Shown: positions 1-64,000 of the stretch, one piece after another
How the letters are laid out: each line of letters begins with the position of its first letter
Position numbering within the stretch: the first letter of the stretch is position 1
Assembly: GCA_963806705.1 (NCBI GenBank)
Contig: CAWDZE010000014.1
Coordinates: 93,054 to 157,053, forward strand
Reading direction: 5' to 3'
Source: Vicinamibacteria bacterium
Lineage (GTDB): Bacteria > Acidobacteriota > Vicinamibacteria > Vicinamibacterales > JAENWD01
Length of the DNA: 64,000 bases
The notes under the pieces: model-generated
The model's input: the letters and a program-made list of their open reading frames with translations, nothing else
What the model was told of the DNA's origin: nothing
Databases searched by the model: none
Position numbers and translations under genes: made by a program

Positions 1-653
1 AAAGTCACCGGGACGCCGAGCTCCTGCTCGATCTCGGCGGCGTGGCGGTGCGCGAAGACGCCGTACGCCGACAGACTTTCGTCGACCTCGCAGAAGTGCG
101 TTCGCTCGCTGGGCGCCTTGCCGGCGCCGGACACCCCCGACTTGGCGTCGATGATGACGTCGCCGGCCACCAGGCCGGCCGTCACCAGCGGCGCCAGCGC
201 CAGCACCGCCGCGGTGGGGTAGCAGCCTGCGCATGCGATCAGCCGCGCGGTGGGCAGCGCCGCGCGTGAGCGCTCGGTCATCCCATAAGCCGTGCCCTCT
301 GGGAGCGACGTGACCGCGTGATACCAGCGGGCCCGGTCGCCATCGGCGCGCAGCCGAAAGGCGCCCGACAGGTCGAAGACGCGCCGGCCTCGCGCGACAA
401 GGTTCGGCGCGATGTCGGCCGACGCATCTTCGGGCAGGGCGAGGAACACGACCTCGTTGGCCGCCAGCCGTTCGAAATCGTAGGGCTCGACCTCGCCGTT
501 CCAGAGGCCCGACAGGGCAGGCAACGTTCTGCTGCCCGCAGCTTTCTGCGAGCCCATCGCGGTCTGCAGTGAGACGTGCGGGTGGCGGGCCAGCAGACGG
601 ACCAACTCCTGCCCCGAATACCCCGTCGCCCCGGCAATCCCGACCGTGTGCAC
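1..653 (-). CDS. argC: N-acetyl-gamma-glutamyl-phosphate reductase, N-terminal ~217 codons (3' end lies beyond the window start)
   Basis: Minus-strand translation: (GTG)HTVGIAGATGYSGQELVRLLARHPHV...LIACAGCYPTAAVLALAPLV...IIDAKSGVSGAGK. These are the ArgC NAD-binding and catalytic-Cys motifs. It is missing from the ORF track only because it is open at the window edge. AGGAG lies 9 nt upstream of GTG 651-653. Confidence 0.85.
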   Translation of the reverse strand, partial: MHTVGIAGATGYSGQELVRLLARHPHVSLQTAMGSQKAAGSRTLPALSGLWNGEVEPYDFERLAANEVVFLALPEDASADIAPNLVARGRRVFDLSGAFRLRADGDRARWYHAVTSLPEGTAYGMTERSRAALPTARLIACAGCYPTAAVLALAPLVTAGLVAGDVIIDAKSGVSGAGKAPSERTHFCEVDESLSAYGVFAHRHAAEIEQELGVPVT

Positions 654-697
654 CCTGCTTGACTCCTGCCCCGCCGATTTATCCAGCGGAGCGGATA

Positions 698-726
698 AGT
701 ATACGGAAGTGGGCATGCCAGATCAA
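698..726 (-). promoter_or_regulatory. candidate sigma70-type promoter for argC (TTGATC-17 nt-TATACT)
   Basis: Reverse complement of 721-726 is TTGATC and of 698-703 is TATACT, with a 17-nt spacer, about 45 nt upstream of the argC GTG. Confidence 0.3.
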
Positions 727-757
727 GCCACTTCTCCAAAATACCTAAGCTAGCCTA

Positions 758-786
758 TTGCGATCGCCCAGGAGCCACTGTATACT
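758..786 (+). promoter_or_regulatory. candidate sigma70-type promoter for argR (TTGCGA-17 nt-TATACT)
   Basis: TTGCGA 758-763, 17-nt spacer, TATACT 781-786, 22 nt before ATG 808. Both divergent -10 boxes contain the palindrome GTATAC (699-704, 780-785), which may be ArgR operators. Confidence 0.3.
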
Positions 787-807
787 CATGCGTCTGGCTG
801 CATAAAC

Positions 808-1257
808 ATGAAGGCGCGAAGGCAAGCTCTGATCCTCGAACTGCTCGGCAAGGAGCCAATTCGTAACCAGGAGCAATTGCGAAACGGGTTGAAAGCCCTG
901 GGCGTAGCGGCCACCCAGGCGACGCTGTCGCGCGACATCAAGGAACTGGGACTGATGAAGCGCGCCTCCGACGGGGCGTATCAGCGGCCATCGGCTCCAG
1001 CCCCACCCGGGGGCTCGGCGGTGACCGGGCTGAGCCGAGCCGTCACCGAGTTTGTGACGCGAGTGGACCGGGTTCAGAACCTGATCGTGCTGCGCACGGG
1101 ACCCGGTCAGGCGCATGCGGCCGCGATTGCGTTCGACCGCGCCCAGCTTGGGGAAGTCGTCGGCACGATTGCCGGCGACGACACGATTCTTGTCATAGCT
1201 CGTGATGGCACCGGCGCTCGTGATCTCGAGCTGCGGTTGAACGGACTGATTCGATAA
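808..1257 (+). CDS. argR: arginine repressor ArgR
   Basis: 149 aa. N-terminal winged helix RQALILELLGKEPIRNQEQLRNGLKALGVAATQATLSRDIKELGL plus C-terminal oligomerisation domain ...GTIAGDDTILVIARD. Sits in an arg cluster. Confidence 0.9.
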   Translation: MKARRQALILELLGKEPIRNQEQLRNGLKALGVAATQATLSRDIKELGLMKRASDGAYQRPSAPAPPGGSAVTGLSRAVTEFVTRVDRVQNLIVLRTGPGQAHAAAIAFDRAQLGEVVGTIAGDDTILVIARDGTGARDLELRLNGLIR

Positions 1258-2265
1258 ATGAGAAAGCGTCTTGTCGTCGCCTACGGAGGCAGCCTTGACG
1301 GCGCCGCCGCCGTCTCGTTGCTGGCACACGAAGCGGATGTGGCCACGCTCACACTCGATCTGGGCCAGGGGATGGACCTCGAGCAGGTGCGCGACCAGGC
1401 GCGGGCGGCCGGCGCGCGCCGCGCGCACGTCGTCGATGCCCGGCGCGAGCTGGCCGGGCAGATTCTGCGGCCGGCGTTGACTGCGGGCGCCTTCGAGGCG
1501 GGCCCCCGGGCCATCGCCGTCACGCGGCCCGTCATCGCCGCGCATCTGGTCGCGGTCGCGCGCATGGAAGACGCGACCGAGGTCGCCCACGGCGCCTCGG
1601 GCGCGGACCGCGCCAGGATCGAGCGGTTGATCGCGGACCTTGCGCCGGAGTTGACCATCCATGCCTTGGCGGACACCAGTCGCGAGGATGCCGCCCCTCG
1701 CATCGACCAGAACCTCTGGGGCCGCACGGTGACAATGGGCGGGCCGGCCGACCAGTGGGAGCAGGCGCCTTCAGACGTCTTCACCCGCACCAGCGAGCCG
1801 CACACCTGCGCAGCCCAGCCGGCGATCGTGGAGATCGCGGTCGAACGCGGGGTGCCGGTGGCGGTCAACGGCGTGCCGCTCGACATCGACGAGCTCGTCG
1901 AGGTGGTCGACACCATTGCCGGCGACCACGGCGTCGGACGGTTCGACCAGGCGTCTGGGTCCGCCCGGGCGCTGGTAGAGGCCCCTGCGGCCGCCGTCCT
2001 GTCGGCCGCGATCGCCGAGCTGGCCTCGGCCAGTTTCGACCGCGATATGCTGGCGCTTCGGGGGCAGATGGCGCAGGCTTACGCGAGGCTGATCGATGAG
2101 GGTCGTTGGCACACGCCAGCGCGCGCCGCGCTCGACGCGTTCACCGCGGCCTCGTCGGGCCAAATGTCTGGCGCCGTCCGCCTGCTGCTGTTGCGCGGCG
2201 CCTGCCGCGTCGTAGGCCGCCGCGTCGGCGCCGCGGCCACCGAGTTGATCGCCGCCGGCGCCTGA
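1258..2265 (+). CDS. argininosuccinate-synthase-like protein, short and with degenerate catalytic motifs
   Basis: 335 aa, collinear with ArgG (VVAYGGSLDGA.., AHGASGADRARIERL, NLWGRTV, GDHGVGRF). The N-type ATP-PPase loop AYSGGLDTS reads AYGGSLDGA, GKGNDQVRFE reads GADRARIERL, and about 65 residues are missing. Confidence 0.6.
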   Translation: MRKRLVVAYGGSLDGAAAVSLLAHEADVATLTLDLGQGMDLEQVRDQARAAGARRAHVVDARRELAGQILRPALTAGAFEAGPRAIAVTRPVIAAHLVAVARMEDATEVAHGASGADRARIERLIADLAPELTIHALADTSREDAAPRIDQNLWGRTVTMGGPADQWEQAPSDVFTRTSEPHTCAAQPAIVEIAVERGVPVAVNGVPLDIDELVEVVDTIAGDHGVGRFDQASGSARALVEAPAAAVLSAAIAELASASFDRDMLALRGQMAQAYARLIDEGRWHTPARAALDAFTAASSGQMSGAVRLLLLRGACRVVGRRVGAAATELIAAGA

Positions 2266-2280
2266 AGGCCGTTGTCACGC

Positions 2281-2304
2281 GGCCCGAGGCCTGAGGCCCG
2301 AGGC
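2281..2304. repeat. tandem heptamer array GGCCCGA/GGCCTGA/GGCCCGA/GGC
   Basis: Direct reading of the argG-like/argH spacer. Same unit (CCCGAGG phase) as the array at 45517-45544. Confidence 0.7.
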
Positions 2305-2325
2305 TGTCGCGAAAGTTCACGAATT

Positions 2326-3720
2326 ATGTCCACGCTCTGGTCCGGCCGCTTCGACAGCGAGCCGAACGCCGCGGTCTTCGACTTCGGCGCCTCGTTTCGT
2401 TTCGATCGCCGTTTGTTTGAAGACGACGTGCTCGGCAGCCTCGCATGGGCGCAGGCCCTGGCGACCGCCGGCGTGCTCTCCGGGGAAGAGGCGGCAGCCA
2501 CGACGGCCGCGCTCACCGAGATCCTCGCCAGAGGCCAGGCCGACCCGTCCTGGGTGGCCGGTCCGGACGAAGACGTGCACTCGTTTGTCGAACGGCAGCT
2601 GGTGGAGCGCATTGGCGACACGGGCCGCCGGCTGCACACCGGTCGATCGCGAAACGAACAGGTCTCGCTCGATCTGCGCCTGTTTCTTCGGCGCCGCTCG
2701 GCCTCGCTTCAGGCGTCGGTGCGCCGGTTGATTGCAGCCTTCGTGTCGCTTGCGGAGCGCTGCGGCGATGCCCGCATGCCGGCCTACACCCACTTGCGCC
2801 GCGCGCAGCCCGTGCTGATCGCGCACTTCCTGCTCGCGCACGCCGCGGCGATGCGTCGCGACCACTCGCGGTTTGCGGCGGCGGCGTCTGAGGCCGATGC
2901 GCTGCCGCTGGGCTCTGGCGCGGTGGCCGGCACCAACTACGAGATCGACACCGCGACGCTCGCTCGAACCCTGGGCTTTTCGCGCGTCGTCGCCAACAGC
3001 ATCGACGCGTCGGCAGACCGCGATTTCGTGTCGGCGTTCCTCCATGCGTGCGCGCTGGCGATGGTGCATCTGAGCCGCTTTGCCGAAGACATGGTGATCT
3101 TCAGCGGCGAGGAATACGGGTTCTTCGAGTTGTCGGACGCCTCGTCAACCGGCAGCAGCATGATGCCGCAGAAGAAGAACCCCGATCCGCTGGAACTGGT
3201 GCGCGGCAAGTCGGGCCGGGCCATCGGCCATCTCGCCGGGTGGCTCGCCACCATGAAGGGCCTGCCGAGCGGTTACAACAAGGACCTGCAGGAAGACAAG
3301 GAAGCCGTCTTCGACGCCGATCAGACCGTCACCGGATCGCTTGAAGCGGTGGCGATCGTCGTCGAGGGTCTGACGGTGCAGACCGAGCGGGCGGAGCGTG
3401 CCGCGGCCGGATTGCTGCTGGCGACCGACGTGGCCGACTATCTGGTTGGCAAGGGCCTGCCGTTTCGACGTGCGCACGAACTGGTGGCCGCGATGACCAG
3501 GCGGCTGCTGGCCCAAGGGCGCGACTTCGAATCGCTGCCGCTGGCGGAATGGCGTGGCTACTCGGAGTTGTTCGACGCCGATGTCATCGACCGGGTGACG
3601 ACCAGGGCGTCGGTGGCGGCCCGCCGGACGCCTCAATCCACGCATCCCGAGGCAGTTCAGGCCTCGCTCAGGGAAATCAAGGACTGGCTGGCGCAGGCCT
3701 CTGAAGCCCGGCGTCCGTAG
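2326..3720 (+). CDS. argH: argininosuccinate lyase
   Basis: MSTLWSGRFDSEP...GSSMMPQKKNPD (fumarate-lyase signature)...; 464 aa. Start moved to ATG 2326, in frame with the track ORF 2272..3720. Confidence 0.92.
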   Translation: MSTLWSGRFDSEPNAAVFDFGASFRFDRRLFEDDVLGSLAWAQALATAGVLSGEEAAATTAALTEILARGQADPSWVAGPDEDVHSFVERQLVERIGDTGRRLHTGRSRNEQVSLDLRLFLRRRSASLQASVRRLIAAFVSLAERCGDARMPAYTHLRRAQPVLIAHFLLAHAAAMRRDHSRFAAAASEADALPLGSGAVAGTNYEIDTATLARTLGFSRVVANSIDASADRDFVSAFLHACALAMVHLSRFAEDMVIFSGEEYGFFELSDASSTGSSMMPQKKNPDPLELVRGKSGRAIGHLAGWLATMKGLPSGYNKDLQEDKEAVFDADQTVTGSLEAVAIVVEGLTVQTERAERAAAGLLLATDVADYLVGKGLPFRRAHELVAAMTRRLLAQGRDFESLPLAEWRGYSELFDADVIDRVTTRASVAARRTPQSTHPEAVQASLREIKDWLAQASEARRP

Positions 3721-3808
3721 TCCGTAGCCGGCGGCCCCGGTTGTGCTAGACTCCTTTGGCCGCGGCAGACGCGGCCCTACCCATAAAACGAGCCTGTCAG
3801 GGGGCTTG

Positions 3809-4516
3809 ATGCAGCAGCGCCAGCCTCGACTCGGCGATGTCGTGGACGATTACTGTCCGCGCGAGCGCCGGGTCACGAACCACGCCGTCGTCGCCATGGT
3901 GGGCGACGAGGTCAAACAGACGCGATGCACGACGTGCGACGCCGAGCACGACTACAAGCACGCCAAAGTGCCGCCCCAGCGGAAGAAGAAAGAGGTACCG
4001 GGGGCGCTGTATCAGCAGGTGCTCGACGGGATTCCGCGAGTGGTCCCGCCGGACCAGGCGCCTGACGACGAGCCGGAGACGGAGTCGGAGACCGCCATCG
4101 TGCAGGCAGAAAACGAGGCCGATGGCGAAGGCGCCGTTGCGCCGTTGGCAGCCGACGCCGCGCCACCCAGCGAGCATGAGGGGCCTGTTCATCGCCGGCT
4201 GATCCGTGCGACGTTGCCAAGGCTGCCTGGCGCCGAGCCGCCCGTGCGGCGCGAGCCCGAATTCACCATGCGCACCCCGGCTCATGGCCGGTCGGGAAAG
4301 CCGAAAAACGGCTTCCGGGGCGGTGGCATGCAGCGCGCCGGTGGGCAGGGACAGGGTCAAGGGCAGGGACAGGGCAACGCCCACGGCAACCGGGGCAAGC
4401 GGCACGGCCGCCCGGGGGGCGATGGTGCCTGGAACCGCTCGGGACAGCCGGGCTCGGGAGGCCGCGGTCCCGGGGGACAGCGCCCGGGGCGCGGCGACAA
4501 GAAGCGCTCGCGGTAG
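3809..4516 (+). CDS. hypothetical protein: N-terminal Cys/His-containing region, acidic linker, Arg/Gly-rich tail with a (GQ)5 run
   Basis: ATG 3809 preceded by AGGGGG. DDYCPRE...TRCTTCDAEHDYKH; tail ...GGQGQGQGQGQGNAHGNRGKRHGRPGG. Confidence 0.5.
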   Translation: MQQRQPRLGDVVDDYCPRERRVTNHAVVAMVGDEVKQTRCTTCDAEHDYKHAKVPPQRKKKEVPGALYQQVLDGIPRVVPPDQAPDDEPETESETAIVQAENEADGEGAVAPLAADAAPPSEHEGPVHRRLIRATLPRLPGAEPPVRREPEFTMRTPAHGRSGKPKNGFRGGGMQRAGGQGQGQGQGQGNAHGNRGKRHGRPGGDGAWNRSGQPGSGGRGPGGQRPGRGDKKRSR

Positions 4517-4550
4517 CGCGATTTCCGCGCTCGGTCGCCCCGACATTCCT

Positions 4551-5576
4551 ATGCGACTGACGTCAAAGATTGGCGCGGCCATTACGTGTCTCGTGTGCCT
4601 GGTCCCGCCGCAGCCGCAGGTCAACGCGCAACAGGGGGCACCGTCGGGTCCGACGGTTCGGTACGAGCCCACCGCAGGAGTGCCGACGTTTGCGGTGCGC
4701 CCGCCGGTGCTGCGCGTCACCCCGGGCACCACGGTAGAATCGCGCACCTTCTCCAAGCCAGGTGACTACTACACGCCAGAGGGCGGCCCGTGGCCGGGTG
4801 AAGTGGGTCCCTTCTACATCGAAGGCGCCACGCCAGACGACACGCTGGTCGTGCGCGTCCTCAAAGTGCGGCCGAATCGCGACTCGGCGGTCTCGACCGT
4901 CGGTCCGTCACTGAGTGCCGTCGCCGGCGACTCACGGCTGAAGATCCTCAACGAGCCGATTCCGTCCAAGCGCTATCTCTGGCGGCTCGATCGCCAACGG
5001 ATGGTCGGGATCCTCGACATCCCCAATTCGGCGAGCCGTCAGATCGAGCTGCCGCTGGTGCCGATGCTGGGCCGCGTCGCGGTGGCGCCCGGCGGCGAAG
5101 AGGCCTTCGGGGGACTGTGGCCCGGCAACTTCGGCGGCAACATGGACGCGTCGGACGTGCGCGAGGGGACCACCGTCTACCTGCCCATCTTCCACGAGGG
5201 CGCCTACTTCTACTTCGGCGACGGCCACGCGCTCCAGGGCGACGGCGAGATCTGCGGCTCGGGCCTCGAGACGACGATGGATGTCGCGTTGCGCTTTGAA
5301 CTGATCAAGGGCCGCAAGATCGACTGGCCCCGATTCGAGGACGCGGAGCACCTCATGGTCGCCGGCAGCGGACGGCCGCTGGTGGACGCGTTCCGCATCG
5401 CGCAGGTCGAGCTGATCGAATGGCTGGTCGAGGATTACGGCTTCGACAAGCTCGACGCCTACCAGGTCGTCTCGCAAGCTGGCGTCACGCGCGTGGCCAA
5501 CGTCGTCGATCCGAGTTTCACCGTCGTCGCGAAATTTCCAAAACGGCACCTGCCGGCGAAGGCCGCCGGCCGGTAG
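4551..5576 (+). CDS. acetamidase/formamidase-family amidase, secreted
   Basis: Signal-like MRLTSKIGAAITCLVCLV. FmdA/AmdA-type motifs GNFGGNMD, YFYFGDGHALQGDGEICGSGLET, VVDPSFTVVAKFPK. Confidence 0.8.
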   Translation: MRLTSKIGAAITCLVCLVPPQPQVNAQQGAPSGPTVRYEPTAGVPTFAVRPPVLRVTPGTTVESRTFSKPGDYYTPEGGPWPGEVGPFYIEGATPDDTLVVRVLKVRPNRDSAVSTVGPSLSAVAGDSRLKILNEPIPSKRYLWRLDRQRMVGILDIPNSASRQIELPLVPMLGRVAVAPGGEEAFGGLWPGNFGGNMDASDVREGTTVYLPIFHEGAYFYFGDGHALQGDGEICGSGLETTMDVALRFELIKGRKIDWPRFEDAEHLMVAGSGRPLVDAFRIAQVELIEWLVEDYGFDKLDAYQVVSQAGVTRVANVVDPSFTVVAKFPKRHLPAKAAGR

Positions 5577-5628
5577 GGGTCGGGCCTTCGGACCGAGGCG
5601 GCCTCGCGGCTCGCGGTAGGATCAGGGG

Positions 5629-6402
5629 ATGAACGACTTTTCGGGAAAGCACGGACTGGTCGTCGGTGTCGCCAACAAGCGGTCAATCGCGTGGGCGATT
5701 GCGAAAGCCGTTGCGGCCCAGGGTGCGCGGCTGGCGGTGACCTATCAGGGCGAACGCCTGGAAGAGAACGTGCGCGAGTTGTCGGCCGACCTGGCGGACC
5801 CGCTGATCCTTCCACTCGACGTGACCAGCGACGAACAGATCACCGAAGTCGCCGCCAGGTGCGACGCGACCTTCGGCGGGCTCGATTTCGTCGTGCACGG
5901 CGCGGCCTTCGCGCCGCGCGAGGCGGTGACGCGGCCGTTTCTGGAGACCTCGCGCGAGGGCTTTCGCGTCGCGCTCGACGTCAGCGCGTACTCGCTGGTA
6001 GCGCTTGCACGGGCGACCGCGCCGCTCATGGAAAAAAAGGGCGGCGGCAGCCTGCTGACGCTGACCTATCTGGGCAGCACCCGGGTGTTCCCGAACTACA
6101 ACGTCATGGGTGTCGCCAAGGCCGCGCTCGAGTCGTCGGTCCGGTATCTCGCCGCGGAGCTGGGGCCAAAGGCGATTCGGGTGAATGCGATCTCGGCCGG
6201 CCCGATCAAGACGCTGGCCGCATCGGGAATCGGCGGCTTCTCGAGCATCCTGCAGGTGTACCGGGACAAGGCGCCGCTGCGGCGCAACACCGAGACCAGC
6301 GAGGTTGCCGACACGGCGGCGTTTCTGCTGGGGCCCGCGGGGCGGGGAGTCACCGGCGAGATCCTGCTCGTCGATGGGGGCTACAGCATCGTAGGACTGT
6401 AG
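5629..6402 (+). CDS. fabI: enoyl-[acyl-carrier-protein] reductase (NADH) FabI
   Basis: GKHGLVVGVANKRSIAWAIAK..., YNVMGVAKAALESSVRYLA, INAISAGPIKTLAA; 257 aa. Confidence 0.92.
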   Translation: MNDFSGKHGLVVGVANKRSIAWAIAKAVAAQGARLAVTYQGERLEENVRELSADLADPLILPLDVTSDEQITEVAARCDATFGGLDFVVHGAAFAPREAVTRPFLETSREGFRVALDVSAYSLVALARATAPLMEKKGGGSLLTLTYLGSTRVFPNYNVMGVAKAALESSVRYLAAELGPKAIRVNAISAGPIKTLAASGIGGFSSILQVYRDKAPLRRNTETSEVADTAAFLLGPAGRGVTGEILLVDGGYSIVGL

Positions 6403-6403
6403 G

Positions 6404-7684
6404 TCACCCCAGGCGCCCCAGCGGCCCGATCGCGCCTCGACTCCACAGGAACATCAGCAGCCCGTTGAGACCAACCAGCAGCACGCCGGCGGCTTGAATT
6501 GTCACGCGTAGCCGCGGACGGTGCGCCGTCGCTGTGAGAACCGCCGCCAGGCCCACCGCGAAGAACACCGTGCAGTTCACCAGCATTCGGTTACCGAACG
6601 TGTGCCCCTGCGAGACAAAATACCAGCTGCTGACGATGTAGACCTGCACGCCGACGCCGACGAGCCCGATACGAGCGTGCGGCCAGCCGCGGCGGGCGCC
6701 GATGACGAGGCCCGCAATCGCCAGCGCCACGATCGGCGCCCACCGTACCAGCCCTACGTCGGCCGCGATCAGCGTGTAGAGCAGCCACGGCGAGCGCCAG
6801 TAGGGGAACCCCTCGGCGAAGTACCCCGTCGTAAGTGGGTTGCCGAACAGGTGACAGTTCAACGCCAGCTGCGGCAGCACGCCGGCCAGCGCACCGGCGC
6901 CAAGCGCCACCCCGCGCGACATCATCGCGGGCGGTGTGCGGAACCGCGTCGTGATCAGGTCGAGCGCGGGAATCACAAGCAGCGCGGCATCCTGGTAGCG
7001 GACCGCGGCTGCCACGCCCGCGACGAGTCCCGTCACGAACCACTGCGCGAGGCTGTCGACGGCGCGCGTCCGCAGCCAGCGCCAGACGAGCAGGGCCGCG
7101 CAGCTCGCCGACAGCGCGTGCGAGAACAATGGCTCCAGCGTCGCGTAGAACAGCCACGGCGTGGCGCCGGCCACCAGCAGCGTCGCCCACCACCCGTCCT
7201 CGGAGGTGACGTCGGCCGTTGTCGTCACCCGCTGACAGCACCACAAGCCGAGCACGGCGTAGGCCGCAATCAGCAGACCGGACGCATATTGATATGTCCA
7301 ACCGTAGCCGCTGACGTCGGCAGGCACGCCTGCAGCCGCGAGAGTGAGCGACCCCGCATACACCGCGAGGTAGGCGGGCAGGGTCAGCAGCGCCAGTCCG
7401 ATTGGGTACTTGTTGATCACCTCGCCGGTGGCCGGGTTGCGCGGGGAGCGGTTGCCGATCTTCGGCCGGCCGGTCAGCGGCGACCGGGCCTGCTCGCTGA
7501 AGTACCGGATCTCGTTGACAGGATCGAAGTCGCGGTCGACGACGATCGAATGGAGGTGGGCAAAATGATAGATGCCGTCGCCCGATGCCAGGCTTGCCGT
7601 GGCGGCCACGCGCGCCGTCTGCCCCGCTGCCAGCACCAGCCAAACGGCCCCGAGCAGGTGTCCAGCGGCAGGACGCCAGGTCAT
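6404..7684 (-). CDS. polytopic membrane protein, putative ArnT/PMT-like glycosyltransferase
   Basis: About 426 aa with many TM segments and an early loop HLHSIVVDRDFD...KYPIGLALLTLPAY. Start at ATG 7684 gives an ATGA overlap with the upstream gene stop. Confidence 0.5.
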   Translation of the reverse strand: MTWRPAAGHLLGAVWLVLAAGQTARVAATASLASGDGIYHFAHLHSIVVDRDFDPVNEIRYFSEQARSPLTGRPKIGNRSPRNPATGEVINKYPIGLALLTLPAYLAVYAGSLTLAAAGVPADVSGYGWTYQYASGLLIAAYAVLGLWCCQRVTTTADVTSEDGWWATLLVAGATPWLFYATLEPLFSHALSASCAALLVWRWLRTRAVDSLAQWFVTGLVAGVAAAVRYQDAALLVIPALDLITTRFRTPPAMMSRGVALGAGALAGVLPQLALNCHLFGNPLTTGYFAEGFPYWRSPWLLYTLIAADVGLVRWAPIVALAIAGLVIGARRGWPHARIGLVGVGVQVYIVSSWYFVSQGHTFGNRMLVNCTVFFAVGLAAVLTATAHRPRLRVTIQAAGVLLVGLNGLLMFLWSRGAIGPLGRLG

Positions 7685-8403
7685 AGCGTGGCCGCACGGG
7701 ACGCGCCCCACTCCTCGATGCGAATCCGGTCGGCAGGCACGCCGATTTCGCCGAGCATCCGCGGTACTTCGTGGACGAGCGCTGCCGGGCCACACACGAA
7801 GCAGAGCGTCTCGTCGGGTCTCGCCGCCACGGCTTCCAGCTGCGCGCGGCTGATCCGCCCGCGGCTCCCCTGCCACATCCCGCGGGTTTCCCGGGTCGCG
7901 GTCTTCTCGTAGCGAATCCGCCCCTCACCCGCAAGCGTCGTCAACTCGTCGTCGAAGGCGAACTCTTCGGCGGTACGCGCGCTGTAGAGCACGCTCACCT
8001 CCGGCGCTTCCGGCGCGCCGAGCGCCTCGTGCAGCATCGCGCGCAGGGGTGCGATGCCCGAGCCGCCCGCGACAAACAGCACTGCGGGCTCGGTCAGCCT
8101 GTCTGGATAGAGAAATGTGCCGACCGGCCCGTCGAGCTCGACCGAGGTTCCCACGGAGAGCGACGGCAGGTGCGGCCCTGGCGATCCGTCGTCACCGAGG
8201 CCCATCAGGAGTTCGAGGTTGCCTGAACGCGCGGCTTCGTGCGGCCCAACCGCGATGGAGTACGGCCGCTTGAGGCCGGTGCCGGTCGCGCCGATGAGCA
8301 CGGCCTGGCCGGCACTGAAAGCGAATGCGCGTGACAGCGCAATCTGCAGCAGGACGCTGCGTGGCGTGGCGCGCGAAACGCGGTCTATGACGGCAGGCAG
8401 CAT
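7681..8403 (-). CDS. ferredoxin-NADP reductase-like FAD/NAD(P)-binding oxidoreductase
   Basis: RPYSIA (FAD RxYS motif) and VLFVAGGSGIAPLRAML (NAD-binding GGxGxxP); 240 aa. Confidence 0.75.
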   Translation of the reverse strand: MLPAVIDRVSRATPRSVLLQIALSRAFAFSAGQAVLIGATGTGLKRPYSIAVGPHEAARSGNLELLMGLGDDGSPGPHLPSLSVGTSVELDGPVGTFLYPDRLTEPAVLFVAGGSGIAPLRAMLHEALGAPEAPEVSVLYSARTAEEFAFDDELTTLAGEGRIRYEKTATRETRGMWQGSRGRISRAQLEAVAARPDETLCFVCGPAALVHEVPRMLGEIGVPADRIRIEEWGASRAATL

Positions 8404-8465
8404 GTGAGAGCAGGCCGCCCACGTGGCCGCGCCAGGTGCCGGCCCTGGGCTGGAGCCTTGGCGCC

Positions 8466-11024
8466 TCAGTGCGGCCGGTTCTCCGACGGCTGCGTGGGGA
8501 TCTTAGCAAACACCGACCGCGGCTTGCCGTTCTCGGAGTCCTCGACGGGCTCGGTCGCCTGGCCCAGTCGCTGTGCTTTGCGCTGCGCCTTGTCCTGATA
8601 CATCCGCTTGTCGGCCGTCGCCAGCAGGGTCTCGTACGCCTCGCCGTCGCGCGGGAACACGGCGTTGCCAAACGAGCTTCCGAGCTGGACGTAGCGGCCC
8701 GGCCGGACCTCAAACGCGATGTCCGCGATCGACTGTTGCAGCTCGCGCTGCTTCTGCTGGGCCTCCTCGGCGCCACAACCCGAGAGCACGACGACGAACT
8801 CATCGCCGGCGTAGCGAACGCAGATGTCGTACGGCCGGATCCCCGAGCGCAGGACACGCGCCACCTCGCGCAGGGCCTTGTCCCCCACGTGATGGCCATG
8901 CATGTCGTTGATCTCCTTGAACCCGTCGAGGTCCATCACCAGCAGGGAGACCTCGGTCTTCAAACGCTCGGCGCGCGCCAGCTCGCGCGTGAGGTGCACG
9001 AACATGAAGCGCGTGTTGGGAAGGCCGGTGAGCGGGTCGGTGAGCGAGTCGCGCTTGGTCTCCTCGAAGACGATCGAGTTGTTGACCACGCCGGCCGCCT
9101 GTTCGGAAACGCGATCCAGCAGGCGCCGATGGTCGTCGGTGAAGCGTCCCGGCTCGGTGTCATACACCGCAATCGCGCCGATCAGCCGATCGTTGAACAC
9201 CAGCGGGCACACCAGCGCCGACTGCAGCGTCGTCTCGCCGCTGGCGCCGCTGGCCTCCAGGTCGGCGCTCGGCCGCGCGTTCACCAGCGGCCGCAGGTTG
9301 CGGCCCACCCAGCCGACCAGGCCCTGCCCGTTCTTCACGGCCAGCGGCTGCAGGATCTCCGCGTCAATGCCGGTGGCAAACCGGCACCGCAGCAGGTCGC
9401 CGGATTCCTCGTGCAGGAAGAGCGCGCAAGTGGTAAACGGCACGAGGCTGCTCAACTTCGACGAGATGAGCGCCATCGTGTCGGCGACGCCGAGGCTGGT
9501 GCCCATCGACTGCGCGATTTCGTAGAGCGCGTAGATCTCGCGATGCGCCAGCGCGATGTCCTGGAACATGCGCTTGGGCGCCTGGTCGACAGGCGCGGCG
9601 ACGGACACGCCGCTGAGGGCCGCAAACGACAGCCGTCGCGCCGGTTCGATCTGCTGCCGCGCCTCGTCGTCGAGCGACGGCAGGTTCTCGACGAACAGAT
9701 CGACCAGGTGCGGATCGAATGCAAAACCCGCCTCGGTCCGCAGGACGTCCAGCGCTTCACCCTTGCTGAGCGCGCGATGCGACGGCCGCTCCGACGTCAA
9801 CGCGTCGAAATGATCGACGATGGCCAGGATCCGCGCGCCCAGCGGAATCTGCTCGCCCTTGAGCCCGGCCGGATACCCCTTGCCGTCCCACCGTTCGTGG
9901 TGGCCGTGGATGACCGGTGCGACCGGATACGGAAACGGCACCGTCGCGATGATCTCGGCGCCCACCTGCGGATGCACTTTCATCCGCTGGAACTCTTCGT
10001 CGGTCAGCGGCCCGGGCTTCGACAGGATGTGCTCGGGCACCGCGAGCTTGCCGATGTCGTGGAGCAGCGCCGCCGTCCGTATGCCCTGGACTTCGGCCGG
10101 CGACATGCCCGCCACGCGCGCCAGGCCCGCGGCATGCACCTGGACGCGCCGGATCCGCGAGGTCGCCGTCTGATCCTTGGCGTCAATGGCGAGTGCCAGC
10201 GCTTCGATCGTCGTCAGGTGCACGTGCGACATCTCGCCTGCCCGCCGCCGCTCGTGCTCCACGCGTTCGGAGTAGACGCGATAGGTCCGCTGAGTCAGGT
10301 ACAACGGGCCCACGAGCAACGGCGTGAGCCAGGCGCCGTCGCCCGCCAGCAACACCGCAGCGGTTGCCGCAACGCCGCCGCCGACGATGTAGCTGAGCGC
10401 GCTCCATACGGCGTGCTCGTTCCACACCTTGGCCAGCGGCTCGCCGCTGGTGAGCGACACCGCAATGGCGGTGAGGAGCGTGTTCAACACGAAGTAGGTG
10501 AGCGCCGCGCCGAGGATGGCCTTCTCCTGACCGATCAACTCGGGCGCCGAAAACGCCACCTCGCCGCCGAGACCGAGAAAGACCAGCCCCGACGCCTTGG
10601 CCGTGACCGCAAGCGCGGCCATGCTGAAGGCCGTGCGGTGGAGCGGTGTGCGTGGCGACACGAAGACCGTGCTCTGGACCCAGGCGGCCACCGCGGCGAT
10701 GATGAGCGTCGGATGCGGGCCCAGCAGGAGGAGCCCGGCAAAGGCAAAGGCAAACGACAGCGACATCGTCGCGCCCTGCAACGAGAACGGCAGATCGACC
10801 CGGAAAAGGGCTGCCCCAGACGCCCCCGCCAGCAGGGCCACGAACACGGGCCAGTGCGAGTAGCTGGCCGAGGTCTGGAACAGCAACGCGCCTCCGCCTG
10901 CCGCCATCACGAGCGCGAAAAATACCCGCGCGGCAAGAGGCAGGTCGGCGAATGTCGCCGGCAGTTCCGGTTGCCCCGAAACGTGTCGTGACCCTGTGAA
11001 AGGGCCGGTCAGCGCAAGGCTCAT
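8466..11024 (-). CDS. membrane-anchored HD-GYP / GAF / GGDEF composite c-di-GMP signalling protein
   Basis: 852 aa. N-terminal multi-TM region; LLHDIGKLAVPEHIL...HGHHERWDGKGYPAGL (HD-GYP); central GAF-like segment; DPLTGLPNTR...LVMDLDGFKEINDMHGHHVGD...RYAGDEFVVV (GGDEF with AGDEF). Confidence 0.85.
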   Translation of the reverse strand: MSLALTGPFTGSRHVSGQPELPATFADLPLAARVFFALVMAAGGGALLFQTSASYSHWPVFVALLAGASGAALFRVDLPFSLQGATMSLSFAFAFAGLLLLGPHPTLIIAAVAAWVQSTVFVSPRTPLHRTAFSMAALAVTAKASGLVFLGLGGEVAFSAPELIGQEKAILGAALTYFVLNTLLTAIAVSLTSGEPLAKVWNEHAVWSALSYIVGGGVAATAAVLLAGDGAWLTPLLVGPLYLTQRTYRVYSERVEHERRRAGEMSHVHLTTIEALALAIDAKDQTATSRIRRVQVHAAGLARVAGMSPAEVQGIRTAALLHDIGKLAVPEHILSKPGPLTDEEFQRMKVHPQVGAEIIATVPFPYPVAPVIHGHHERWDGKGYPAGLKGEQIPLGARILAIVDHFDALTSERPSHRALSKGEALDVLRTEAGFAFDPHLVDLFVENLPSLDDEARQQIEPARRLSFAALSGVSVAAPVDQAPKRMFQDIALAHREIYALYEIAQSMGTSLGVADTMALISSKLSSLVPFTTCALFLHEESGDLLRCRFATGIDAEILQPLAVKNGQGLVGWVGRNLRPLVNARPSADLEASGASGETTLQSALVCPLVFNDRLIGAIAVYDTEPGRFTDDHRRLLDRVSEQAAGVVNNSIVFEETKRDSLTDPLTGLPNTRFMFVHLTRELARAERLKTEVSLLVMDLDGFKEINDMHGHHVGDKALREVARVLRSGIRPYDICVRYAGDEFVVVLSGCGAEEAQQKQRELQQSIADIAFEVRPGRYVQLGSSFGNAVFPRDGEAYETLLATADKRMYQDKAQRKAQRLGQATEPVEDSENGKPRSVFAKIPTQPSENRPH

Positions 11025-11074
11025 GAAATCGTCGGACGCGGTCCCTGGAAACCTTCGTCCAGTTCAAACGACCA

Positions 11075-11090
11075 AGCAATGGGACTGCCA
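11075..11090 (-). promoter_or_regulatory. sigma54 (-24/-12) promoter TGGCAGTCCCATTGCT
   Basis: Reverse complement of 11075-11090 is TGGCAG-N5-TTGCT, with GG and GC at the canonical spacing, about 50 nt upstream of ATG 11024 and directly downstream of the sigma54 activator gene. Confidence 0.6.
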
Positions 11091-11322
11091 AGCCCGGCAC
11101 CCATTGGTGAGCAACAACTAAACCGCACCGTTTCAGTCATTTAACGGCAATACTTGAAGCGTCGGTCCCTGCCCGCCTGGCCCCTCGTCCAACCTCGCCG
11201 TGTCTCGAAGTAGCACGCAGGGTTGTGATCAGGCCGACAAATCTCGCCAGTTACACAGCAACTCGCCGATTCTTAATGTCTTGAAACGGAACAACGCGAG
11301 CGGAAGAGGGGCTGTAGGCCGA

Positions 11323-12690
11323 TTATTCCCCGTCTTGGCGTGTGCCGTTTCGCGACGCTCGTGGGGGCTCGAGCTCGTATTCGTCGATCTTCCGGTAGAG
11401 GGTGCCCCGACTGATGTCGAGCACGCGGGCCGCCTCCTTCTTGTTCCATCTCACCGACTCGAGCACGCGCAGGACGTGCCCACGCTCGGCCTCTCGCAGC
11501 GACGGCAATCTGTCGCCCGCCGTCGTGGGGGTGACGGCAGAAGCGTGCAGGAACTCGATGTCGCTGGCGCGGATGACCGTTCCGGGCGACGACAGCGCCG
11601 CGCGCGACACCGTGCTCTCGAGCTCGCGGATGTTGCCCGGCCACGGATACGCGACCAGCTGGTCCGCAGCGTCCTTGCCGAAGCTCTTGGCGTCCAGCGG
11701 CAGGCCGTTGGCCGCACAGTAGCGCGCGAGGAAGCGTTGCGCAAGCACCGGAATGTCGGCCGGGCGTTCGCGCAGCGAAGGCAGCCGGATGGCAAACGCG
11801 TTGACGCGGTAGTAGAGGTCCTCGCGGAATCGCCCGTCGCGGACAAACAGATCCAGCGGCCGGTTTGTGGCCGAGATCAGGCGGAAATCCACCGAGATCG
11901 AGCGGTTGCCGCCCAGACGCTCGAATCGGCGTTCCTCGAGTACCCGCAGCAGCTTGGCCTGGGCGACGATGGACAGGTCCCCGATCTCGTCGAGGAAGAG
12001 CGTGCCGTCATTAGCCAGTTCGAGGCGGCCTGGCTTGCGATCGTGCGCGCCGGTGAAGGCGCCCTTTTCGTAGCCGAAGATCTCGGACTCAAACAGCGTG
12101 TCTGGCAGCGCCGCGCAGTTGACCGCCTGGAATTTCGCCTCGGATCGCCGGGACAGGTCGTGAATCATCCGTGCGACCAGTTCCTTGCCCGACCCGGTGG
12201 GGCCCAGAATCAGCACGGAGATGTCGGACTTGGCGGCCGTCCGAATCCACTCGAAGACGATCAGCATCTTCTCGTCGCGGCCGATCATCTCGCGGAAGCG
12301 CTGAACCGCCGGGGACTGGTCCTCGGTGGAGACTGTAGCTCGGCGTTCGAGGAATGCCTCGACCAGCGGGGCAATCGGTCCGCCCTGCCTGTGGAACTGA
12401 TACCGGACAGGAGCGCCCGACAGGCGCCGGATGACGCCGAAATCGACGAGCTCGCCGACGCAGTTGGCGACGTCGAGCCGCAGGCGTCCGAAGGCGGCCA
12501 TCAGGGCCTCGAGGTCGGGGGTGTCGTCGGGCCGCGCCGCCAGAAACCTCAGCAATCCCGCCCGAAGCGGGGACTGCACGAGTGTCTTGAACCGGCCCTC
12601 GAGGTCGGAAGGCGAATCGGGCTGGACGGCGGGCTGCACGATCAGGGTTATCGGATCGTGTCCAGTAACGGGACAGGCTGCAATCGTCAA
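11323..12690 (-). CDS. sigma54-dependent transcriptional activator (AAA+ EBP) with a non-receiver N-terminal domain
   Basis: LILGPTGSGKELVARMIH (Walker A), GYEKGAFTGA (GAFTGA), DEIGD (Walker B), C-terminal Fis-type HTH NKKEAARVLDISRGTLYRKI. The N-terminal ~150 aa is not a CheY receiver. Confidence 0.9.
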   Translation of the reverse strand: MTIAACPVTGHDPITLIVQPAVQPDSPSDLEGRFKTLVQSPLRAGLLRFLAARPDDTPDLEALMAAFGRLRLDVANCVGELVDFGVIRRLSGAPVRYQFHRQGGPIAPLVEAFLERRATVSTEDQSPAVQRFREMIGRDEKMLIVFEWIRTAAKSDISVLILGPTGSGKELVARMIHDLSRRSEAKFQAVNCAALPDTLFESEIFGYEKGAFTGAHDRKPGRLELANDGTLFLDEIGDLSIVAQAKLLRVLEERRFERLGGNRSISVDFRLISATNRPLDLFVRDGRFREDLYYRVNAFAIRLPSLRERPADIPVLAQRFLARYCAANGLPLDAKSFGKDAADQLVAYPWPGNIRELESTVSRAALSSPGTVIRASDIEFLHASAVTPTTAGDRLPSLREAERGHVLRVLESVRWNKKEAARVLDISRGTLYRKIDEYELEPPRASRNGTRQDGE

Positions 12691-13103
12691 TCCCCCCTGC
12701 CGGCCTTGTAGTAGTCAGTCTGGAACCGCTCGATGAGCTCCTTCATCTCCATCGCGTCCCCCTTGTGATGGCCGCGGCAGTGGATGGCGTTGTGGCCTCC
12801 GGTGGTCTCGATGCACACGTGGGCGAACAGCATGTCGGTGTCGACCTTCACGGATGCAACGTGGGCGATGTTGATCGTCTGCTCGAGCTGGCCGAACCAC
12901 TGTGGGGTGTAATGCACGACGCTGGTCGGCGTGATCTTCACCTGGGTGGGGAACAACCGGTTGCCTCGGCTCCAGCGGCTGGCGAGAAAGACGTGATCGC
13001 CGCTGATGCGTCCGGACTTGCGCAGCAGCCACCACGCGACCGCCACAAACGCCAGCAGGACGAGCCCGAGGCCGATGGTCAAAGGATCCATGGGGCGTAA
13101 CAC
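12687..13103 (-). CDS. small membrane protein with bacterial PH (bPH_2/YdbS-like) domain
   Basis: One TM (LTIGLGLVLLAFVAVAWWLL), then ...VKITPTSVVHYTP...INIAHVASVKVDTDMLFAHVCIETTGG. 4-nt overlap with the activator start. Confidence 0.6.
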   Translation of the reverse strand: MLRPMDPLTIGLGLVLLAFVAVAWWLLRKSGRISGDHVFLASRWSRGNRLFPTQVKITPTSVVHYTPQWFGQLEQTINIAHVASVKVDTDMLFAHVCIETTGGHNAIHCRGHHKGDAMEMKELIERFQTDYYKAGRGD

Positions 13104-13192
13104 TGCACACCCCGCTGCCAGCGTGTCAAGCGCCCGAGCCTTGGGTGTACACTCACGAGTCGCTCACGAGTCGATCTCAAGGAGCCGCATCA

Positions 13193-14359
13193 GTGCCCCA
13201 TCGTGCGCCAGGCGCGTCAGACGGCCGCAAGGGCCATTACCTCTCCGGCAAGCCCATCAAGTACTACCGCCCGCGCGGCAGCCAGGACCTCCGCGCGCTC
13301 GTCGACGATGGCTTCCAGGCGTTCAACGGGGCTCGGCTGTCCGAGGCGTGCCACATCTTCTCCGAGAAGATGCTGGACCCCGACAACGACACCACCATCG
13401 GCATCACCGTGGCCGGTGCGCTGACGCCGGCCGGGCTCGGCGGCTGCCTGATCGAGTTGATGGAGCGAGGGCTGGTGGACTTCGTCATCAGCACCGGCGC
13501 AAACCTCTATCACGACCTCCACTACGCGCTGAATTTCACCCTGCACCGCGGATCGCCATTTCTCGACGATCGGGATCTGTACGACGAGGGCGTGATCCGG
13601 ATCTACGACGTTCTCTTTCCCGCCACGGTGTTGCTCGAGACCGACGCGTACGTGCGCGACTTCCTCGTGCGCTGCGGGATCGACGAGCCCATCTCGACCT
13701 CCGAGCTGCACGTGCGGCTCGGACAGGACTTGCTGTCGCGGCGCGAAGGCTGCGAGAACCACTCGGTGCTTGCCGCTGCCGCCAAGTACGGCGTGCCCAT
13801 CTACACGTCGTCTCCCGGCGACAGCTCCATCGGGATGAACATCGCCTACCACGAGTTCATGAACAACAGCCGCCTGATGATCGACCCGAACAAGGACGTC
13901 AACGAGATCTGCGCCATCGTCCTCTCCGGGCACAAGAACGGCTGCGTGATCCTGGGCGGCGGCTCGCCGAAGAATTTCTACCTGCAGGCGCAGCCCACGC
14001 TCTGGGAGGTGTACGGAATCCAGAAGGGCGGCAACGAGTACTTCATCCAGTTCACCACCGATCAAGTGGTCTGGGGCGGACTGTCGGGCGCCACGCCCTC
14101 GGAGGCCGTCAGCTGGGGCAAGGTCAACCCTGGCGTGCTGCCCGACACGGTGGTGGCCTACGTGGATTCGACCATTGCGTTCCCGATTTTCTGCGAGTAC
14201 GCGGTCGGCGCGCGCTTCGGCCGGCGAGAGCGACGCAACCTCATTGCCAGGCGCAGCGGGCTGCTGGCAACCTTGCGTGCCGAAGCCAAGGCGGCGGCCG
14301 TGTCGCGGCCGGCCGTGGGCGAGATCGAGACCATCGGCGATCTGGACAGGAAGACGTAG
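13193..14359 (+). CDS. deoxyhypusine synthase-like (DHS/homospermidine synthase family) protein
   Basis: GITVAGALTPAGLGGCLIELMERGLVDFVISTGANLYHDLH, ILGGGSPKNF. GTG 13193 lies 8 nt after AAGGAG (13179-13184); the track ORF starts at 13145. Confidence 0.8.
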   Translation: MPHRAPGASDGRKGHYLSGKPIKYYRPRGSQDLRALVDDGFQAFNGARLSEACHIFSEKMLDPDNDTTIGITVAGALTPAGLGGCLIELMERGLVDFVISTGANLYHDLHYALNFTLHRGSPFLDDRDLYDEGVIRIYDVLFPATVLLETDAYVRDFLVRCGIDEPISTSELHVRLGQDLLSRREGCENHSVLAAAAKYGVPIYTSSPGDSSIGMNIAYHEFMNNSRLMIDPNKDVNEICAIVLSGHKNGCVILGGGSPKNFYLQAQPTLWEVYGIQKGGNEYFIQFTTDQVVWGGLSGATPSEAVSWGKVNPGVLPDTVVAYVDSTIAFPIFCEYAVGARFGRRERRNLIARRSGLLATLRAEAKAAAVSRPAVGEIETIGDLDRKT

Positions 14360-14374
14360 TAGAGGGGAAGTCCG

Positions 14375-14803
14375 GTGAGAACCCTCTTTGCGGAGCTGGC
14401 CGCGCGCGCCGGTCCCCCGACCGGGCCCCGCATCTATGCCGATGCCAACGTGCCGGCGGGCATCATCGCTTACATGCGGGAGGCCCTGCAGTGGGACGTG
14501 CTGTTTGTCGTCGAACACGACGACTTGCGGCGCGCCCCGGACCGGCGCCACTTCTTGTTGTCGAGACAACTCGGGCGAACGCTGGTGACGCTCGACCGCG
14601 ACTATCTTGACGACCACATGTATCCGCCGAGTGAGACAAGCGGACTCATCGTGCTCTACGCGCCGACCGAACAGCTGTTGACCAGAACGCTGCAGCAGAT
14701 CGACGAACGCATCTTCAAGGCCGCGCCGCCACCCGCATCGGGATTTCCGCTGCCCTTGCGCGGTCGAAAGCTCGTGGCAGATCCGGAGTGGGTTGACGCA
14801 TGA
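14375..14803 (+). CDS. DUF5615-like (PIN-like) domain protein
   Basis: IYADANVPAGIIAYMRE..WDV....HDDLRRAPDRRHFLLSRQLGRTLVTLDRDYLD matches the DUF5615 pattern from memory. No DUF433-type partner gene is adjacent. Confidence 0.45.
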   Translation: MRTLFAELAARAGPPTGPRIYADANVPAGIIAYMREALQWDVLFVVEHDDLRRAPDRRHFLLSRQLGRTLVTLDRDYLDDHMYPPSETSGLIVLYAPTEQLLTRTLQQIDERIFKAAPPPASGFPLPLRGRKLVADPEWVDA

Positions 14804-15993
14804 CCACGATACTGTCTGGCGGCGCCGTTGTGCTCGCCGATCGCGTGCTGGAGCCCGGCACGCTCGTCCTCGAGAGCGGGCGCATCGTGGAGGTCCGGCC
14901 GGGCCGTGCGCCGGCGGGCGACGGTGTCGTCGACGTGACCGGCCACGTGATCGTGCCCGGCTTCATCGACGTGCACGTGCATGGGGTCGAGGGGCAGGAC
15001 ACGCTGAGCACGGCCAACGCCGTGGCCGAGATCGCGCGCCGGCTGCCGCGCTACGGCGTCACGGGCTTTTGTCCCACGACGGTCGCGTGCGGGCCGGCTG
15101 AGCTGCGGCATCTGCTCGACGGCATTCGCGCGGCGCGGGCGACGCCGGTCGAGCGCAGCGCGCACGTGCTGCCGGCGCACCTCGAGAGCAACTTCATCGC
15201 GCCGGACTTCCGCGGCGCGCAGCCGCTCGCGTGCCTCCGCCGGCCGACGCCCGAGGTGCAGCCGGGGCCGAGTTCCGAGGCCGAGCCCTTTTCCGGCGCC
15301 GACATCCTCGGCGTGATCGCCAGCGCCCGCCAGCAGGTGGGCATCCTGACGATCGCGCCTGAACTGGACGGCCACCTCGACCTGATCCGCGACCTGGTCG
15401 GCCACGGTCATATCGTCTCCCTTGGACATTCGGGAGCGACCTTCGATCAGGGCCTGGCCGGCGTCGAGGCCGGTGGCCGGCACGCCACGCATCTGTTCAA
15501 TCGCATGCCCCCTCTGTCGCATCGCGCGCCCGGCCTCATCGGCGCCGTGCTGTCACGGCCCGAAGTGCGCGCCGAGATTGTGTGCGATGGCTACCACGTG
15601 CATCCGGTCGTCGCCCGGACGGCGATTGCGGCCCTCGGCCGCGAGCGTGCGATGGCGATCACGGACGGCACCGCGGGGGCGGGACTGCCGGTGGGGTCGG
15701 TCGTGCCGCTTGGAAGCCACACGATCACGGTGACAGAGGACGCGTGTTTTCTGGCCGACGGAACGCTGGCCGGCAGCCGTCTCACGATGGACGGCGCCTT
15801 CCGGGTGTTGACTTCGCGGACGGGCCTCTCCCTGGTGGATGCCGCCTACATCTGTGCGACCACTCCCGCCAGGCAACTGGGGCTGACCAGGACCGGCGAG
15901 ATCGCCGTGGGCATGTCGGCCGATCTCGCCGTCATGACGGGCGATTTCAAGGTCGTGGCGACCTATATCGACGGGGTGAAGGCGGCAGGCTGA
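14800..15993 (+). CDS. nagA: N-acetylglucosamine-6-phosphate deacetylase
   Basis: VIVPGFIDVHVHGVEGQD, GHSGATFDQ, ATHLFNRMPPLSHRAPGLIGA; ATGA overlap with the upstream gene. Confidence 0.85.
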   Translation: MTTILSGGAVVLADRVLEPGTLVLESGRIVEVRPGRAPAGDGVVDVTGHVIVPGFIDVHVHGVEGQDTLSTANAVAEIARRLPRYGVTGFCPTTVACGPAELRHLLDGIRAARATPVERSAHVLPAHLESNFIAPDFRGAQPLACLRRPTPEVQPGPSSEAEPFSGADILGVIASARQQVGILTIAPELDGHLDLIRDLVGHGHIVSLGHSGATFDQGLAGVEAGGRHATHLFNRMPPLSHRAPGLIGAVLSRPEVRAEIVCDGYHVHPVVARTAIAALGRERAMAITDGTAGAGLPVGSVVPLGSHTITVTEDACFLADGTLAGSRLTMDGAFRVLTSRTGLSLVDAAYICATTPARQLGLTRTGEIAVGMSADLAVMTGDFKVVATYIDGVKAAG

Positions 15994-16082
15994 GGGATAG
16001 CAGTCGTCCCAATCCCGGCCACCCGAGGAAACTCCGGGCGAGCCGGGCTCGTATCACCTGATCTGTGGAAGGGAGACCTGCA

Positions 16083-16964
16083 ATGGCGAAGTTTCGCGCA
16101 GTGGCGCCCGCGCTGGTGGCTGCTGCCATCCTCGGGTCCGGATGCTCGATCAATCTGAGCGCCGAGCACTACATCGGCAAGGAAGAGAAGACGTTTGCCG
16201 TCACCGGCAAGCCCGAGTTGCTGCTCAAGACGTTTGACGGCTCCATCGACGTCACGACCTGGGACAAATCCGTTGTCGGCGTGACCATCGAGCGCCGGGC
16301 GGGAAGCCAGGCCGAGGCGGAGGCGCTGAAGGTCACGACCTCCCAGGACGGCAACCGCATCGTCGTCGAGGCCGTGCAGCCCGAGCGGAGTGTGCAGGTT
16401 GGCATTCACGTCGGCCGCTCGGTGAGGTTCGTCGTGTCGGTGCCCAGGAACACCGACTTGGTCGCTCGCACCGGCGATGGCTCGATTGCCGTGACGGGCG
16501 TGCACGGCAAGCTCGAGTTGAGGTCGGGAGACGGCAGCGTGACGGGCACCGGCCTTGACGGCGAAGTCGTAGCCAATACCGGTGACGGATCGGTCGCGCT
16601 CGACGGCGTCAAGGGCAAAGTCGACGTCAACACCGGCGACGGCAGCGTGCGCATTGCCGGCGCGCCGAGCGCGCTCAAGGCGCATACCGGCGACGGATCG
16701 GTGGCCCTCAATCTCGAGGCCGGCACCGCGATCACAGAGAACTGGGAGATCACCACCGGCGATGGCGGCGTCAGCGTCGAGTTGCCCGGCACCGTCAACG
16801 CCGAACTCGATGCGAGCACCGGCGATGGCACCATCCACGCCGGCGATTTCGGCCTCAAGACCGATGGCGACAGCAGGCACGAGCTTCGCGGCCGCATCGG
16901 CTCTGGCGGCCCGACGTTGAAGGTGCGCACCGGCGACGGCGGCATCACGATCGCGAAGAAGTAG
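16083..16964 (+). CDS. DUF4097-type lipoprotein (beta-helical repeats)
   Basis: Lipobox AAILGSGC. About 8 repeats of TGDGS(V/I)xxxG (RTGDGSIAVTG, RSGDGSVTGTG, NTGDGSVALDG, ...). Confidence 0.7.
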   Translation: MAKFRAVAPALVAAAILGSGCSINLSAEHYIGKEEKTFAVTGKPELLLKTFDGSIDVTTWDKSVVGVTIERRAGSQAEAEALKVTTSQDGNRIVVEAVQPERSVQVGIHVGRSVRFVVSVPRNTDLVARTGDGSIAVTGVHGKLELRSGDGSVTGTGLDGEVVANTGDGSVALDGVKGKVDVNTGDGSVRIAGAPSALKAHTGDGSVALNLEAGTAITENWEITTGDGGVSVELPGTVNAELDASTGDGTIHAGDFGLKTDGDSRHELRGRIGSGGPTLKVRTGDGGITIAKK

Positions 16965-17649
16965 TGGCGTAGGAGGTCGGATCGACGACGCCGGCCGCCA
17001 CGAAGGCATCGCGCCGTTCCCTGCACTTGCTGCACGCGCCGCAGTGCAGGAACGGCGCACGTGAACCTGAAGAACCCCGCTCAATCGGATTCATGCACGA
17101 CAGCGTGAGCTCGAAGGGCACGCCCAGTTCGACACCGCGCTGAATCACCTGCTCCTTGTGCAGGTCGCGATAGGGCGCGGCGATTTCCACCGACCAATCC
17201 AACCCCAACGACACGGCTTCGGCCATCGCGGCAAAAAACTCCGGCCGCGCATCGGGAAACGGGTTGCCCGACAGCGGCCCCAGCACGACGCGTGTCACGC
17301 GGTGCTGGGCGCACCACGTACCGGCTTTGGCGAGCAGCACGAGATTTCTGCCCGTCAGGTAGACGTCTTCGTCAGGCGTGTCGTAGGCCGGCGGCGTACC
17401 GCGAATGGCCCAGTGAGTCTGCGGGTACACATCACGCATCGTGAAGTGCAGCCGCTGCAGGCCACCGACGCGCCCGTCGTATGCCGGTGCTGAAAGAAGC
17501 CGTTCGGCCATCGCGACTTCGGCGGTTTCCCAGGCCAGACCGACGCTGACGTAGAGCGGATGCACACGCCCGCGCCTTGCCTCGTCGGCCGCCAGCACGG
17601 CGCTATCCAGCCCCGCCGAGAACAGCACAGCCGTTGCCTGTTCCGCCAT
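16945..17649 (-). CDS. queC: 7-cyano-7-deazaguanine synthase QueC
   Basis: MAEQATAVLFSAGLDSAVLA (SGGxDS-type loop), ...SCMNP...HCGACSKCRERRDAF (Zn Cys cluster). The track ORF extends to 18111, but that N-terminal part is antisense to queD. Confidence 0.88.
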   Translation of the reverse strand: MAEQATAVLFSAGLDSAVLAADEARRGRVHPLYVSVGLAWETAEVAMAERLLSAPAYDGRVGGLQRLHFTMRDVYPQTHWAIRGTPPAYDTPDEDVYLTGRNLVLLAKAGTWCAQHRVTRVVLGPLSGNPFPDARPEFFAAMAEAVSLGLDWSVEIAAPYRDLHKEQVIQRGVELGVPFELTLSCMNPIERGSSGSRAPFLHCGACSKCRERRDAFVAAGVVDPTSYATTSSRS

Positions 17650-17697
17650 GTCGCTCCATTCAACCCGATAGACCATCCAACCTGTAGAATGCTTCCA

Positions 17698-18102
17698 ATG
17701 TACTCCGTTACCAAGAAAATCGAGTTCTGCTACGGCCATCGCCTGCTCGACTACGACGGCATCTGCAAGCACCCCCACGGCCACAACGCCGTGGCGGAGA
17801 TCGAAGTCCGCACCGACACGCTCGATGGCCGCAACATGGTCTGCGACTTCAGCGACATCAAGCGTGTCGTGAAGGGGTGGATCGACGCCAAACTCGACCA
17901 CCAGATGATCCTGCGCAAGGACGACCCGCTGGTGAAGCCGCTGCAGGCGCTCGGCGAGCCGATCTTCCTTGTCGACTCGAATCCGACCGTCGAGCTGATC
18001 GCAAAGACGATCTACGACCAGACCAGGCACGCAGGCTTCAACGTCGTGCGCGTCACGGTGTGGGAGACGCCGACGTCGTTTGCGACATTTTCCGGCGACT
18101 GA
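17698..18102 (+). CDS. queD: 6-carboxy-5,6,7,8-tetrahydropterin synthase QueD
   Basis: MYSVTKKIEFCYGHRLLDYDGICKHPHGHNAVAEIEV...DFSDIK (PTPS Cys/His motifs). Divergent from queC. Confidence 0.88.
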   Translation: MYSVTKKIEFCYGHRLLDYDGICKHPHGHNAVAEIEVRTDTLDGRNMVCDFSDIKRVVKGWIDAKLDHQMILRKDDPLVKPLQALGEPIFLVDSNPTVELIAKTIYDQTRHAGFNVVRVTVWETPTSFATFSGD

Positions 18103-18758
18103 TGCCGGCACTTTTCGTCTTCGACCTCGACGGCACGCTCGTCGACTCGGCGCAGGACCTGGCCGACGCCGGCAATGCCGTGCTCGAGATCTACGGGCGC
18201 CCCGTGCTGCCGCGCCAACAGATTGTCACCATGGTGGGCGATGGCGCGCGCGAGCTGGTCCGCCGCCTGATCGCGGCCGCGGGCATCGACAGGCCGCTCG
18301 ACGAGGCGCTCGCGCAGTTCCTGGAGTGCTACGACCAGCGTCTGCTGGCGACGACGCGGCCGTACGACGGCGTGTTCACGGCACTGGAGGCGCTGGCGCC
18401 GGTGGCGCGCCTTGCCGTGCTCACCAATAAGCCCGAGGCGGCCACCCATCGGCTGCTCGAGGGACTCGAACTGCGGCACTACTTCAGCGACGTGATCGGC
18501 GGCGACTCGCCGTACGGCCGCAAGCCCGATCCGCGCGGGCTGTTCGCCCTGCTCGCGCGCGCCGATGTCGCGACCGAGAATGCGTTGATGGTCGGCGATT
18601 CGATGAACGACCTGCTGGTGGCCGAAGCCGCGTGCATTCCAATGTGCCTGGCACGCTACGGGTTCGGCTATCAGCTGATTGCGGAAGCCGATCGTCTTCG
18701 TGCGGCGCACACCATCGACGCCCCCGAGGAACTCATCGACCTCGTGCCGGTCAACTGA
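18102..18758 (+). CDS. gph: HAD-family phosphoglycolate phosphatase
   Basis: FVFDLDGTLVDS, LAVLTNKP, RKPDP, MVGDSMNDL. The start overlaps the queD stop (TGATG). Confidence 0.75.
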   Translation: MPALFVFDLDGTLVDSAQDLADAGNAVLEIYGRPVLPRQQIVTMVGDGARELVRRLIAAAGIDRPLDEALAQFLECYDQRLLATTRPYDGVFTALEALAPVARLAVLTNKPEAATHRLLEGLELRHYFSDVIGGDSPYGRKPDPRGLFALLARADVATENALMVGDSMNDLLVAEAACIPMCLARYGFGYQLIAEADRLRAAHTIDAPEELIDLVPVN

Positions 18759-18785
18759 CGCGGATCGTCGCTCGCGACTGCGCGG

Positions 18786-21109
18786 TCACCTGCGCTCGAG
18801 TCTGAGTACCTGGACGCCCGATGGCGGCAGCGCTACGGGCACGGCGACGCCCTCGGCCGTGCGTTTCAGCTCCACAGCCAACCCGCTGATCACGTCGGTC
18901 GCCGCGTAGCCGCCTTCGGGCCGCCGGAGTGTCACCACCGAGCGCGCCGCAACCCGGTCGTGATTGAAGATGAACAGCAGTGTCGCTGGTCCCGACTCGA
19001 GGTGCCGCGCTTCGATAGGACTGCCCGTCACGACCACGGGCGGCGTCGCACCGGCCCAGCCGACGAGCGCCGCGAAGAATCGTTCCGCGTCCGCCGACGG
19101 CGTGGATTGTGCGGCGGCGCTGACGTACGACCCCAACAGCAGCGTGCGCCCCTTGCCGAAGGTGGACATCACCGCCGCCGGAGACCCGTCGTCGAACTCG
19201 GCGACCACACGGGCCTGCGATGACACCGGTTCGAGTGTCTCCTTGTACCAGCGGCCTGGCAGCAGCTGGCCCTTGTCGAGGCCCGGCAGATCGGAGCTGG
19301 TCCAGCGGATCGCCGCGCCTTCCCTGGGCGAGGTCTCGATCGCGCTCTCGCGGGCGCCCATCACCTGCCACAACCCAAGCCCCGGGATGCGCTCCGACGC
19401 GTACCCACGCTCGTTGTTCCAGCCAAGGCGCGCCTCGGCGACCAGCGCGCCCCCGCCGCTGACGTAATCGGTGAGGGCCGGCACGGCCGCTTCGGGCAGC
19501 ATCAGCGGGTAAGGGAAGTACACCAGCTTGTACGGGCGGAGCGTGACGGCCGAAAGGTGATCGATGTGCACGTAGTCGACCGGCACGTTGCGGGCCAGCA
19601 GCGCGCGATGTATGCCGAGCAGCGAGTCGCGTTCGATGCCGATCACCTCGCCCTGTGGCCCGCCGTAGGCTGTGTCACGCTGGCGACCCCCGACAAAATG
19701 CGCGAGCGGGTTGTAGATCACGGCCACGTCGGCGCGCGGAGGCCTGGCGTCGAGGAAGAGCGGTTGATTCTTGTCGACGACCCTCGCAATCGAGCCGGCA
19801 AGCTTCGCGCGTTCCGTGACTGAGCCATCGAGCTCGTTGAGGCCGAACCCGCCCGACTCGTAGCCCGAGTTCATCGGATACCAGGCGTAGTAGTTGATGG
19901 CCTTGGCCCCGCGCGACAGCGCCGTCCACGTCCACACGTTGAGATCCGATGCCGTCACGGTTGGACTGACATTCACCGCGATCGTGCCGAAGCCGCTCTG
20001 CAACTCGCCCACCCAGAAGCCCTGACGGCCGCCGTCGTAGCCAAATGATCGCGTGAAGTCGAAGAGTGCCGCCCGCCATGACGCGTCTCGATCGACAAAC
20101 GCCGAGTGCTTCGGATAGAACGACGTTCCGTAGAAGTCCACCTTCCCGGCCATCGTCCAGTCGTCGGCCTGGCCTTCCCAGTGATGCGGCGACGCGAACA
20201 GTCCGACGCCTGCCGCGTGGCTGGTGACGATCGTCGACGGCGCCAGCTGTTTGACGGCTTGATAGCGATCGCGCAAGTCCTCGCCCAGCTTGTCGGCGAT
20301 GAACGTCTTCCAGTCGATGTAGTCGGTGTAGGAAAGGATCGTGCTCATGCGGCCCGGCTCGACCTGGTCCCAGTTGCTGAACCGCCGGTACCATGCCTCG
20401 TTCAGTTTCTCGAGCGAGCCTGTACTTCGCTCTGCAGCCAGCCACGAAAGCGGCGAATCGTGTGCGGGCAGAAGCAGAACTCGGGGTTCGGGATCCACGT
20501 CGGGTTCGCCCAGTTGATCACGTGGGGCTCGCTCCAGAGGTCCCATCCAACAAAGGCAGGGCTGCGCCGCGAGCGGTTGGCCAACGCCGCGTAGAAGGCG
20601 TTGTCGGCTGTGCGCACGCCCGCGTGATCGCGGCAGTAGCCTGGAGAGGACTCGGGACGAATGACCTGCCCGTTCGACGAGACGAACATCGAATCGGGGA
20701 ACTGCTCGCCCACCCACTGCGGCGCCGAGTCCATGTAGACCTGCAGGACCAGCTTGAGCCCCTCTTCTTCAGCGAGCTCCAGGAGCACGTCGAACGTCTC
20801 GAAGTCGTATTGACCTCGGGCCGGTTCGCCTGACGCCCAGTCGATCCACGCGCGAATCGTGTTGAAGCCGAGCGCCTTGATCTGCTTGACGTCCTTTCGC
20901 CAGCTCTCCTTTTTTGAGCGTGCCTGGCGCTCGATCATCGGCGCGCGAGCCTTGCCGCCGCCGTACCAGACCGCGACTGGGAAGAACCGCGTGGTATCTG
21001 GCGCCGGCTGCGCGGAGGTCGCAGCCCGCTGCGCCCACATCATGCCCGCGCTCGTCAGCAGAATCGCGACCGCGCAAAGCCCGGCGGAACGATGTCGTCC
21101 ACGTTTCAT
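18786..21109 (-). pseudogene. GH42-family beta-galactosidase with signal peptide; frame broken at ~20421-20431 as assembled
   Basis: The N-terminal part is track ORF 20402..21325 from MKRGRHRSAGL... to ...CFCPHTIRRFRGWLQ. The rest is ORF 18786..20717 (...GSLEKLNEAWYRRFSNWDQ...). Removing one nt before GTAC (20422-25) and one before CTGCAG (20432-37) restores WLQAKYGSLEKLNEAW. Confidence 0.8.
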
Positions 21110-21203
21110 GTCAGTCTCTGCGCGTTTTGAGGCAGGCAGTCGAGCACCATCGGGCACGAATATAGTCGAGGCGAGGGCTGGAGGCGCGGCCCGGGCGAGC
21201 GCG

Positions 21204-22049
21204 CTAGAACGGCAACTCGTACGAGAAGTATCCGAACAGTCCCGTGAAGGTCTCGTCATTGGCCCGGAAGACAGGCACCGCCAGGCCGACGACGATCTGC
21301 TTGTCGCCGATGTTCCACCCTCCACGTACGCCCGGCGAGATGGTGAAGGACGTGTTACGGTCGGTCGCGCCCGGGCCCGCCACCCCCTCGCGCCAGGTCA
21401 CCACGCTCTCGAGCATCAGATTGAACATCGGACGCAGCCGGTAGATGGCGCTCCCGGCCACAAACGGGCTCGTGAGGCTGACATCTTCCGCCGGGGCAAA
21501 GCCCGCACTTGGAAACTCATCGGTCGGCAGGCTCGGAAACCAGGTCAGCCCGGCGTTGCCGTGCAGATAGAAGTCGCCAGCCTGCTTGCTGACCGGCAGG
21601 TTGAACTGCCAACCCCAGCCCCCGAATCCGAGACCGCGCTGCTCATCGCCCGAGGGGAGGAGCAGCGACACTCGCGGCGACATCGCCGGGCGGCCCGGGC
21701 CCTCCTCGAGCAGCTGGTAGCGATAGTTCACCAGTGTGTCGCCAACTCCGGTCTCTTCCGCGACGTTGACCAGCGTTGCCGTGTACGACAACTGGTGCTT
21801 CATCGACGGGGCGGGCCATTCCTGGGTGAACGCGATTGCCCACGCCCCGCCTTCTTCGCCCCGCAGTGCGCCGACGATGTTCTGAAAGACGCGCGGTTCC
21901 TGGTTGAAGGCCTCTTCGACGAAAAACGAGTTGTCGGTGATCGCGAAGGGCTCAGGCGCCGCAGCCTGCGAAGCAGGCGAAGGCAGCGCCTGCGCCCAGG
22001 CCGACGTCACCAGGGCCAGCACGAATACCGCCACTGACAAGACCTCCAC
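21204..22049 (-). CDS. outer-membrane beta-barrel protein (MetA-pathway/'transporter' OMP-like), in frame with the upstream repressor
   Basis: Signal-like VAVFVLALVTSAWA/QA, FAITDNSFFVEEAFNQE, GVGDTLVNYRY, LLLPSGDEQRGLGFGGWGW, C-terminal ...YFSYELPF. Candidate internal starts are GTG 22049 and GTG 22034; GGAGG lies 8 nt upstream of the latter. Confidence 0.65.
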   Translation of the reverse strand: MEVLSVAVFVLALVTSAWAQALPSPASQAAAPEPFAITDNSFFVEEAFNQEPRVFQNIVGALRGEEGGAWAIAFTQEWPAPSMKHQLSYTATLVNVAEETGVGDTLVNYRYQLLEEGPGRPAMSPRVSLLLPSGDEQRGLGFGGWGWQFNLPVSKQAGDFYLHGNAGLTWFPSLPTDEFPSAGFAPAEDVSLTSPFVAGSAIYRLRPMFNLMLESVVTWREGVAGPGATDRNTSFTISPGVRGGWNIGDKQIVVGLAVPVFRANDETFTGLFGYFSYELPF

Positions 22050-22706
22050 GAGCAGCTTCGACGCGGCACGGGCGCCGATGGTGAGCGGCTCTGCGTCCTT
22101 GCACCGCACGCGCACGCTGTCGGCCGCTTCGTCGCGCGACTCGACGCGCAACTCCTGTCCCGGCTTCAGGTGGCTCTGCTCCAGGAAGCGGAGGAACGCC
22201 GCGTCCTGATCGGCCACGCGCCTGACCGACAACGGCACGCCCAACGGGCAGGTGAGCAGGCTGTGCAGCTCGCGTTCGGTGACGAAGCCCTCGGCGTTGG
22301 GAATCGGATCGCCGTGCGGATCGACTTCGGGGTGTCCCAACATCTCATCCATCCGCTCGATCAGCCGTTCGGAGACAACGTGCTCCAGCTTCTCGGCCTC
22401 GTCGTGCACCTCGTCCCAGCTCATCCCCATCACGCGCACCAGGAACAGCTCCACCAGCCGGTGCCTGCGAATCACCAGCCCAGCCAGGCGCTCACCGGCC
22501 GGCAGCAACCGGACGCCGACGTAGGGCTCGTAGTGCACCAGACCTGCCTCGTTGAGCGCCTTGACCATCGTGGTCGCGGTGCCCGGCGTGACCCCCATCG
22601 CCGAGGCAAGCTGCCCCATCCCGACCAGGTGGGTCGGATCGGAAAGCGTAAGTTGCTGCAGGTGAATGACTTTCAGGTAGTTCTCGACGGTGCTTGACGG
22701 CAGCAT
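22050..22706 (-). CDS. DtxR/MntR/IdeR-family metal-dependent repressor with FeoA-like C-terminal domain; no stop codon before the OMP segment
   Basis: STVENYLKVIHLQQ...GVTPGTATTMVKALNEAGLV (HTH), RRHRLVELFL, DEVHDEAEKLEHVVS (metal sites), ...RVADQDAAFLRFLEQSHLKPGQELRVES.. (FeoA/SH3-like). Part of the single 500-aa ORF 21204..22706. Confidence 0.8.
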
Positions 22707-22786
22707 TAAGGGCAGTTCCTTGAAGTTTGAAGTATGGTAGCTTGACTTTTGGCAGCGGTCTAGTAGATATTTTGGTCAGTCAAAAA

Positions 22787-23841
22787 ATGCGCTGGTCACT
22801 TTCCCGCCGTTCCTGGCTTCAGGCCGCCGGGCTCGGATCTCTCATCGGCACGGTCGGCGCGGTGCGTCGCATCGCCGGCCAGGCTGCCGATCCCTGCAGC
22901 GGTCAGGTGCTCGGACATGCCGGTCACGCGCTGGGCACCGTAGGCTCGGTTGATACGTCGCTGTTCGACCCGACGCGTACCTGCGGTCGTTCAACTTCTC
23001 GCACCTGCCTGACGATCAGCGAGCGCGGTTCTATCGCGAGACACCACGCCCCGATGGCTCGCTGCTGCGCGATACGAGATTTTCGCGGTCGATCGCGAGA
23101 TTGAGATCGCGCCGGGCGTGAAGTTCCCGGCCTGGGCCTACAACGGCCAGGTGCCGGGTCCCACGATTCGCGCGACGCACGGCGACCTGGTCCGCGTGCA
23201 CTTCGTCAACCAGGGCGCGCACCCGCACACGATTCACTTTCACGGCTGGCACCATCCGGACATGGACGGCTCGCTGCCCGCAGCACCAGGTGATGCCAGG
23301 CAAGGACTTCACTTACGAGTTCGAGGCGGACCCGTTCGGACTGCACCTGTACCACTGCCACGCGGTCCCGCTGAAGCGGCACATTCACAAAGGCCTCTAC
23401 GGCACGTTCATCGTCGATCCGAAGGGCGCGGACCAGACACCACGCGACGAGTTCGTGATGATGATGAACGCGTTCGACACGAACTTCGACAACGAGAACG
23501 AGATCTACTCGGTCAACACCGTCGCGCACTATCACATGCACCACCCGATCCGGGTGACCGTGGGTAAGCCGGTGCGGATCTACCTGGTGAACATCACCGA
23601 GTTCGATCTGATCAACAGCTTCCACGTGCACGGCATGTTCTTCACGGTGAACCGCACGGGCACTGCCTCGGCGACCAGCGAGCTCACCGATACGCTGACG
23701 CTCTGCCAGGGCGAACGCGCCATGCTCGAGACCACGTTCCGCTACGCGGGCGACTTCATGTTCCACGCGCATCAGAGCGAGTTTGCGGAACTCGGCTGGA
23801 TGGGATTCTTCCGCGCCTTGGAGGCTGGCCGTGACACCTGA
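22787..23841 (+). pseudogene. Tat-exported two-domain multicopper oxidase; three frame breaks as assembled
   Basis: MRWSLSRRSWLQAAGLG (twin-Arg). The frame path is mod2->mod1 at 22977, mod1->mod0 at 23072/73 and mod0->mod1 at 23277-80. Corrected, it reads ...DPTRYLRSFNF...LLREYEIFAVDREIEIAPGVKFPAWAYNGQVPGPT...HTIHFHGWH...HLYHCH...FHVHG...FMFHAHQ. Confidence 0.8.
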
Positions 23842-25081
23842 GGCCTCGAGCACGCCGGCCACGACGACTGTGTCGGTCGCGTCGCGCGGCTCGCTGACGA
23901 CGTGGGTGCTGGCCCTTGTGCCGCTGCTGCTGCTGGGCGGGCTGCTCCTGTGGATCGTGCGCAGCGGTCCGGCCGATGCCGTTCGCGGCGCGGGATATCC
24001 GCCGGTGGAGAAGCTGGCATTCCAGCGCGTCTCGCTCGGCTCCGACGGGATCACGGTCGACGTACTCAACGACGGGCCCGACCCCTCGACCATCGCACAG
24101 GTCGTCGTCGACGACGCCTTCTGGGCGTTCACGTCGGAGTCGTCGACCACGCTGGCGCATTTTGGAAGAACGCGACTGAAGATCCCGTACCCGTGGGTGC
24201 ACGGCGAGACGCATGTCCTGCGTCTTGTCACCGCGACGGGCCTGACCTTCGATCACACGATTGCCGTCGCCGTGCCCACGCCGACTCCTTCGTCGTCGAC
24301 GTTGTGGACGTTTGCCCTGATCGGGTTGTACGTCGGCGTGATTCCGGTGGCGATTGGGCTGTTGTGGTTCCCGCTGATGGGGCGGCTGGGCCGCCGGGGC
24401 CTCGATTTCGTGCTCGCGCTGACCATTGGCCTCCTGATGTTCCTGCTCGTCGATGCCGCAGCCGAGTCGCTCGAGTCGTCGGCCGCCGTGCCGGGCTCGT
24501 TTCAGGGCGTGGTGCTGGCCGTGTTTGCCGCCGCGGCGGCCTTTCTTGGCCTCGAGGCGTTTGGCAACTGGCTCCGCGATCGGCGGGCGTCGGCCCGCGC
24601 AGCCGGCGGCGCCGGCTCGGTGCTGGCGCTGCTCATCGCCGTTGGCATCGGCCTGCACAACTTCGGTGAGGGCCTGGCCATTGGCGCGGCTTTCGCCCTG
24701 GGCGAAGCGGCGCTGGGCAGCCTGCTGATCATCGGCTTCACGCTGCACAACACGACCGAGGGGCTTGCGATCGTCGCGCCGCTCTCGCGTGACTACCGCG
24801 ACGGCACCCGGCCGCCGATCCCGACGCTGCTGCTCCTCGGGCTCATCGGCGGCGCGCCGACGATTGCCGGCGCCTGGCTCGGCGGCTTCGTGTATTCGCC
24901 GGTCTGGTCGGTGATTTTCCTGGCCCTGGGTGTAGGCGCGATCGCGCAGGTCACGGTCCAGATTCTCACGCAGGTCGCTTCAGACCGTCCCATCCTCCGA
25001 TATCTCGGGACGGGGCCGGTGCTGGCCGGGCTGACGGCCGGATTCGCGGTGATGTATGTCACCGGCATGTTGATTGGGTGA
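23831..25081 (+). CDS. ZIP-family divalent metal transporter with ~150-aa N-terminal TM plus extracytoplasmic extension
   Basis: GIGLHNFGEGLAIG and FTLHNTTEGLAIV (ZIP metal-site helices). GTG 23831 overlaps the oxidase stop. Confidence 0.8.
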   Translation: MTPEASSTPATTTVSVASRGSLTTWVLALVPLLLLGGLLLWIVRSGPADAVRGAGYPPVEKLAFQRVSLGSDGITVDVLNDGPDPSTIAQVVVDDAFWAFTSESSTTLAHFGRTRLKIPYPWVHGETHVLRLVTATGLTFDHTIAVAVPTPTPSSSTLWTFALIGLYVGVIPVAIGLLWFPLMGRLGRRGLDFVLALTIGLLMFLLVDAAAESLESSAAVPGSFQGVVLAVFAAAAAFLGLEAFGNWLRDRRASARAAGGAGSVLALLIAVGIGLHNFGEGLAIGAAFALGEAALGSLLIIGFTLHNTTEGLAIVAPLSRDYRDGTRPPIPTLLLLGLIGGAPTIAGAWLGGFVYSPVWSVIFLALGVGAIAQVTVQILTQVASDRPILRYLGTGPVLAGLTAGFAVMYVTGMLIG

Positions 25082-25094
25082 ACCGAACTTGACG

Positions 25095-25487
25095 ATGCGA
25101 GCCAGGACGTGGACAGGTGTGACGATGATTGCGGCGGCGGTGGCCCTGGTGGTCGCGGCCGTCGTGGGCATCGCCGGCGCCCGCGAGGAGGTGCGTGAGA
25201 TTCACCTCGCCGCCAGGGGCATGGCGTTCTATCTCGACTCCGATCCAGCCGCGCCCAACCCCACCATCGCCGTGCAGCGCGGCGAGCGCGTGCGCTTCGT
25301 CCTCCGCAACGAGACGCCCGGAATCGTTCACGACCTCGCGATCGCGACCTTTGGTGTCGGCCTGACGCCCATCGCTGTGGGGCAGGTCGCGGCGTTCGAC
25401 CTCGAAGTGCCCGACCTGCCGGGACGACACGAGTACGCCTGCCGTCCCCATGCGGTCATGATGAAGGGCATCGTGGAGATTCGATAG
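25095..25487 (+). CDS. membrane-anchored cupredoxin (plastocyanin/azurin-like blue copper protein)
   Basis: TM MIAAAVALVVAAVV. Candidate ligand pattern ..VHDL.. and EYACRPHAVMM (Cys-x2-His-x3-Met). The track start TTG 25074 is also possible. Confidence 0.65.
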   Translation: MRARTWTGVTMIAAAVALVVAAVVGIAGAREEVREIHLAARGMAFYLDSDPAAPNPTIAVQRGERVRFVLRNETPGIVHDLAIATFGVGLTPIAVGQVAAFDLEVPDLPGRHEYACRPHAVMMKGIVEIR

Positions 25488-25504
25488 TCTCGAGCCTTCA
25501 GTCA

Positions 25505-26221
25505 GTGTCACTCCGTTCGGACATCAGCACCCCGGCGGGCAAGTCTCCCTACGTCCGCCGCCTGTTCTCCGCCATCGCCGATCGCTACGACCTCATCACG
25601 CTCCTGCTCTCCTACGGGCAAGACGGCCGGTGGAAGCGGCGACTTGTCGGATTGGCCGGTCCGCTCCAGTGCCGCCGCGTGCTCGACTTGGCGTGCGGGA
25701 CCGGCGACATCGCGCTGCTGGCGGCGGCTGCGGGCGCCGACGTCACGGCGCTCGACATCACGCCGCGGATGATCGCGCTGGCCCGGGTGAAGGCGCAGGC
25801 GCGCGGGGCGCGCACGCGATTCCTGGTCGGCGACATGACGGCCCTGCCGCTGCCCGATGGCTGCGTGGATCTGGTGACGACGGGATATGGCCTTCGCAAC
25901 GTCCCCGACCTCGACGCGGCCCTTCGTGAGATCTACCGGGTTCTCAAGCCCGGGGGGCGTGTGTTGTCGCTCGACTTCAATCGCCCGTCGTGGCCGCCCC
26001 TCCGTCTCGCCTACCACGCCTACCTCACCGTCGTCGGCAGCGCGCTCGGCCTGGTGTTGCATGGCGACCCGGATACCTACCGCTACATCCCCGAGTCCAT
26101 ACGCCTCCACCCGGGGGCGCCGGCGGTGGTCGATCGCTTTCGGAATGCCGGCTTTGGCACCGCCCGGTGGCATCGCGTGCTGGGAGGGCTGCTGGCGATT
26201 CACGAGGCCGAGCGGGCGTGA
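25505..26221 (+). CDS. ubiE: demethylmenaquinone/ubiquinone C-methyltransferase
   Basis: VRRLFSAIADRYDLITLLLSYGQDGRWKR, VLDLACGTGDIA, GYGLRNVPD, LKPGGRVLSLDF. Confidence 0.85.
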   Translation: MSLRSDISTPAGKSPYVRRLFSAIADRYDLITLLLSYGQDGRWKRRLVGLAGPLQCRRVLDLACGTGDIALLAAAAGADVTALDITPRMIALARVKAQARGARTRFLVGDMTALPLPDGCVDLVTTGYGLRNVPDLDAALREIYRVLKPGGRVLSLDFNRPSWPPLRLAYHAYLTVVGSALGLVLHGDPDTYRYIPESIRLHPGAPAVVDRFRNAGFGTARWHRVLGGLLAIHEAERA

Positions 26222-26298
26222 CGCAGTGTGCAGCGATGCGCCAGCCCTTGCATGTTTTTGCCCTTCAGCCTAAAGTCCAACCGCCGATCGCCCGAAAA

Positions 26299-27873
26299 AT
26301 GCCTCGGGAGCCGTCCGTGCATCTCGTTGATTCCCTGTTGGCAGCAATCGTTCGAGAAGACGGGGAGTCGCTGGTGTTGCACGTCGGCGAGCGGCCCGTG
26401 GTCGTCTCATCACGTGGGCCGTCCGAGATCGCCTCGAGCGCCATGACGCTCGAGTCCATGGACGGGTTGCTGGCGGACTTGCTGAAGTCCGAGGCACGCC
26501 AGGCCCTGGCCGAATTTGGCGCCGTCGAGGCTGATGTGGCGCCGTCCTCGCTCGTGCCTGACGAGCGATTCACCGTCGTGGCCGCCCGTGGCGGCGACGA
26601 CATATGGATTGAAATCCGCCGGCGACGCCCCACCGCCGGCTCGGCTCCCCAGCGCCCGAGCGAGGCCCCCATGCCAGCCGGACGCAACTCCGACGTACCG
26701 TCTCACCAGTCCGAACCGGCGGTCGTGCTGCCGTTGTCGCGCAACCCCGCGCGTGGCGGTGTACCTGCGCGCCAGGTTGCGCGGCTCACCGGGCTGGACC
26801 GGTTGCTGAAGCTGGCTGCGGCTCGGGGCGCCGAAGCGCTGTTCCTGTTCTCGCAGTCGCGGCCCTCGATCAGGGTCGACGGCGAAATTCACGCGCTCGA
26901 GGGCGAGGCTGTGCTCGGGCCGCTGGACGTCGAAGGCCTGATGTTCGAGGTGCTTCCCGAGCGGCCCGACGAGCCCCTGCCGTCAGGCAGCGAATGGATC
27001 TGCGACGTCAAGGACGTCGGCAAAGTGCGTTGCCTGTCGTTCAGGGACCACCGCGGGCCCGGCGGCATCTTCCGGATAATTCCCGCGCGCGTGGCCTCGG
27101 CCGACCAGCTCGGGCTGTCGCGCGAGATTCAGGCGCTGTGTGCCGAACCGGAAGGGCTGATCCTGGTTACCGGTCCGCGCGCCAGCGGCAAGTCCACCCT
27201 GCTGGCCGCGTTCGCGGATCTGGTCAACCGCACGCGCGGCGAGTACGTGATCACGCTCGAGACGCGCGTGAAGGTGCTGCACGACAGCCGCACCGGTCTC
27301 ATCAGCCAGCGGGAAGTCCGCGGGAACACCGACGAGCTACTGGCGACCTTGCGCGGCGCGCTTCGCGAGAGCCCGGACGTTCTCGTGATCGAGGAACTGC
27401 GCTCGCCAGAGGTCGTGGCGGAAGCCATCGAGGCGGCCGGCTCGGGCCATCTGGTGATCTGCGGCCTGCCGGCGCCGAGCGCGCCGGAAGCCGTTGAACG
27501 CCTGCTCGACCTGTGTCCGCCGGAGCGGCGCGTGCAGCTTCAGGCGCTGGTCGCCAAGACGCTTCGCGGCGTCGTCGCGCAGGTGCTGCTGCGCAAGAGC
27601 GGCGGCGGGCGCGTCGCGGCGCGCGAGCTGCTGCTGGGCACGCCAGGTGTGAGCGGCCTGATTGCGGAGGGCAAGATCGCGCAACTGACGCTCGCGCTCG
27701 ACAACGGCCGGCGTCACGGAATGGTGCCGCTGACCGACGCGCTGGTGGCCTTCGTGCAAAGCGGGGTCGTGGACGTGAAAGAGGCCTGGCGCCGTGCCAG
27801 CGACCGCGCCAGCCTGCTGAAACAGCTGAAGCGCGAAGGCATCGACACGTCGTTTACGGAACGGCTCGCCTGA
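26299..27873 (+). CDS. PilT/PilU-like secretion-family ATPase with an extra N-terminal domain copy and degenerate Asp/His boxes
   Basis: GLILVTGPRASGKSTLL (Walker A), DVLVIEELRS (Walker B). The Asp box reads ITLETRVK and the His box GHLVICGLPAP. Alternative start ATG 26236; the longer track ORF overlaps ubiE. Confidence 0.7.
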   Translation: MPREPSVHLVDSLLAAIVREDGESLVLHVGERPVVVSSRGPSEIASSAMTLESMDGLLADLLKSEARQALAEFGAVEADVAPSSLVPDERFTVVAARGGDDIWIEIRRRRPTAGSAPQRPSEAPMPAGRNSDVPSHQSEPAVVLPLSRNPARGGVPARQVARLTGLDRLLKLAAARGAEALFLFSQSRPSIRVDGEIHALEGEAVLGPLDVEGLMFEVLPERPDEPLPSGSEWICDVKDVGKVRCLSFRDHRGPGGIFRIIPARVASADQLGLSREIQALCAEPEGLILVTGPRASGKSTLLAAFADLVNRTRGEYVITLETRVKVLHDSRTGLISQREVRGNTDELLATLRGALRESPDVLVIEELRSPEVVAEAIEAAGSGHLVICGLPAPSAPEAVERLLDLCPPERRVQLQALVAKTLRGVVAQVLLRKSGGGRVAARELLLGTPGVSGLIAEGKIAQLTLALDNGRRHGMVPLTDALVAFVQSGVVDVKEAWRRASDRASLLKQLKREGIDTSFTERLA

Positions 27874-28302
27874 CTAGCGTTCGACCAGAACCTCGATCGC
27901 CTCCGCAATGGCGTCGAGCACATCCTGCTCCGTGAGGTCGCTGACCGTCGAGTCCGGCTTCAGCGGACGTTCCTCGCTCGTTGTCTCGCGCCCCTTCAGA
28001 CGTTCGACTCGGACCAGCACTTGCGGGCGCGCGCCGGTCGTGTCCAGCCGCAGGTCGAGAAAGTCGTGGCTGGAGCGGTCCGAAACCAGCCGCACGCTGC
28101 CAGCGGGGGTGTTCACGGTAAAGGGGTAGCCTTCGGCCTTGAGGGCGCCAGCCGCCTGCTGGAACACCGGCACGGCCGCGTTCTGCAGGAACACCCCGTA
28201 GGCGGCGCTCATCTCGGTATTTCGCGCCCGCCGGTCGGCGGCCAGTCTCCTGGCGCGCTCGAGGCTGTCCTTGATGCGCCTGCGAACGTCGGAAGTTTCC
28301 AT
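27874..28302 (-). CDS. hypothetical protein
   Basis: 142-aa ORF with clean gene-like spacing. No motif recognised. Confidence 0.4.
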   Translation of the reverse strand: METSDVRRRIKDSLERARRLAADRRARNTEMSAAYGVFLQNAAVPVFQQAAGALKAEGYPFTVNTPAGSVRLVSDRSSHDFLDLRLDTTGARPQVLVRVERLKGRETTSEERPLKPDSTVSDLTEQDVLDAIAEAIEVLVER

Positions 28303-28317
28303 GTTTTCGGGCGCTCT

Positions 28318-29521
28318 CTATACGACGCGCGAGCGTCTCAACCGCTCAATTTCAGCCTCGGTCAGCCCAAACTCTTTCAGGACCGCGTCGGTGTCCTCGC
28401 CCAGCACCGGCGGCGCCGCGCGCACGCCTCCAGGCGTTGCGGAAAGCTTGACCGGCACCCCGAGTACCCGTGATCTCGCCGGCGGTTGCGTGTACCAGGC
28501 GCTCGATCATGCCACGAGCGGCCAGTTGGGCATCGGCCAGTGTCTCGTCGACCGTACGGACTGGTCCACACGGCACGCCGGCCGCGACGAGGCGTGCCGT
28601 CCAGCCCGCGCGGGTATCTGCGGCCAGGGCCTGCCGGATCGACGGTTCTAACGCGTGATAGTCGTGCACGCGACCGGCATTGGTCGCAAAGCGTGCGTCG
28701 GCTTCGAGCGCAGCGAGTCCGGCCACCCGGCAGAAGCGCACCCACTGCTCGTCGTTGCCGACGGCAAGCACCAAAGGGCCGTCCGCGGTTTCAAACGTGT
28801 CGTATGGCGCAATCGACGGATGCCGATTGCCGAGGCGGCCGGGCGAGGCGCCCGTGGCAAAGACGATTCCTGCCTGATAGGTCAGCAACGCCGCCACCGA
28901 GTCGAGCATCGCGACGTCGACGTGCTGTCCGCGGCCTGTCTGGTGTCGAGACAGCAGAGCCAGCAGCACGCCTTGCGCCGCGAACATGCCCGTCACTATG
29001 TCGGCGACGGCGACGCCCAGCCGATAGGCGGGGCCACCGGCGGGTCCGGTGATGCTCATCAGCCCGCCCTCACCCTGCAGCACTGCGTCGTAACCAGGCT
29101 CGGACGCACGAGGCCCCGTGTGGCCGTAGCCGGACAGCGACGCGTAGATGAGCCGCGGATGGGCTTGGGCCAGTGTCGGGTAATCCAGCCCCTGGCGGGC
29201 GAGCGTCCCAGGACGGAAGTTCTCGACGAGCACATCCGCGCGGCCGACGAGCGTGTTGAGCACGGCGCGGCCGGCCGGCGCCTTGAAGTCGAGTGTGATG
29301 CTCTGCTTGTTCCTGTTGATGCTGAGGAAATAGCTGCTCTCACCGGCCAGAAACGGGGGACCCCATGAGCGAGTGTCGTCGCCGCGCCCCGGTTGCTCGA
29401 CCTTGATGACGCGCGCGCCCATGTCGCCGAGCAGCATGGTGCAGTACGGCCCGGACAGCACGCGGGTCAGGTCCAGCACGGTGACGCCTGAAAGCGGCCC
29501 GCCGGTCTTCTCAGCTACCAT
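28318..29521 (-). pseudogene. CaiB/BaiF family III CoA-transferase; one frame break at GTACCC 28464-28469 as assembled
   Basis: GVTVLDLTRVLSGPYCTMLLGDMGARVIKVE... Dropping one C restores the family C-terminus ...GEITVLGVPVKLSATPGGVRAAPPVLGEDTDAVLKEFGLTEAEIERLRRSRVV ending at 28318. Confidence 0.85.
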
Positions 29522-29526
29522 GGGAC

Positions 29527-29584
29527 GTCAATCGTAGCCGTCAATCGTACGTAATCGTCAATCGTCAGTCTGCAATCGTCAATG
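29527..29584. repeat. GTCAATC heptamer array filling the divergent intergenic spacer
   Basis: GTCAATC at 29527, 29540 and 29557, then GTCAGTC, TGCAATC, GTCAATG. The last unit contains ATG 29582. Confidence 0.75.
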
Positions 29585-29839
29585 ATCAGAGTTCTCCTGT
29601 ATACCGGCACCGGTTGACGCGCCTGCGACCTGGTGAAGGAGTTTCTTTCACGAGCAGAGGTGCCGTTTGTCGTGCGGGACGTCGATGAAGACGATGGGGC
29701 GTACGACGAGTTGTTGAGCCGGGGCTGGCGTGCGGTGCCGGTCACCGTCATCGGCGATCGCGCCATCAGGGGCTTCGACCCGGTGGCGCTTCGCGACGCG
29801 CTGCAGGCCGAGCGCGAGAACGGAAAGGAAGAATCCTGA
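29582..29839 (+). CDS. glutaredoxin/NrdH-like redoxin with in-frame TGA (29615-29617) at the first Cys of CxxC; candidate selenoprotein
   Basis: MIRVLLYTGTG-TGA-RACDLVKEFLSRAEVPFVVRDVDEDDGAYDELLSRGWRAVPVTVIGDRAIRGFDP... is all one frame. The track shows only the tail, 29633..29839. Confidence 0.6.
29630..29657 (+). promoter_or_regulatory. SECIS-like stem-loop downstream of the TGA
   Basis: Stem GUGAAGG (29633-39) / CUUUCAC (29645-51), loop AGUUU. The lower stem CUG/CAG is separated by a 3-nt bulge. The loop G-U lies 24-25 nt after the UGA. Confidence 0.45.
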
Positions 29840-30552
29840 TGCGTGCCACTGCGACGTCGGTTGCGGCTGTCCTGCTCGCTGCCTCTTCGGCATGGGCTCA
29901 GCCGCCTCAAGGCCCCGCGCCGCCAACCGTCGTGACCAACGGCCGGGCGATCGTCAAGCGCGCGCCCGACCGCGCTTTCGTGTCGCTCTCCACCGAGACC
30001 CGCGCATCCAAGCCTGACCAGGCACAAAAGGACAACGCCCGCGCGATGGAGAAGGTCAGAGCGGAGCTCGGCGACCAGAAGATCCCGGCCGAGGCGATTC
30101 GCACGACCAGTTTCAACCTGCGAGAGGACGTGGACTGGGTGAACGGCAAACGCGTGCCGCGCGGCTACGTGGTGAGCAACGTCATCGAGGTCCGCGTCGA
30201 CGCGCTCGACAGGCTCGGCGGGCTGCTCGACGAGGTCGTCCAGGCCGGCGCGACCTCGGTTGGCGGCATCCGGTTCGACCTCAAGGACCGCGATAACGCG
30301 GAGCGCGAGGCCTTGCGTCTGGCGGTGGCCGACGCGCGCGCGCGTGCCGAGGCGGCGGCATCCGGCGCCGGCGTCCGCATCGTGCGCGTGCAGACGATCG
30401 ACGAGCAGGGGTCCCCGGAGAGCCCGCGCCCGATACCGATGATGCGGATGGAAGCGGCGATGGCCGCCGATGCGCCGCAGACACCCGTCGCCGCCGGCGA
30501 AATCGAGATCCAGGCCAACGTCCGGCTCACCGCCATTGTCGAACCCCGCTGA
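29839..30552 (+). CDS. SIMPL/BP26 (DUF541) periplasmic protein
   Basis: Signal MRATATSVAAVLLAASSAWA. ...VVTNGRAIVKRAPDRAFVSLS..., ...AGEIEIQANVRLTA. The start overlaps the redoxin stop (TGATG). Confidence 0.75.
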   Translation: MRATATSVAAVLLAASSAWAQPPQGPAPPTVVTNGRAIVKRAPDRAFVSLSTETRASKPDQAQKDNARAMEKVRAELGDQKIPAEAIRTTSFNLREDVDWVNGKRVPRGYVVSNVIEVRVDALDRLGGLLDEVVQAGATSVGGIRFDLKDRDNAEREALRLAVADARARAEAAASGAGVRIVRVQTIDEQGSPESPRPIPMMRMEAAMAADAPQTPVAAGEIEIQANVRLTAIVEPR

Positions 30553-30567
30553 GCTACGTGCCAGGTA

Positions 30568-30625
30568 TACGGGGCCAGGCCCCGTTAAGGGCGTTACCAT
30601 GTCTTAACGGGGCCTGGCCCCCGTA
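30568..30625. repeat. 22/23-nt inverted repeat with nested GGGGCCWGGCCCC palindromes
   Basis: TACGGGGCCAGGCCCCGTTAAG (30568-89), a 13-nt loop, then CTTAACGGGGCCTGGCCCCCGTA (30603-25). No U-tract follows. Confidence 0.8.
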
Positions 30626-30636
30626 CGGAGTTACTC

Positions 30637-31368
30637 ATGACACGTCAGCTTCGGTCGGGCGCCCTCGCCCTCGCCGCTCTCTTCATCGCCGGGTACGCCG
30701 CGGCACAGACCCCGTCGGTCGACGAACTCGTTTCCATGAATCTTGCCGCGCGCGGCGGGGAAGCGAAGCTCAAGTCGCTCAACTCGATGAAATTGACCGG
30801 CAGCGTCAACGTGCAGGGCATGGACATGCCCGTTACGGTGCTGACGAAGCGCCCGAACAAGATGAAGCAGGAAATGACGATGCAGGGGCAAAAGCTCGTA
30901 CAGGCGTTCGACGGCGCGACCGTCTGGGGCATCAACCCGATGATGGGCAGCACCAGCCCTCGTGTCGTCGAGGGTCCGGCCGCCGACGCCCTGAAGACCC
31001 AGTCGCTCTTCGACGGCCCGCTCGTCGGCTACAAGGACCGCGGCGACACGCTCGAGGTCGTCGGTCCGGCCGATATCGAGGGCGCCAAGACCTGGAAGCT
31101 CAAGCTGACGCGCCAGGACGGCAAGTCGATGCACATCTTCATCGATGCGGCGACCGGTCTCGAGAAGCAGTGGACGGCCACCATGGACCAGAACGGCATG
31201 ACGATGGAGATCGACACTTTGATATCGGACTATCAACCCACCGATGGCGTGATGGTTGCGCGAAGCCTTCGCTCGCTCATGGGCGGCCAGCAGGTCGCGG
31301 CCGTCAAGTTCGCGACCGTCGAGTTCAACCTTCCGGTCGACGACAGCGAATTCGCGATGCCAAAATAG
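30637..31368 (+). CDS. LolA-fold outer-membrane lipoprotein-sorting-like protein
   Basis: Signal MTRQLRSGALALAALFIAGYAAA. ...LKSLNSMKLTGSVNVQGMDMPVTVLTKRPNKMKQE... is typical of this secreted family. Confidence 0.55.
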   Translation: MTRQLRSGALALAALFIAGYAAAQTPSVDELVSMNLAARGGEAKLKSLNSMKLTGSVNVQGMDMPVTVLTKRPNKMKQEMTMQGQKLVQAFDGATVWGINPMMGSTSPRVVEGPAADALKTQSLFDGPLVGYKDRGDTLEVVGPADIEGAKTWKLKLTRQDGKSMHIFIDAATGLEKQWTATMDQNGMTMEIDTLISDYQPTDGVMVARSLRSLMGGQQVAAVKFATVEFNLPVDDSEFAMPK

Positions 31369-31387
31369 ATGCCTTGATGACGACCCC

Positions 31388-33124
31388 TTAACGGTCGTCA
31401 TCCACCTTCAATCCGATCGACCGCATCAGCGCCAGCGCGTTGCTGGTGCGGACGACGCCTTCCCGCATGCGGTAGTCGAACCGCAACTGGCCCTCCTCGA
31501 ACGTGTCGCTGAAGTGCACGTTGCGCGCGTGCACTCCCAGGTCCGAGACCACTTCGGCCAGCGCGAGGTCGTGCGTCGTTACCAGCCCGATCGCGCCTTT
31601 GTCCACCAGCCCCTGCACGATGCCGGCTGCGCCGAGCCGGCGGTCGTGCGAGTTGGTGCCCGCCAGCAGCTCGTCGAGCAGGAACAAGACCGGGATCGGA
31701 CCGTTGGCCAGATCGACGATCTGTTTGAGTCGAGTGATCTCGGCGAAGAAACGCGACTTGCCGGCTTGCAGGGAATCCTGGATCCGGAGCGTCGCGCCGA
31801 GCGCGACCGGCGAGACGGAGAGCCTCCCGGCCCGGACCGGCGCGCCGGCCAGCGCCAACACGACGTTGACGCCCACCGTGCGGAGCAGCGTGCTCTTCCC
31901 CGACATGTTCGACCCCGACACGACCAGCACCCGCACGTCCGTACCCAGGGCGACGTCGTTGGCGACGACGCGAGGTGCCGGCAGCAGCGGATGCGCGAGC
32001 GCGATGCCGTCCACGACCGGTCCGCTGCCGACGATGGCCGGGAACGGATCGGCCGGGTGCTCGAAGGCGTAGCCGGAAAGCGAGCTCAGCGCCTCGAACT
32101 CCCCGGCGACCGCCACCCATTCCGACAGCGCCCCGCCGCTTTGCCGGCGCCACGACTCGATCGCCCACGCCAGTTGCGTGCCCCACAACAGGAGCAATGC
32201 GATGGGCGCAAAGATCTGGTTCTGCCGCGACTCGAGCAGGTCGACCAGCCGTGTGAGCTGTGCAATCCGATGCGACGCCGTGTCGCCGGTGGCCGCCAGC
32301 CGCGCGTGGAGCGCCGTCAGATGCGGCGCCGACACGCGCTCGGACTCGACGAGCGCCAGCACGTCGGACAGCAGGCGCAGGTGCCGGGCGGGCGCGTTCA
32401 CCGACGCGATCACCTGGTGCACCCGAGTGCGCCAGACCATCGCGAAGCTCACGGAGATGGCAACGGTGAGCGCCACCCACGCCGGGCTGCCATCGAACGC
32501 AAAGCCGGCCGAGAGCGCCGCCACGTTGGTGACCGCCAGGCCCCTTGCGACGACGCGCGGCCAGCTTCCGGAAAGCAACGGCGGTTGCGCGCCCCAGCTC
32601 GCCAGGCCCTCCGTGTCGAGCCATGCCGAAATGCTGTCGCCGGTCAGCGCGAGCTGCTCGCGCAGATCCACGCGGCTGCGCAAGTCGTCCACGGCAGCCT
32701 GGCGCGCGCCGATCGTCGCCGGGTCGGCCGGCGCCAGCAGCCAGTAGGCCAGCGTCTGTTCCCCGGCGTGCAGCCGGGCCGCAGACAGGAGCTGGAAGAT
32801 CGACCCCTGCCCGAACAGATCGAGGTCGGCGGCATAGGGGTGGTCGGAGGGCGCGTACGCCTCGCCGGTCGCACCAGTGCCGCTCCAGCGGTCCTCGATG
32901 CGGGCGAGCCCGCCCTCGTAGACGCTCACCGCGCGCCGCGCGCGGTCGAGCGCCGTCAGTACCCGATCGTGGATGACGGCGAGCGACAGGAACCCGGCGG
33001 CCGGGACCGCGAGCCACCAGCCCGACCAGAGGCCTGCCCAGAACGCGCCCCAACAGATGGCCGTCGCCAGCGCCGCCATGCCGAGCCGGCCGGAGGCCAG
33101 CCGGTCGTGTCGACGTTCCAGCAC
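31388..33124 (-). CDS. MutS-family ATPase (domain V) with N-terminal TM segments; no Smr domain
   Basis: VVSGSNMSGKSTLLRTVGVNVVLA (Walker A), FLLDELLAGTNSHDR (Walker B), LVTTHDLAL. N-terminal helices AALATAICWGAFWAGLWSGWWLAV. Confidence 0.75.
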   Translation of the reverse strand: MLERRHDRLASGRLGMAALATAICWGAFWAGLWSGWWLAVPAAGFLSLAVIHDRVLTALDRARRAVSVYEGGLARIEDRWSGTGATGEAYAPSDHPYAADLDLFGQGSIFQLLSAARLHAGEQTLAYWLLAPADPATIGARQAAVDDLRSRVDLREQLALTGDSISAWLDTEGLASWGAQPPLLSGSWPRVVARGLAVTNVAALSAGFAFDGSPAWVALTVAISVSFAMVWRTRVHQVIASVNAPARHLRLLSDVLALVESERVSAPHLTALHARLAATGDTASHRIAQLTRLVDLLESRQNQIFAPIALLLLWGTQLAWAIESWRRQSGGALSEWVAVAGEFEALSSLSGYAFEHPADPFPAIVGSGPVVDGIALAHPLLPAPRVVANDVALGTDVRVLVVSGSNMSGKSTLLRTVGVNVVLALAGAPVRAGRLSVSPVALGATLRIQDSLQAGKSRFFAEITRLKQIVDLANGPIPVLFLLDELLAGTNSHDRRLGAAGIVQGLVDKGAIGLVTTHDLALAEVVSDLGVHARNVHFSDTFEEGQLRFDYRMREGVVRTSNALALMRSIGLKVDDDR

Positions 33125-33348
33125 CGAGGCGGCGGCACGGCGGTCGGTCAGCCTGCCTCCGGTAGACCTCGGCCGGGTTGGGACAAGCGCCGGTCATTCC
33201 GCAGCCACTCTATCGCGAGCCTCAGGTGGCCTGACAGGTCGCCGGCATCCAACCCATATCGCCCAGGCATCGCGGCCAGAGGCTTTCTCTATTGGCGCCA
33301 GGCGTGGACTTGGGCCGACAATGGCCGTTCGCCTGAGATGAGAACCTG

Positions 33349-34341
33349 ATGGCCATCGCCGTTCTCTACGAACATCCCGAGTGGTTCAAGCCGCTCTTTG
33401 CGAGCCTCGAGCGGCGGGGTCTGGCCTGGCTGCCCATCGACGCAGTCGCGCTTGCGTGGGATCCCACGGTCCACCCTGGCTTCGACCTGCTGGTCAACCG
33501 CATGAGCCCGTCGGCGTGGACACGCGGCCATGCGAATGCCATTCAATCCACGCTGGCCTATCTCCACTACGTCGAGCGCTGGGGCATTCCCATCGTCAAC
33601 GGGCTGGACGCCTGGCGGCTCGAGATCTCGAAATCCGCGCAGCTGGATCTGTTCGAACGGCTCGGTGTGCCCTATCCCCGCGCGCGGGTCATCAACCACG
33701 CCTCACAGGCTGCGGCAGCGGCGGCAGGCTTGCGGTTCCCGATCGTCGTGAAGCCCAACATCGGGGGCAGCGGAGCGGGCATCCAGCGATTCGATGCGCC
33801 CGACGAGCTCCATCGCGCGGTCGAGGCCGGCGCCGTGGCCCTGGGGATGGACGACACCGCGCTGGTCCAGGAGTTTCTGCCGGCCGAGGGCGGCCACATC
33901 ACCCGGCTCGAAATCCTGCAGCACGAGCTGCTCTACGCCATCCGGATCACGCCGCCCAGCGACCACGGCTTCAACCTCTGCCCGGCCGACATCTGTCAGG
34001 TCGACGCCCCGACGTCCCAGGCCCGAGGCGTGTTCGAGGCCTGTCCCGTCAAACCCGCCATGCAGATTGAGGCGACCACGGCCCCGGCCGAGGCGGTGGC
34101 CCAGGCCCTGGACATCTCCCGTGCCGCCGGTCTGGACGTCTGCGGCATCGAATTCCTTGTCGACCAGCGCGACGGGCGGCCCTATTTTTACGATGTGAAC
34201 GCGCTTTCGAACTTCGTCACCGACGCCCCCCGGGTGGTCGGGTTCGACCCGTTCGAGCGGCTCGTCGATGCGATCGAGGCCATGGCGGGGGGAGTCGGCC
34301 CTGGGGCGCGGACCTTGGACCGGCTGCCGACCGCGAAGTAG
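33349..34341 (+). CDS. ATP-grasp (RimK/glutathione-synthetase-like) ligase
   Basis: FPIVVKPNIGGSGAGIQRF, LVQEFLP, GIEFLVDQRDGRPYFYDVNALSNF. Confidence 0.7.
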   Translation: MAIAVLYEHPEWFKPLFASLERRGLAWLPIDAVALAWDPTVHPGFDLLVNRMSPSAWTRGHANAIQSTLAYLHYVERWGIPIVNGLDAWRLEISKSAQLDLFERLGVPYPRARVINHASQAAAAAAGLRFPIVVKPNIGGSGAGIQRFDAPDELHRAVEAGAVALGMDDTALVQEFLPAEGGHITRLEILQHELLYAIRITPPSDHGFNLCPADICQVDAPTSQARGVFEACPVKPAMQIEATTAPAEAVAQALDISRAAGLDVCGIEFLVDQRDGRPYFYDVNALSNFVTDAPRVVGFDPFERLVDAIEAMAGGVGPGARTLDRLPTAK

Positions 34342-34364
34342 AATCGGATTTTGGACCATGCGCG

Positions 34365-35335
34365 ATGACGTTGCCTGTTGCCGGGGCCGTGGACCAATCC
34401 CGGCCACGGACCCTTCTCGACCTGGTAGGGAATACCCCCCTTCTGCGCCTGCGCCGTTTCGAGCGCGCTGACGGCCGGGTTCGTCTGTACGCCAAAGCCG
34501 AATGGCGGAACCCGGGCGGGTCGGTGAAGGATCGGGCGGCGGCGGCCATGATCCTCGATGGCGAGCGGCAGGGGCTGCTCACGCCGGGTAAGACCATCCT
34601 CGATGCCACTTCGGGCAACACCGGGATCGCCTACGCGATGATGGGCGCCGCGCGCGGCTATGCCGTGAAGCTGTGCATGCCCAGCAACGTCACGCCGGAG
34701 CGCAAGCGCATCCTGCGCGCGTACGGCGCCGAGCTCGTGCTCACGGACCCGATGGAGGGTTCCGACGGCGCCATCCGCAAGGTGCGTCAGCTCTTCGCCG
34801 ACGATCCGGAGCCGTACCTACTATCCGGATCAGGTACAGCAACCCGGTCAACTGGCGCGCGCACTACGACACGACCGGTCCGGAGTTGCTCGCGCAAACC
34901 GAGGGCGCCATTACGCACTTCGTGGCCGGCCTCGGGACCGGCGGCACTTTCATGGGCATCGGCCGCTACTTCCGCGATCACGCGCCGCACGTCCGCCTGA
35001 TCTCTGTGCAGCCGGAAACGGCGCTCCACGGTCTTGAAGGCCTCAAGCACATGGAATCGGCCATCGTCCCGCCCATCTACGATCCCTCTCTGGCCGACGA
35101 GGACGAACGCGCCGGCACCGAAGACTCGTTTACGCTCACGCGGCGCCTGGCGACGGAAGAGGGACTGCTGGTGGGGATTTCCAGCGGCGCGGCGCTGTCG
35201 GTCGGCCTCAGGGTCGCCGCACGCCTCGACGCGGGCGTCGTGGTGATGATCTTCTGCGACGGCGGCGAGAAATACCTGTCGGAGCGCTTCTGGGAAGAGC
35301 CGCCAGAGGGATCCTTTGTCGGAGGCGTGAACTGA
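34365..35335 (+). pseudogene. cysM: CysM-type (sulfur-carrier/thiocarboxylate-dependent) cysteine synthase; two 1-nt insertions at GTAC sites as assembled
   Basis: GNTPLLRL...NPGGSVKDRAA (PLP Lys), TSGNTGIAYAM. Removing C 34818 and G 34833/34 gives [27 protein letters not shown]...GLGTGGTFMG...ISSGAA. Confidence 0.8.
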
Positions 35336-35782
35336 TGGCGCGCGCACTCAGGCTCGCCGCCAGCGTGGCCGACGCGATTCGTGCGCACGGCCGCGAGACG
35401 TACCCGCACGAATGCTGCGGTGCGCTGCTCGGCGCCGACGGCGTCGTCGGCGCGACCGTTGCTCTTCCGAACACCACCGAAGAAGGGCCCAGGCGCCGCT
35501 TCCTCGTGCGTCCGGGCGACTACCAGCAGGCCGAGCGGGCCGCCACGGGCGCCGGTCGCGAGTTGCTCGGGTTCTACCACTCGCATCCCGACCATCCGGC
35601 CCGGCCATCGCAGTACCGACCTCGACCACGCCTGGCCGTGGTTCTCTTACGTCATCGTTTCTGTCATGGCCGGCGAGCCCGGCGACCTGCGCTCCTGGAC
35701 TCTCAGAGAAGATCGATCAGCGTTTGATGAAGAGTCGCTGACCGTTCAATCGTCAATCGTCAATCTTCAGTCGTCAATCTGA
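35335..35782 (+). pseudogene. JAMM/MPN+ (Mec+-like) metallopeptidase; 1-nt insertion after GTAC 35613-35616 as assembled
   Basis: HECCGALLG...LLGFYHSHPDHPARPSQY|DLD after dropping C 35617 (JAMM: E...HxHx7Sx2D). The tail ..TVQSSIVNLQSSI is encoded by the GTCAATC array. Confidence 0.8.
35744..35779. repeat. GTCAATC heptamer array (5 units) ending 5 nt before ATG 35785
   Basis: GTTCAATC GTCAATC GTCAATC TTCAGTC GTCAATC. Confidence 0.75.
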
Positions 35783-35784
35783 CC

Positions 35785-37236
35785 ATGGCCACCAAGATCA
35801 ATATCCCCACGCCCCTTCGGCCCTTCACCGGCAAGCAGGACGTCGTCGAAGTCGATGGCGCCACGGTCGGTGAGTTGCTCGGACACCTGACGTCGAGGCA
35901 CGAGGGGTTGAAGAAGCACCTCTATAACGACGAGGGCAAGCTCCGCAGCTTCGTCAACATCTACTTGAACGACGAAGACATCAGGTACCTCGATCGGGAG
36001 AAGACCGCGGTGAAGCCGGGCGACACCCTGAGCATCATCCCGTCGGTCGCCGGCGGCATCGGCGCGGCCGAGGCGCCGCCGGTGACGTTGAACGCCGACG
36101 AGATCAAGCGCTACAGCCGCCACCTGATCCTCCCTGAAGTGGGCATGGAAGGGCAGAAGAAGCTGAAGGCCGCGCGAGTGCTCTGCATCGGCGCGGGCGG
36201 CTTGGGCTCGCCCGTGGCGATGTATCTGGCGGCGGCGGGCGTCGGCACCATCGGCATCGTCGATTTCGACGTCGTCGATTTCAGCAACCTGCAGCGCCAG
36301 ATCCTGCACGGCACGCCCGACGTCGGGCGGCCGAAGCTCCAGTCGGCCTCCGACCGGCTGCAGGCGCTCAACCCGAACGTGAAGATCGAGCTGTACGAGA
36401 CGGCGCTGACATCGGAGAACGCGCTTCAGCTTTTCAAGGACTACGACGTCATCGTCGACGGCACCGACAACTTTCCGACGCGGTACCTGGTCAACGACGC
36501 GTGCGTGATCCTCGGCAAGCCGAACGCTTACGGCAGCATCTTCCGCTTCGAGGGCCAGGCATCCGTCTTTGGCACCAAGGAGGGGCCGTGCTATCGCTGC
36601 CTCTATCCGGAGCCGCCGCCGCCGGGGCTGGTGCCAAGCTGCGCCGAAGGCGGCGTCCTTGGCGTTCTGCCGGGGATCGTCGGCTGCATCCAGGCCAACG
36701 AGACGCTGAAGCTGATTCTCGGCGTCGGCGAGCCGCTGGTGGGCCGGTTCCTGGTGTTCGACGCGCTGCGGATGAAGTTCCGCGAGCTGAAACTGCGCAA
36801 GGATCCGGATTGCCCGGTGTGCGGCACTCACCCCACTGTCACCGCGCTCATCGACTACGAGCAGTTCTGCGGCGTGTCTCCGGCGCAGCAGACGGCGGCC
36901 GAGCCTGCCGGCGGCAGCGCGACCGAGATCACCGCGACGGACCTCAAGGCCCGCATGGATCGGGGCGAGGACGTGTTCGTGCTCGACGTCCGGGAGCCGC
37001 ACGAGTACGAGATCAACCGCATCCCCGGCTCGACGCTGATCCCGCTGGGCGACCTGGCCGAGCGATTCGGCGAGCTCGACGCCAACCGCGAGATCATCAC
37101 GCAGTGCAAGTCCGGCATGCGCAGCGCGCGGGCCGCAAGCTTGCTGCGCGAGCACGGGTTCAAGAACGTGAAGAACCTGAAGGGCGGCGTCCTCGCCTGG
37201 GTCGACCAGGTTGACCCGTCTCAGCCGAAATACTAA
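35785..37236 (+). CDS. fusion of a MoaD/ThiS/CysO-like ubiquitin-fold sulfur carrier (ends ..SVAGG), a MoeB/ThiF E1-like adenylyltransferase and a rhodanese (MoeZ-like)
   Basis: Residues 1-91 ...[12 protein letters not shown]...[16 protein letters not shown] (GG = 36052-36057), then linker [11 protein letters not shown], then [45 protein letters not shown], and rhodanese ..[10 protein letters not shown]. Confidence 0.85.
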
Positions 37237-37276
37237 GGTTCACGGGTTCACGGGTTCACAGGTTCACAGGTTCATG
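37237..37276. repeat. five tandem GGTTCACR octamers between the E1 fusion stop and the iscS start
   Basis: GGTTCACG x2, GGTTCACA x2, GGTTCATG (contains ATG 37274). Confidence 0.8.
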
Positions 37277-38494
37277 CCCCTGAAGTTCCCGATCTACATG
37301 GACTACCACGCCAGCACGCCGGTGGACCCGCGTGCGCTGGAGGCCATGCTGCCGTACTTCTCGGTGCATTTCGGCAATGCGGCAAGCCGCACGCACGCTT
37401 TCGGCTGGAAGGCCGACGATGCTGTGGAGGCGGCGCGGCGCCAGGTGGCGGCGCTCATCGGCGCGAGCGCAAAAGAGATCGTCTTCACCAGCGGCGCGAC
37501 CGAGTCGAACAACCTGGCGATCAAGGGGGTCGCCAGTGCGCTGCGGCCCAAGGGCAACCACATCATCACGCTGGAAACCGAGCACAAGGCCGTCCTCGAC
37601 AGCTGCAAGCACATGCAGAAGGACGGCTTCGTCGTCACGACGCTGGGCGTGCGCCCCGACGGCCTCGTGGATCTCGCCGCGCTGCGCGCCGCGATTTCCG
37701 ACAAGACGGTCCTCATCTCGGTGATGGCCGCCAACAACGAGATCGGGGTGCTGCAGCCAGTGCGGGAGATCGGGCTGATGGCACGGGACCGCGGCGTGGT
37801 GTTTCACTGCGACGCCGTGCAGGCGCTGGGCAAGGTGCCGTTTGACGTCAACGAGATCGCCGTCGATCTGGTCTCGATCACCGCGCACAAGATGTACGGG
37901 CCAAAGGGCGTGGGCGCGCTGTACGTGCGCAAGCAGAACCGGAAGCTCGAACTCGAGCCGCTCATCGACGGCGGCGGACACGAGCGCGGCTTGCGCGCGG
38001 GCACATTGAACGTCCCCGGCATCGTCGGCTTCGGCCGCGCCGCGCAGATTGCCAAGTCGGATCTCGAGAGCGAATCGCAACGCCTGCGGGAACTGCGCGA
38101 CCGGTTGCTCCAGCGGCTGCGGGCCCGCGTGCCTGACCTCCACATCAACGGCTCGCTCGAGCATCGCCTGCCCAACAACCTGAACGTGAGCTTCCCTGAC
38201 GTCGCGGGCGAAGCGTTGCTGGTCGGCATCGACGACATCTGCGTGTCGGCCGGGTCGGCCTGTTCGTCGGGCAGCGAAGAGCCGCCCTACGTGCTCAAGG
38301 CGCTTGGACTCGACCCCGATCTGGCCCGCGCTTCGATTCGCTTTGGCCTGGGCCGCTACACCTCGGAAGAAGAAGTGGACTACGCCGCCGGCAAGGTCGC
38401 CGATGTCGTCGAGCAGCTAAGGCAGATGACGGCGGAACGCAACCTGACCCAGCCTGACGCAACCAGGCAGAACCCGGCCGAACCTGTTCAATGA
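37274..38494 (+). CDS. iscS: cysteine desulfurase (IscS/NifS class I)
   Basis: [47 protein letters not shown] (PLP Lys), SAGSACSSG (active-site Cys loop). Confidence 0.9.
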
Positions 38495-39351
38495 AGATTC
38501 ACATCGCACACAGTCCCGATTCCGACGACGCGTTCATGTTCTACGGCCTCGCCAGCGGCAACGTGCCCAGCGGCGATTTCGAGCTCGTGCATGTGCTCTC
38601 GGACATCGAGACGCTCAATCGCGCGGCCTTCGAGGGCAAGTACGAGATCTCGGCCGTATCGTTTCACGCCTACGCGCACCTGACCGACAAGTACATCCTG
38701 CTGCCGCATGGCGCCAGCATGGGCGACAACTACGGGCCGATGGTCGTCGTACGCAGGGACTGGTCGCGCCAGAGCCCCGGAGGGGCGGCGGCGGACGGCC
38801 CGACCTCGCTCGATGGCGTCACCGTCGCGATTCCAGGCACGCTGACGACGGCTTTTCTGGCGCTGCGCTTGTACAAGCCGGATGTGAAGTACGTCGTGAT
38901 GCCCTTTGACGAGATCCTCGAGGCGGTGCGCGACGGCAAGGCCGAGGCCGGGCTGTTGATCCACGAAGGCCAGCTCACCTACGAGCACGAAGGCCTGCGC
39001 AAGCTGGTCGACTTCGGCGAGTGGTGGGCCCAGCGCACGGACGGATTGCCGCTGCCGCTTGGCGGCAACATCATCCGCCGTGACCTCGGTCCAGAGCTCA
39101 TCACGCGCCTGTCGCGTCTGCTCCACGACAGCATCGCGTACGGCCTCACGCACCGATCCGACGCCGTGACCCACGCGATGCAGTACGGCCGCGGGCTGGA
39201 CCGCAAGGAGACCGACACGTTTGTCGGGATGTACGTCAACGACCTCACGCTCGACTACGGGGAGCGTGGACGGACCGCCGTGCTGCGGCTGCTTGGGGAG
39301 GCGTCGGAGAAAGGCTTGATTCCGCCGGTTGACGTGGTGTTCGCGGATTAG
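38491..39351 (+). CDS. MqnA/MqnD-family (PF02621) menaquinone-via-futalosine protein
   Basis: [20 protein letters not shown]...; periplasmic-binding-protein-like fold family; ATGA overlap with iscS. Confidence 0.65.
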
Positions 39352-39383
39352 AGAAACTTCATGGCCTTCGCGGCCGCAATCAC

Positions 39384-40161
39384 CTACACCGCTCGCCCGA
39401 TGCAATCGTGCAGGCGCCGCACCCCTTCGGTCAACGAAGCCGGACCGGGCTGAAGGATGTAGACGGATTTGATCTCGTAGACGTGCCCGTGGCGCACGGC
39501 GTCAATCGCGTCCCATCCGGGCCGGCCGGTGATCCTCGCGCGCTTTACCGCCTTTCCACACCACGACGCGACGACGACCTCCGGATCGCGCCTGATCACC
39601 TCCGCGGGATCGACGATGCGGTCTTTCGCGAGCGCCGCGCCTGAAAGCTCCGGGAAGATGGGCGCGCCGCCGGCGATCTCGGCGAGCTCCTCGACCCACC
39701 GGATCCCTGAGATCAACGGGTCGTCCCATTCCTCGAAGTAGACGCGGGGTCGCCGCGGCCATGCCGCCGACGCCGCGCGAATCGACTCGAGGCCGAGTCG
39801 CAGTTGCTCCACCAGCTGCCGCGCGCGGTCTGCTCGGCCAACGATGCCGCCGACGACGAGAATCATCTGCAGGATCTCGTCCACCGACCGCTGGTTGAAC
39901 GTGAACACGGGATAGCCACGACGGACCAGCTCGGCGGCGATGTCGGCCTGCAGGTCGGAGAACGCGAAGATCAGAATCGGGCCGCAGGGCCTCGATCTTG
40001 TCGAAGTTGGCGTTGATGAAGGCCGACACGCGCGGCTTCTTCCGCGCCTCCGGCGGCCGGACCGTGTAACCCGAGACGCCCACCACGCGGTCGCCCTCGC
40101 CGAGCAGGTAGAGCGTCTCGGTGGTCTCTTCGGTGAGGCAGATGATGCGGGACGGGTACAT
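39384..40161 (-). pseudogene. BtuF/FhuD-fold binding protein without a signal peptide; GATC read as GAATC at 39974-39978 as assembled
   Basis: MYPSRIICLTEETTETLYLLGEGDRVVGVSGY...FDKIEALRPD|LIFAFSDLQADIAAELVRRGYPVFTFNQRS... after dropping A 39975. Confidence 0.7.
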
Positions 40162-40193
40162 CGAGGCTCACAATTGCAATGGCGCGGCCCGCG

Positions 40194-41036
40194 CTAGAAA
40201 GCCCCCGGATGCAGCGCCTTCGCGAGGCGGCGCGTCGCGGCAGCGACGCGGGGACCGGCCGTCACCAGGTCCGTGCCGGTCAGCACGACTACGCGGTTGG
40301 CACGCACGGCAGGCAGCGCCGGCAACGCCTGCCAGGCGGTCAGGTCGACGGGGCCGTCGGCCTCGACGTGCAGCTCGATGATCACCTCTGGCGCGACGGC
40401 GAGCAGTGTCTCGCTGCTGGCTTGCACGGACTCGCGCTTCTCGGCGGCGAAGACGTTCACCGCTCCCGCGACGTCGAGCATGTCGTGCAGGAATCCCACA
40501 CCGCCGCTGGCGTACAGGTTGCGAAGTGTTCCCGGCTCGCGGCCGAACACGAGCAGCGTTGCTGGCCGGCTGCGTCCGTTGACGCGCGCGCGGATGTCCG
40601 CCAGGTCGCGCTCGATCCCGCCTGCCACGTCATTGGCCCGCGCCGCGGTTCCCGTCCGATCGCCCAGCGCGCGGATCGTCGACGTCACTTCGGCCAACCC
40701 GCCGTGCTTGTACGAGAAGGCCGGAATCGCCGCCCGCGAAAGCTGTTGCTGCAGATCGTGCTGCGTGCCGTACACCACGACCAGGTCGGGCTGCAGGCCC
40801 AGAATGCGCTCGAGGTCGGGATCGAGCAGCGCGCCCACGCGCGGCAGCAGGTCGACTTCCGGAGGCTCGTGGTCGTAGCTGCTCACGGCGACCACGCGGG
40901 GCCCGGCGCCAATGGCATAGAGCATCTCGGTCGCCGCCGGCACGAGCGAGATGATGCGAGAGGGCAGCGTCTGTGCCGATGGAGCCCCCACGAGCCACAA
41001 GAGCCCGCACGCCGCCAGAATCAGCCGACGTGGCAT
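40194..41036 (-). CDS. periplasmic cobalamin/siderophore-binding protein (BtuF-like)
   Basis: Signal MPRRLILAACGLLWLVGAPSA. RIISLVPAATEMLYAIGAGPRVVAVS, LQPDLVVVY. Confidence 0.75.
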   Translation of the reverse strand: MPRRLILAACGLLWLVGAPSAQTLPSRIISLVPAATEMLYAIGAGPRVVAVSSYDHEPPEVDLLPRVGALLDPDLERILGLQPDLVVVYGTQHDLQQQLSRAAIPAFSYKHGGLAEVTSTIRALGDRTGTAARANDVAGGIERDLADIRARVNGRSRPATLLVFGREPGTLRNLYASGGVGFLHDMLDVAGAVNVFAAEKRESVQASSETLLAVAPEVIIELHVEADGPVDLTAWQALPALPAVRANRVVVLTGTDLVTAGPRVAAATRRLAKALHPGAF

Positions 41037-41074
41037 CGTGACGTTCGTGAGGTCCTTCGTGACCTTCGTGATTG
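41036..41074. repeat. four TCGTGA units at 9/12/9-nt spacing in the btuC-like/btuF-like spacer
   Basis: TCGTGACGT TCGTGAGGTCCT TCGTGACCT TCGTGATTG. Confidence 0.5.
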
Positions 41075-41088
41075 TGTATATGTCCACG

Positions 41089-42141
41089 TCAGGCACTCCG
41101 AATCAACAGCCACAGGAAGAACGGCCCCCCGATGAGCGCCGTGACGATGCCGACCGGCAACTCGATGGGCGCAATCACGGTGCGCGACACCAGGTCGCAG
41201 GCCACGAGAAACGCCGCGCCGAAGCCGAGCGAGGCGGGGACCACGAGCCGGTGATCGGCGCCGACGAGCAGCCGCACCAGGTGCGGGACGACGATGCCGA
41301 CAAAGCCGATGGGCCCTCCGATGGACACCGCGGCGCCCGTGGCAAGCGACGCGCTGAAAAACGCGAGGCGCTGCACCCGCAGCACGTCCACGCCCCGGCT
41401 GGCAGCGTGGTCGTCGCCAAGCGCCAGCACGTTCAGTGCCCGCGGCAACCACAGGAAAATGCCGCACGCCACAACCAGCATCGGCAGCGCCGCGATCAGT
41501 GGCTCGTAGCTGGCGACGTCCAAATCACCCAGCAGCCACCGCAACGTCTGCATCGCGCGCGTCATGTCGGCGAAGTACTGCACCAGCAGAATCAGCGCGG
41601 AGAGCAACGAGTTGAGCGTCACCCCGGCCAGAAGCAGCACCGTCGTCGAAAAGCCCCGATGACGGGCCGCCGCGAGCAGGTACACGACCACGACCGCGCC
41701 AACGGCGCCCAGGAAGCTGGCCAGCGGGACCGTGGCCCACGCCGCGGCCGCCAGCGCGCCGCCGAATGTCAGCACGAGCATCGCGCCGAGCGCGGCGCCG
41801 GCAGAGATGCCCAGCGTGAAGGGCGTCGCCAGCGGATTGCGGAGCAACGCTTGAAAGACGACACCTGCCGAAGCCAGCGCGCCGCCGACCAGCGCCGCCG
41901 CCAGCACGCGGGGCAGTCGCGCGATGAAGAAGACCTGGGCGTCGACGTTGGTGGCCCAGGGCTGCGACCAGTCGAAGGCGCGCGTGAGGCTGATCGAGGT
42001 GCTGCCGAGGAGCGGCGCAAGCACGCACGACGCGATCGCCACGGCGAACGCGCCGATGGACACCGCGACCACGCGGGCGCGAACGGAACGGATGGGGACG
42101 GGGTGGGCTGGTTGCAAACCAGCCCCTGCGCCGGTGGTCAT
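41089..42141 (-). CDS. FecCD/BtuC-family ABC permease
   Basis: About 350 aa, polytopic. ...GISAGAALGAMLV..., ...GPIGFVGIVVPHLVRLLVGADHR... ATGA overlap with the ATPase gene stop. Confidence 0.85.
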   Translation of the reverse strand: MTTGAGAGLQPAHPVPIRSVRARVVAVSIGAFAVAIASCVLAPLLGSTSISLTRAFDWSQPWATNVDAQVFFIARLPRVLAAALVGGALASAGVVFQALLRNPLATPFTLGISAGAALGAMLVLTFGGALAAAAWATVPLASFLGAVGAVVVVYLLAAARHRGFSTTVLLLAGVTLNSLLSALILLVQYFADMTRAMQTLRWLLGDLDVASYEPLIAALPMLVVACGIFLWLPRALNVLALGDDHAASRGVDVLRVQRLAFFSASLATGAAVSIGGPIGFVGIVVPHLVRLLVGADHRLVVPASLGFGAAFLVACDLVSRTVIAPIELPVGIVTALIGGPFFLWLLIRSA

Positions 42142-42944
42142 GGCCGACCCCTGCGCACCGGCACCACCACGAGATGGCCGGCTGCGTCGTGGAACCGCAC
42201 GTCGGCGTGGATGCCGTACAGCTGCGCGACGGCGTCGGGTGTCAGGACGTCGGAGGTGGCGCCGGCCGCCACGATCTCGCCGTCGCGCAGCAGCACGAGC
42301 GTTTCGCACACCGAGGCCGCCAGGTTGAGGTCGTGTGTCGACAGCACCAGGCCGATTCCGCGTTGCCGATGCAGCGCCCGGAGCAGCTCCGCGATCTCCA
42401 GCTGGTAGCCGGGATCGAGCGACGCCGTCGGCTCATCGAGCAAGAGCAGCCCGGCTTGCTGTGCCAGGGCCGACGCGATGACCACGCGCTGCTGCTCGCC
42501 GCCGCTCAGCGTCGAGAACAGCCGCGTCGCAAACGCGTCGGTGCCCGTCGCCGCCAAAGCCTCGTGCGCGATGGCGAGGTCGGCATGGCTTTCCACCTCG
42601 AACGCGCCCAGGTGCGGGTAACGGCCCATGAGCGCCAGTTCGAGCACGGTGTAGTCGAATGCCGGATGGGTGTTCTGCGGGACCATCGCGATCCGCCGGG
42701 CCACCGCGCGCCGCGGCATCTGCGAAAGCGCAGTGCCGTCGAGCGTCACCGATCCGCTGGTTGGCGCAAGCACGCCCGCGAGCAGCTTGAGCAGCGTGGT
42801 CTTTCCGGAACCATTTGGCCCGATGACACCGAGGCGGGCGCCTGAGGCGACGTCGAGCGAGACATCGCGAACCACGGGACGGCCCGGAGGCGACCAGGCC
42901 CGTGGCGCGTAGGCAAACGAGAGGTTACGGGCGGAGATCAACAC
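42138..42944 (-). CDS. ABC transporter ATP-binding protein (BtuD/FecE-like)
   Basis: GVIGPNGSGKTTLLKLLAG, LSGGEQQRVVIASAL, LLLLDEPTASLD. Confidence 0.9.
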   Translation of the reverse strand: MLISARNLSFAYAPRAWSPPGRPVVRDVSLDVASGARLGVIGPNGSGKTTLLKLLAGVLAPTSGSVTLDGTALSQMPRRAVARRIAMVPQNTHPAFDYTVLELALMGRYPHLGAFEVESHADLAIAHEALAATGTDAFATRLFSTLSGGEQQRVVIASALAQQAGLLLLDEPTASLDPGYQLEIAELLRALHRQRGIGLVLSTHDLNLAASVCETLVLLRDGEIVAAGATSDVLTPDAVAQLYGIHADVRFHDAAGHLVVVPVRRGRP

Positions 42945-45166
42945 GGAGGCCGACCATGCCCAGGCGGCCCGGTGCCGGGTAGCCGAAGGCTTCCTCGGTA
43001 CTGGCGATCGAGAAGGTTCAAGCCGCGGCCGAAGATCTCCACGTGTGGCGTGACGCGCCAGCTGGCGCCGGCATCGACCAACGTGAAGCCCGCGGCGGTG
43101 AACAGACCCCCGAAGGCGCCGAAGGACGGCTCGATGTCGAGCACCTCACCCCGGGCGCGAACCGTCGTGAAGGCGGAAAACGCCGATCGGGTCCATCCCA
43201 GGTCGACGGCACCCTGGTTGCGGGGACGGCGAATCAGCGGATCGCCCACCGTGAAGGGCGGCGGCGCGACGCCGGATTGGTCCACCGCGAGAATCTCCGT
43301 CGACATCCATGTGTAGGCGAGCCGCGCATGCACGCCGTGAGGTCCGCGCCAGACGCTTTCGAGCTCGAGCCCGCGCGCGCGCGCGTTGGAGATGTTGTCG
43401 GTGCGGTAGCGGCTGGCACCCGCAATCGAGGCGCCGACGGCGACGATCAGATCGTCGTATCGATTGAAGAAGGCCGTGGCCTCCACTGTCAGCTGAGGCA
43501 GCAGGACGTGGCTGACGCCGACGTCGGCGCTGCGGCTGCGTTCAGGTTCCAGGCTCGGGTTGTCGGTGAACGCGAGCTCGAAAGCGTCGGGCGGCCGGAT
43601 GCCAGTGCCAAAGCTGGCACGCACGGTTGTGCGCGCCACACCGCCGCCGTCCTGCCACGCGACCAGGCGTCCAGCCAGTCGCGGGTTCACCGAGGTCACC
43701 GACTCGTCGTCAAACGCCGGTCGCGGAGCGAAGTCGTTCGGGTCGCCCTCGAGCGCGTTGCGGCGGATGGCGTCGGCGCGCAGCCCGGCGCTGAAGCTGG
43801 CACGCGCGCCCAGATCCTGGCGGACCTCCGCGAAGCCGCCAAAGTTGCTGCGCTCGATCGGCACTTCCTGAAACCGCTCGCCGGTGATGTACGTGCTGCG
43901 CGCGCGCTCGCCCTGGCCTTCGACGCCTGCGGTGAGGCCCGTCGTCGGTGTCAGCACGACGTCGGTCTGCGTGCGGAACGTGACGCGGCGGGTCTCGAAG
44001 AACGAGTCGCCGAAGCCGCTGTGATACCGGTTGTCCAGATCGGCCACCGTGACCTGCCAGCGCTGCTGAACGCGGCCCGCGAGCAGCGATCCCCACGGCA
44101 GACGTCCGTGCACGCCAAGCTGCCGCTGCGTGTCTTCGCCGCGCGACACGCGATCGACCGCCGTGTAGGCGCCGATCGGGTTGCTGCCGTAGGGCCCGGG
44201 ATTGCCGCGCTCGGCGTCGATCCACCGGAAGTCCGCGCGCACTGCCGTCATCGCGCTCCTGGTCCACTCGAGGTGCCCCTGTGCCAGCGACTGCTCCCAG
44301 GCGTCGTTTGACACTGTCTCGCCGGTGGCTGGGGCGATGCCCGTGAAGCCGTCGCTCTGGTTCCGCTCGCCGCTGGCGCCAAACGACCACGTCCCGACAG
44401 TGCCGCGAGTCGCGCCGATCGCGCGCAGCGTCGCCTCTCCGCCGCCTTCGATCTGCCCCGAGACCGTCGGCCGGCCGCCCTGCTTCGTGGTCAGGTGCAC
44501 GACGCCGCCGATCGCGTCGGCGCCGAAGACCGCGCTTTGCGGGCCGCGGACGATCTCGACCTGGTCGACATCGCCGAGCGGCAGCAGGCTGAAGTCGAAG
44601 CCGCCGCCGAAGCTGTTGACGCGAATGCCGTCGACCATCACCAGCGTGTAGTCCGATTCGCCGCCGCGCGGGAAGACCGAGGTCAGCGCGCCACGGCCGC
44701 CGTTGCGGCCAACGGCAAAGCCGGGCGTCGTCCGCAGGGCGTCCGCGACGTTTTCCAGTTGCCGTCCCTCGAGCTCGTCGGAGGCCACCACCGTGGTCGA
44801 CGCGGGCGACTCAGAGCGGGGAAGTGGCACGGGAGCCGCGGAGACGACCACCGCTTCGGAGTATGGCGCGACGTGCAGCTGCAGTTCGAGCGGCGCCGTG
44901 CCGGCACCCGTGCGGACGGTCCGCGCCGGCGCGGCAAACCCGGGCGATTCGACCAGCACGCGGTAGCTCGCGTCGGCCAGGTCGACCACGGTGAATCGGC
45001 CCTCGGCATCGGTGGTCGTCGTGCGCACGCCCATGGGGCCATCGATCAGGACTGTAGCGCCGGGGACGGGCCGCCCGGACGGGTCGAGGACACGGCCGCT
45101 CAGCGATCCGGCATCAGCAGGCGGAGCAAGAGCAAGAACGAGGGCAAGGAAAATGGGCAGAGCCAT
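42925..45166 (-). pseudogene. TonB-dependent receptor with N-terminal CarboxypepD_reg domain (BtuB-like role); 1-nt insertion at GTAC 42998-43001 as assembled
   Basis: Signal MALPIFLALVLALAPPADA. SGRVLDPSGRPVPGATVLI. Plug ...DVDQVEIVRGPQSAVFGADAIGGVVHL. Dropping G 42997 restores ...NLLDRQYEEAFGYPAPGRLGMVGLRVDLRP ending at 42925. Confidence 0.85.
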
Positions 45167-45194
45167 CTTCACTCCTTTCGGCGTGCGATCGCGC

Positions 45195-45395
45195 CGAGGG
45201 AACGTGACGGCCCAGCGAACCAGGTCTCCTGACTTGCGGATCGTCGCGCAGCGCCCGCGCCTTCCCATGCCGTGCGGCACAGTGGCGGACCCCTGGGGTC
45301 GAGTAAAGGCGTGCGCTCCCCGTTTACAGTGGCGGCACCGTGTGGGTCTTCCACCCATCTTCGCTCAGTGCGCCGGGCAAGCGTCGGTTGTAACC
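45195..45395 (-). promoter_or_regulatory. cobalamin (B12) riboswitch
   Basis: The minus strand reads ...GGTGGAAGACCCACACGGTGCCGCCACTGTAA...CCGCCACTGTGCCGCACGGCATGGGAAGGC...GCAAGTCAGGAGACCTGG (B12 box, forward 45220-45237). It lies in the 5' leader of the TonB receptor. TATACT (reverse complement of 45400-45405) is a possible -10. Confidence 0.8.
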
Positions 45396-45516
45396 GCGAA
45401 GTATAGCATGGCAGGATAAGGCGGCCCGGGCGCGCTCCGGCGGCCGATTCCGGGCCGCGGACTCTGGACTTCCGGCCCGAATTCGCGTATTCCAGTGGGC
45501 TGACGTCTTGGCACGT

Positions 45517-45544
45517 CCCGAGCCCCGAGGCCCGAGGTCTGGAG
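45517..45544. repeat. tandem heptamers CCCGAGC CCCGAGG CCCGAGG TCTGGAG
   Basis: Direct reading. Same family as the array at 2281-2304. Confidence 0.65.
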
Positions 45545-45642
45545 CCTGTATTTGCGAGCCCAGTCGGGCTTGGCGTAAGATCAGCGTTTGTGCTGAGCCA
45601 CGGGATTTTTCCGCCCGCGGACCTGCAGCGTACGAGGAGAGC

Positions 45643-46146
45643 ATGAGCAAGTCTTCGACCGTCACCGTCCGCGAGACCCCCGTTGCGCCGGTGGCCACCG
45701 CGTCGGTCGGCAGTCTGACGATTCATGGCGAGACGTTCCTGATCGAAACCGACCAGCGCGTGGAGTTGGTGGACCTGACCAACCGGATCATGGACTTCGC
45801 CCGGAAGTTCAATATCCGCGAGGGTCTGGTCAGCCTCTGGTCCATGCACACGACGTGCGCCGTGTTCATCAACGAGTTCCAGACGGCGCTGCTGACCGAC
45901 ATCAAGGCGTTCCTCGAGAAGATGGTCGCGCGCGACGAGGAATGGCTGCACAACAACCCCGATCACTCCGACTGCGATCGCATGAACGCCGACGCGCACC
46001 TGCGCGCGCTGCTGCTGGGTCACAGCCTCACGCTCCAGATCAGCGGCGGGGAAGTGGTGCTGGGGCAGTGGCAGCGGATCCTGATGGCCGAACTCGACGG
46101 CCCGCGGGCACGGACGTTACGCATACAGATCTTCGGAATTTCCTGA
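45643..46146 (+). CDS. YjbQ/UPF0047 family protein (secondary thiamine-phosphate synthase-like)
   Basis: ...LVSLWSMHTTCAVFINE...DADAHLRALLLGHSLTLQISGGEVVLGQWQRI... ATG 45643 follows AGGAGA. Confidence 0.75.
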   Translation: MSKSSTVTVRETPVAPVATASVGSLTIHGETFLIETDQRVELVDLTNRIMDFARKFNIREGLVSLWSMHTTCAVFINEFQTALLTDIKAFLEKMVARDEEWLHNNPDHSDCDRMNADAHLRALLLGHSLTLQISGGEVVLGQWQRILMAELDGPRARTLRIQIFGIS

Positions 46147-46147
46147 C

Positions 46148-46217
46148 GTGCCTGGCGCTGCGTGCCGGGTGCCGGGTGCGGTGCTGAGTGCCGCGTGCTG
46201 AGTGCGGAGTGCGGAAC
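46148..46217. repeat. about ten 7-nt-periodic units (GTGCCGG GTGCCGG GTGCGGT GCTGAGT GCCGCGT GCTGAGT GCGGAGT GCGGAAC)
   Basis: Direct reading, immediately after the yjbQ-like stop and running into the 5' end of the next ORF. Confidence 0.6.
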
Positions 46218-47315
46218 GACGGTCTTTCGAGCGCGCGCCTCCGCCAGGCTGGCCTGCTCGGCCTCTCCGACAAGCTGACCGCAAACGAGCGGCTCACGCT
46301 GGCCGACGGCGTGAGACTGTTCGAGACGCCCGATCTGCTGGCCCTCGGTTGGCTGGCCAATCGCGAGCGCGAGCGGCGCCACGCAGGCAAGACGTTCTAC
46401 AACTACAACATCCGCATCGAGGCCACCAACGTCTGCGTGGCCACGTGCCTGTTCTGTTCGTTCTCGCGGCTGCGGCCCGGCGACCCCGGCTCCTACACGC
46501 TGTCGCAGGAGCAGGCCTGGGACAAACTGCGGCAGCGTGCCCACCAGCCGCTGACGGAGGTCCACGTCGTCAACGGCCTGCATCCGGACCTGCCGTTTTC
46601 CTACTACACGGACCTGCTGTCGGGGTTCAAGCGCATCCGGCCCGAGATCCACCTGAAGTGCTTCACCGCCGTCGAGATCGCGTTTTTCAGCGACCTGTAC
46701 GCGATGAGCGACGAGCAGGTGTTGCGCGAGTTGATGGCCGCCGGCCTGGACTCGCTGCCCGGTGGCGGCGCCGAGGTGTTCGCCGAGCGCGTGCGGCGAA
46801 AGATCTGTCACGACAAGGCCGATGCCGATCGCTGGCTCAGCATCCATCGCACGGCCCACCGGCTGGGGATGCGATCGAACGTCACGATGCTCTACGGCCA
46901 CATCGAGACGCTCGAAGAGCGCGTCGATCACATGCTGCGCGCGCGGGCGCTGCAGGATGAGACCGGGGGCTTCCAGGCGTTCATCCCGCTGGCGTTTCAT
47001 CCCGACAACAACCAGATGCGGAAGCTCCCGGCGCCGTCGGCCAACGACACGCTGCGCGTGCACGCCGTCGCCCGGTTGATGCTGGACAACATCCCGCACG
47101 TCAAGGCGTTCTGGATCGCGACCGGCGTCGGTGTGGCGCAGACGGCGCTGTGGTTTGGCGTCGACGACCTCGACGGCACCGTGCAGGAAGAAAAGATCTA
47201 CCACATGGCTGGCACCGAGGCGCCCGAGTCGATGACCACCGCCGACCTGCAGCGGCTCATCCGTGCCGCGGGCCGCCAGCCGGTCGAACGGGATACCCTC
47301 TACAACATCGTCTGA
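46209..47315 (+). CDS. radical SAM menaquinone (futalosine-pathway) enzyme, MqnE/MqnC family
   Basis: NIRIEATNVCVATCLFCSFSR (CxxxCxxC), VHVVNGLHPDLPFSYY, GGFQAFIPLAFHP, VDDLDGTV. Start uncertain (GTG 46188 or GTG 46209). Confidence 0.8.
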   Translation: MRNDGLSSARLRQAGLLGLSDKLTANERLTLADGVRLFETPDLLALGWLANRERERRHAGKTFYNYNIRIEATNVCVATCLFCSFSRLRPGDPGSYTLSQEQAWDKLRQRAHQPLTEVHVVNGLHPDLPFSYYTDLLSGFKRIRPEIHLKCFTAVEIAFFSDLYAMSDEQVLRELMAAGLDSLPGGGAEVFAERVRRKICHDKADADRWLSIHRTAHRLGMRSNVTMLYGHIETLEERVDHMLRARALQDETGGFQAFIPLAFHPDNNQMRKLPAPSANDTLRVHAVARLMLDNIPHVKAFWIATGVGVAQTALWFGVDDLDGTVQEEKIYHMAGTEAPESMTTADLQRLIRAAGRQPVERDTLYNIV

Positions 47316-47323
47316 CGAACCAA

Positions 47324-47483
47324 GTTCACAGGTTCACGCGTTCACAGGTTCGCCGGTTCACGGTTCAGGTTCACCAGAGGCTCACAGGTTCAGAACCCAG
47401 TGAACCTGAACCCGTGAACCCGTGAACCGTGAACCCGTGCACCGTGAACCCGTGAACCCGTGAACCCGTGAACCCGTGAACCT
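47324..47483. repeat. inverted array of GGTTCACR / YGTGAACC octamers (about 8 + about 10 units) able to fold into a long imperfect hairpin
   Basis: Left arm 47324-47392 carries GTTCAC units; right arm 47401-47483 carries GTGAAC units. The apex is CAGGTTCA (47385-92), an 8-nt loop, then TGAACCTG (47401-08). Confidence 0.85.
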
Positions 47484-47586
47484 GCTATACTCCGATCAGT
47501 CAGCGCCCAACGGCGATAGCCGCAACGGGAGTTGGCCTTTTTTGTCTCTCCAGATTGTGCAATGTTTCACAATCATGGGGGTTGAG

Positions 47587-48723
47587 ATGCCCACCTATCT
47601 GCCGATGTTGAACGAGGTCGAGAAGGCCTCGATTGACGAACGTCAGCCGTTGCCCGACCGCTACCGCGGCCTCGACGACACGGAGATGGACCGCAGCATC
47701 GCAGCGGCGCGCGCGACGCTTGGCTCGCGGCTCCTCATCCTCGGCCACCACTATCAGCGCGACGAAGTGATCAAGTTCGCCGACTACGTCGGCGACTCGT
47801 TCAAGCTGTCGCGCTATTGCCGCACGCGCCCCGATGCGGAGTTCGTCGTCTTCTGCGGCGTGCACTTCATGGCCGAAAGCGCCGACGTGCTCTGCGCGCC
47901 GCATCAGCAGGTGATCCTGCCGGACCTGGCTGCCGGCTGCTCGATGTCGGACATGGCCGAGATCGGCCAGCTCGAAAACTGCTGGCGCGACCTCGAGGCC
48001 ATGGGCGTGACCTCGGTCATTCCGGTCACCTACATCAACTCCTCGGCCGCGATCAAAGCTTTCGTCGGCGAGCACGGCGGCATCGTCTGCACGTCGGGCA
48101 ACGCGGCCGGCGTGCTGAAATGGGCGTGGGAGCAGGGCGAGCGCATCCTGTTTCTGCCGGACCAGCATCTGGGCCGCAACACCGCCTACAAGATGGGCGT
48201 GCCGCTCGATCGCATGGTCGTGTGGGACCCCTACGAGTTTGACGGCGGGTTGGCTGCCGACGAGGCGCTCGCGGCGAAGCTGTTGCTGTGGAAGGGCCAC
48301 TGCTCGGTCCACGAGCGCTTCACCGCGCAGCAGATCGCGATGGTTCGCGAGCAGCATCCCGGCGTGCGCGTGATCGTGCACCCCGAAGTGCCGTGGGACG
48401 TCGTGCAGGCGGCCGACGACAGCGGCTCCACCGAGTACATCCTGAAGCAGGTTCGCCAGAGCGCACCGGGCAGCACCTGGGCCGTGGGCACCGAGGTCCA
48501 CCTCGTGAACCGGCTCGCGTACGAGGTCGCGCCGGAGAAGACCGTCATCTCGCTCGACCAGCTCGGATGCCTGTGCTCGACGATGTTCCGGGTGTCGCCG
48601 AATCACTTGCTGTGGATCCTCGAGGAGCTGATCGAGGGGCGCGTCCACAACCAGATCGAGGTCCCGGAGTCGCAGCAGCACTGGGTGCGCGTCGCGCTGG
48701 ATCGGATGCTCGCCGTGGCCTAG
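47587..48723 (+). CDS. nadA: quinolinate synthase
   Basis: [60 protein letters not shown]..., C..MF. Confidence 0.9.
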
Positions 48724-48790
48724 AACTGGATTGCGTCCTGGAAGTGGTCTAGGATCGGTGGGTTATCGATCGAACGTCAGGAGACCACAG

Positions 48791-49393
48791 ATGGCTCATC
48801 AGTTGCCTTCGCTGCCCTACGACTTCGGCGCGCTCGAACCCCACATCGACGCGCAGACGATGCAGATTCATCACGGCAAGCACCATCAGGCGTACGTCAA
48901 CAACCTCAACGCCGCAATCGAGAAGCATCCCGAGCTCGGGAGCAAGTCGGTCGAGGACCTCGTCAAGAACCTGAGTGGTGTCCCTGAAGACATCCGCACG
49001 GCAGTCCGCAACAACGGCGGCGGTCATCTGAACCACTCGCTGTTCTGGAAATGGATGGCACCTGGCGCCGGCGGAGCGCCCTCGGGCGCGTTGGGGGAGG
49101 CGATCTCGAGCGCGTTTGGCAGCTTCGATGCCTTCAAGGACGCGTTTGGCAAGGCCGGCGTCGGACGGTTTGGCAGCGGCTGGGCGTGGCTGGTGGAGAC
49201 CGGCGGGAAGCTGTCGATCGAGAGCACTCCGAACCAGGACAGCCCGATGATGGACGGCAAGAAGGCGATCCTGGGCCTCGACGTGTGGGAGCACGCTTAC
49301 TACCTGAAGTACCAGAACCGGCGTCCCGATTACATCGGCGCGTGGTGGAACGTCGTGAACTGGGCGGAGGTCGCGAAGGCCTACGGGAAGTAG
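48791..49393 (+). CDS. Fe/Mn superoxide dismutase
   Basis: [68 protein letters not shown]. Confidence 0.92.
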
Positions 49394-49425
49394 ACACGCC
49401 TCCTGTAGGTGCGCGCGGCGCGCCC

Positions 49426-49908
49426 CTACAGGAGATCCAACGCTCGCTCGATCTCATCTGGTCCCGGAAATTCCTCCTGCGTCTCTCCCACGAAGACCGC
49501 TCGGATGACTCCGGTCCTGTCGATCACGAATAGCGCCGGTCGCGAGATGTTCCACGCGTCCAGCCCCAGCCGGTGCCACACGCCATAGAGTTTTGTGACC
49601 TCGCGCGACTCGTCCACGAGGATGTTGAAGGGCAGCCCCGTATCCTCGACGTAGCGTCGCACCGCGGCCGAGTTCTGCGCGACCACTGCGACGACAGAAA
49701 CACCGCGCGCGGTGTACTGCGCCGACCGTTCTGCCAGTTCACCGAACCGGCGGCGACAGTTCGGTCACCAGGTGCCGCGATGAAACGCCAGCAGCACCGG
49801 CCCGCTGGCCAGGTACTCCGCCAGCGTGCGCCGGTCGCCCCGATTGGTCGGCAGCGAGAAATCGGGAGCCGTGGCGCCCGGCTTGAGGGTCGTGGAATGT
49901 TTGAGCAT
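49426..49908 (-). CDS. peroxiredoxin-like (PRX_like2/AhpC-TSA) redoxin with in-frame TGA (49765-49767) at the first Cys of W-C-P-x-C; candidate selenoprotein
   Basis: MLKHSTTLKPGATAPDFSLPTNRGDRRTLAEYLASGPVLLAFHRGTW-TGA-PNCRRRFGELAERSAQYTARGVSVVAVVAQNS...LFVIDRTGVIR... is all one frame. The track splits it into 49765..50193 and 49426..49686. Confidence 0.6.
49734..49750 (-). promoter_or_regulatory. SECIS-like stem-loop downstream of the TGA
   Basis: RNA CCGGUUC-GGU-GAACUGG: 7 bp, one G.U, triloop GGU with G-U 23-24 nt after the UGA. An alternative hairpin CCGAAC...GUUCGG lies at 49742-49764. Confidence 0.4.
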
Positions 49909-51120
49909 CAGAACAACGTCACTTCTACCACCGTTTCTGCGCCCACCCTCTCGACGTCCGCCGGAATCTCGAAGTAGCCGTCGGCGTGCGCCAGGCTCGT
50001 GATCTCGCCCGACCCCTTGAAGACGGGGATCGCCGCGGCGCCCTCGAGGCGGACGGGATAGATCTGATGCCGGCCGGCCGCCGACTCCACCTCGCTCGCC
50101 AGCCTCGCCAGCACGACGCGCTTGGGCGCCGGTGGCAGGTGCGCCATGCGGCGGAGGACCGGCGCCACCAGCAGGTAGGCGTTGGTGAGGCACGACACGG
50201 GATTGCCCGGCATGCCGAATACCGGCCGGCCCGCGACCGTCGCAAACACGGTGGGCTTGCCGGGCTTGAGCCGCAGCCCCTCGAAGTGCACGATGCCGGC
50301 CGCCGCGATGATCTCCAGCAGGAAGTCGCGGTCGCCCACCGACGTGCCGCCTGAAAACAGCACCATGTCCTCGCTCAGGCAGCGTGTGAACGCCTGCGTC
50401 AACGCCTCGCGGTCATCGCCCACTCGCGGAGCAACCACCGGCTCGCCGCCGTGCAGTCGAATCGCGGCCGCAAGCGCAGCCGTGTTGGAGTCGAAGATCT
50501 GCGCGGGTCCCAGCGAACCGCCCGGCGCGACGATCTCGTCGCCGGTCGAGAGAATCGCCACCGTGGGTCGCTGGTAGACGTCCACCGCGTCGAGCCCGAG
50601 CGCGGCGACGACGCCAAGCCGGGCAGGCGACAGCATCGTGCCCTCGGCGACGGCGATCTCGCCGGCCACCAGAATCGCTTCCGGCGCGTCCGACGTGCTG
50701 TCGCGGCGCCACGGGCTTCAACACAAGCACTGAGGGTCCCTCGGATGCCGAGTGCTCGACCATGACGACGGCGTCGGCGCCCTGAGGCAGGGGGGCGCCG
50801 GTTGCGATGCCCGCGCAGGTTCCCGCGACCACAGGCGTCGTGGGCGCGCGGCCCGTGTAGATCGTCTCGACCAGACGAAGCCGCACTGGCTGCTCGCGAC
50901 TGGCGCCGGCCGTGTCGGCGGCGCGCACCGCGTAACCGTCCATCATCGACCGCGCGAATGGCGGCACGTCGCGGCTGGAAACCAGGTCTCGCGCCAGAAC
51001 TCGCTGGTCTGCTGATTCGATCGCCACGCGCTCGACGCGCATCACCGGCTCGCCGTGGACGCTGAGCATCGCGCGCGCTTCTTCGACGGTGGCGAGTTGG
51101 CGGTCGGGGCGATAGGGCAT
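49908..51120 (-). pseudogene. moeA: molybdopterin molybdenumtransferase MoeA; GATC read as GAATC at 50672-50676 as assembled
   Basis: ...PPFARSMMDGYAVRA...GAPLPQGADAVVMVE...HVGRAGSD|LVAGEIAVAEG after dropping A 50673 ...LSTGDEIV...FSGGTSVGDRDF...PGNPVS... Confidence 0.85.
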
Positions 51121-51623
51121 CAGCGGCGAGCCTCGCGCACGAGGTGCCCCAGTTCCGGCAGCACGAGTTCCTCGAGGGCCAGCCTCACCGCGTGCTGCGA
51201 GCCCGGCAGGACGATGACGACCACCTGACCCACCAGTCCAGCCGTCGCTCGCGACAGCATCGCTGCGGCGCCTATCTGCTGGTAGCTGAGCGACCGGAAC
51301 AGCTCGCCGAAACCGGGAAGGCGCCTGGTGAGCAATCCGTCCACGGCTTCAAACGTGCTGTCACGAGCGGTGATGCCCGTGCCGCCCGTCGTGATGACGA
51401 CATCGACGAGCGCGCCGGACGCCAGATGTTGGACCGCCGCTCGGACCTCGTCGGCCTCGTCGCCGAGCAGCGTGCGGCCCGCCACCCGGTGCCCGGCGGC
51501 CTCGAGCAGTTCGACGATGGCCCGCCCGCTCGAATCCGTCTCGAGCGTGCGCGTGTCGCTGACCGTGATGACATGCACGGACACCGAGGCCGGAGCCTGC
51601 TGCCGATGCTCGGTGACGGACAT
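51120..51623 (-). CDS. moaB: MoaB/MogA-family molybdenum cofactor biosynthesis protein
   Basis: VHVITVSDTR...VVITTGGTGITARD...LPGSQHAV; 167 aa. 1-nt stop/start overlap with moeA. Confidence 0.85.
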   Translation of the reverse strand: MSVTEHRQQAPASVSVHVITVSDTRTLETDSSGRAIVELLEAAGHRVAGRTLLGDEADEVRAAVQHLASGALVDVVITTGGTGITARDSTFEAVDGLLTRRLPGFGELFRSLSYQQIGAAAMLSRATAGLVGQVVVIVLPGSQHAVRLALEELVLPELGHLVREARR

Positions 51624-51680
51624 CCGATCGATTGTAAGGTGCTTCTGGTTCTCCCCGAACGACCGGGAAAAACGTCGAGC

Positions 51681-53339
51681 CTATGGCGTCTGGACGGCCG
51701 GTTCAGGCATCCGTTCGAGCCCGACGAGCTTCCAGCCGCTGGCGAGTTTCCTGAAGTAGGCCTGGATCGGTTTCGCCCATGACGGCTGATCGGCGCTGGC
51801 GGCGTGAATGTCAACCCTGATGAACGTCCCCTGGATGAGGGGCAGTTCCGGCGGTGCCTGCATCTTCAACTCGCGGCTCGCCGTTTCGGCGAACCGTCGC
51901 GACGCGCCGGTGGCGTTGTCGAACACGTGCCACACGGCCGTGTACGACTCTGGCGCTGCCGCCAGGCCGAACTGGACCGCGGCATTGCCGAACGTCAACG
52001 TGCCCGTGCCATCCAGCGCCGGATCGACGATCGGGTTGATGCCGGCCAGATACGTGCGGCCTATCTTGTCACGGCGCTTGATCAGCACGTCGCCGAGATA
52101 CTGCTCGGCGGCCGGATCGCCGAACTCACCGGTCTTGACGACCGCCCGTATCATGTCGTCGCTGAAAGCCATCACCCGCCGCGCGGCCCAGAACGCATCG
52201 TCGGCCCGCATTTCCAGGTACGCGGCCGTCGGCGTGTGGGGCTTCCATGTCGTGGGATCGAACGTGTCGCCTTCGAAGCGCCCGATCGCGGGGTACTCGG
52301 TGTAATCCGCCTTCTGCCACGGGCTCAGGGCAAAGCCGAACGTGAACAGCCGCCGGCGCGTCGCACCGCCCTCGTAGAAGTACTCGTAGCCTTCGTCCCA
52401 GTCGTGCGGGCCGTTGGCGCCGATGCCGAAGGTCGAGCCGACGTCCTGCAGATAGTGCCTGACGATGCCTCGGCCGTTTTCGGTCACGAGCGCATCGAGC
52501 GTGTTGCCTGCCTTCATGTCCGTCAGATTCGTCCACGCGCCGAACACGCGCAACGCGCGAAGCTCGCGCCGATGCTCGTGCGGGACGATGTCGTTGGGGT
52601 CGTCCGGACGTGTGCCCTCATAGCGGAAGCCGCCGAGGATCTTGCCCGGCAGCAGACGCGCCGCGGCGGCGCGATACGTGCCGTCCGGGTTCCGTGCCGC
52701 GCGTTCGAGGACCTCGTCCAGATCGCGACGGGTGAGGGGCGTGCGTTCACCCGAGGGCCGCCGGGTGGTGGCCGCCGGGTCGATTTCGACGTGCCTTGGG
52801 TCGACCGTGGTGAGGAACGTCTCCACCTGGTTGTAGCCCAGTGCCCAGAAGATCCGGTTGGCGATCGCCAGCGCGCCGGTGGCGCCCTCGGGGTTCGATG
52901 GCGGATCGAACGAGAGGAACCAGGTCTCGCCGTTGGCGCTTCGCGCGGTGAACCCGGGAGCAAAACCCGATGACTTCTCCCGGATGACCGTCCAGCGCTC
53001 TGCGGCAGGCGGCGGGCCCAGGTTGGTGCCGCGCAGCAGTTCCTCGACCGACAACTTCTGTGCGCCGATGCGGTTGGTGAACCAGCTGGAGTCCGGCACT
53101 TCGTCGATGGTGTTGATGTTGCCGGCGCGGGTGTTCGACGGCTTGCGCTTGGAGGTTGCAAACAGCTGGTACGACAGGTCGTACAGCAGGCCGATATCCC
53201 ACGGCGCCACGCCGGAAGCGTCCCTGGGATCGGGCTCGCGGCTGATGGGGTCGTCGTCGTAGAACCGCGGCGACTGCGTGCCGACGGCGGCGACCGCCAG
53301 GGCGCAGACCAGGGCGCCAATGGCCGACGACAAGCGCAT
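51681..53339 (-). CDS. secreted hypothetical protein with a possible protein-kinase-like core
   Basis: Signal MRLSSAIGALVCALAVAAVG. NINTIDEVPDSSWFTNR. ...AWTNLTDMKAGNTLD... (D-x-K-x-x-N) followed by ..YLQDVGSTFG (D-x-G). Confidence 0.5.
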   Translation of the reverse strand: MRLSSAIGALVCALAVAAVGTQSPRFYDDDPISREPDPRDASGVAPWDIGLLYDLSYQLFATSKRKPSNTRAGNINTIDEVPDSSWFTNRIGAQKLSVEELLRGTNLGPPPAAERWTVIREKSSGFAPGFTARSANGETWFLSFDPPSNPEGATGALAIANRIFWALGYNQVETFLTTVDPRHVEIDPAATTRRPSGERTPLTRRDLDEVLERAARNPDGTYRAAAARLLPGKILGGFRYEGTRPDDPNDIVPHEHRRELRALRVFGAWTNLTDMKAGNTLDALVTENGRGIVRHYLQDVGSTFGIGANGPHDWDEGYEYFYEGGATRRRLFTFGFALSPWQKADYTEYPAIGRFEGDTFDPTTWKPHTPTAAYLEMRADDAFWAARRVMAFSDDMIRAVVKTGEFGDPAAEQYLGDVLIKRRDKIGRTYLAGINPIVDPALDGTGTLTFGNAAVQFGLAAAPESYTAVWHVFDNATGASRRFAETASRELKMQAPPELPLIQGTFIRVDIHAASADQPSWAKPIQAYFRKLASGWKLVGLERMPEPAVQTP

Positions 53340-53350
53340 GGTCGCGCGCG

Positions 53351-54583
53351 TCAAAACGAGGCCTTTGACGAGAACACCACCACGAGCCCTTCGTTGCTCT
53401 TGGCGAACTCGATTCGCAGGGGTGTGGAAATCGGGCCATGCAGCCGGAAGCCCAGGCCGTAATCCTTCTTCATATCGTGGAAGTCGTTGAGGTCGCTGGC
53501 GCGGGCGGTGACCTTGCCGCCGTCGACAAACAGCGCCATGTCGAGGAACCTGTTGGCCAGCACGCGCCATTCCGCCTGCCACATCACGCTGTTGCGATCG
53601 CGGAACCGCCAGCTCGCGAACCCGCGCATCGACGATCCGCCGCCAAGGGCGGGCAGCATGAAGAACGGAACCACTTCGTCATCGCCGATATGGGTGGTCT
53701 CGACGCGCGCGCGCAACGAGAGCACCCAGGCATCGCGGAGCACCGGGATATGGTGGATCGCCTCGTACTCCATCTTCGTGAAGCTGTACGTGTCGTCGGT
53801 GTCGACGAACCGGTGCGCGGTGACGCCGTAGAACCCGCCTCGCCGTGCGTAGTCCGGGGCGATGCGCGAGTCGACCCCGGCGGTGCCCTGCACGTGGACG
53901 TAGGTCGGCGAGGCGCCAAGGCCTGGAAGCGTCTCGGGCGTGTAGACCTCGTCAACCGAAGGTGCGGACCCGCCGCCGCCTTCCTGCGTCCACTCGGAGA
54001 GCTCCAGTCCACCCCGCAGCAGGAACAGGCGCCGCGTCGGCCAGAAGTCGAGCGTGCCCGAGGCGTACGGCTGCGTGAACGAGTAGTTGGCGCGGGCCTC
54101 GTCCGAGGTGGGTCCCGTGCCGATCCCGTAGAAACCCACCGAAGTGGCCTCGCGCCACCCGCCGATAACCGACAACACGCCGCGCCTGTCGAACAGGCGC
54201 GGCGCCAGGAACTCGGCCTCGATTCGCTTGTACCCCGAGAAGGTGATGCTGCCCCGCACATCGATGGTGTTGTAGGAACTGACAAAGCGCCTGTAGCCCG
54301 CGCCGAGCGTGAAGCCGCCGCCGGCGTAGGCGCTCTCGAAGAACGGGTGCCAGTGCAGCCCCCCGCTGGTGAGGATGTCTTCGGCTTTGTCGATGGCGGC
54401 CTCGACCTTATTGGGTTCGTACGGCTTGACCACGGCTGACTTCTCGGCTTTGGCCTGCTCGATTGCCGCCGTACGGCTCGTGGTCGCCAGGTCCTGCGCC
54501 GCCAGCCGAGGCGTCAGGACCGCAGGGGCCAGGCACACCGCCACCGCGAGTGTGCGATGGCGGCATGAACTCAGGATACGCAT
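53351..54583 (-). CDS. Omp85/bacterial-surface-antigen-type beta-barrel without obvious POTRA repeats
   Basis: Signal MRILSS..AVCLAPAVL. ...LPALGGGSSMRGFASWRFRDRN...DYGLGFRL...PLRIEFA...VVVFSSKASF (C-terminal F). Confidence 0.65.
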   Translation of the reverse strand: MRILSSCRHRTLAVAVCLAPAVLTPRLAAQDLATTSRTAAIEQAKAEKSAVVKPYEPNKVEAAIDKAEDILTSGGLHWHPFFESAYAGGGFTLGAGYRRFVSSYNTIDVRGSITFSGYKRIEAEFLAPRLFDRRGVLSVIGGWREATSVGFYGIGTGPTSDEARANYSFTQPYASGTLDFWPTRRLFLLRGGLELSEWTQEGGGGSAPSVDEVYTPETLPGLGASPTYVHVQGTAGVDSRIAPDYARRGGFYGVTAHRFVDTDDTYSFTKMEYEAIHHIPVLRDAWVLSLRARVETTHIGDDEVVPFFMLPALGGGSSMRGFASWRFRDRNSVMWQAEWRVLANRFLDMALFVDGGKVTARASDLNDFHDMKKDYGLGFRLHGPISTPLRIEFAKSNEGLVVVFSSKASF

Positions 54584-54610
54584 ATGAAAATATCGCCCGC
54601 GCGGCATGCT

Positions 54611-55168
54611 CTACTTCTTCGCCGGGTCCTCGACCGAAACAAGTGCTGCCGCCGTCCACGTGATGTCGACGCGGTCGCCGACCTTGACCTTGGACAGCAT
54701 GGCCTTGTCCTCGACCCGGGAGCTGTACGACCACCCGTTAGGTCCCGTGAACGTGATCGAGGGCGATTTCTCGTCGACCTGGGTGATGGTCGCGGTGATG
54801 GTGCGCTGCCCGGCGACCGTGGCCGCGGGCCTTTCGCCCGTTCCCCTGGTGGTGCCGATCGTGCCTGTGTCGACGTCCTTCTCGCCCGGCGCCTTCAGGC
54901 GGATGACGATGTTCTCGTAGTACCGCGCTGTGACTTTGTCACCGACCTTGAGTTCGTTGAACCGCTTCATGTCCGGGCCCGCCGTCACCACGGTGTAGGT
55001 GCCGTCGGATTCCTTCAGCGTCACCGCACGCGTCGACTGGTCGATGGCTTCTATCGTCGCGGTGACAATCTCTGCCTCTCCCGTGAACGTCTTACTGACC
55101 TGCGCTACCGCGGGCAAGCTCATCAACAACACGCAGGTGACCCCTGCAAAGACGATCGACTCTCTCAT
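54611..55168 (-). CDS. periplasmic hypothetical protein with an internal duplication (two ..KVGDxV.. beta modules)
   Basis: Signal MRESIVFAGVTCVLLMSLPAVA. Repeats ...TATIEAIDQSTRAVTLK...LKVGDKVTARY and ...TATITQVDEKSPSITFT...VKVGDRVDITW. Confidence 0.5.
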   Translation of the reverse strand: MRESIVFAGVTCVLLMSLPAVAQVSKTFTGEAEIVTATIEAIDQSTRAVTLKESDGTYTVVTAGPDMKRFNELKVGDKVTARYYENIVIRLKAPGEKDVDTGTIGTTRGTGERPAATVAGQRTITATITQVDEKSPSITFTGPNGWSYSSRVEDKAMLSKVKVGDRVDITWTAAALVSVEDPAKK

Positions 55169-55207
55169 TTGGTCTCTCCTTGGGTGGCTCGCAGTTGGCC
55201 AGATAGC

Positions 55208-55714
55208 TTACCTTGCCAGCGGGATCTCGGCCGCCAGACGCAGGTCCACCGCCTTGTTCAGCGCCATTTCCACCTGATACCAGCGGGCGGCCTTTGCCGC
55301 GGGCAGCACTCCGCGGATCTGTCCAAGCGCGCGCTTTACGAGTGCGAGGCGCTTTTCCTCGAGGGCCAGCGCACGGTCCGTCAGCTCGCTTGCCTTTTCG
55401 GGCGTGAGCGTCGTGTAGTTGGCCGCGTAGTCCTTGATGGCGGCGAACCGCTCCTCGCCGATCTTCAGGAGTTCCCCTTCGTACTGCTTGTAGACCGGCC
55501 AGAAGGCCGCCGACTCCGACGCGCTCAGCTCGAGCGCCGCGCCGATTACCTGCGACTTCTGGTTCTGTACGTCCGACCGCACGAGCTTCACATACTCGTC
55601 GAGATTGGCGGGCGGCGCCTGTGGCGCCGGTGTCGCCTGCTGCGCCTGCGCGCTACCCGAGCACGCCACCGCGAGCGCGGCGGCAGCGACTGCCAGGCGA
55701 ATTGTCTGATACAT
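55208..55714 (-). CDS. secreted helical hypothetical protein
   Basis: Signal MYQTIRLAVAAAALAVACSGSAQA. Gene-like spacing in the same minus-strand run. Confidence 0.45.
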   Translation of the reverse strand: MYQTIRLAVAAAALAVACSGSAQAQQATPAPQAPPANLDEYVKLVRSDVQNQKSQVIGAALELSASESAAFWPVYKQYEGELLKIGEERFAAIKDYAANYTTLTPEKASELTDRALALEEKRLALVKRALGQIRGVLPAAKAARWYQVEMALNKAVDLRLAAEIPLAR

Positions 55715-56134
55715 AGGTTGGTCTCCTGTTCGGCACGGCCATCAACGTGAGTCGCGATTCTGTCTCAAGCTGTCGATACAGCCAACTCATCCATAACAGA
55801 AAACCTGTTACCTGCCGTACGCGACCAGCGGTAATACGGATTGCTCGCGTCGCGAGCCAGGACTGCCTGCAGGGCGCTGGTGGCTGCTTCCCGCTCGCCC
55901 GCGAGCGCGTAAAGCGCGGAACGGTAAAGGCGTGCGGGAACACGTCGAGGAACTGCGCACGAGCGAGCGCGATCTGCGTCGGGTCTGTCCGACGCCTGAA
56001 TGTCCTTCCCGGATCCTGACGAGTAGACCAACCGTACCTCATGAGCCGTGCCGACGTGCCGGAGCAACAGACAGGCTGGGATAATATCCGACGCAGCCCA
56101 CTCTTCTGTCTGAGCTGGCGCCATCGCTTGCCAC

Positions 56135-58477
56135 ATGCCGGTTCACCGCGCGCCTCCGCGCTCCAATCCGCCGTCGTCGTCGCGTGCCCTGACGCTCGGC
56201 GTTGTGCTCGCGCTCTCCGTCGGCTGCGGTCGTGAACCCGCCGCTCCGCAGCCTGCGGCACAACCCGCGACTCCATCGACGCATGTCGGGCAGCGCGTGT
56301 GCGCCGAGTGTCACGAGAGGGAAAGCGCGCTGTGGATGAATTCCGATCACCAGCGCGCGATGGAGCCGGCCGACCGGGCGGTCGGCGACTTCAAGAACGC
56401 GTCGTTGCTCTACAACGGCATCAGGTCGACCTTCACGACCAACGGCAATCGGCTGATGGCGCGCACCGACGGCCCCGGCGGCCAGATGCGCGACTACCAG
56501 GTCGCCTACACCTTCGGGATCACGCCATTACAGCAGTATCTCGTCGCGTTCCCCGGTGGCCGCTACCAGGCGTTGAACGTGGCCTGGGATTCGCGGCCGA
56601 AGGCTGCCGGGGGACAACGCTGGTTCCACCTGTACCCCGGGGAGAAGGTGAATCACCGCGACGTGCTGCACTGGACCGGCCCCGCGCAGAACTGGAATTT
56701 CATGTGCGCCGACTGCCACTCGACGAACCTGCAGAAGCGATACGACGCGGCCTCCGATCGCTACGCCACGACGTGGTCCGAGATCAACGTGTCGTGCGAG
56801 GCGTGCCACGGGCCCGGGTCGCGGCACGTGGAGTGGGCACGCAGGCCCGCGGCTGCTCGAACAGCCGATGCCGCGCTGAAGGGCCTCGTCTTCTCGATGA
56901 AGGACACGTCGGGGGGGCGCTGGATGCTGCCGGCCGGCGCGTCCATCGCCGGGCGAAGCGCGCCGCTTTCGTCGCGGCTCGAGGTCGAGACGTGCGCCCG
57001 CTGCCATGCGAGGGCCTCGCGCGTGTGGCAGACGTACGAGCACGGTCGGCCGCTGGCCGACACGCACCGCGTCGCGCTGCTCGATGAAGGCCTGTACGAA
57101 GCCGACGGCCAGATCCGCGATGAGGTCTACGAGTACGGGTCGTTCCTGCAGAGCAAGATGTACATGGCCGGCGTCACCTGTTCGAACTGCCACGACCCGC
57201 ATAGCGACGCGCTGCGGCTTCCGGGCAACGCACTCTGTGGCCAATGTCACCTGCCGACGAAGTACGATCAGCCGTCGCATCATTTCCACACGGCCGGCAC
57301 CTCCGGCGCCCAGTGCGTGTCCTGTCACATGCCGGAGCGGCGGTACATGGTCGTCGACGACCGGCGCGATCATTCGTTCCGAATCCCGCGGCCCGACGAG
57401 TCGGTGCGCCTTGGCACTCCGAATACCTGCACGTCCTGCCACACGAAGCGCTCGAACGCGTGGGCGGCCGCCGCGGTGGCGAAGTGGCACGGACCTGCCG
57501 CCGCGGCGCGGCCGTCGTTTGCGGCTGCATTTCACGCAGGGCGCATGCAGCAGCCGGAAGGAGCGTCGCAGCTCTCCTCGCTCGTTGCCGATCGCGCGCA
57601 ACCGCCCATCGTCCGCGCGACCGCGTTGACCCTGCTGAGCCGCTACGCGGGCGCCGACACCATCGGCGCCATCGAAAGCGCCGCGCAGGATCCGGACGCG
57701 CTCGTGCGGCGCGCCGCCGCCGAGAGCTTGAATGCGATCGGCGACGGGGTCGCGCGCGCGCGGATCGGCGGCCGCCTGCTGGCCGACCCGGTGCGCGTCG
57801 TCCGCGTCGAGGCGATTTCGGCGCTCGTGGGCGTGCCGAGGACGTACTTCGCCGCCGCCGACCAGGCGGCGTTCGACAATGCCGTCATCGAGTTTCGCGA
57901 AGTGCAACGCGGCAACGCCGATCGCGCCGAGGCCCTCGTGAATCTCGGCACGTTCGAAGCGCAGCTCGGCCGAATGCCAGAGGCCGAGGCCGCCCTGCGT
58001 ACGGCGATTGCCCGCCAGCCCCGGTTCGTGCCCGGGTACGTGAACCTGGCCGAGATCCTCCGCACGGGCGGCCGGGAGGCGGAAGCCGAACGCGCGCTTC
58101 GTGACGCCATCGCGGCGGTGCCGACAGCCGCCGGCGCGTACAACGCGCTCGGGCTTTCGCTCGCGCGCCAGCGCCGGATGCCCGAGGCGCTCGACGCGCT
58201 GGCCCGCGCCGCCGCGCTGGAGCCAGGCGAGCCGCGCTTCGCGTACGTGCTGGCCGTGGCTCAGTACGACACGGGCGCGAAGGCGACTGGCATCTCGACG
58301 CTCGAGCGTGCGCATCAGCGTCACCCGGCCGATCTCGACATCCTCCGCGCCTTGATTTCGTACGCGCTCGAGGCGCGCGACGTCGCGCGGGCGCGGCGAT
58401 GGGCGCTCGAGCTGGCCGCCGCTGCTCCCGGCGATCCGCTCATTGCTCAGCTTCGTCAGCAGCGCGTCCTCGACTAA
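56135..58477 (+). CDS. octaheme c-type cytochrome lipoprotein fused to HEAT/TPR repeats
   Basis: Lipobox LALSVGC. Eight CxxCH motifs (CAECH, CADCH, CEACH, CARCH, CSNCH, CGQCH, CVSCH, CTSCH). The C-terminal half is TPR-like (..AEALVNLGTFEAQLGRMPEAEAALRTAIARQPRF..). Confidence 0.85.
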   Translation: MPVHRAPPRSNPPSSSRALTLGVVLALSVGCGREPAAPQPAAQPATPSTHVGQRVCAECHERESALWMNSDHQRAMEPADRAVGDFKNASLLYNGIRSTFTTNGNRLMARTDGPGGQMRDYQVAYTFGITPLQQYLVAFPGGRYQALNVAWDSRPKAAGGQRWFHLYPGEKVNHRDVLHWTGPAQNWNFMCADCHSTNLQKRYDAASDRYATTWSEINVSCEACHGPGSRHVEWARRPAAARTADAALKGLVFSMKDTSGGRWMLPAGASIAGRSAPLSSRLEVETCARCHARASRVWQTYEHGRPLADTHRVALLDEGLYEADGQIRDEVYEYGSFLQSKMYMAGVTCSNCHDPHSDALRLPGNALCGQCHLPTKYDQPSHHFHTAGTSGAQCVSCHMPERRYMVVDDRRDHSFRIPRPDESVRLGTPNTCTSCHTKRSNAWAAAAVAKWHGPAAAARPSFAAAFHAGRMQQPEGASQLSSLVADRAQPPIVRATALTLLSRYAGADTIGAIESAAQDPDALVRRAAAESLNAIGDGVARARIGGRLLADPVRVVRVEAISALVGVPRTYFAAADQAAFDNAVIEFREVQRGNADRAEALVNLGTFEAQLGRMPEAEAALRTAIARQPRFVPGYVNLAEILRTGGREAEAERALRDAIAAVPTAAGAYNALGLSLARQRRMPEALDALARAAALEPGEPRFAYVLAVAQYDTGAKATGISTLERAHQRHPADLDILRALISYALEARDVARARRWALELAAAAPGDPLIAQLRQQRVLD

Positions 58478-58501
58478 CATGCCGTTGTTCGGAGGACATC
58501 A

Positions 58502-59290
58502 ATGATCGCTGCCCGTGCTCTGCCACACCTCGCGCTGATCGTTTGCGCCACTGCAGTTGCGACGGGCGGCTGCTCCCGCGAGCCCAGCACACCTGAAGCC
58601 AAACGGCAGCGAGGAGATGAGATCGTCCGCGCGATGAGCGATCGCCTGGCACAGGCGACGACGTTCACGGTCGAAACCACCGATTCCCGCCAACGCAGCC
58701 GCGGCGGCCAGAAGGTCGCCGTCCGGACCACGAGACAGTTCACCGTGCGTCGACCCGATCGCATCGCAATGCGGATGACCGGCGATACCGACCTCAAAGG
58801 CTGGTATGACGGTCACAAGCTCACGCTCGTTTCGGACCGTCACAAGGTCTGGGTCCGGGTCAGGGCCGAGGCGACCATCGACGCGACCCTCGATCGGTTG
58901 GCCGAGCGTCTGGCCATGCCGATGCCGGTAGCCGACTTCATGTACAGCTCGCCCTACGATGCGCTCATCGGCACCGCATCCACGGGCGGCTACGTGGGGC
59001 GCGAGACCCTGGACGGCGTGGCCACCATCCACGTGGCCTACCAGCATCCAAGCGTGGACTGGGACCTCTGGCTGAACGAACAAGGCGATCCGCTGCCGAA
59101 GAAGTACCGCGTCACCGACAAGACCCTCACGCCGCCGCGCACGGTGGAGGTCGTCTTCAACAAATGGCAATTGGGCGCCGCGGTGGCCGACGCGTCGTTT
59201 GCGCCGGTGGTGCCAGCCGGCTACGAGCGCATACCGCTCGCGGTCCAGGCCGACGAGCCTGCCGCCGCTGCGGCCCCAGCCACGCCGTAA
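58502..59290 (+). CDS. DUF2092/LolA-like lipoprotein
   Basis: Lipobox VATGGC. ...FTVETTDSRQ...WYDGHKLTLVSDRHKVW...LPMPVADFMYSSPYD... Confidence 0.55.
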   Translation: MIAARALPHLALIVCATAVATGGCSREPSTPEAKRQRGDEIVRAMSDRLAQATTFTVETTDSRQRSRGGQKVAVRTTRQFTVRRPDRIAMRMTGDTDLKGWYDGHKLTLVSDRHKVWVRVRAEATIDATLDRLAERLAMPMPVADFMYSSPYDALIGTASTGGYVGRETLDGVATIHVAYQHPSVDWDLWLNEQGDPLPKKYRVTDKTLTPPRTVEVVFNKWQLGAAVADASFAPVVPAGYERIPLAVQADEPAAAAAPATP

Positions 59291-59325
59291 CCATCCTTGG
59301 CCGCCAGGCACACGAAAGGCACGAC

Positions 59326-60036
59326 ATGAATTCGATCTCGAAGACCAGGCACACTGTGGCAGCGGCGCTGATTGGCGCGCTCGTCCTGCACGGCGCGGCC
59401 GATCTGCTGGCGCAGGCCCGCACCGCACGCCGAGGGGGCGCCGTCCAAACCGAGGAGGGTGGGGCCGCCGCCGGACGCCGCGGTGCCGCCGTGAAGACCG
59501 ATGAAGGCGCCGCGGCCGTCGGACGTCATGGCGCCGCCGTGAAGACCGAAGAAGGCGTGCAGACGGTGTCGCGCCACGGCGCCGTAGGCGAAGGTGAGGA
59601 GATCGACGCCGCGGTCGGTCGCCGTGGGGCAGTTGTCGTCGGCGAGGAAGGCGCGGCGGCCGTCGGCCGCGCCGGTTATCGCGGCGGCGCCGTCGTCTAC
59701 GAGGACAACGACGCGTGGAAGACGGCGGCCGGCGTGGCGGCCGGGGTCGCCGCGGGTATCGCCATCGGGACGATGCTGCGGAAGCCTCCGGCGCAGGCCA
59801 CGCCTGTCGTCGTCAGCGACACGACCTATCACTACGACAACGGAACGTACTACTCGAAGGTGATGAGCGGCGGCGAGGTCGTCTACCAGGTCGTGGAGCC
59901 GCCTCCAGGTGCGATCATCGCGACGCTGCCGGCCGGCTGCACGCCGGCAAACGTGGGTGGGGTTGCGTATTCCAAGTGCGGGACGACGCACTATCAGAAG
60001 GTGTCCGCGGGGTACCAGGTCGTGGTGCCGAAGTGA
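59326..60036 (+). CDS. secreted repeat protein (Gly/Ala-rich 13-14-aa repeats; Tyr-rich C-terminal domain)
   Basis: Signal MNSISKTRHTVAAALIGALVLHGAA. Repeats GGAVQTEEGGAAAGRR / GAAVKTDEGAAAVGRH / GAAVKTEEGVQTVSRH / GAVGEGEEIDAAVGRR / GAVVVGEEGAAAVGRA. C-terminus ..TTYHYDNGTYYSKV..GVAYSKCGTTHYQKV. Confidence 0.55.
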   Translation: MNSISKTRHTVAAALIGALVLHGAADLLAQARTARRGGAVQTEEGGAAAGRRGAAVKTDEGAAAVGRHGAAVKTEEGVQTVSRHGAVGEGEEIDAAVGRRGAVVVGEEGAAAVGRAGYRGGAVVYEDNDAWKTAAGVAAGVAAGIAIGTMLRKPPAQATPVVVSDTTYHYDNGTYYSKVMSGGEVVYQVVEPPPGAIIATLPAGCTPANVGGVAYSKCGTTHYQKVSAGYQVVVPK

Positions 60037-60461
60037 AACCGGAGACCGTGGAGCGCTGCTGGGCCACGTTGCCTGCGGCGCTCCTGGTGCTGGTGGGTAT
60101 CGGGCAACTGCGGCTCGCCCACACGGTGGGACTCAGCCCGTGGAAGGGTGGGGGCTTCGGGATGTTCGCAAGCCTCGACGCGCGCCCGTTCCGCTACGTG
60201 CGCATCTTCGTCGAGGCGCCGGAACGATCGGAAGAGCTGACCGTCCCTCCCTCGCTCGAGGCGCTGGCCGCTTCGGCGGAGCACCTGCCCGACGATCATC
60301 AGCTCGAGCAGCTCGCGCAGGGGGTCGTGGCCAGGGAACGACGCAAGCAGCGCCCCATCGCCAACGGGAGGCTGGAAGTGTGGCGGGTGGAGTTTGCGCC
60401 CGGGTCGCTGGCGCCGCGCGATCGCCTGGTGCGCACGTACACCTTCCATGCGGCTCCGTAG
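60033..60461 (+). CDS. hypothetical protein with one N-terminal TM segment
   Basis: GTG 60033 overlaps the preceding stop. ...WATLPAALLVLVGIGQLRLAH... Confidence 0.35.
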   Translation: MKPETVERCWATLPAALLVLVGIGQLRLAHTVGLSPWKGGGFGMFASLDARPFRYVRIFVEAPERSEELTVPPSLEALAASAEHLPDDHQLEQLAQGVVARERRKQRPIANGRLEVWRVEFAPGSLAPRDRLVRTYTFHAAP

Positions 60462-61329
60462 CTGGCTCGTACCCGGCGGGCCCACCGAACCCATCGACAT
60501 CGCCCTCAGGCTCACACTCATCGTGCTGCTCCTGCGGCCGATGGGGCCGTGGTTCGTCGGCGCCTTCGTGCTCCTGCTCGCGCTCGTCGGTCTCCTTGGC
60601 GCCGGCCTGCGCGCGCCGGCGACCTGGCTCGCACTGGCAGCCCTGATTGCGACACGCCTCGTCGTCGACTGGCCGTTGCCGGACAACCACGTGTACCTGC
60701 TGACCTACTGGTGTCTGGGCATCGGGATCGGCCTCCGGCTCACCGAGCCGTCGCGGGCGATCGCGCAAACCGGGCGTCAGCTGCTGGCCCTTGCATTTGT
60801 GTTTGCGGTGTTGTGGAAGGCCGTGCTGTCGCCGGACTATCGCGACGGTCGATTCTTTGCCGTGACGCTGCTGACCGACGAGCGCTTCGTCGATTCGGTG
60901 CAGCTGCTTGCGGGATTGAGCGAAGCGCAACTCGACGAAAGCCGCGAGTACCTGAAGCCGTTGCCGGAGGGCGCTGAGCTTTTGCACCCGCCGCAGCTTC
61001 ACGCCACACCTCGCTTCCAGAGGCTCGTTCAGGCGACGACGTGGGGCGGACTGGCGCTCGAGTCCGTCGTCGCCATCCTCTGGCTGGCGCCGATCCGCGG
61101 CCGCGCGCTCCTGCTGGCGCGGCACGGCGCGATACTGCTGTTCTGCCTGGCGACTTACGCGGTTGCGCCCGTGGCGGGTTTCGGCTGGCTGCTGCTCGTC
61201 ATGGGGCTGGCCAACTCAGCAGTGGAACAGCGCGCGCTGCGGGCCGCCTACGTCGCCACCTTTTGCGTCGTGTTGCTCTACGCCGAGATCCCGTGGGCAT
61301 CGCTCGCCGTGACCGGTCTGAAGCCATGA
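60448..61329 (+). CDS. polytopic membrane hypothetical protein
   Basis: ATG 60448. Multiple hydrophobic helices (LIVLLLRPMGPWFVGAFVLLLALVGLLGAGL, YLLTYWCLGIGIGL, ...). Confidence 0.45.
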   Translation: MRLRSWLVPGGPTEPIDIALRLTLIVLLLRPMGPWFVGAFVLLLALVGLLGAGLRAPATWLALAALIATRLVVDWPLPDNHVYLLTYWCLGIGIGLRLTEPSRAIAQTGRQLLALAFVFAVLWKAVLSPDYRDGRFFAVTLLTDERFVDSVQLLAGLSEAQLDESREYLKPLPEGAELLHPPQLHATPRFQRLVQATTWGGLALESVVAILWLAPIRGRALLLARHGAILLFCLATYAVAPVAGFGWLLLVMGLANSAVEQRALRAAYVATFCVVLLYAEIPWASLAVTGLKP

Positions 61330-61449
61330 GATTGCGCGAGTGCGATCCTGGCTGGGACGGTCGGTGGAACGGAACGGCCGGTCTGGAGTAATTTCAGGGT
61401 AGGAGCAACGGTCGCAGGCGTCTGGGCGTAATACCAAGAGGGAGATTTC

Positions 61450-62064
61450 ATGCGGAACACAACGTGGACGTTGATAGCGGGAACCGTCGCGGCCGGCGTG
61501 CTCTGGACGGCGACGCCGCAGGCGCAAACCAACCAGGAGAAACTCGAGATCGAGGCGTTCGCGGTGAACATGAGCAACATCGCGACGGGCTCGAACGCCC
61601 TGGTGCAGATTACGGTCAACGGGTGGTCGACGGCCGAAGAGCGTGAACGCCTGATCACGACCGTGCTCGAGAAGGGCTCGGACGCGCTGCTGCGCGAGCT
61701 GCAGAAGACGCCTGTCAAGGGACGCTTCCGGATCCCGACCGCGCGGCAGCCCGATCCACATCACCTGGCCCTCGGCCTCGACCTGCACTACGCCTGGCAG
61801 ACCGCGCTCGACGACGGCGGGCGGCGCATCGTGATCGCCACCGATCGCTACATCGGATTCCAGGAAGCGCGTTCCCAGCCTCGCACCATCGACTACCCGA
61901 TCACGCTGATGGAGATTCGCGTGGACAAGGCTGGCAACGGCCAAGGGAAGATGGCCGTGGCGACCAAGATCAGCTTCGACAAGAAGAAGAATCAGATCGA
62001 GCTCGAGAACTACTCGAGCGAGCCGGTGAGGTTGCAGAACGTCAAAGTGAAGGTGAAGACCTAA
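61450..62064 (+). CDS. secreted hypothetical protein
   Basis: Signal MRNTTWTLIAGTVAAGVLWTATPQAQ. Gene-like ORF ending ..LQNVKVKVKT. Confidence 0.45.
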   Translation: MRNTTWTLIAGTVAAGVLWTATPQAQTNQEKLEIEAFAVNMSNIATGSNALVQITVNGWSTAEERERLITTVLEKGSDALLRELQKTPVKGRFRIPTARQPDPHHLALGLDLHYAWQTALDDGGRRIVIATDRYIGFQEARSQPRTIDYPITLMEIRVDKAGNGQGKMAVATKISFDKKKNQIELENYSSEPVRLQNVKVKVKT

Positions 62065-62073
62065 GAGCGCGTG

Positions 62074-62707
62074 CTACGGCTTTGGAATGCGGAGCGTCGC
62101 GCTGATCATCGCGCTTCCGCTGGCGGCGTAGAGGAGCGCCAGCGGATGCAGCCACGCCGGCCCGATCCGGTAGGCGCCAAGCCAGAGTTGTCCTTCGATT
62201 CGGCCGAGCGCCAGCGCGGCGGCCAGCAGCGCGACGATGAGGATGCTGGAAGGGATGGGTGTGCCCTCGAAGTACTTCACCTTGCCGGTGGCGCTGTCGG
62301 CGAGATCCGCGGCCGTGACGTTGAAGCGCGCCAGTCGGCTCACGCCGCACACGACGAAGAACGTCAGGCAGAGCATGTCCCATCCGCCCCGCAGGCCCAG
62401 CGTGTAACCAAACACGGCGGGCGCGACGCCAAACGAGATGACGTCGGCAAGCGAATCGAGATCGGCGCCGATCCTCGACTGGCGGCGGGTGTGGAGCCGC
62501 GCGACGTAGCCGTCGAGCACGTCGCACACCAGCGCAAGCACCATCAGCAGGCAGGCCACCCACAGCAGCCGCGTATCGCCGGACGCAAGGTGCTCGAGGC
62601 ACAGGAAGATCGCGATGGTGCCGCAGCTGGCGTTGCCGATGGTCAGCGCATCTGCGGGCGTGTACGCACCGCAGCATCGACAGGTGGCGGCCGGGCGGCG
62701 GAGGCAT
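62074..62707 (-). pseudogene. pssA: CDP-diacylglycerol-serine O-phosphatidyltransferase; one extra nt, placeable at GTAC 62662-62665, as assembled
   Basis: ATG 62707 MPPPPGRHLSMLRCV | (T)PADALTIGNASCGTIAIF..., then DVLDGYVARLHTRRQSRIGADLDSLAD (CDP-alcohol motif DGx2ARx8Gx3Dx3D), FGVAPA. Confidence 0.8.
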
Positions 62708-62797
62708 GCCGTCAGCTTGACATACCGAAACGCTCCTGGAGCACGCAGGCGCTCAAGATCTGCATCAGGATCTGGTCGACTTGCGCTGTGTGCGTGG

Positions 62798-63682
62798 TCA
62801 ACTGCGCGTGATCCTTTCCCCGGTCGACGCGGCGCGAAAGTGGAGCGGGTCTCGCAGGCTTTGCAATTCCCGGTAGTAATACAAGGCGGTCGGTCGCTTT
62901 CGCCTGAATTTCAGGTTCTTGAGAAACTCGATCTCCTCCGCGGTCGCATCACCGACCAGGGATGGATCCTGAAGGAAGACTTGGAGTCCTGGCTCCTCCT
63001 CGACGGGTGCGCCGGGTTCCCGTTCCACGAACTCGAATTTCTTCGGGTGTCCGGGCGCCAGGCGGCGGTTCAAGACAATCTCCATCCCGAAGGTCGCCAG
63101 GTCGATGTCCCAGGACTCGATTAGCGGATCGAGAAACGCGACGCAGTTTTCGGCCGACACGTTGAAGACGTCCGTCTCCAGGAACTCGAGGACGATGACG
63201 CGCATCTGCTCGTAGCTGCGGCCGCTGAGTCGAGCCACGAGGTGGATCCACGTTTCGTCTTCCAGCTCCTGTTTGGCCACGCGCTTCACCACGTCCAACA
63301 GTTTCTGGGTCACGAGGCGCTCAAGGGCGCTGAAGGGCTCCCTCTCGAATACCGCCCGGATTGACGTCTCCTTGCCCGGCGCACACTTGCGAAGAATGAG
63401 CTCGCGGACTTCCTTGAACAGGGGCGTAGGCGGGTCCGCCAGTTTTCGCTTCAAGGCTTCTTTGCGCTGAAGATCGGCCAGGCTCGCCAACTTCCCGGCG
63501 GGAAGCCGTAAGAACGTCTCCATCCGGTCGTAGATGTCGGTCCGCTCGGGCGCTGGAGGCCCCTTTTTCCCCGTCAGCAACTGGGAAATGTAGGACTGCG
63601 TCACCTGGGCGGCCGCAGCCAGATCTCTTTGTTCGGTTCCCAATTCCTTGAGCCGGTGCCTGATGATGAGCGGGAAATCCAC
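62798..63682 (-). CDS. XRE-family HTH regulator with a large uncharacterised C-terminal domain
   Basis: IIRHRLKELGTEQRDLAAAAQVTQSYISQLLTGKK. GTG 63682 lies 5 nt after GGAGG. The surrounding DNA is visibly less GC-rich. Confidence 0.7.
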   Translation of the reverse strand: MDFPLIIRHRLKELGTEQRDLAAAAQVTQSYISQLLTGKKGPPAPERTDIYDRMETFLRLPAGKLASLADLQRKEALKRKLADPPTPLFKEVRELILRKCAPGKETSIRAVFEREPFSALERLVTQKLLDVVKRVAKQELEDETWIHLVARLSGRSYEQMRVIVLEFLETDVFNVSAENCVAFLDPLIESWDIDLATFGMEIVLNRRLAPGHPKKFEFVEREPGAPVEEEPGLQVFLQDPSLVGDATAEEIEFLKNLKFRRKRPTALYYYRELQSLRDPLHFRAASTGERITRS

Positions 63683-63743
63683 GAGTCCTCCGGTGTTGAT
63701 TAACTAGCTGCGATTAACCACACCAATTCTCTCATGCAGCGGG

Positions 63744-63772
63744 TTGACATTTGAAGTGAATAAACCTATACT
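63744..63772 (+). promoter_or_regulatory. near-consensus sigma70 promoter TTGACA-17 nt-TATACT
   Basis: TTGACA 63744-49 and TATACT 63767-72. Palindrome AGTTAACT (63773-80) abuts the -10. Mirrored TTAACTAG (63700-07) / CTAGTTAA (63771-78). Confidence 0.6.
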
Positions 63773-63875
63773 AGTTAACTGGATTGCGGCCTGCCCCTCA
63801 GTCATCAGGTCATCTGAACTACTTCAGGTTATCTGCCTCCTCGTTTAAGGCAACACACCAACCGTGGAGGTTGTC

Positions 63876-64000
63876 ATGTTTGCTCGCAGTGTTTCCTTCC
63901 ATCTCAAGCCGGGTGGCGCGGCGCAGTTCACCCAACTCTTCGACAAAGACATCATCCCCGTGCTTCGGAAGCAGAAGGGGTTCCAGGACGAAATCGCGTT
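63876..64000 (+). CDS. ABM (antibiotic biosynthesis monooxygenase/Dabb)-like protein, 5' part only
   Basis: GGAGG then ATG 63876. MFARSVSFHLKPGGAAQFTQLFDKDIIPVLRKQKGFQDEIA...; runs off the window. Confidence 0.5.
   Translation, partial: MFARSVSFHLKPGGAAQFTQLFDKDIIPVLRKQKGFQDEIA

Follow-up and report, generated by a model that had tools for sequence, protein, structure and literature searches.

The gene considered here raises a simple question: how is a TGA triplet that stands in frame at the twelfth codon of a glutaredoxin-like gene read by the cell? The gene lies in a 64-kb stretch of DNA (the window) from a soil acidobacterium of the Vicinamibacteria, and a sequence-only reading had put it forward as a candidate selenoprotein. 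That proposal is supported by the conservation of the TGA, by Cys orthologues, by a hairpin under nucleotide-level selection and by relatives among the selenocysteine (Sec) glutaredoxins. The frame is a real 85-codon glutaredoxin-like gene, and every coordinate given earlier for the frame, the TGA and the hairpin was correct on re-check (Table 1). With high confidence, its product is a glutaredoxin-fold thiol/selenol-disulfide oxidoreductase with the active site U12-R-A-C15, made by SECIS-dependent recoding of UGA.

Table 1. Positions of the Sec-glutaredoxin gene, its predicted recoding signals and the adjacent genes in the window.
Feature	Position	Strand	Remarks
Family III CoA-transferase gene	28352..29521	-	Divergent; Pfam CoA_transf_3, 1.9e-127
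Sec-Grx gene (predicted selenoprotein)	29582..29839	+	85 codons + stop; U12-R-A-C15 active site
ATG start of the grx gene	29582-29584	+	Translation
In-frame TGA/UGA, predicted Sec codon 12	29615-29617	+	First Cys position of U-R-A-C
TGC, resolving Cys15 of UxxC	29624-29626	+	Invariant; aligned with second Cys of CPHC, C. oremlandii Grx1
SECIS hairpin (predicted)	29633..29651	+	RNAalifold consensus, frozen codons, all pairs kept
Hairpin 5' arm GUGAAGG	29633-29639	+	
Hairpin loop AGUUU	29640-29644	+	
Hairpin 3' arm CUUUCAC	29645-29651	+	
Terminal TGA of the grx gene	29837-29839	+	Overlaps ATG 29839-29841 of SIMPL/DUF541 gene
SIMPL/DUF541 gene	29839..30552	+	Pfam SIMPL, 3.6e-53; ATG overlaps grx stop (TGATG)

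The translated frame reads MIRVLLYTGTG*RACDLVKEFLSRAEVPF...GFDPVALRDAL..., and the predicted 85-residue product, in which U is residue 12, ends in ...NGKEES. With U read as C, the product matches the Pfam family Glutaredoxin (PF00462) at 6.5e-14 and 52.3 bits against a cutoff of 22.9. The alignment places residues 4-61 on profile positions 1-59 of 60, which passes the gathering threshold and covers the full domain. Sequence matches to solved structures in the PDB span residues 3-78 (best 9e-11) and already fix the predicted glutaredoxin fold. In the solved Grx and NrdH structures, residue 12 (*) is aligned with the first Cys of CPHC/CVQC, and the TGA therefore falls exactly on the first Cys of CxxC, as had been claimed.

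The protein had been called glutaredoxin/NrdH-like, a description which holds for the Glutaredoxin family and for a resemblance to NrdH, but not for membership of NrdH. The NrdH-redoxins of E. coli (PDB code: 1H75) and C. ammoniagenes (PDB code: 1R7H) are small glutaredoxin-like proteins of similar length (PDB E ~1e-5), with a C-terminal R/SGF-D/RP after the cis-Pro strand. However, the NrdH models score below their cutoffs (TIGR02194, 47.5 bits versus 85.75; PRK10329, 29.7 versus 131), the NrdH motifs CVQC and WSGFRP are replaced by URAC and IRGFDP, and no ribonucleotide reductase gene was found among the genes annotated between 18.8 and 47.3 kb of the window; NrdH membership was rejected on these grounds. 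To our knowledge, no Sec form of NrdH is known, and a literature search on selenoproteins and NrdH found nothing relevant.

The best NCBIfam match is the YruB family TIGR02196 (9.8e-15; residues 4-74, profile positions 2-73 of 74). Since its 54.8 bits lie below the curated cutoff of 88.55, membership was rejected and the window protein is placed as a sister clade of the YruB family; several Cys relatives of the clostridial Grx1 discussed below are also named YruB-family in their sources. The UXX-star families NF041212, NF041114, NF041211 and NF047338, which are selenoproteins with a distant glutaredoxin fold, were rejected as well (19-40 bits versus cutoffs of 66-100). Their name presumably refers to a C-terminal U-x-x-stop motif. 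A 2026 review gives other motifs, family 1 having UxxT and two Sec and family 2 having GxGU; neither agrees with the N-terminal UxxC found here.

The TGA was followed through gene copies bearing the motif U/CxxC..VK[EAD][FL]L[ST] in independent genomes and metagenomes, and it stands at codon 12 in 95 of 95 copies, with protein identity down to ~50%. All 14 complete genomic loci from independent Vicinamibacteria/Acidobacteriota bins (50-96% protein identity) carry it. So do all 80 metagenome loci, a figure which is no measure of the natural Sec:Cys ratio, since the scan pattern (C[DE][LQR]VK[EA][FL]L[ST][RH]) overlaps the SECIS-encoded peptide and is biased to Sec forms. A single metagenome scan yielded 480 related stretches. 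The sister genome (L001, 96.6% identical) has the same TGA and the same hairpin.

These counts bear on the possibility that the TGA is an error of assembly or sequencing and stands for a true TGC or TGT, a miscall that the sequence-only reading had itself raised. The window assembly does look indel-prone: it differs from the sister genome by 39 gap openings in 11.8 kb, the C-terminus of the CoA-transferase appears out of frame with the rest, and a number of Pfam matches cover only fragments. However, a substitution rather than an indel would be needed at codon 12, and 94 further gene copies, from projects and sequencing platforms that are unrelated, have the same TGA. Because the TGA is conserved across independent assemblies, the miscall is excluded as a caveat, and an error at this codon is hardly conceivable.

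A second possibility is that the TGA is a true stop, the product being a 68-aa tail from the GTG at 29633 or the gene being a pseudogene; the hairpin would then have a role in regulation or reinitiation. This tail is all that public gene calls retain, and the 68-aa ORF is called by public pipelines in ~100 clusters. Of the 120 database homologues listed, almost every one is truncated at the N-terminus, and most consist of 68 aa starting VKEFLS. In principle, the GTG at the hairpin base might act as a start codon. However, in alignments to 7c10, 1r7h and 1h75, the tail includes neither beta-strand 1 nor any part of the active site of the thioredoxin fold. The eleven codons upstream of the TGA are conserved in frame and at the protein level down to 50% identity, with synonymous variation present; in the seven codons immediately 5' of the TGA, the amino acids are kept (I-V-Y-x-G-S-x) and the third positions vary. 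Cys15 is invariant in 89 distinct genes, in which it is encoded by TGC in 83 and by TGT in 6. The upstream protein-level conservation and the invariant C15 show that translation passes through the TGA. Cys orthologues read straight through the same region, and in a pseudogene one and the same stop codon would not be retained across 95 lineages. Termination at codon 12 is therefore very improbable.

The Cys orthologues are informative in their own right. Alignment of the U-to-C protein with Cys-containing homologues places a Cys in the UGA column of three of them, which read CRPC (P0035) or CRAC (P0057, P0066), and three orthologues (L098, L099 and L100) use TGC at the UGA codon. The Cys forms share the neighbourhood of the Sec forms: the CoA-transferase gene lies upstream, at ~80% identity, in L098 and L099, and SIMPL lies downstream on the contig of P0035.

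Downstream of the TGA, the 7-bp hairpin GUGAAGG/CUUUCAC with its AGUUU loop was found at the position proposed for it, and it is kept in 78 distinct sequences. It begins 16 nt past the UGA (a 15-nt spacer), and 22 nt separate the UGA from the loop. Counted from the A of UGA, the loop G comes 24 nt later; if the U of UGA is taken as 1, the loop G/U occupy positions 27/28. The family consensus is GUGAA(A/G)G-AGUUK-CUUUCAC, a 7-bp stem with a 5-nt loop, and the RNAalifold consensus is exactly this 7-bp stem (-8.0 kcal/mol). An extension of the stem by CUG/CAG had also been described. This lower stem is present in the window, but it is not conserved: columns 16-18 and 41-43 pair in only 61% of cells, RNAalifold drops them, and the extension was rejected.

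All seven stem pairs are kept in 78 of 78 distinct sequences, and the single variable pair switches between A-U and G-U with pairing retained. Compensatory double changes were absent from the stem among the 78 sequences. Covariation statistics are uninformative since the stem hardly varies, so synonymous-site conservation was used instead, and the structure of the hairpin rests on conservation, not covariation. Single-sequence folding against shuffles gave z-scores of only -0.97 and -0.66, no better than chance; the hairpin stands above chance because, in the comparison with relatives, 78 distinct sequences keep the seven pairs and because synonymous sites are frozen. The codons concerned are GTG (89/89), GAG (88/88), CTT (89/89), TCA (89/89) and TTT (50/51). 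In comparison columns of the same genes, CTT occurs in 1 of 89 at Leu codon +32 and TCA in 1 of 76 at Ser codon -2, both other Phe columns are dominated by TTC, and all remaining synonymous sites within 66 nt are variable.

The Cys forms read GTGAAGGACTTCCTGACG or GTGAAGGAGCTGCTGACG at the hairpin site and therefore lack the 3' arm. CTTTCAC has become CTGACG in all three TGC genes (three DNAs, two distinct sequences), and the hairpin is missing from the predicted folds of L098 and L100. Overall, the hairpin is under nucleotide-level (RNA) selection in the TGA forms.

In searches of the bSECISearch type, a bacterial SECIS is recognised by a loop of 3-14 nt that lies ~16-37 nt from the UGA and has a G in one of its first two positions, on an upper stem of 4 bp or more. 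The window hairpin, with its 7-bp stem, its A-G-U-U-K loop and its distance of 22 nt, agrees with these values. A permissive Rfam scan of 29500-29900 returned chance hits only (E at least 0.6), with no curated model for this SECIS. The paradigm of the bacterial SECIS is that of E. coli fdhF, and in the E. coli and Moorella systems SelB makes its contact with the G-U of the apical loop. Like the fdhF element, the window hairpin is in frame, lies directly 3' of the UGA and carries G-U in its apical loop. However, its loop G/U are at +27/+28 rather than +23/+24, and it has no bulged upper-stem U, no conserved lower stem and a loop of 5 nt.

A closer counterpart is found in the Clostridia. The best PDB match of the window protein is 7c10, Grx1 of C. 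oremlandii, with 41% identity over 63 residues. Grx1 reportedly belongs to the selenoprotein family 'Glutaredoxin (Grx), PF00462, UxxC' of Zhang/Gladyshev and Kim et al. 2011. The structures of this protein, which comes from Clostridium (Alkaliphilus) oremlandii OhILAs, are those of a Sec-to-Cys variant (PDB codes: 7C10, 7C12 and 7C13); the native protein is described as a selenoprotein, its site being U/CPXC. The 2026 review likewise lists Grx (PF00462, UxxC) among the prokaryotic selenoprotein families and cites experimental work. U12 of the window protein is aligned with the Sec position of the native clostridial Grx1 (CPHC in 7c10).

The resemblance extends to the RNA. Five clostridial loci (L101-L105, ~80% identical to C. 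oremlandii Grx1) read TGA CCA CAY TG. ... ACA GTGAAAGAGTATCTTTCAG, which gives the hairpin UGAAAG(A)-GUA-(U)CUUUCA; its distance from the UGA is that of the window hairpin, and its loop contains G27 and U28. There, the UGA is followed by 15 nt and then by G-UGAAAG-AGUAU-CUUUCA, compared with GUGAAGG-AGUUU-CUUUCAC in the window. By this likeness of sequence and spacing, the window hairpin is homologous to that of the clostridial Sec-Grx1. C. oremlandii Grx1 and the window protein also share the fold, the length, U at the first UxxC position, the peptide V-K-E-F/Y-L-S at U+6 to U+11 and a nearly identical hairpin (GUGAAAG AGUWU CUUUCA), and gene callers truncate both alike.

Several differences separate the two. 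The active site is U-R-A-C (or R-S-C, H-S-C) in the window family and U-P-H-C in Grx1, and at the base of its stem the window hairpin is longer by one G-C pair. The lineage that hosts the window gene is acidobacterial, high in GC and mostly found in soil, whereas Grx1 belongs to an anaerobic Firmicute. A divergent CoA-transferase adjoins the window gene, in contrast to the Crp, DUF1858 and FTHFS genes of the clostridial loci, and no selenoprotein MsrA partner is seen near the window gene. Taken together, it is well supported that the window gene is a new member of the known Sec-glutaredoxin family.

Genes for Sec insertion were sought in the window and in related loci. With E. coli proteins as tblastn queries, neither the 64-kb window nor ~619 kb of related loci (10-64 kb per genome) yielded a selA, selB or selD homologue, and ARAGORN predicted no tRNAs at all when run on the window and on loci L001-L015; these negatives are uninformative because the sample of each genome is tiny and syntenic. 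At the phylum level, Acidobacteria include Sec users. A literature search found no report on selenoproteins in Vicinamibacteria or Luteitalea.

The same negatives leave some room for a decoding of the UGA as an amino acid other than Sec, either as Cys, by a tRNA-Cys with a UCA anticodon that resembles tRNA-Sec and is carried by a SelB-like factor, or as Trp, by near-cognate read-through. The former has been proposed for some deltaproteobacteria; SelC*-type tRNA-Cys opal suppressors have been described, as have unusual tRNA-Sec-like tRNAs in Acidobacteria (PMC5389517). The base after the UGA is C in 77 of 78 distinct sequences, also where the next amino acid differs, and the hairpin together with this weak UGA-C context might aid Trp read-through. 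However, the selC* tRNAs were reported from Firmicutes, Thermodesulfobacteria, Nitrospirae and Proteobacteria, not from Acidobacteria, and the genomes with selC* carried a complete Sec apparatus (PMC5389517). A CxxC redox protein with Trp at its catalytic position would be inactive, yet purifying selection acts on the remainder of the site. The hairpin, moreover, is homologous to that of a Grx reported as a native selenoprotein. A decoding as Cys or Trp is thus very unlikely, and UGA codon 12 is very probably read as selenocysteine.

The neighbourhood of the gene was compared across the family. The CoA-transferase gene is the sole conserved neighbour, directly upstream and divergent in most loci, including L098 and L099; it is context and no part of the recoding device. 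The TGATG coupling to SIMPL noted previously holds for the window and its close relatives, with SIMPL adjacent to grx in L001, L018, L019, L042 and L066 and on the contig of the Cys form P0035, but not for most relatives. In most other loci that carry SIMPL within the stored flank, it lies ~3 kb away, and in the sole locus for which the intervening ORFs are listed (L027), convergent genes lie between grx and SIMPL. Besides the CoA-transferase and SIMPL, the neighbours in the window include a DUF620-like gene and a MutS-related gene. A promoter scan of 29300-30700 found no sigma-70-like site. An Rfam scan of the window at gathering thresholds returned a cobalamin riboswitch only. A codon-usage scan of the window for other TGA-interrupted frames gave no convincing second selenoprotein, by a crude method which missed even the grx target because its upstream part is so short.

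A possible course of recoding can be described as follows. During translation, the hairpin 16-34 nt downstream of UGA codon 12 would act as a SECIS and bind the Sec-specific elongation factor SelB carrying Sec-tRNA(Sec). SelB would then bring Sec to the A site and so compete with release factor 2. UGA followed by C is a weak stop signal, a context that should favour recoding. The hairpin bases also encode V-K-E-F/L-L-S, and therefore both the peptide and its codons are frozen. The mature protein most likely works like the characterised C. oremlandii Grx1: Sec would attack a substrate disulfide or sulfenate, Cys15 would resolve the intermediate as a selenenylsulfide, and an external reductant would regenerate the enzyme. 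As with the identity of the substrate and the reductant, we infer the decoding of the UGA by SelB and tRNA-Sec in the source organism.

Two broader views of the family can be considered. It is very improbable that Vicinamibacteria keep a UGA-plus-hairpin gene without canonical selA/selB/selC and decode it otherwise; in that case, the alternative decoder might be, for example, a SelB-like factor with a Cys- or otherwise charged opal-suppressor tRNA, such as the tRNA-Sec-like types of Acidobacteria. More likely than non-canonical decoding is a large, previously undescribed clade of Sec-glutaredoxins, in mostly aerobic soil bacteria and systematically mis-annotated as 68-aa proteins in public databases. 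The SECIS of such a clade would have passed between Clostridia and Acidobacteria with hardly any change, by inheritance or by transfer.

Knowledge of the mechanism of Sec insertion is unchanged by this gene. It does offer a clean example of dual coding, in which the same nineteen bases form a predicted SelB-binding hairpin and encode the peptide V-K-E-F-L-S, so that rare codons are frozen in a genome of 67% GC while the sequences have otherwise diverged to 50% identity. In public protein databases, the protein is present almost only as an inactive-looking 68-aa fragment, and this truncation matters for annotation as well as for estimates of microbial selenium demand in soils. The finding places predicted selenocysteine use in the Vicinamibacteria, an abundant soil lineage.

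The 85-codon glutaredoxin-like gene grx encodes MIRVLLYTGTG before an in-frame TGA at codon 12, after which the frame continues as RACDLVKEFLSRAEVPF...AVPVTVIGDRAIRGFDPVALRDAL... to a second TGA that shares bases with the ATG of the SIMPL/DUF541 gene (TGATG). Re-translation of the window returned exactly the coordinates assigned to it in the sequence-only reading. Reading the TGA as Cys gives an 85-aa protein that scores 52.3 bits with Pfam Glutaredoxin against a gathering score of 22.9 and thus belongs to that family. Residues 3-78 match solved glutaredoxin and NrdH structures, and residue 12 aligns with the first Cys of their CxxC, where the TGA had been placed. The mechanical ORF list of the window holds only a 68-aa tail from GTG 29633, and gene callers do clip such genes, as had been supposed: nearly all of the ~120 relatives found by protein search are short at the N-terminus, most of them 68 aa long with a V/MKEFLS start, and the identical truncation recurs across many independent assemblies. 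For relatives of the Clostridium oremlandii selenoprotein Grx1 (loci L101-L105), public collections give fragments of 57-59 aa, also from the hairpin's GTG; therefore, the truncation artefact spans the whole Sec-Grx family.

Features of the window around grx and at the other sites discussed
Feature	Position	Strand
Indel-prone regions (in part)	23290-23841; 39384-41096	
CoA-transferase region	28318-29521	-
CoA-transferase gene	28352-29521	-
ORF with typical CoA-transferase C-terminus	28318-28458	
Tandem repeats, 7-8 nt period	29526-29583; 35746-35779; 37236-37274; 46143-46212; 47324-47482	
grx (start ATG 29582)	29582-29839	+
Internal TGA of grx	29615-29617	+
Hairpin, 5' arm GTGAAGG	29633-29639	+
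Hairpin, loop AGTTT	29640-29644	+
Hairpin, 3' arm CTTTCAC	29645-29651	+
Terminal TGA of grx	29837-29839	+
SIMPL/DUF541 gene	29839-30552	+
ThiS-ThiF-rhodanese fusion (start ATG 35785) and aminotransferase	35785-38494	+
Receptor, permease, ATPase and binding-protein cluster	39384-45358	-
TonB-dependent receptor ORF as called	42938-45358	-
Cobalamin riboswitch	45202-45387	-

The window assembly looks indel-prone, since its DNA is ~96.6% identical to that of the sister genome L001 with many indel differences (39 gap openings in 11.8 kb). A different frame holds the usual CoA-transferase C-terminus, multicopper-oxidase fragments occur, and of two neighbouring ORFs that both hit the periplasmic binding protein family, the shorter is a C-terminal fragment only. 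A miscall of TGY as TGA had been raised on this account. The TGA and the hairpin are unchanged between the window and L001. When one genome per species was scanned, 15 loci were recovered, almost all of them under the labels Vicinamibacteria, Vicinamibacterales or Acidobacteriota; the 14 complete genes all have TGA followed by xxC at the grx codon, with protein identities spanning 50-96%. Of 480 related stretches detected in metagenomes, 80 were retrieved and all have the TGA; the overall tally is 95 gene copies with TGA and three with TGC, which is not the natural Sec:Cys ratio since the metagenome pattern overlapped the hairpin-encoded peptide and favours Sec forms. Therefore, the conserved TGA is not an error, which answers the miscall concern. 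Among 89 distinct genes, the seven codons preceding the TGA have conserved amino acids and variable third positions, and the Cys three codons past it is invariant; therefore, translation must cross the TGA. The base after UGA is C in 77/78 sequences, although the residue encoded next can be R, H, Q, or L; among bacterial stop contexts, UGA-C is the weakest. A shortened grx in a Vicinamibacterales genome bin (L015, ~1990-2110; ...IIVYTGSS-QELIALGWRAVPVT...) has neither UxxC site nor hairpin, ~27 codons being gone in all; either this is a variant with a deletion, possibly a pseudogene, or the locus was assembled wrongly.

The check on homologues proposed earlier found Cys in the TGA column of three full-length proteins, P0035 (CRPC), P0057 (CRAC), and P0066 (CRAC), with 52-64% identity to the window's protein. 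A divergent CoA-transferase (~80% identity) lies upstream of the Cys forms L098 and L099, and a SIMPL gene directly follows P0035. At the hairpin site, the three Cys-form genes have GTGAAGGACTTCCTGACG or GTGAAGGAGCTGCTGACG, ordinary high-GC codons without the hairpin 3' arm.

The 7-bp hairpin lies where it had been described. Considered by itself, its folding does not exceed that of shuffled sequence (z = -0.97 and -0.66), so its significance must come from relatives. In an alignment of 78 distinct 66-nt segments, each beginning at the UGA, RNAalifold predicted a single helix, which pairs columns 19-25 with 31-37 and is closed by a 5-nt loop. All seven stem pairs form in 78/78 sequences, and the sole variable base switches A-U to G-U. 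No double compensatory change was found in the stem among the 78 sequences; therefore, covariation is uninformative either way. The proposed CUG/CAG lower stem falls outside the consensus, pairing in only 61% of cells. The synonymous sites, tallied over 89 distinct genes, are the decisive signal. Within the hairpin, Val is GTG in 89/89 (3-4 codons at other Val columns), Glu is GAG in 88/88 (both codons elsewhere), Leu is CTT in 89/89 (1/89 at Leu codon +32), Ser is TCA in 89/89 (1/76 at Ser codon -2), and Phe is TTT in 50/51, against TTC in 77/87 and 65/67 at other Phe columns. All other degenerate sites within the 66 nt vary. This codon pattern indicates that the hairpin is selected as RNA.

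The best solved-structure match of grx is 7c10, Grx1 of C. oremlandii (41% identity across 63 residues, E = 9e-11). According to the 7c10 structure paper, this Grx1 is natively a selenoprotein, its site is U(or C)PXC, and Sec was swapped for Cys for crystallography. The five clostridial loci, ~80% identical to this Grx1, read ...SNT-TGA-CCA-CAY-TG.-...-ACA-GTG-AAA-GAG-TAT-CTT-TCA-G. They have the same 15-nt spacer as the window's gene and an almost identical hairpin, UGAAAG(A)-GUA-(U)CUUUCA; counted from the UGA, its G and U occupy positions 27 and 28, and it encodes the peptide VKEYLS. Therefore, the Vicinamibacteria grx has both the fold and the recoding element of a known Sec-glutaredoxin.

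The conserved UGA, the Cys orthologues, and an RNA-selected hairpin homologous to that of clostridial Sec-Grx are documented here. If Sec insertion follows the established bacterial route, SelB carrying GTP and Sec-tRNA(Sec) would bind the apical G-U loop as the ribosome nears and would deliver Sec at UGA codon 12. By analogy with clostridial Grx1 and other UxxC oxidoreductases, Sec12 may be the attacking nucleophile and Cys15 may resolve the intermediate as a selenenylsulfide; candidate reductants are thioredoxin reductase, as for NrdH, or glutathione. No selA, selB, or selD was found in the window plus 619 kb of related loci, and no tRNA in the window or L001-L015, but these small syntenic stretches are not evidence of absence. 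Acidobacteria were reported as Sec users with three families and four selenoproteins (Zhang et al. 2006), and Occallatibacter riparius is a Sec user within the phylum (deep-Sep 2025); our literature search found nothing published on Vicinamibacteria selenoproteins. It is very improbable that the gene-carrying genomes lack selABCD; if they did, the finding would be far more interesting.

Across the grx family, the one conserved neighbour is a family III CoA-transferase gene, transcribed divergently. Many relatives (L027, L067, L093, and several others) have the two start codons 9 nt apart, CAT-AATGGACAG-ATG, and therefore each promoter must sit within the other gene's coding sequence, whereas the gap in the window is 60 nt and filled with heptamer repeats. 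The SIMPL coupling holds in the window and its close relatives; elsewhere, where found, SIMPL lies ~3 kb downstream, and in L027, the one locus whose ORFs in that interval were listed, convergent genes separate it from grx. A marine bin labelled Woeseiaceae (Gammaproteobacteria; L011, NZSH01000023.1) has a grx locus nearly identical to L010 (CAJXDY010000038.1, labelled uncultured Acidobacteria), including the CoA-transferase neighbour; it represents either a contig in the wrong bin or a recent transfer.

Intergenic tandem repeats occur at five sites of the window, and the unit TCAATCG / CGTCAAT directly abuts two start codons, those of grx and of a ThiS-ThiF-rhodanese fusion. All five matches to TCAATCGT lie inside these two arrays (shuffles average 1.4), and L001 retains both; in L004 and L009, the homologous CoA-transferase/grx gap contains 7-8 nt repeats of another sequence, GGTGATTT / AAATCACC. 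The repeats could be a common regulator site or could form a leader that lacks a Shine-Dalgarno sequence. Downstream of the fusion, which lies 6 kb from grx and shares its upstream repeat unit, comes a class-V aminotransferase of the cysteine desulfurase / selenocysteine lyase type; the two form a sulfur-relay pair, or conceivably a selenium-relay pair. Elsewhere, a cobalamin riboswitch (65.7 bits with Rfam RF00174) and the 5' end of a TonB-dependent receptor ORF overlap; the receptor therefore probably starts further downstream. Next come genes for a FecCD permease, an ABC ATPase, and periplasmic binding proteins, and the cluster looks like a B12 uptake operon.

Prokaryotic selenoprotein families include Glutaredoxin (PF00462, UxxC) (2026 review, citing Kim et al. 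2011), and motif position and SECIS homology place grx in this Sec-Grx family. The label "NrdH-like" does not hold as membership, since the score is 47.5 bits against 85.75, CVQC and WSGFRP are absent, and no nrd genes lie nearby. YruB is the best model yet reaches 54.8 bits against 88.55, and the UXX-star selenoproteins are far under cutoff with a different Sec motif. The comparisons thus indicate that grx is a genuine selenoprotein gene, clipped in public gene calls, and the sequence-only reading was right on these essentials. Its acidobacterial clade, abundant and mostly from soil, is new within a selenoprotein family that was already known; for a specialist this is tidy rather than surprising.

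Follow-up and report, generated by a model that had tools for sequence, protein, structure and literature searches.

Previous work has predicted, with high confidence, that Prx-like thiol:disulfide oxidoreductases (PF00578) carrying a UxxC or UxxU motif are selenoproteins (Kryukov and Gladyshev 2004; PMC13188914, PMC1794560), the prototype being WP_010940744.1 from Geobacter sulfurreducens. The published model of bacterial SECIS elements (bSECIS) has an apical loop of 3-9 nt on an upper stem of 4-16 bp, an MFE of -7.5 kcal/mol or lower, a G at one of the first two loop positions, as a rule with G or U after it, and a distance of 16-37 nt between UGA and loop (PMC13188914). Acidobacteria are listed among the Sec-using phyla (Zhang et al. 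2006, PMC1794560).

We analysed a stretch of 64,000 nucleotides from a Vicinamibacteria bacterium (GCA_963806705.1, CAWDZE010000014.1:93054-157053), below called the window, whose minus strand holds a gene that we call prx. Very probably, prx is one intact gene for a Prx-like W-U-P-N-C redoxin, in which UGA is recoded as Sec by means of the gene's own hairpin. The gene and its two presumed active-site codons are as follows.

49426..49908, minus strand: prx, candidate gene for a Prx-like selenoprotein of the AhpC/TSA fold (reading frame, Pfam, Cys homologues, TGA conservation, purifying selection)
49765..49767, minus strand: UGA, predicted to be read as selenocysteine (U48), first residue of U-P-N-C (orthologous codon, Cys48 invariance, ResA alignment)
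49756..49758, minus strand: TGT codon of Cys51, putative partner (resolving) Cys of UxxC (C51 invariant; alignment to 2cx3 and ResA)

The frame given in the first-pass annotation, from ATG 49908 over TGA 49767-49765 to 49426, was reproduced exactly. It comprises 160 codons, one of them the Sec codon (TGA): on the minus strand, ATG 49908-49906 opens a run of 47 sense codons, TGA 49767-49765 follows, and a further 112 sense codons lead to TAG 49428-49426. The protein context around the in-frame TGA is FHRGTW-[TGA]-PNCRRRFGELAE. A mechanical ORF list does give the two halves as separate ORFs, as had been remarked. When the joined product (U replaced by C) was compared with Pfam, AhpC-TSA matched residues 11-137 (E 4.7e-30, 104.5 bits where 26 is the cut-off), so that the domain covers both "halves" of prx; Redoxin matched as well (E 1.5e-25). 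In comparisons of the window with seven TGA-form relatives, pN/pS was 0.12-0.43 for the 99 codons 3' of the TGA and 0.23-0.47, a comparable range, for the part N-terminal to it. By this measure, purifying selection acts on both sides of the TGA.

A protein search with prx retrieved 531 homologues at E <= 1e-10; among the matches listed (120 of 531), all were single proteins of 149-170 residues, 62-73% identical to the query. An alignment of 24 Cys homologues showed H-R-G-T-W-C-P-x-C to be invariant, with the window's TGA at the first Cys, exactly where the first-pass annotation had placed it. Because gene callers truncate Sec forms, we examined the DNA of relatives, scanning a single genome for each species; the best 80 loci, nearly all labelled Vicinamibacteria, Vicinamibacterales or Acidobacteriota, were retained. 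The codon at the Sec site, for which a comparison of TGC with TGA in orthologous loci had been proposed, was TGA in 66 of the 80, TGC in 9 and TGT in 5, a ratio (66:14) that is no unbiased frequency, given the choice of search pattern and the limitation to the best 80 loci. The TGA-bearing loci were 56-96% identical to the window's protein and do not, therefore, represent one contaminating sequence. Their contigs came from many projects and from short-read (k141_, k127_, NODE_, RIFCSP) as well as long-read assemblies, including Illumina MAGs made with MEGAHIT and SPAdes (SMAG k141_, NODE_, RIFCSPLOWO2).

Downstream of the UGA, two nested RNA elements were delimited.

49733..49751, minus strand: putative SECIS core, 8-bp stem GCCGGUUC/GAACUGGC with a GGU triloop (loop 49743-49741) (conservation, folding, codon use, bSECIS constraints)
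49719..49768, minus strand: extended hairpin, a lower helix enclosing the UGA beneath the SECIS core (MFE -24 kcal/mol, z = -1.7, window mRNA)

The core had been proposed as a stem-loop, CCGGUUC-GGU-GAACUGG, at 49750-49734; we confirmed it and found one further G-C pair, which extends it to 49751-49733. Its stem starts 14 nt and its loop 21 nt after the UGA, and the loop G-U follows at 23-24 nt when the distance is taken from the A of UGA. Numbered from the U of that codon, nt 17-35 read GCCGGUUC-GGU-GAACUGGC and were near-invariant only in TGA forms. Standard pairs occupied 97.3% of the cells in the stem register, versus 11-49% when the 3' arm was slid by 1-3 nt. All eight pairs could form in 54 of the 66 TGA forms, while Cys forms mostly had 4-5 pairs, and the local MFE was -11.9 ± 0.9 kcal/mol in TGA forms versus -6.3 ± 2.5 kcal/mol in Cys forms (Mann-Whitney p = 7e-9). 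The window element, with its GGU loop, 8 bp, distance of 21 nt and MFE of -11.8 kcal/mol, lies within all the published bSECIS constraints. The proposal that this stem-loop serves as a recoding signal thus gained support, as a conserved element that fits the bSECIS model.

Codon choice in the stem region pointed in the same direction. The Gly codon was GGT in 58 of the 66 TGA forms, whereas GGT accounts for 8% of the Gly codons in the window's long ORFs; the Glu codon was GAA in 50/59 TGA forms (27% of Glu codons in the window), and the next Ala codon was GCA in 40/66 (7% of Ala codons in the window). Cys forms used GCC/AGC, GAG and GCG at the same synonymous sites, and flanking codons varied freely. 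The hairpin is maintained through rare synonymous codons, against the codon bias of the genome. No stem pair was changed on both sides in the 66 TGA forms. One-sided changes that preserve pairing were found at three pairs (G.U to A-U in 10 sequences, U-A to U.G in 8, C-G to U.G in 1). Judged from the alignment, support for the stem consists of conservation and these three one-sided changes and not of compensatory covariation, the element being apparently too conserved to covary. A clade of seven (L036, L049, L059, L063, L066, L067 and L078) carried three coordinated changes (CGU, GGC, GAC), which weaken the main stem and, 4 nt upstream of it, give rise to a hairpin of 7 bp, GUCGCCG-GUU-CGGCGAC. 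Among the TGC/TGT forms, the hairpin was degraded in all except L009, a Cys form that keeps the stem in the same register with a GCC loop instead of GGU.

Other structures fared less well. The pairing of the competing hairpin CCGAAC/GUUCGG, described earlier at 49764-49742, does exist, but it is not maintained in relatives: its G6-C24 pair uses the wobble base of a Pro codon, which was G in 38, C in 22, A in 5 and T in 1 of the 66 TGA forms. Since this base varies freely without compensation, the competing hairpin is not under selection. The lower helix is not a family feature, because its GAACGGUCGG occurs in only a subset of relatives. RNAalifold gave a weak structure for the 66 TGA forms (-2.9 kcal/mol) that overlaps the competitor; we rejected it, since its pairs rest on invariant coding bases and since the full competitor needs the freely varying wobble base of G6-C24. 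Rfam, which has no usable bacterial SECIS model for the prx hairpin, gave no SECIS match over the whole window at the gathering threshold, where a cobalamin riboswitch was the sole match; relaxed thresholds, applied to 49650-49850, yielded nothing beyond a chance match to RNAI (E 0.31).

The window holds a second selenoprotein candidate.

29582-29839, plus strand: Grx-like ORF (Pfam Glutaredoxin, E 6.5e-14), with TGA 29615-29617 in G-U-R-A-C

The first-pass annotation had held that two independent redoxins with TGA on the redox-active Cys in one 64-kb window are hard to attribute to chance. This was borne out, as the TGA is also kept in relatives of the Grx-like gene (55 of 56 metagenomic relatives, recognised by motif), and it is the comparison with relatives, not the window alone, that excludes chance. 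Among the 55 relatives and the window gene (56 sequences, 41 of them distinct), the stem formed by nt 19-26/30-37 had 8/8 pairs in 35 of the 41 distinct sequences and the triloop was GUU in 40; one sequence showed a double-sided change, from A-U to C-G. This hairpin, too, is held by rare codons (UUU, CUU, UCA). The SECIS elements of the two genes are built alike: a G(G/U)U triloop, which starts 21-23 nt after the UGA, caps a stem of 8 bp, as would be expected if a single SelB recognised both. The equal spacing claimed for the two genes holds only approximately: the loop G-U lies at 23-24 nt in prx and at 24-25 nt in the Grx-like gene. The scan for in-frame TGA codons was noisy in this genome of 67% GC. 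The best further candidate, at 17491-17493, turned out to be merely non-coding sequence upstream of a QueD-like gene, and open frames that overlap at 41-45 kb, suspected of being frameshifts, were really three separate genes (TonB-dependent receptor, ABC ATPase, FecCD permease).

A search for Sec machinery had been suggested as a check. ARAGORN found no tRNA gene in the 64-kb window, hence no tRNA-Sec, and tblastn with E. coli SelA, SelB and SelD gave no match in the window or in the 80 prx loci, from which we conclude that the machinery is unlinked to prx. Related TGA-form genomes did contain selA and selB. When the PLP motif of SelA was written out as DNA in GC-rich codons, several Vicinamibacteria contigs matched; the SelA proteins they encode align with E. 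coli SelA almost from end to end, at 43-48% identity. With one Vicinamibacteria selA as query, 80 Acidobacteriota selA loci were recovered. When MAGs were matched by isolate name, selA was present in at least eight that carry TGA-form prx (L038, L056, L050, L043, L060, L048, L042 and L006), and in L038 both genes lie on the same 3.36-Mb contig (CBDAOD010000003.1). It was also present in the MAGs of two Cys forms, L029 and L003. A SelB motif pattern, RG[IML][TS]I[DE][LI]G[FY]A, matched CAVOWJ010000002.1 of MAG MFD00032.bin.3.97, from which TGA-form L067 derives; the selB found there encodes GTP_EFTU, GTP_EFTU_D2, Beta-barrel_SelB and SelB-wing_2 domains, its product being broken up by indels. 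An Illumina assembly of a member of the Vicinamibacterales (L379) contained a full-length selB, whose product matches E. coli SelB without a break across residues 1-605. No selB, selD or tRNA-Sec was found within 10 kb of the 80 Vicinamibacteria selA genes, nor any selD or tRNA-Sec in the Acidobacteriota selB loci.

Sec insertion is a prediction here, and selD and tRNA-Sec did not appear in the loci retrieved; both points favour UGA being decoded in another way, as Trp or Cys by near-cognate read-through or through a lineage-wide reassignment, with the hairpin as a read-through stimulator. We consider this highly improbable. TGA is the commonest ordinary stop in the window, where it ends 21 of the 41 long coding-like ORFs, which shows that the genetic code is not reassigned. 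The site is that of a redox-active Cys, at which Cys or Sec alone would be functional; the hairpin fits the bSECIS model; and TGA-form genomes contain selA and selB, for which we know of no role besides Sec insertion.

The surroundings of prx are as follows.

49908..51120, minus strand: moeA (MoeA_N, MoCF_biosynth, MoeA_C), stop overlapping the prx start; frameshifted by an extra T at 50673/50674
51120..51623, minus strand: moaB-type MoCF_biosynth gene (E 6e-33), first gene of the moaB-moeA-prx array
49400..49434, no strand assigned: GC-rich, terminator-like inverted repeat with 17-nt arms, 94% complementary, spanning the prx stop

The last base of the moeA stop, TGA 49910-49908, is also the first base of the prx ATG (TGATG), and since start and stop overlap in this way, prx is probably translationally coupled to moeA; the two may also be co-transcribed. 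Coordinates and conserved synteny agree with the earlier placement of prx at the end of moaB-moeA: in about 70 of the 80 loci the two genes immediately precede prx in the same orientation, whether the locus is of the Sec or the Cys form, and moeA ends where prx starts. What the earlier description of this coupling had missed is that the upstream moeA is not intact in the window, where it occupies two frames. The extra T that splits it is absent from L076 (96.6% identical) and L001 (85%), and moeA is an intact ORF in L001. In the nearest record, L455 (98.9% identical), the local sequence differs and moeA is called intact (397 aa). L076 and L455 carry indels of their own, some of them inside prx. 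The moeA frameshift is probably an indel error of long-read assembly and has no bearing on the prx TGA. With at least one such error, in moeA, the base-level accuracy of the window's assembly is imperfect. Downstream, sodA is convergent with prx in many loci, often with nadA after it. The inverted repeat sits between prx and sodA, is conserved in L001 and is not followed by a T-run; it looks like a terminator hairpin.

A disrupted neighbour shows that decay or errors do occur here, and a single substitution would turn TGC or TGT into TGA; prx might thus be a pseudogene, a Cys-type redoxin inactivated in this strain by a chance nonsense mutation. This has even less to recommend it than non-Sec decoding, as the same TGA was found in 66 separate species genomes, purifying selection acts 3' of it, and the hairpin specific to the TGA forms is kept by rare codons. 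Still more remote is the possibility that the codon is in truth TGC or TGT and was misread in sequencing or assembly, for instance through a motif-linked miscall near CCAGG/GGTCACC. Single-base indels typical of long-read assemblies do occur in the window, L076 and L455, but the errors seen are all indels, with no substitution among them; MAGs built from Illumina reads with MEGAHIT or SPAdes have the TGA just as long-read ones do; and the SECIS co-occurs with TGA, being degraded in all TGC/TGT forms but L009. The recurrence of the same TGA across many projects and read types rules out a nonsense mutation as well as a miscall, including the motif-linked error that had been raised as a concern. 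Finally, that the mechanical ORF list separates a 47-residue leader peptide from a C-terminal protein starting at an internal GTG (49686) lends hardly any credence to two genes, since the AhpC/TSA domain spans both, an ORF from 49686 would begin only after the active site and the first three beta-strands, Cys homologues are single proteins of 150-170 aa, and the halves, whose existence as separate genes had been named as a refuting case, never were so, full-length Cys versions being single ORFs.

The reading as a Sec-containing redoxin, put forward in the first-pass annotation, was favoured by each proposed test that was run. According to this reading, UGA 49767-49765 would be recoded in translation through the 8-bp GGU-triloop hairpin; SelB-GTP-Sec-tRNASec would bind this hairpin and, competing with release factor 2, bring Sec to the ribosome. 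Homology allows some prediction of what the protein does. The best sequence matches in the PDB were Aeropyrum BCP (2cx3, E 1e-14) and B. subtilis ResA (E 3e-13). G-T-W-U-P-N-C aligned residue for residue with the CxxC region of ResA, U48 corresponding to the N-terminal Cys. In the alignment with BCP, C51 matched the peroxidatic Cys, U48 the Thr/Ser of T-x-x-C, and His43 stood in the place of the signature Pro; we take this loss of Pro and the Sec at the Thr/Ser position to agree with the CDD description of PRX_like2 (cd02970). The canonical BCP/PrxQ motif P-x-x-x-T/S-x-x-C is absent, FFPAAFSPVC of 2cx3 standing against FHRGTWUPNC in the window, with the Cys alone kept. The loss of the P-x-x-x-T-x-x-C signature makes it doubtful that the protein works as a canonical peroxidase.

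An AlphaFold model was made of the closest Cys homologue, P0001 (pLDDT 81.8, pTM 0.82). In this model the motif lay between strand 38-43 and helix 49-67, and the Foldseek neighbours were BCP/AhpE peroxiredoxins and ResA/DsbE (TM 0.72-0.88). Model and ResA alignment both put the UxxC motif at a thioredoxin-fold active site, in the loop before helix alpha1. The N-terminus, MLKHSTTLKPGATAPDF, showed on inspection no hydrophobic segment, signal peptide or anchor, and the first strand starts ~10 to ~18 residues from it. None of the NCBIfam models reached its cut-off; ResA came closest (67 bits versus 170), SelL_rel_redox scored 54.5 versus 120 and PrxU 32.7 versus 270 bits, and the WAxxUGC model was also below its cut-off. 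We infer from homology that the product is a cytoplasmic thiol:disulfide oxidoreductase with Sec as nucleophile and C51 as resolving residue, and no canonical peroxidase. The U48 selenolate, at the N-terminus of helix alpha1, would make the attack, C51 would resolve via a selenenylsulfide, and re-reduction would be by a thioredoxin- or glutaredoxin-type system. As to its role, prx is the last cistron of a conserved moaB-moeA-prx array, probably coupled class-wide in both Sec and Cys forms, and its product might be a dedicated accessory of Moco biosynthesis and not a general antioxidant; we regard this as unlikely, if well short of far-fetched. Such a redoxin could keep the molybdopterin dithiolene, or a thiol of MoeA or MoaB, reduced during Mo insertion, and if this were true, the convergent sodA would fit a Moco module protected from oxidative stress. 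We know of no Sec- or Cys-redoxin with a role in Moco biosynthesis.

Several consequences follow for annotation and evolution. TGA-form prx is split or truncated by gene callers in at least 66 genomes, and through such miscalling at least two Sec-redoxins have gone unreported in Vicinamibacteria, a widespread soil lineage. The lineage-specific SECIS signature (stem of 7-8 bp, G(G/U)U triloop, loop start 21-23 nt after UGA) could be used for mining more selenoproteins of Acidobacteriota. In a neighbour-joining tree of prx proteins, rough since the protein is short, Cys forms were interspersed with Sec forms at four or more positions (L009; L003, in the window's clade; L015/L018; a clade of ten), so that several Sec/Cys switches are likely to have taken place within the family. 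With at least four apparent switches in one orthologous family, and hairpin decay in most Cys forms, prx illustrates in nature how Sec and Cys replace each other, an exchange that Zhang et al. 2006 (PMC1794560) described.

When set against known systems, the predicted SECIS of prx resembles those of E. coli fdhF and fdnG, and the bacterial consensus, in being a hairpin directly 3' of the UGA and inside the ORF. It also agrees with the consensus in its small loop starting with G and then G/U, in a spacing within 16-37 nt and in an MFE below -7.5 kcal/mol. It differs from the fdhF element, which has a GGUC tetraloop with a bulged U, in having a GGU triloop on a perfect 8-bp stem; it shows no sequence similarity to fdhF and no Rfam match, and the distance from the UGA to the loop G-U exceeds that to G23-U24 in fdhF by one codon. 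At the protein level, BCP/PrxQ and AhpE (2cx3, 5epf, 3hjp, 4x0x) were the best overall matches (E 1e-14, TM up to 0.86). With ResA/TlpA/DsbE (1st9, 3c71, 4nmu), prx shares the G-T-W-C-P-x-C active site, in which the first Cys of CxxC acts as nucleophile, and Foldseek gave TM-scores of 0.72-0.87, but these proteins are membrane-anchored and extracytoplasmic, whereas the prx product has no anchor and has a C-terminal extension of the Prx/BCP type. PrxU of Eubacterium acidaminophilum (NF040737) is likewise a selenoprotein of the AhpC/TSA superfamily; its Sec is the peroxidatic residue (TxxU), while that of prx would lie three residues upstream of this position. The closest likeness is with the PF00578 UxxC selenoproteins, which also have an AhpC/TSA domain, Sec as the first residue of UxxC, known Cys-containing homologues, a SECIS in the coding region directly downstream, and a small, cytoplasmic product. 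The host differs, being a soil Vicinamibacteria (Acidobacteriota), whereas the UxxC prototypes come from Deltaproteobacteria or Clostridia, and a fixed partnership with moaB-moeA has, to our knowledge, not been described for that family. By domain and motif, which define this class loosely, prx can be assigned to the PF00578 UxxC Prx-like type. It thus represents a type already known among bacterial selenoproteins and leaves the understanding of Sec decoding unchanged.

The window contains, besides the Prx-like gene prx, a Grx-like gene with a hairpin of its own:

29582-29839, plus strand: Grx-like gene matching Pfam Glutaredoxin; its motif is G-U-R-A-C and its TGA lies at 29615-29617
29633-29651, plus strand: hairpin of the Grx-like gene, with an 8-bp stem and a GUU triloop (29641-29643)

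The TGA was found in 55 of 56 metagenomic relatives of this gene, among which the 8-bp stem and the GUU triloop are also kept, on rare codons. Judged from these sequences, the Grx-like gene is a second conserved, predicted selenoprotein gene of the window. The same loop recurs in a variant of the prx hairpin. One clade of prx loci with TGA at the active-site codon (L036, L049, L059, L063, L066, L067 and L078) carries three coordinated changes (CGU, GGC and GAC), which, at nt 14-30 after the UGA, form a 7-bp GUU-loop hairpin in place of the GGU-loop hairpin. This variant lies 4 nt nearer the UGA, and its loop is identical to that of the SECIS of the Grx-like gene.

One prx locus, L018 (JBDTXA010000013.1), is labelled Rhodanobacter sp. 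This label looks like a binning error, because L018 is the same as the Acidobacteriota locus L015 across 78 nt around the active-site codon, the two prx proteins are separated by an essentially zero distance in the tree, and both loci have sodA-nadA neighbours.

Upstream of prx, an additional T at 50673-50674 (minus strand) puts the two parts of moeA (49908-51120) in different frames; the window reads GCGATTCTGG where the related loci L076 and L001 read GCGA-TCTGG. Since moeA is unbroken in relatives, the likely cause of the split is an indel from long-read assembly, not decay to a pseudogene. Two further features flank prx and moaB:

49400-49434: GC-rich inverted repeat with 17-nt arms, between the convergent prx and sodA and across the prx stop codon
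51681-53678, minus strand: long, coding-like ORF immediately upstream of moaB, of about 633-665 aa

The inverted repeat, which is kept in L001 and is without a T-run, may be a bidirectional terminator. The ORF had no Pfam match. In L076, the closest relative (96.6% identical), about 1 kb that is absent from the window separates the 665-aa ORF from moaB (L076 202-1250 vs window 51659-51674); it codes for a small protein, broken up by indels. The homology of the nearest record, L455 (ENA ERZ25039531 contig_1783, 98.9% identical), ends mid-prx, at about codon 101 (L455 12017 onward vs window 49604), with unrelated genes beyond. This break is due to a rearrangement or insertion that distinguishes the strains, or else to a misassembly.

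A btuB/btuCD-type B12-uptake operon is also present, made up of:

45202-45387, minus strand: cobalamin riboswitch (Rfam RF00174, 65.7 bits)
41092-45199, minus strand: TonB-dependent receptor, ABC ATPase and FecCD permease genes, after the riboswitch

Finally, neither selB, selD nor tRNA-Sec was found within 10 kb of selA in any of 80 Acidobacteriota selA loci (L203-L282). Whereas E. coli has a selAB operon, selA is solitary in this lineage.
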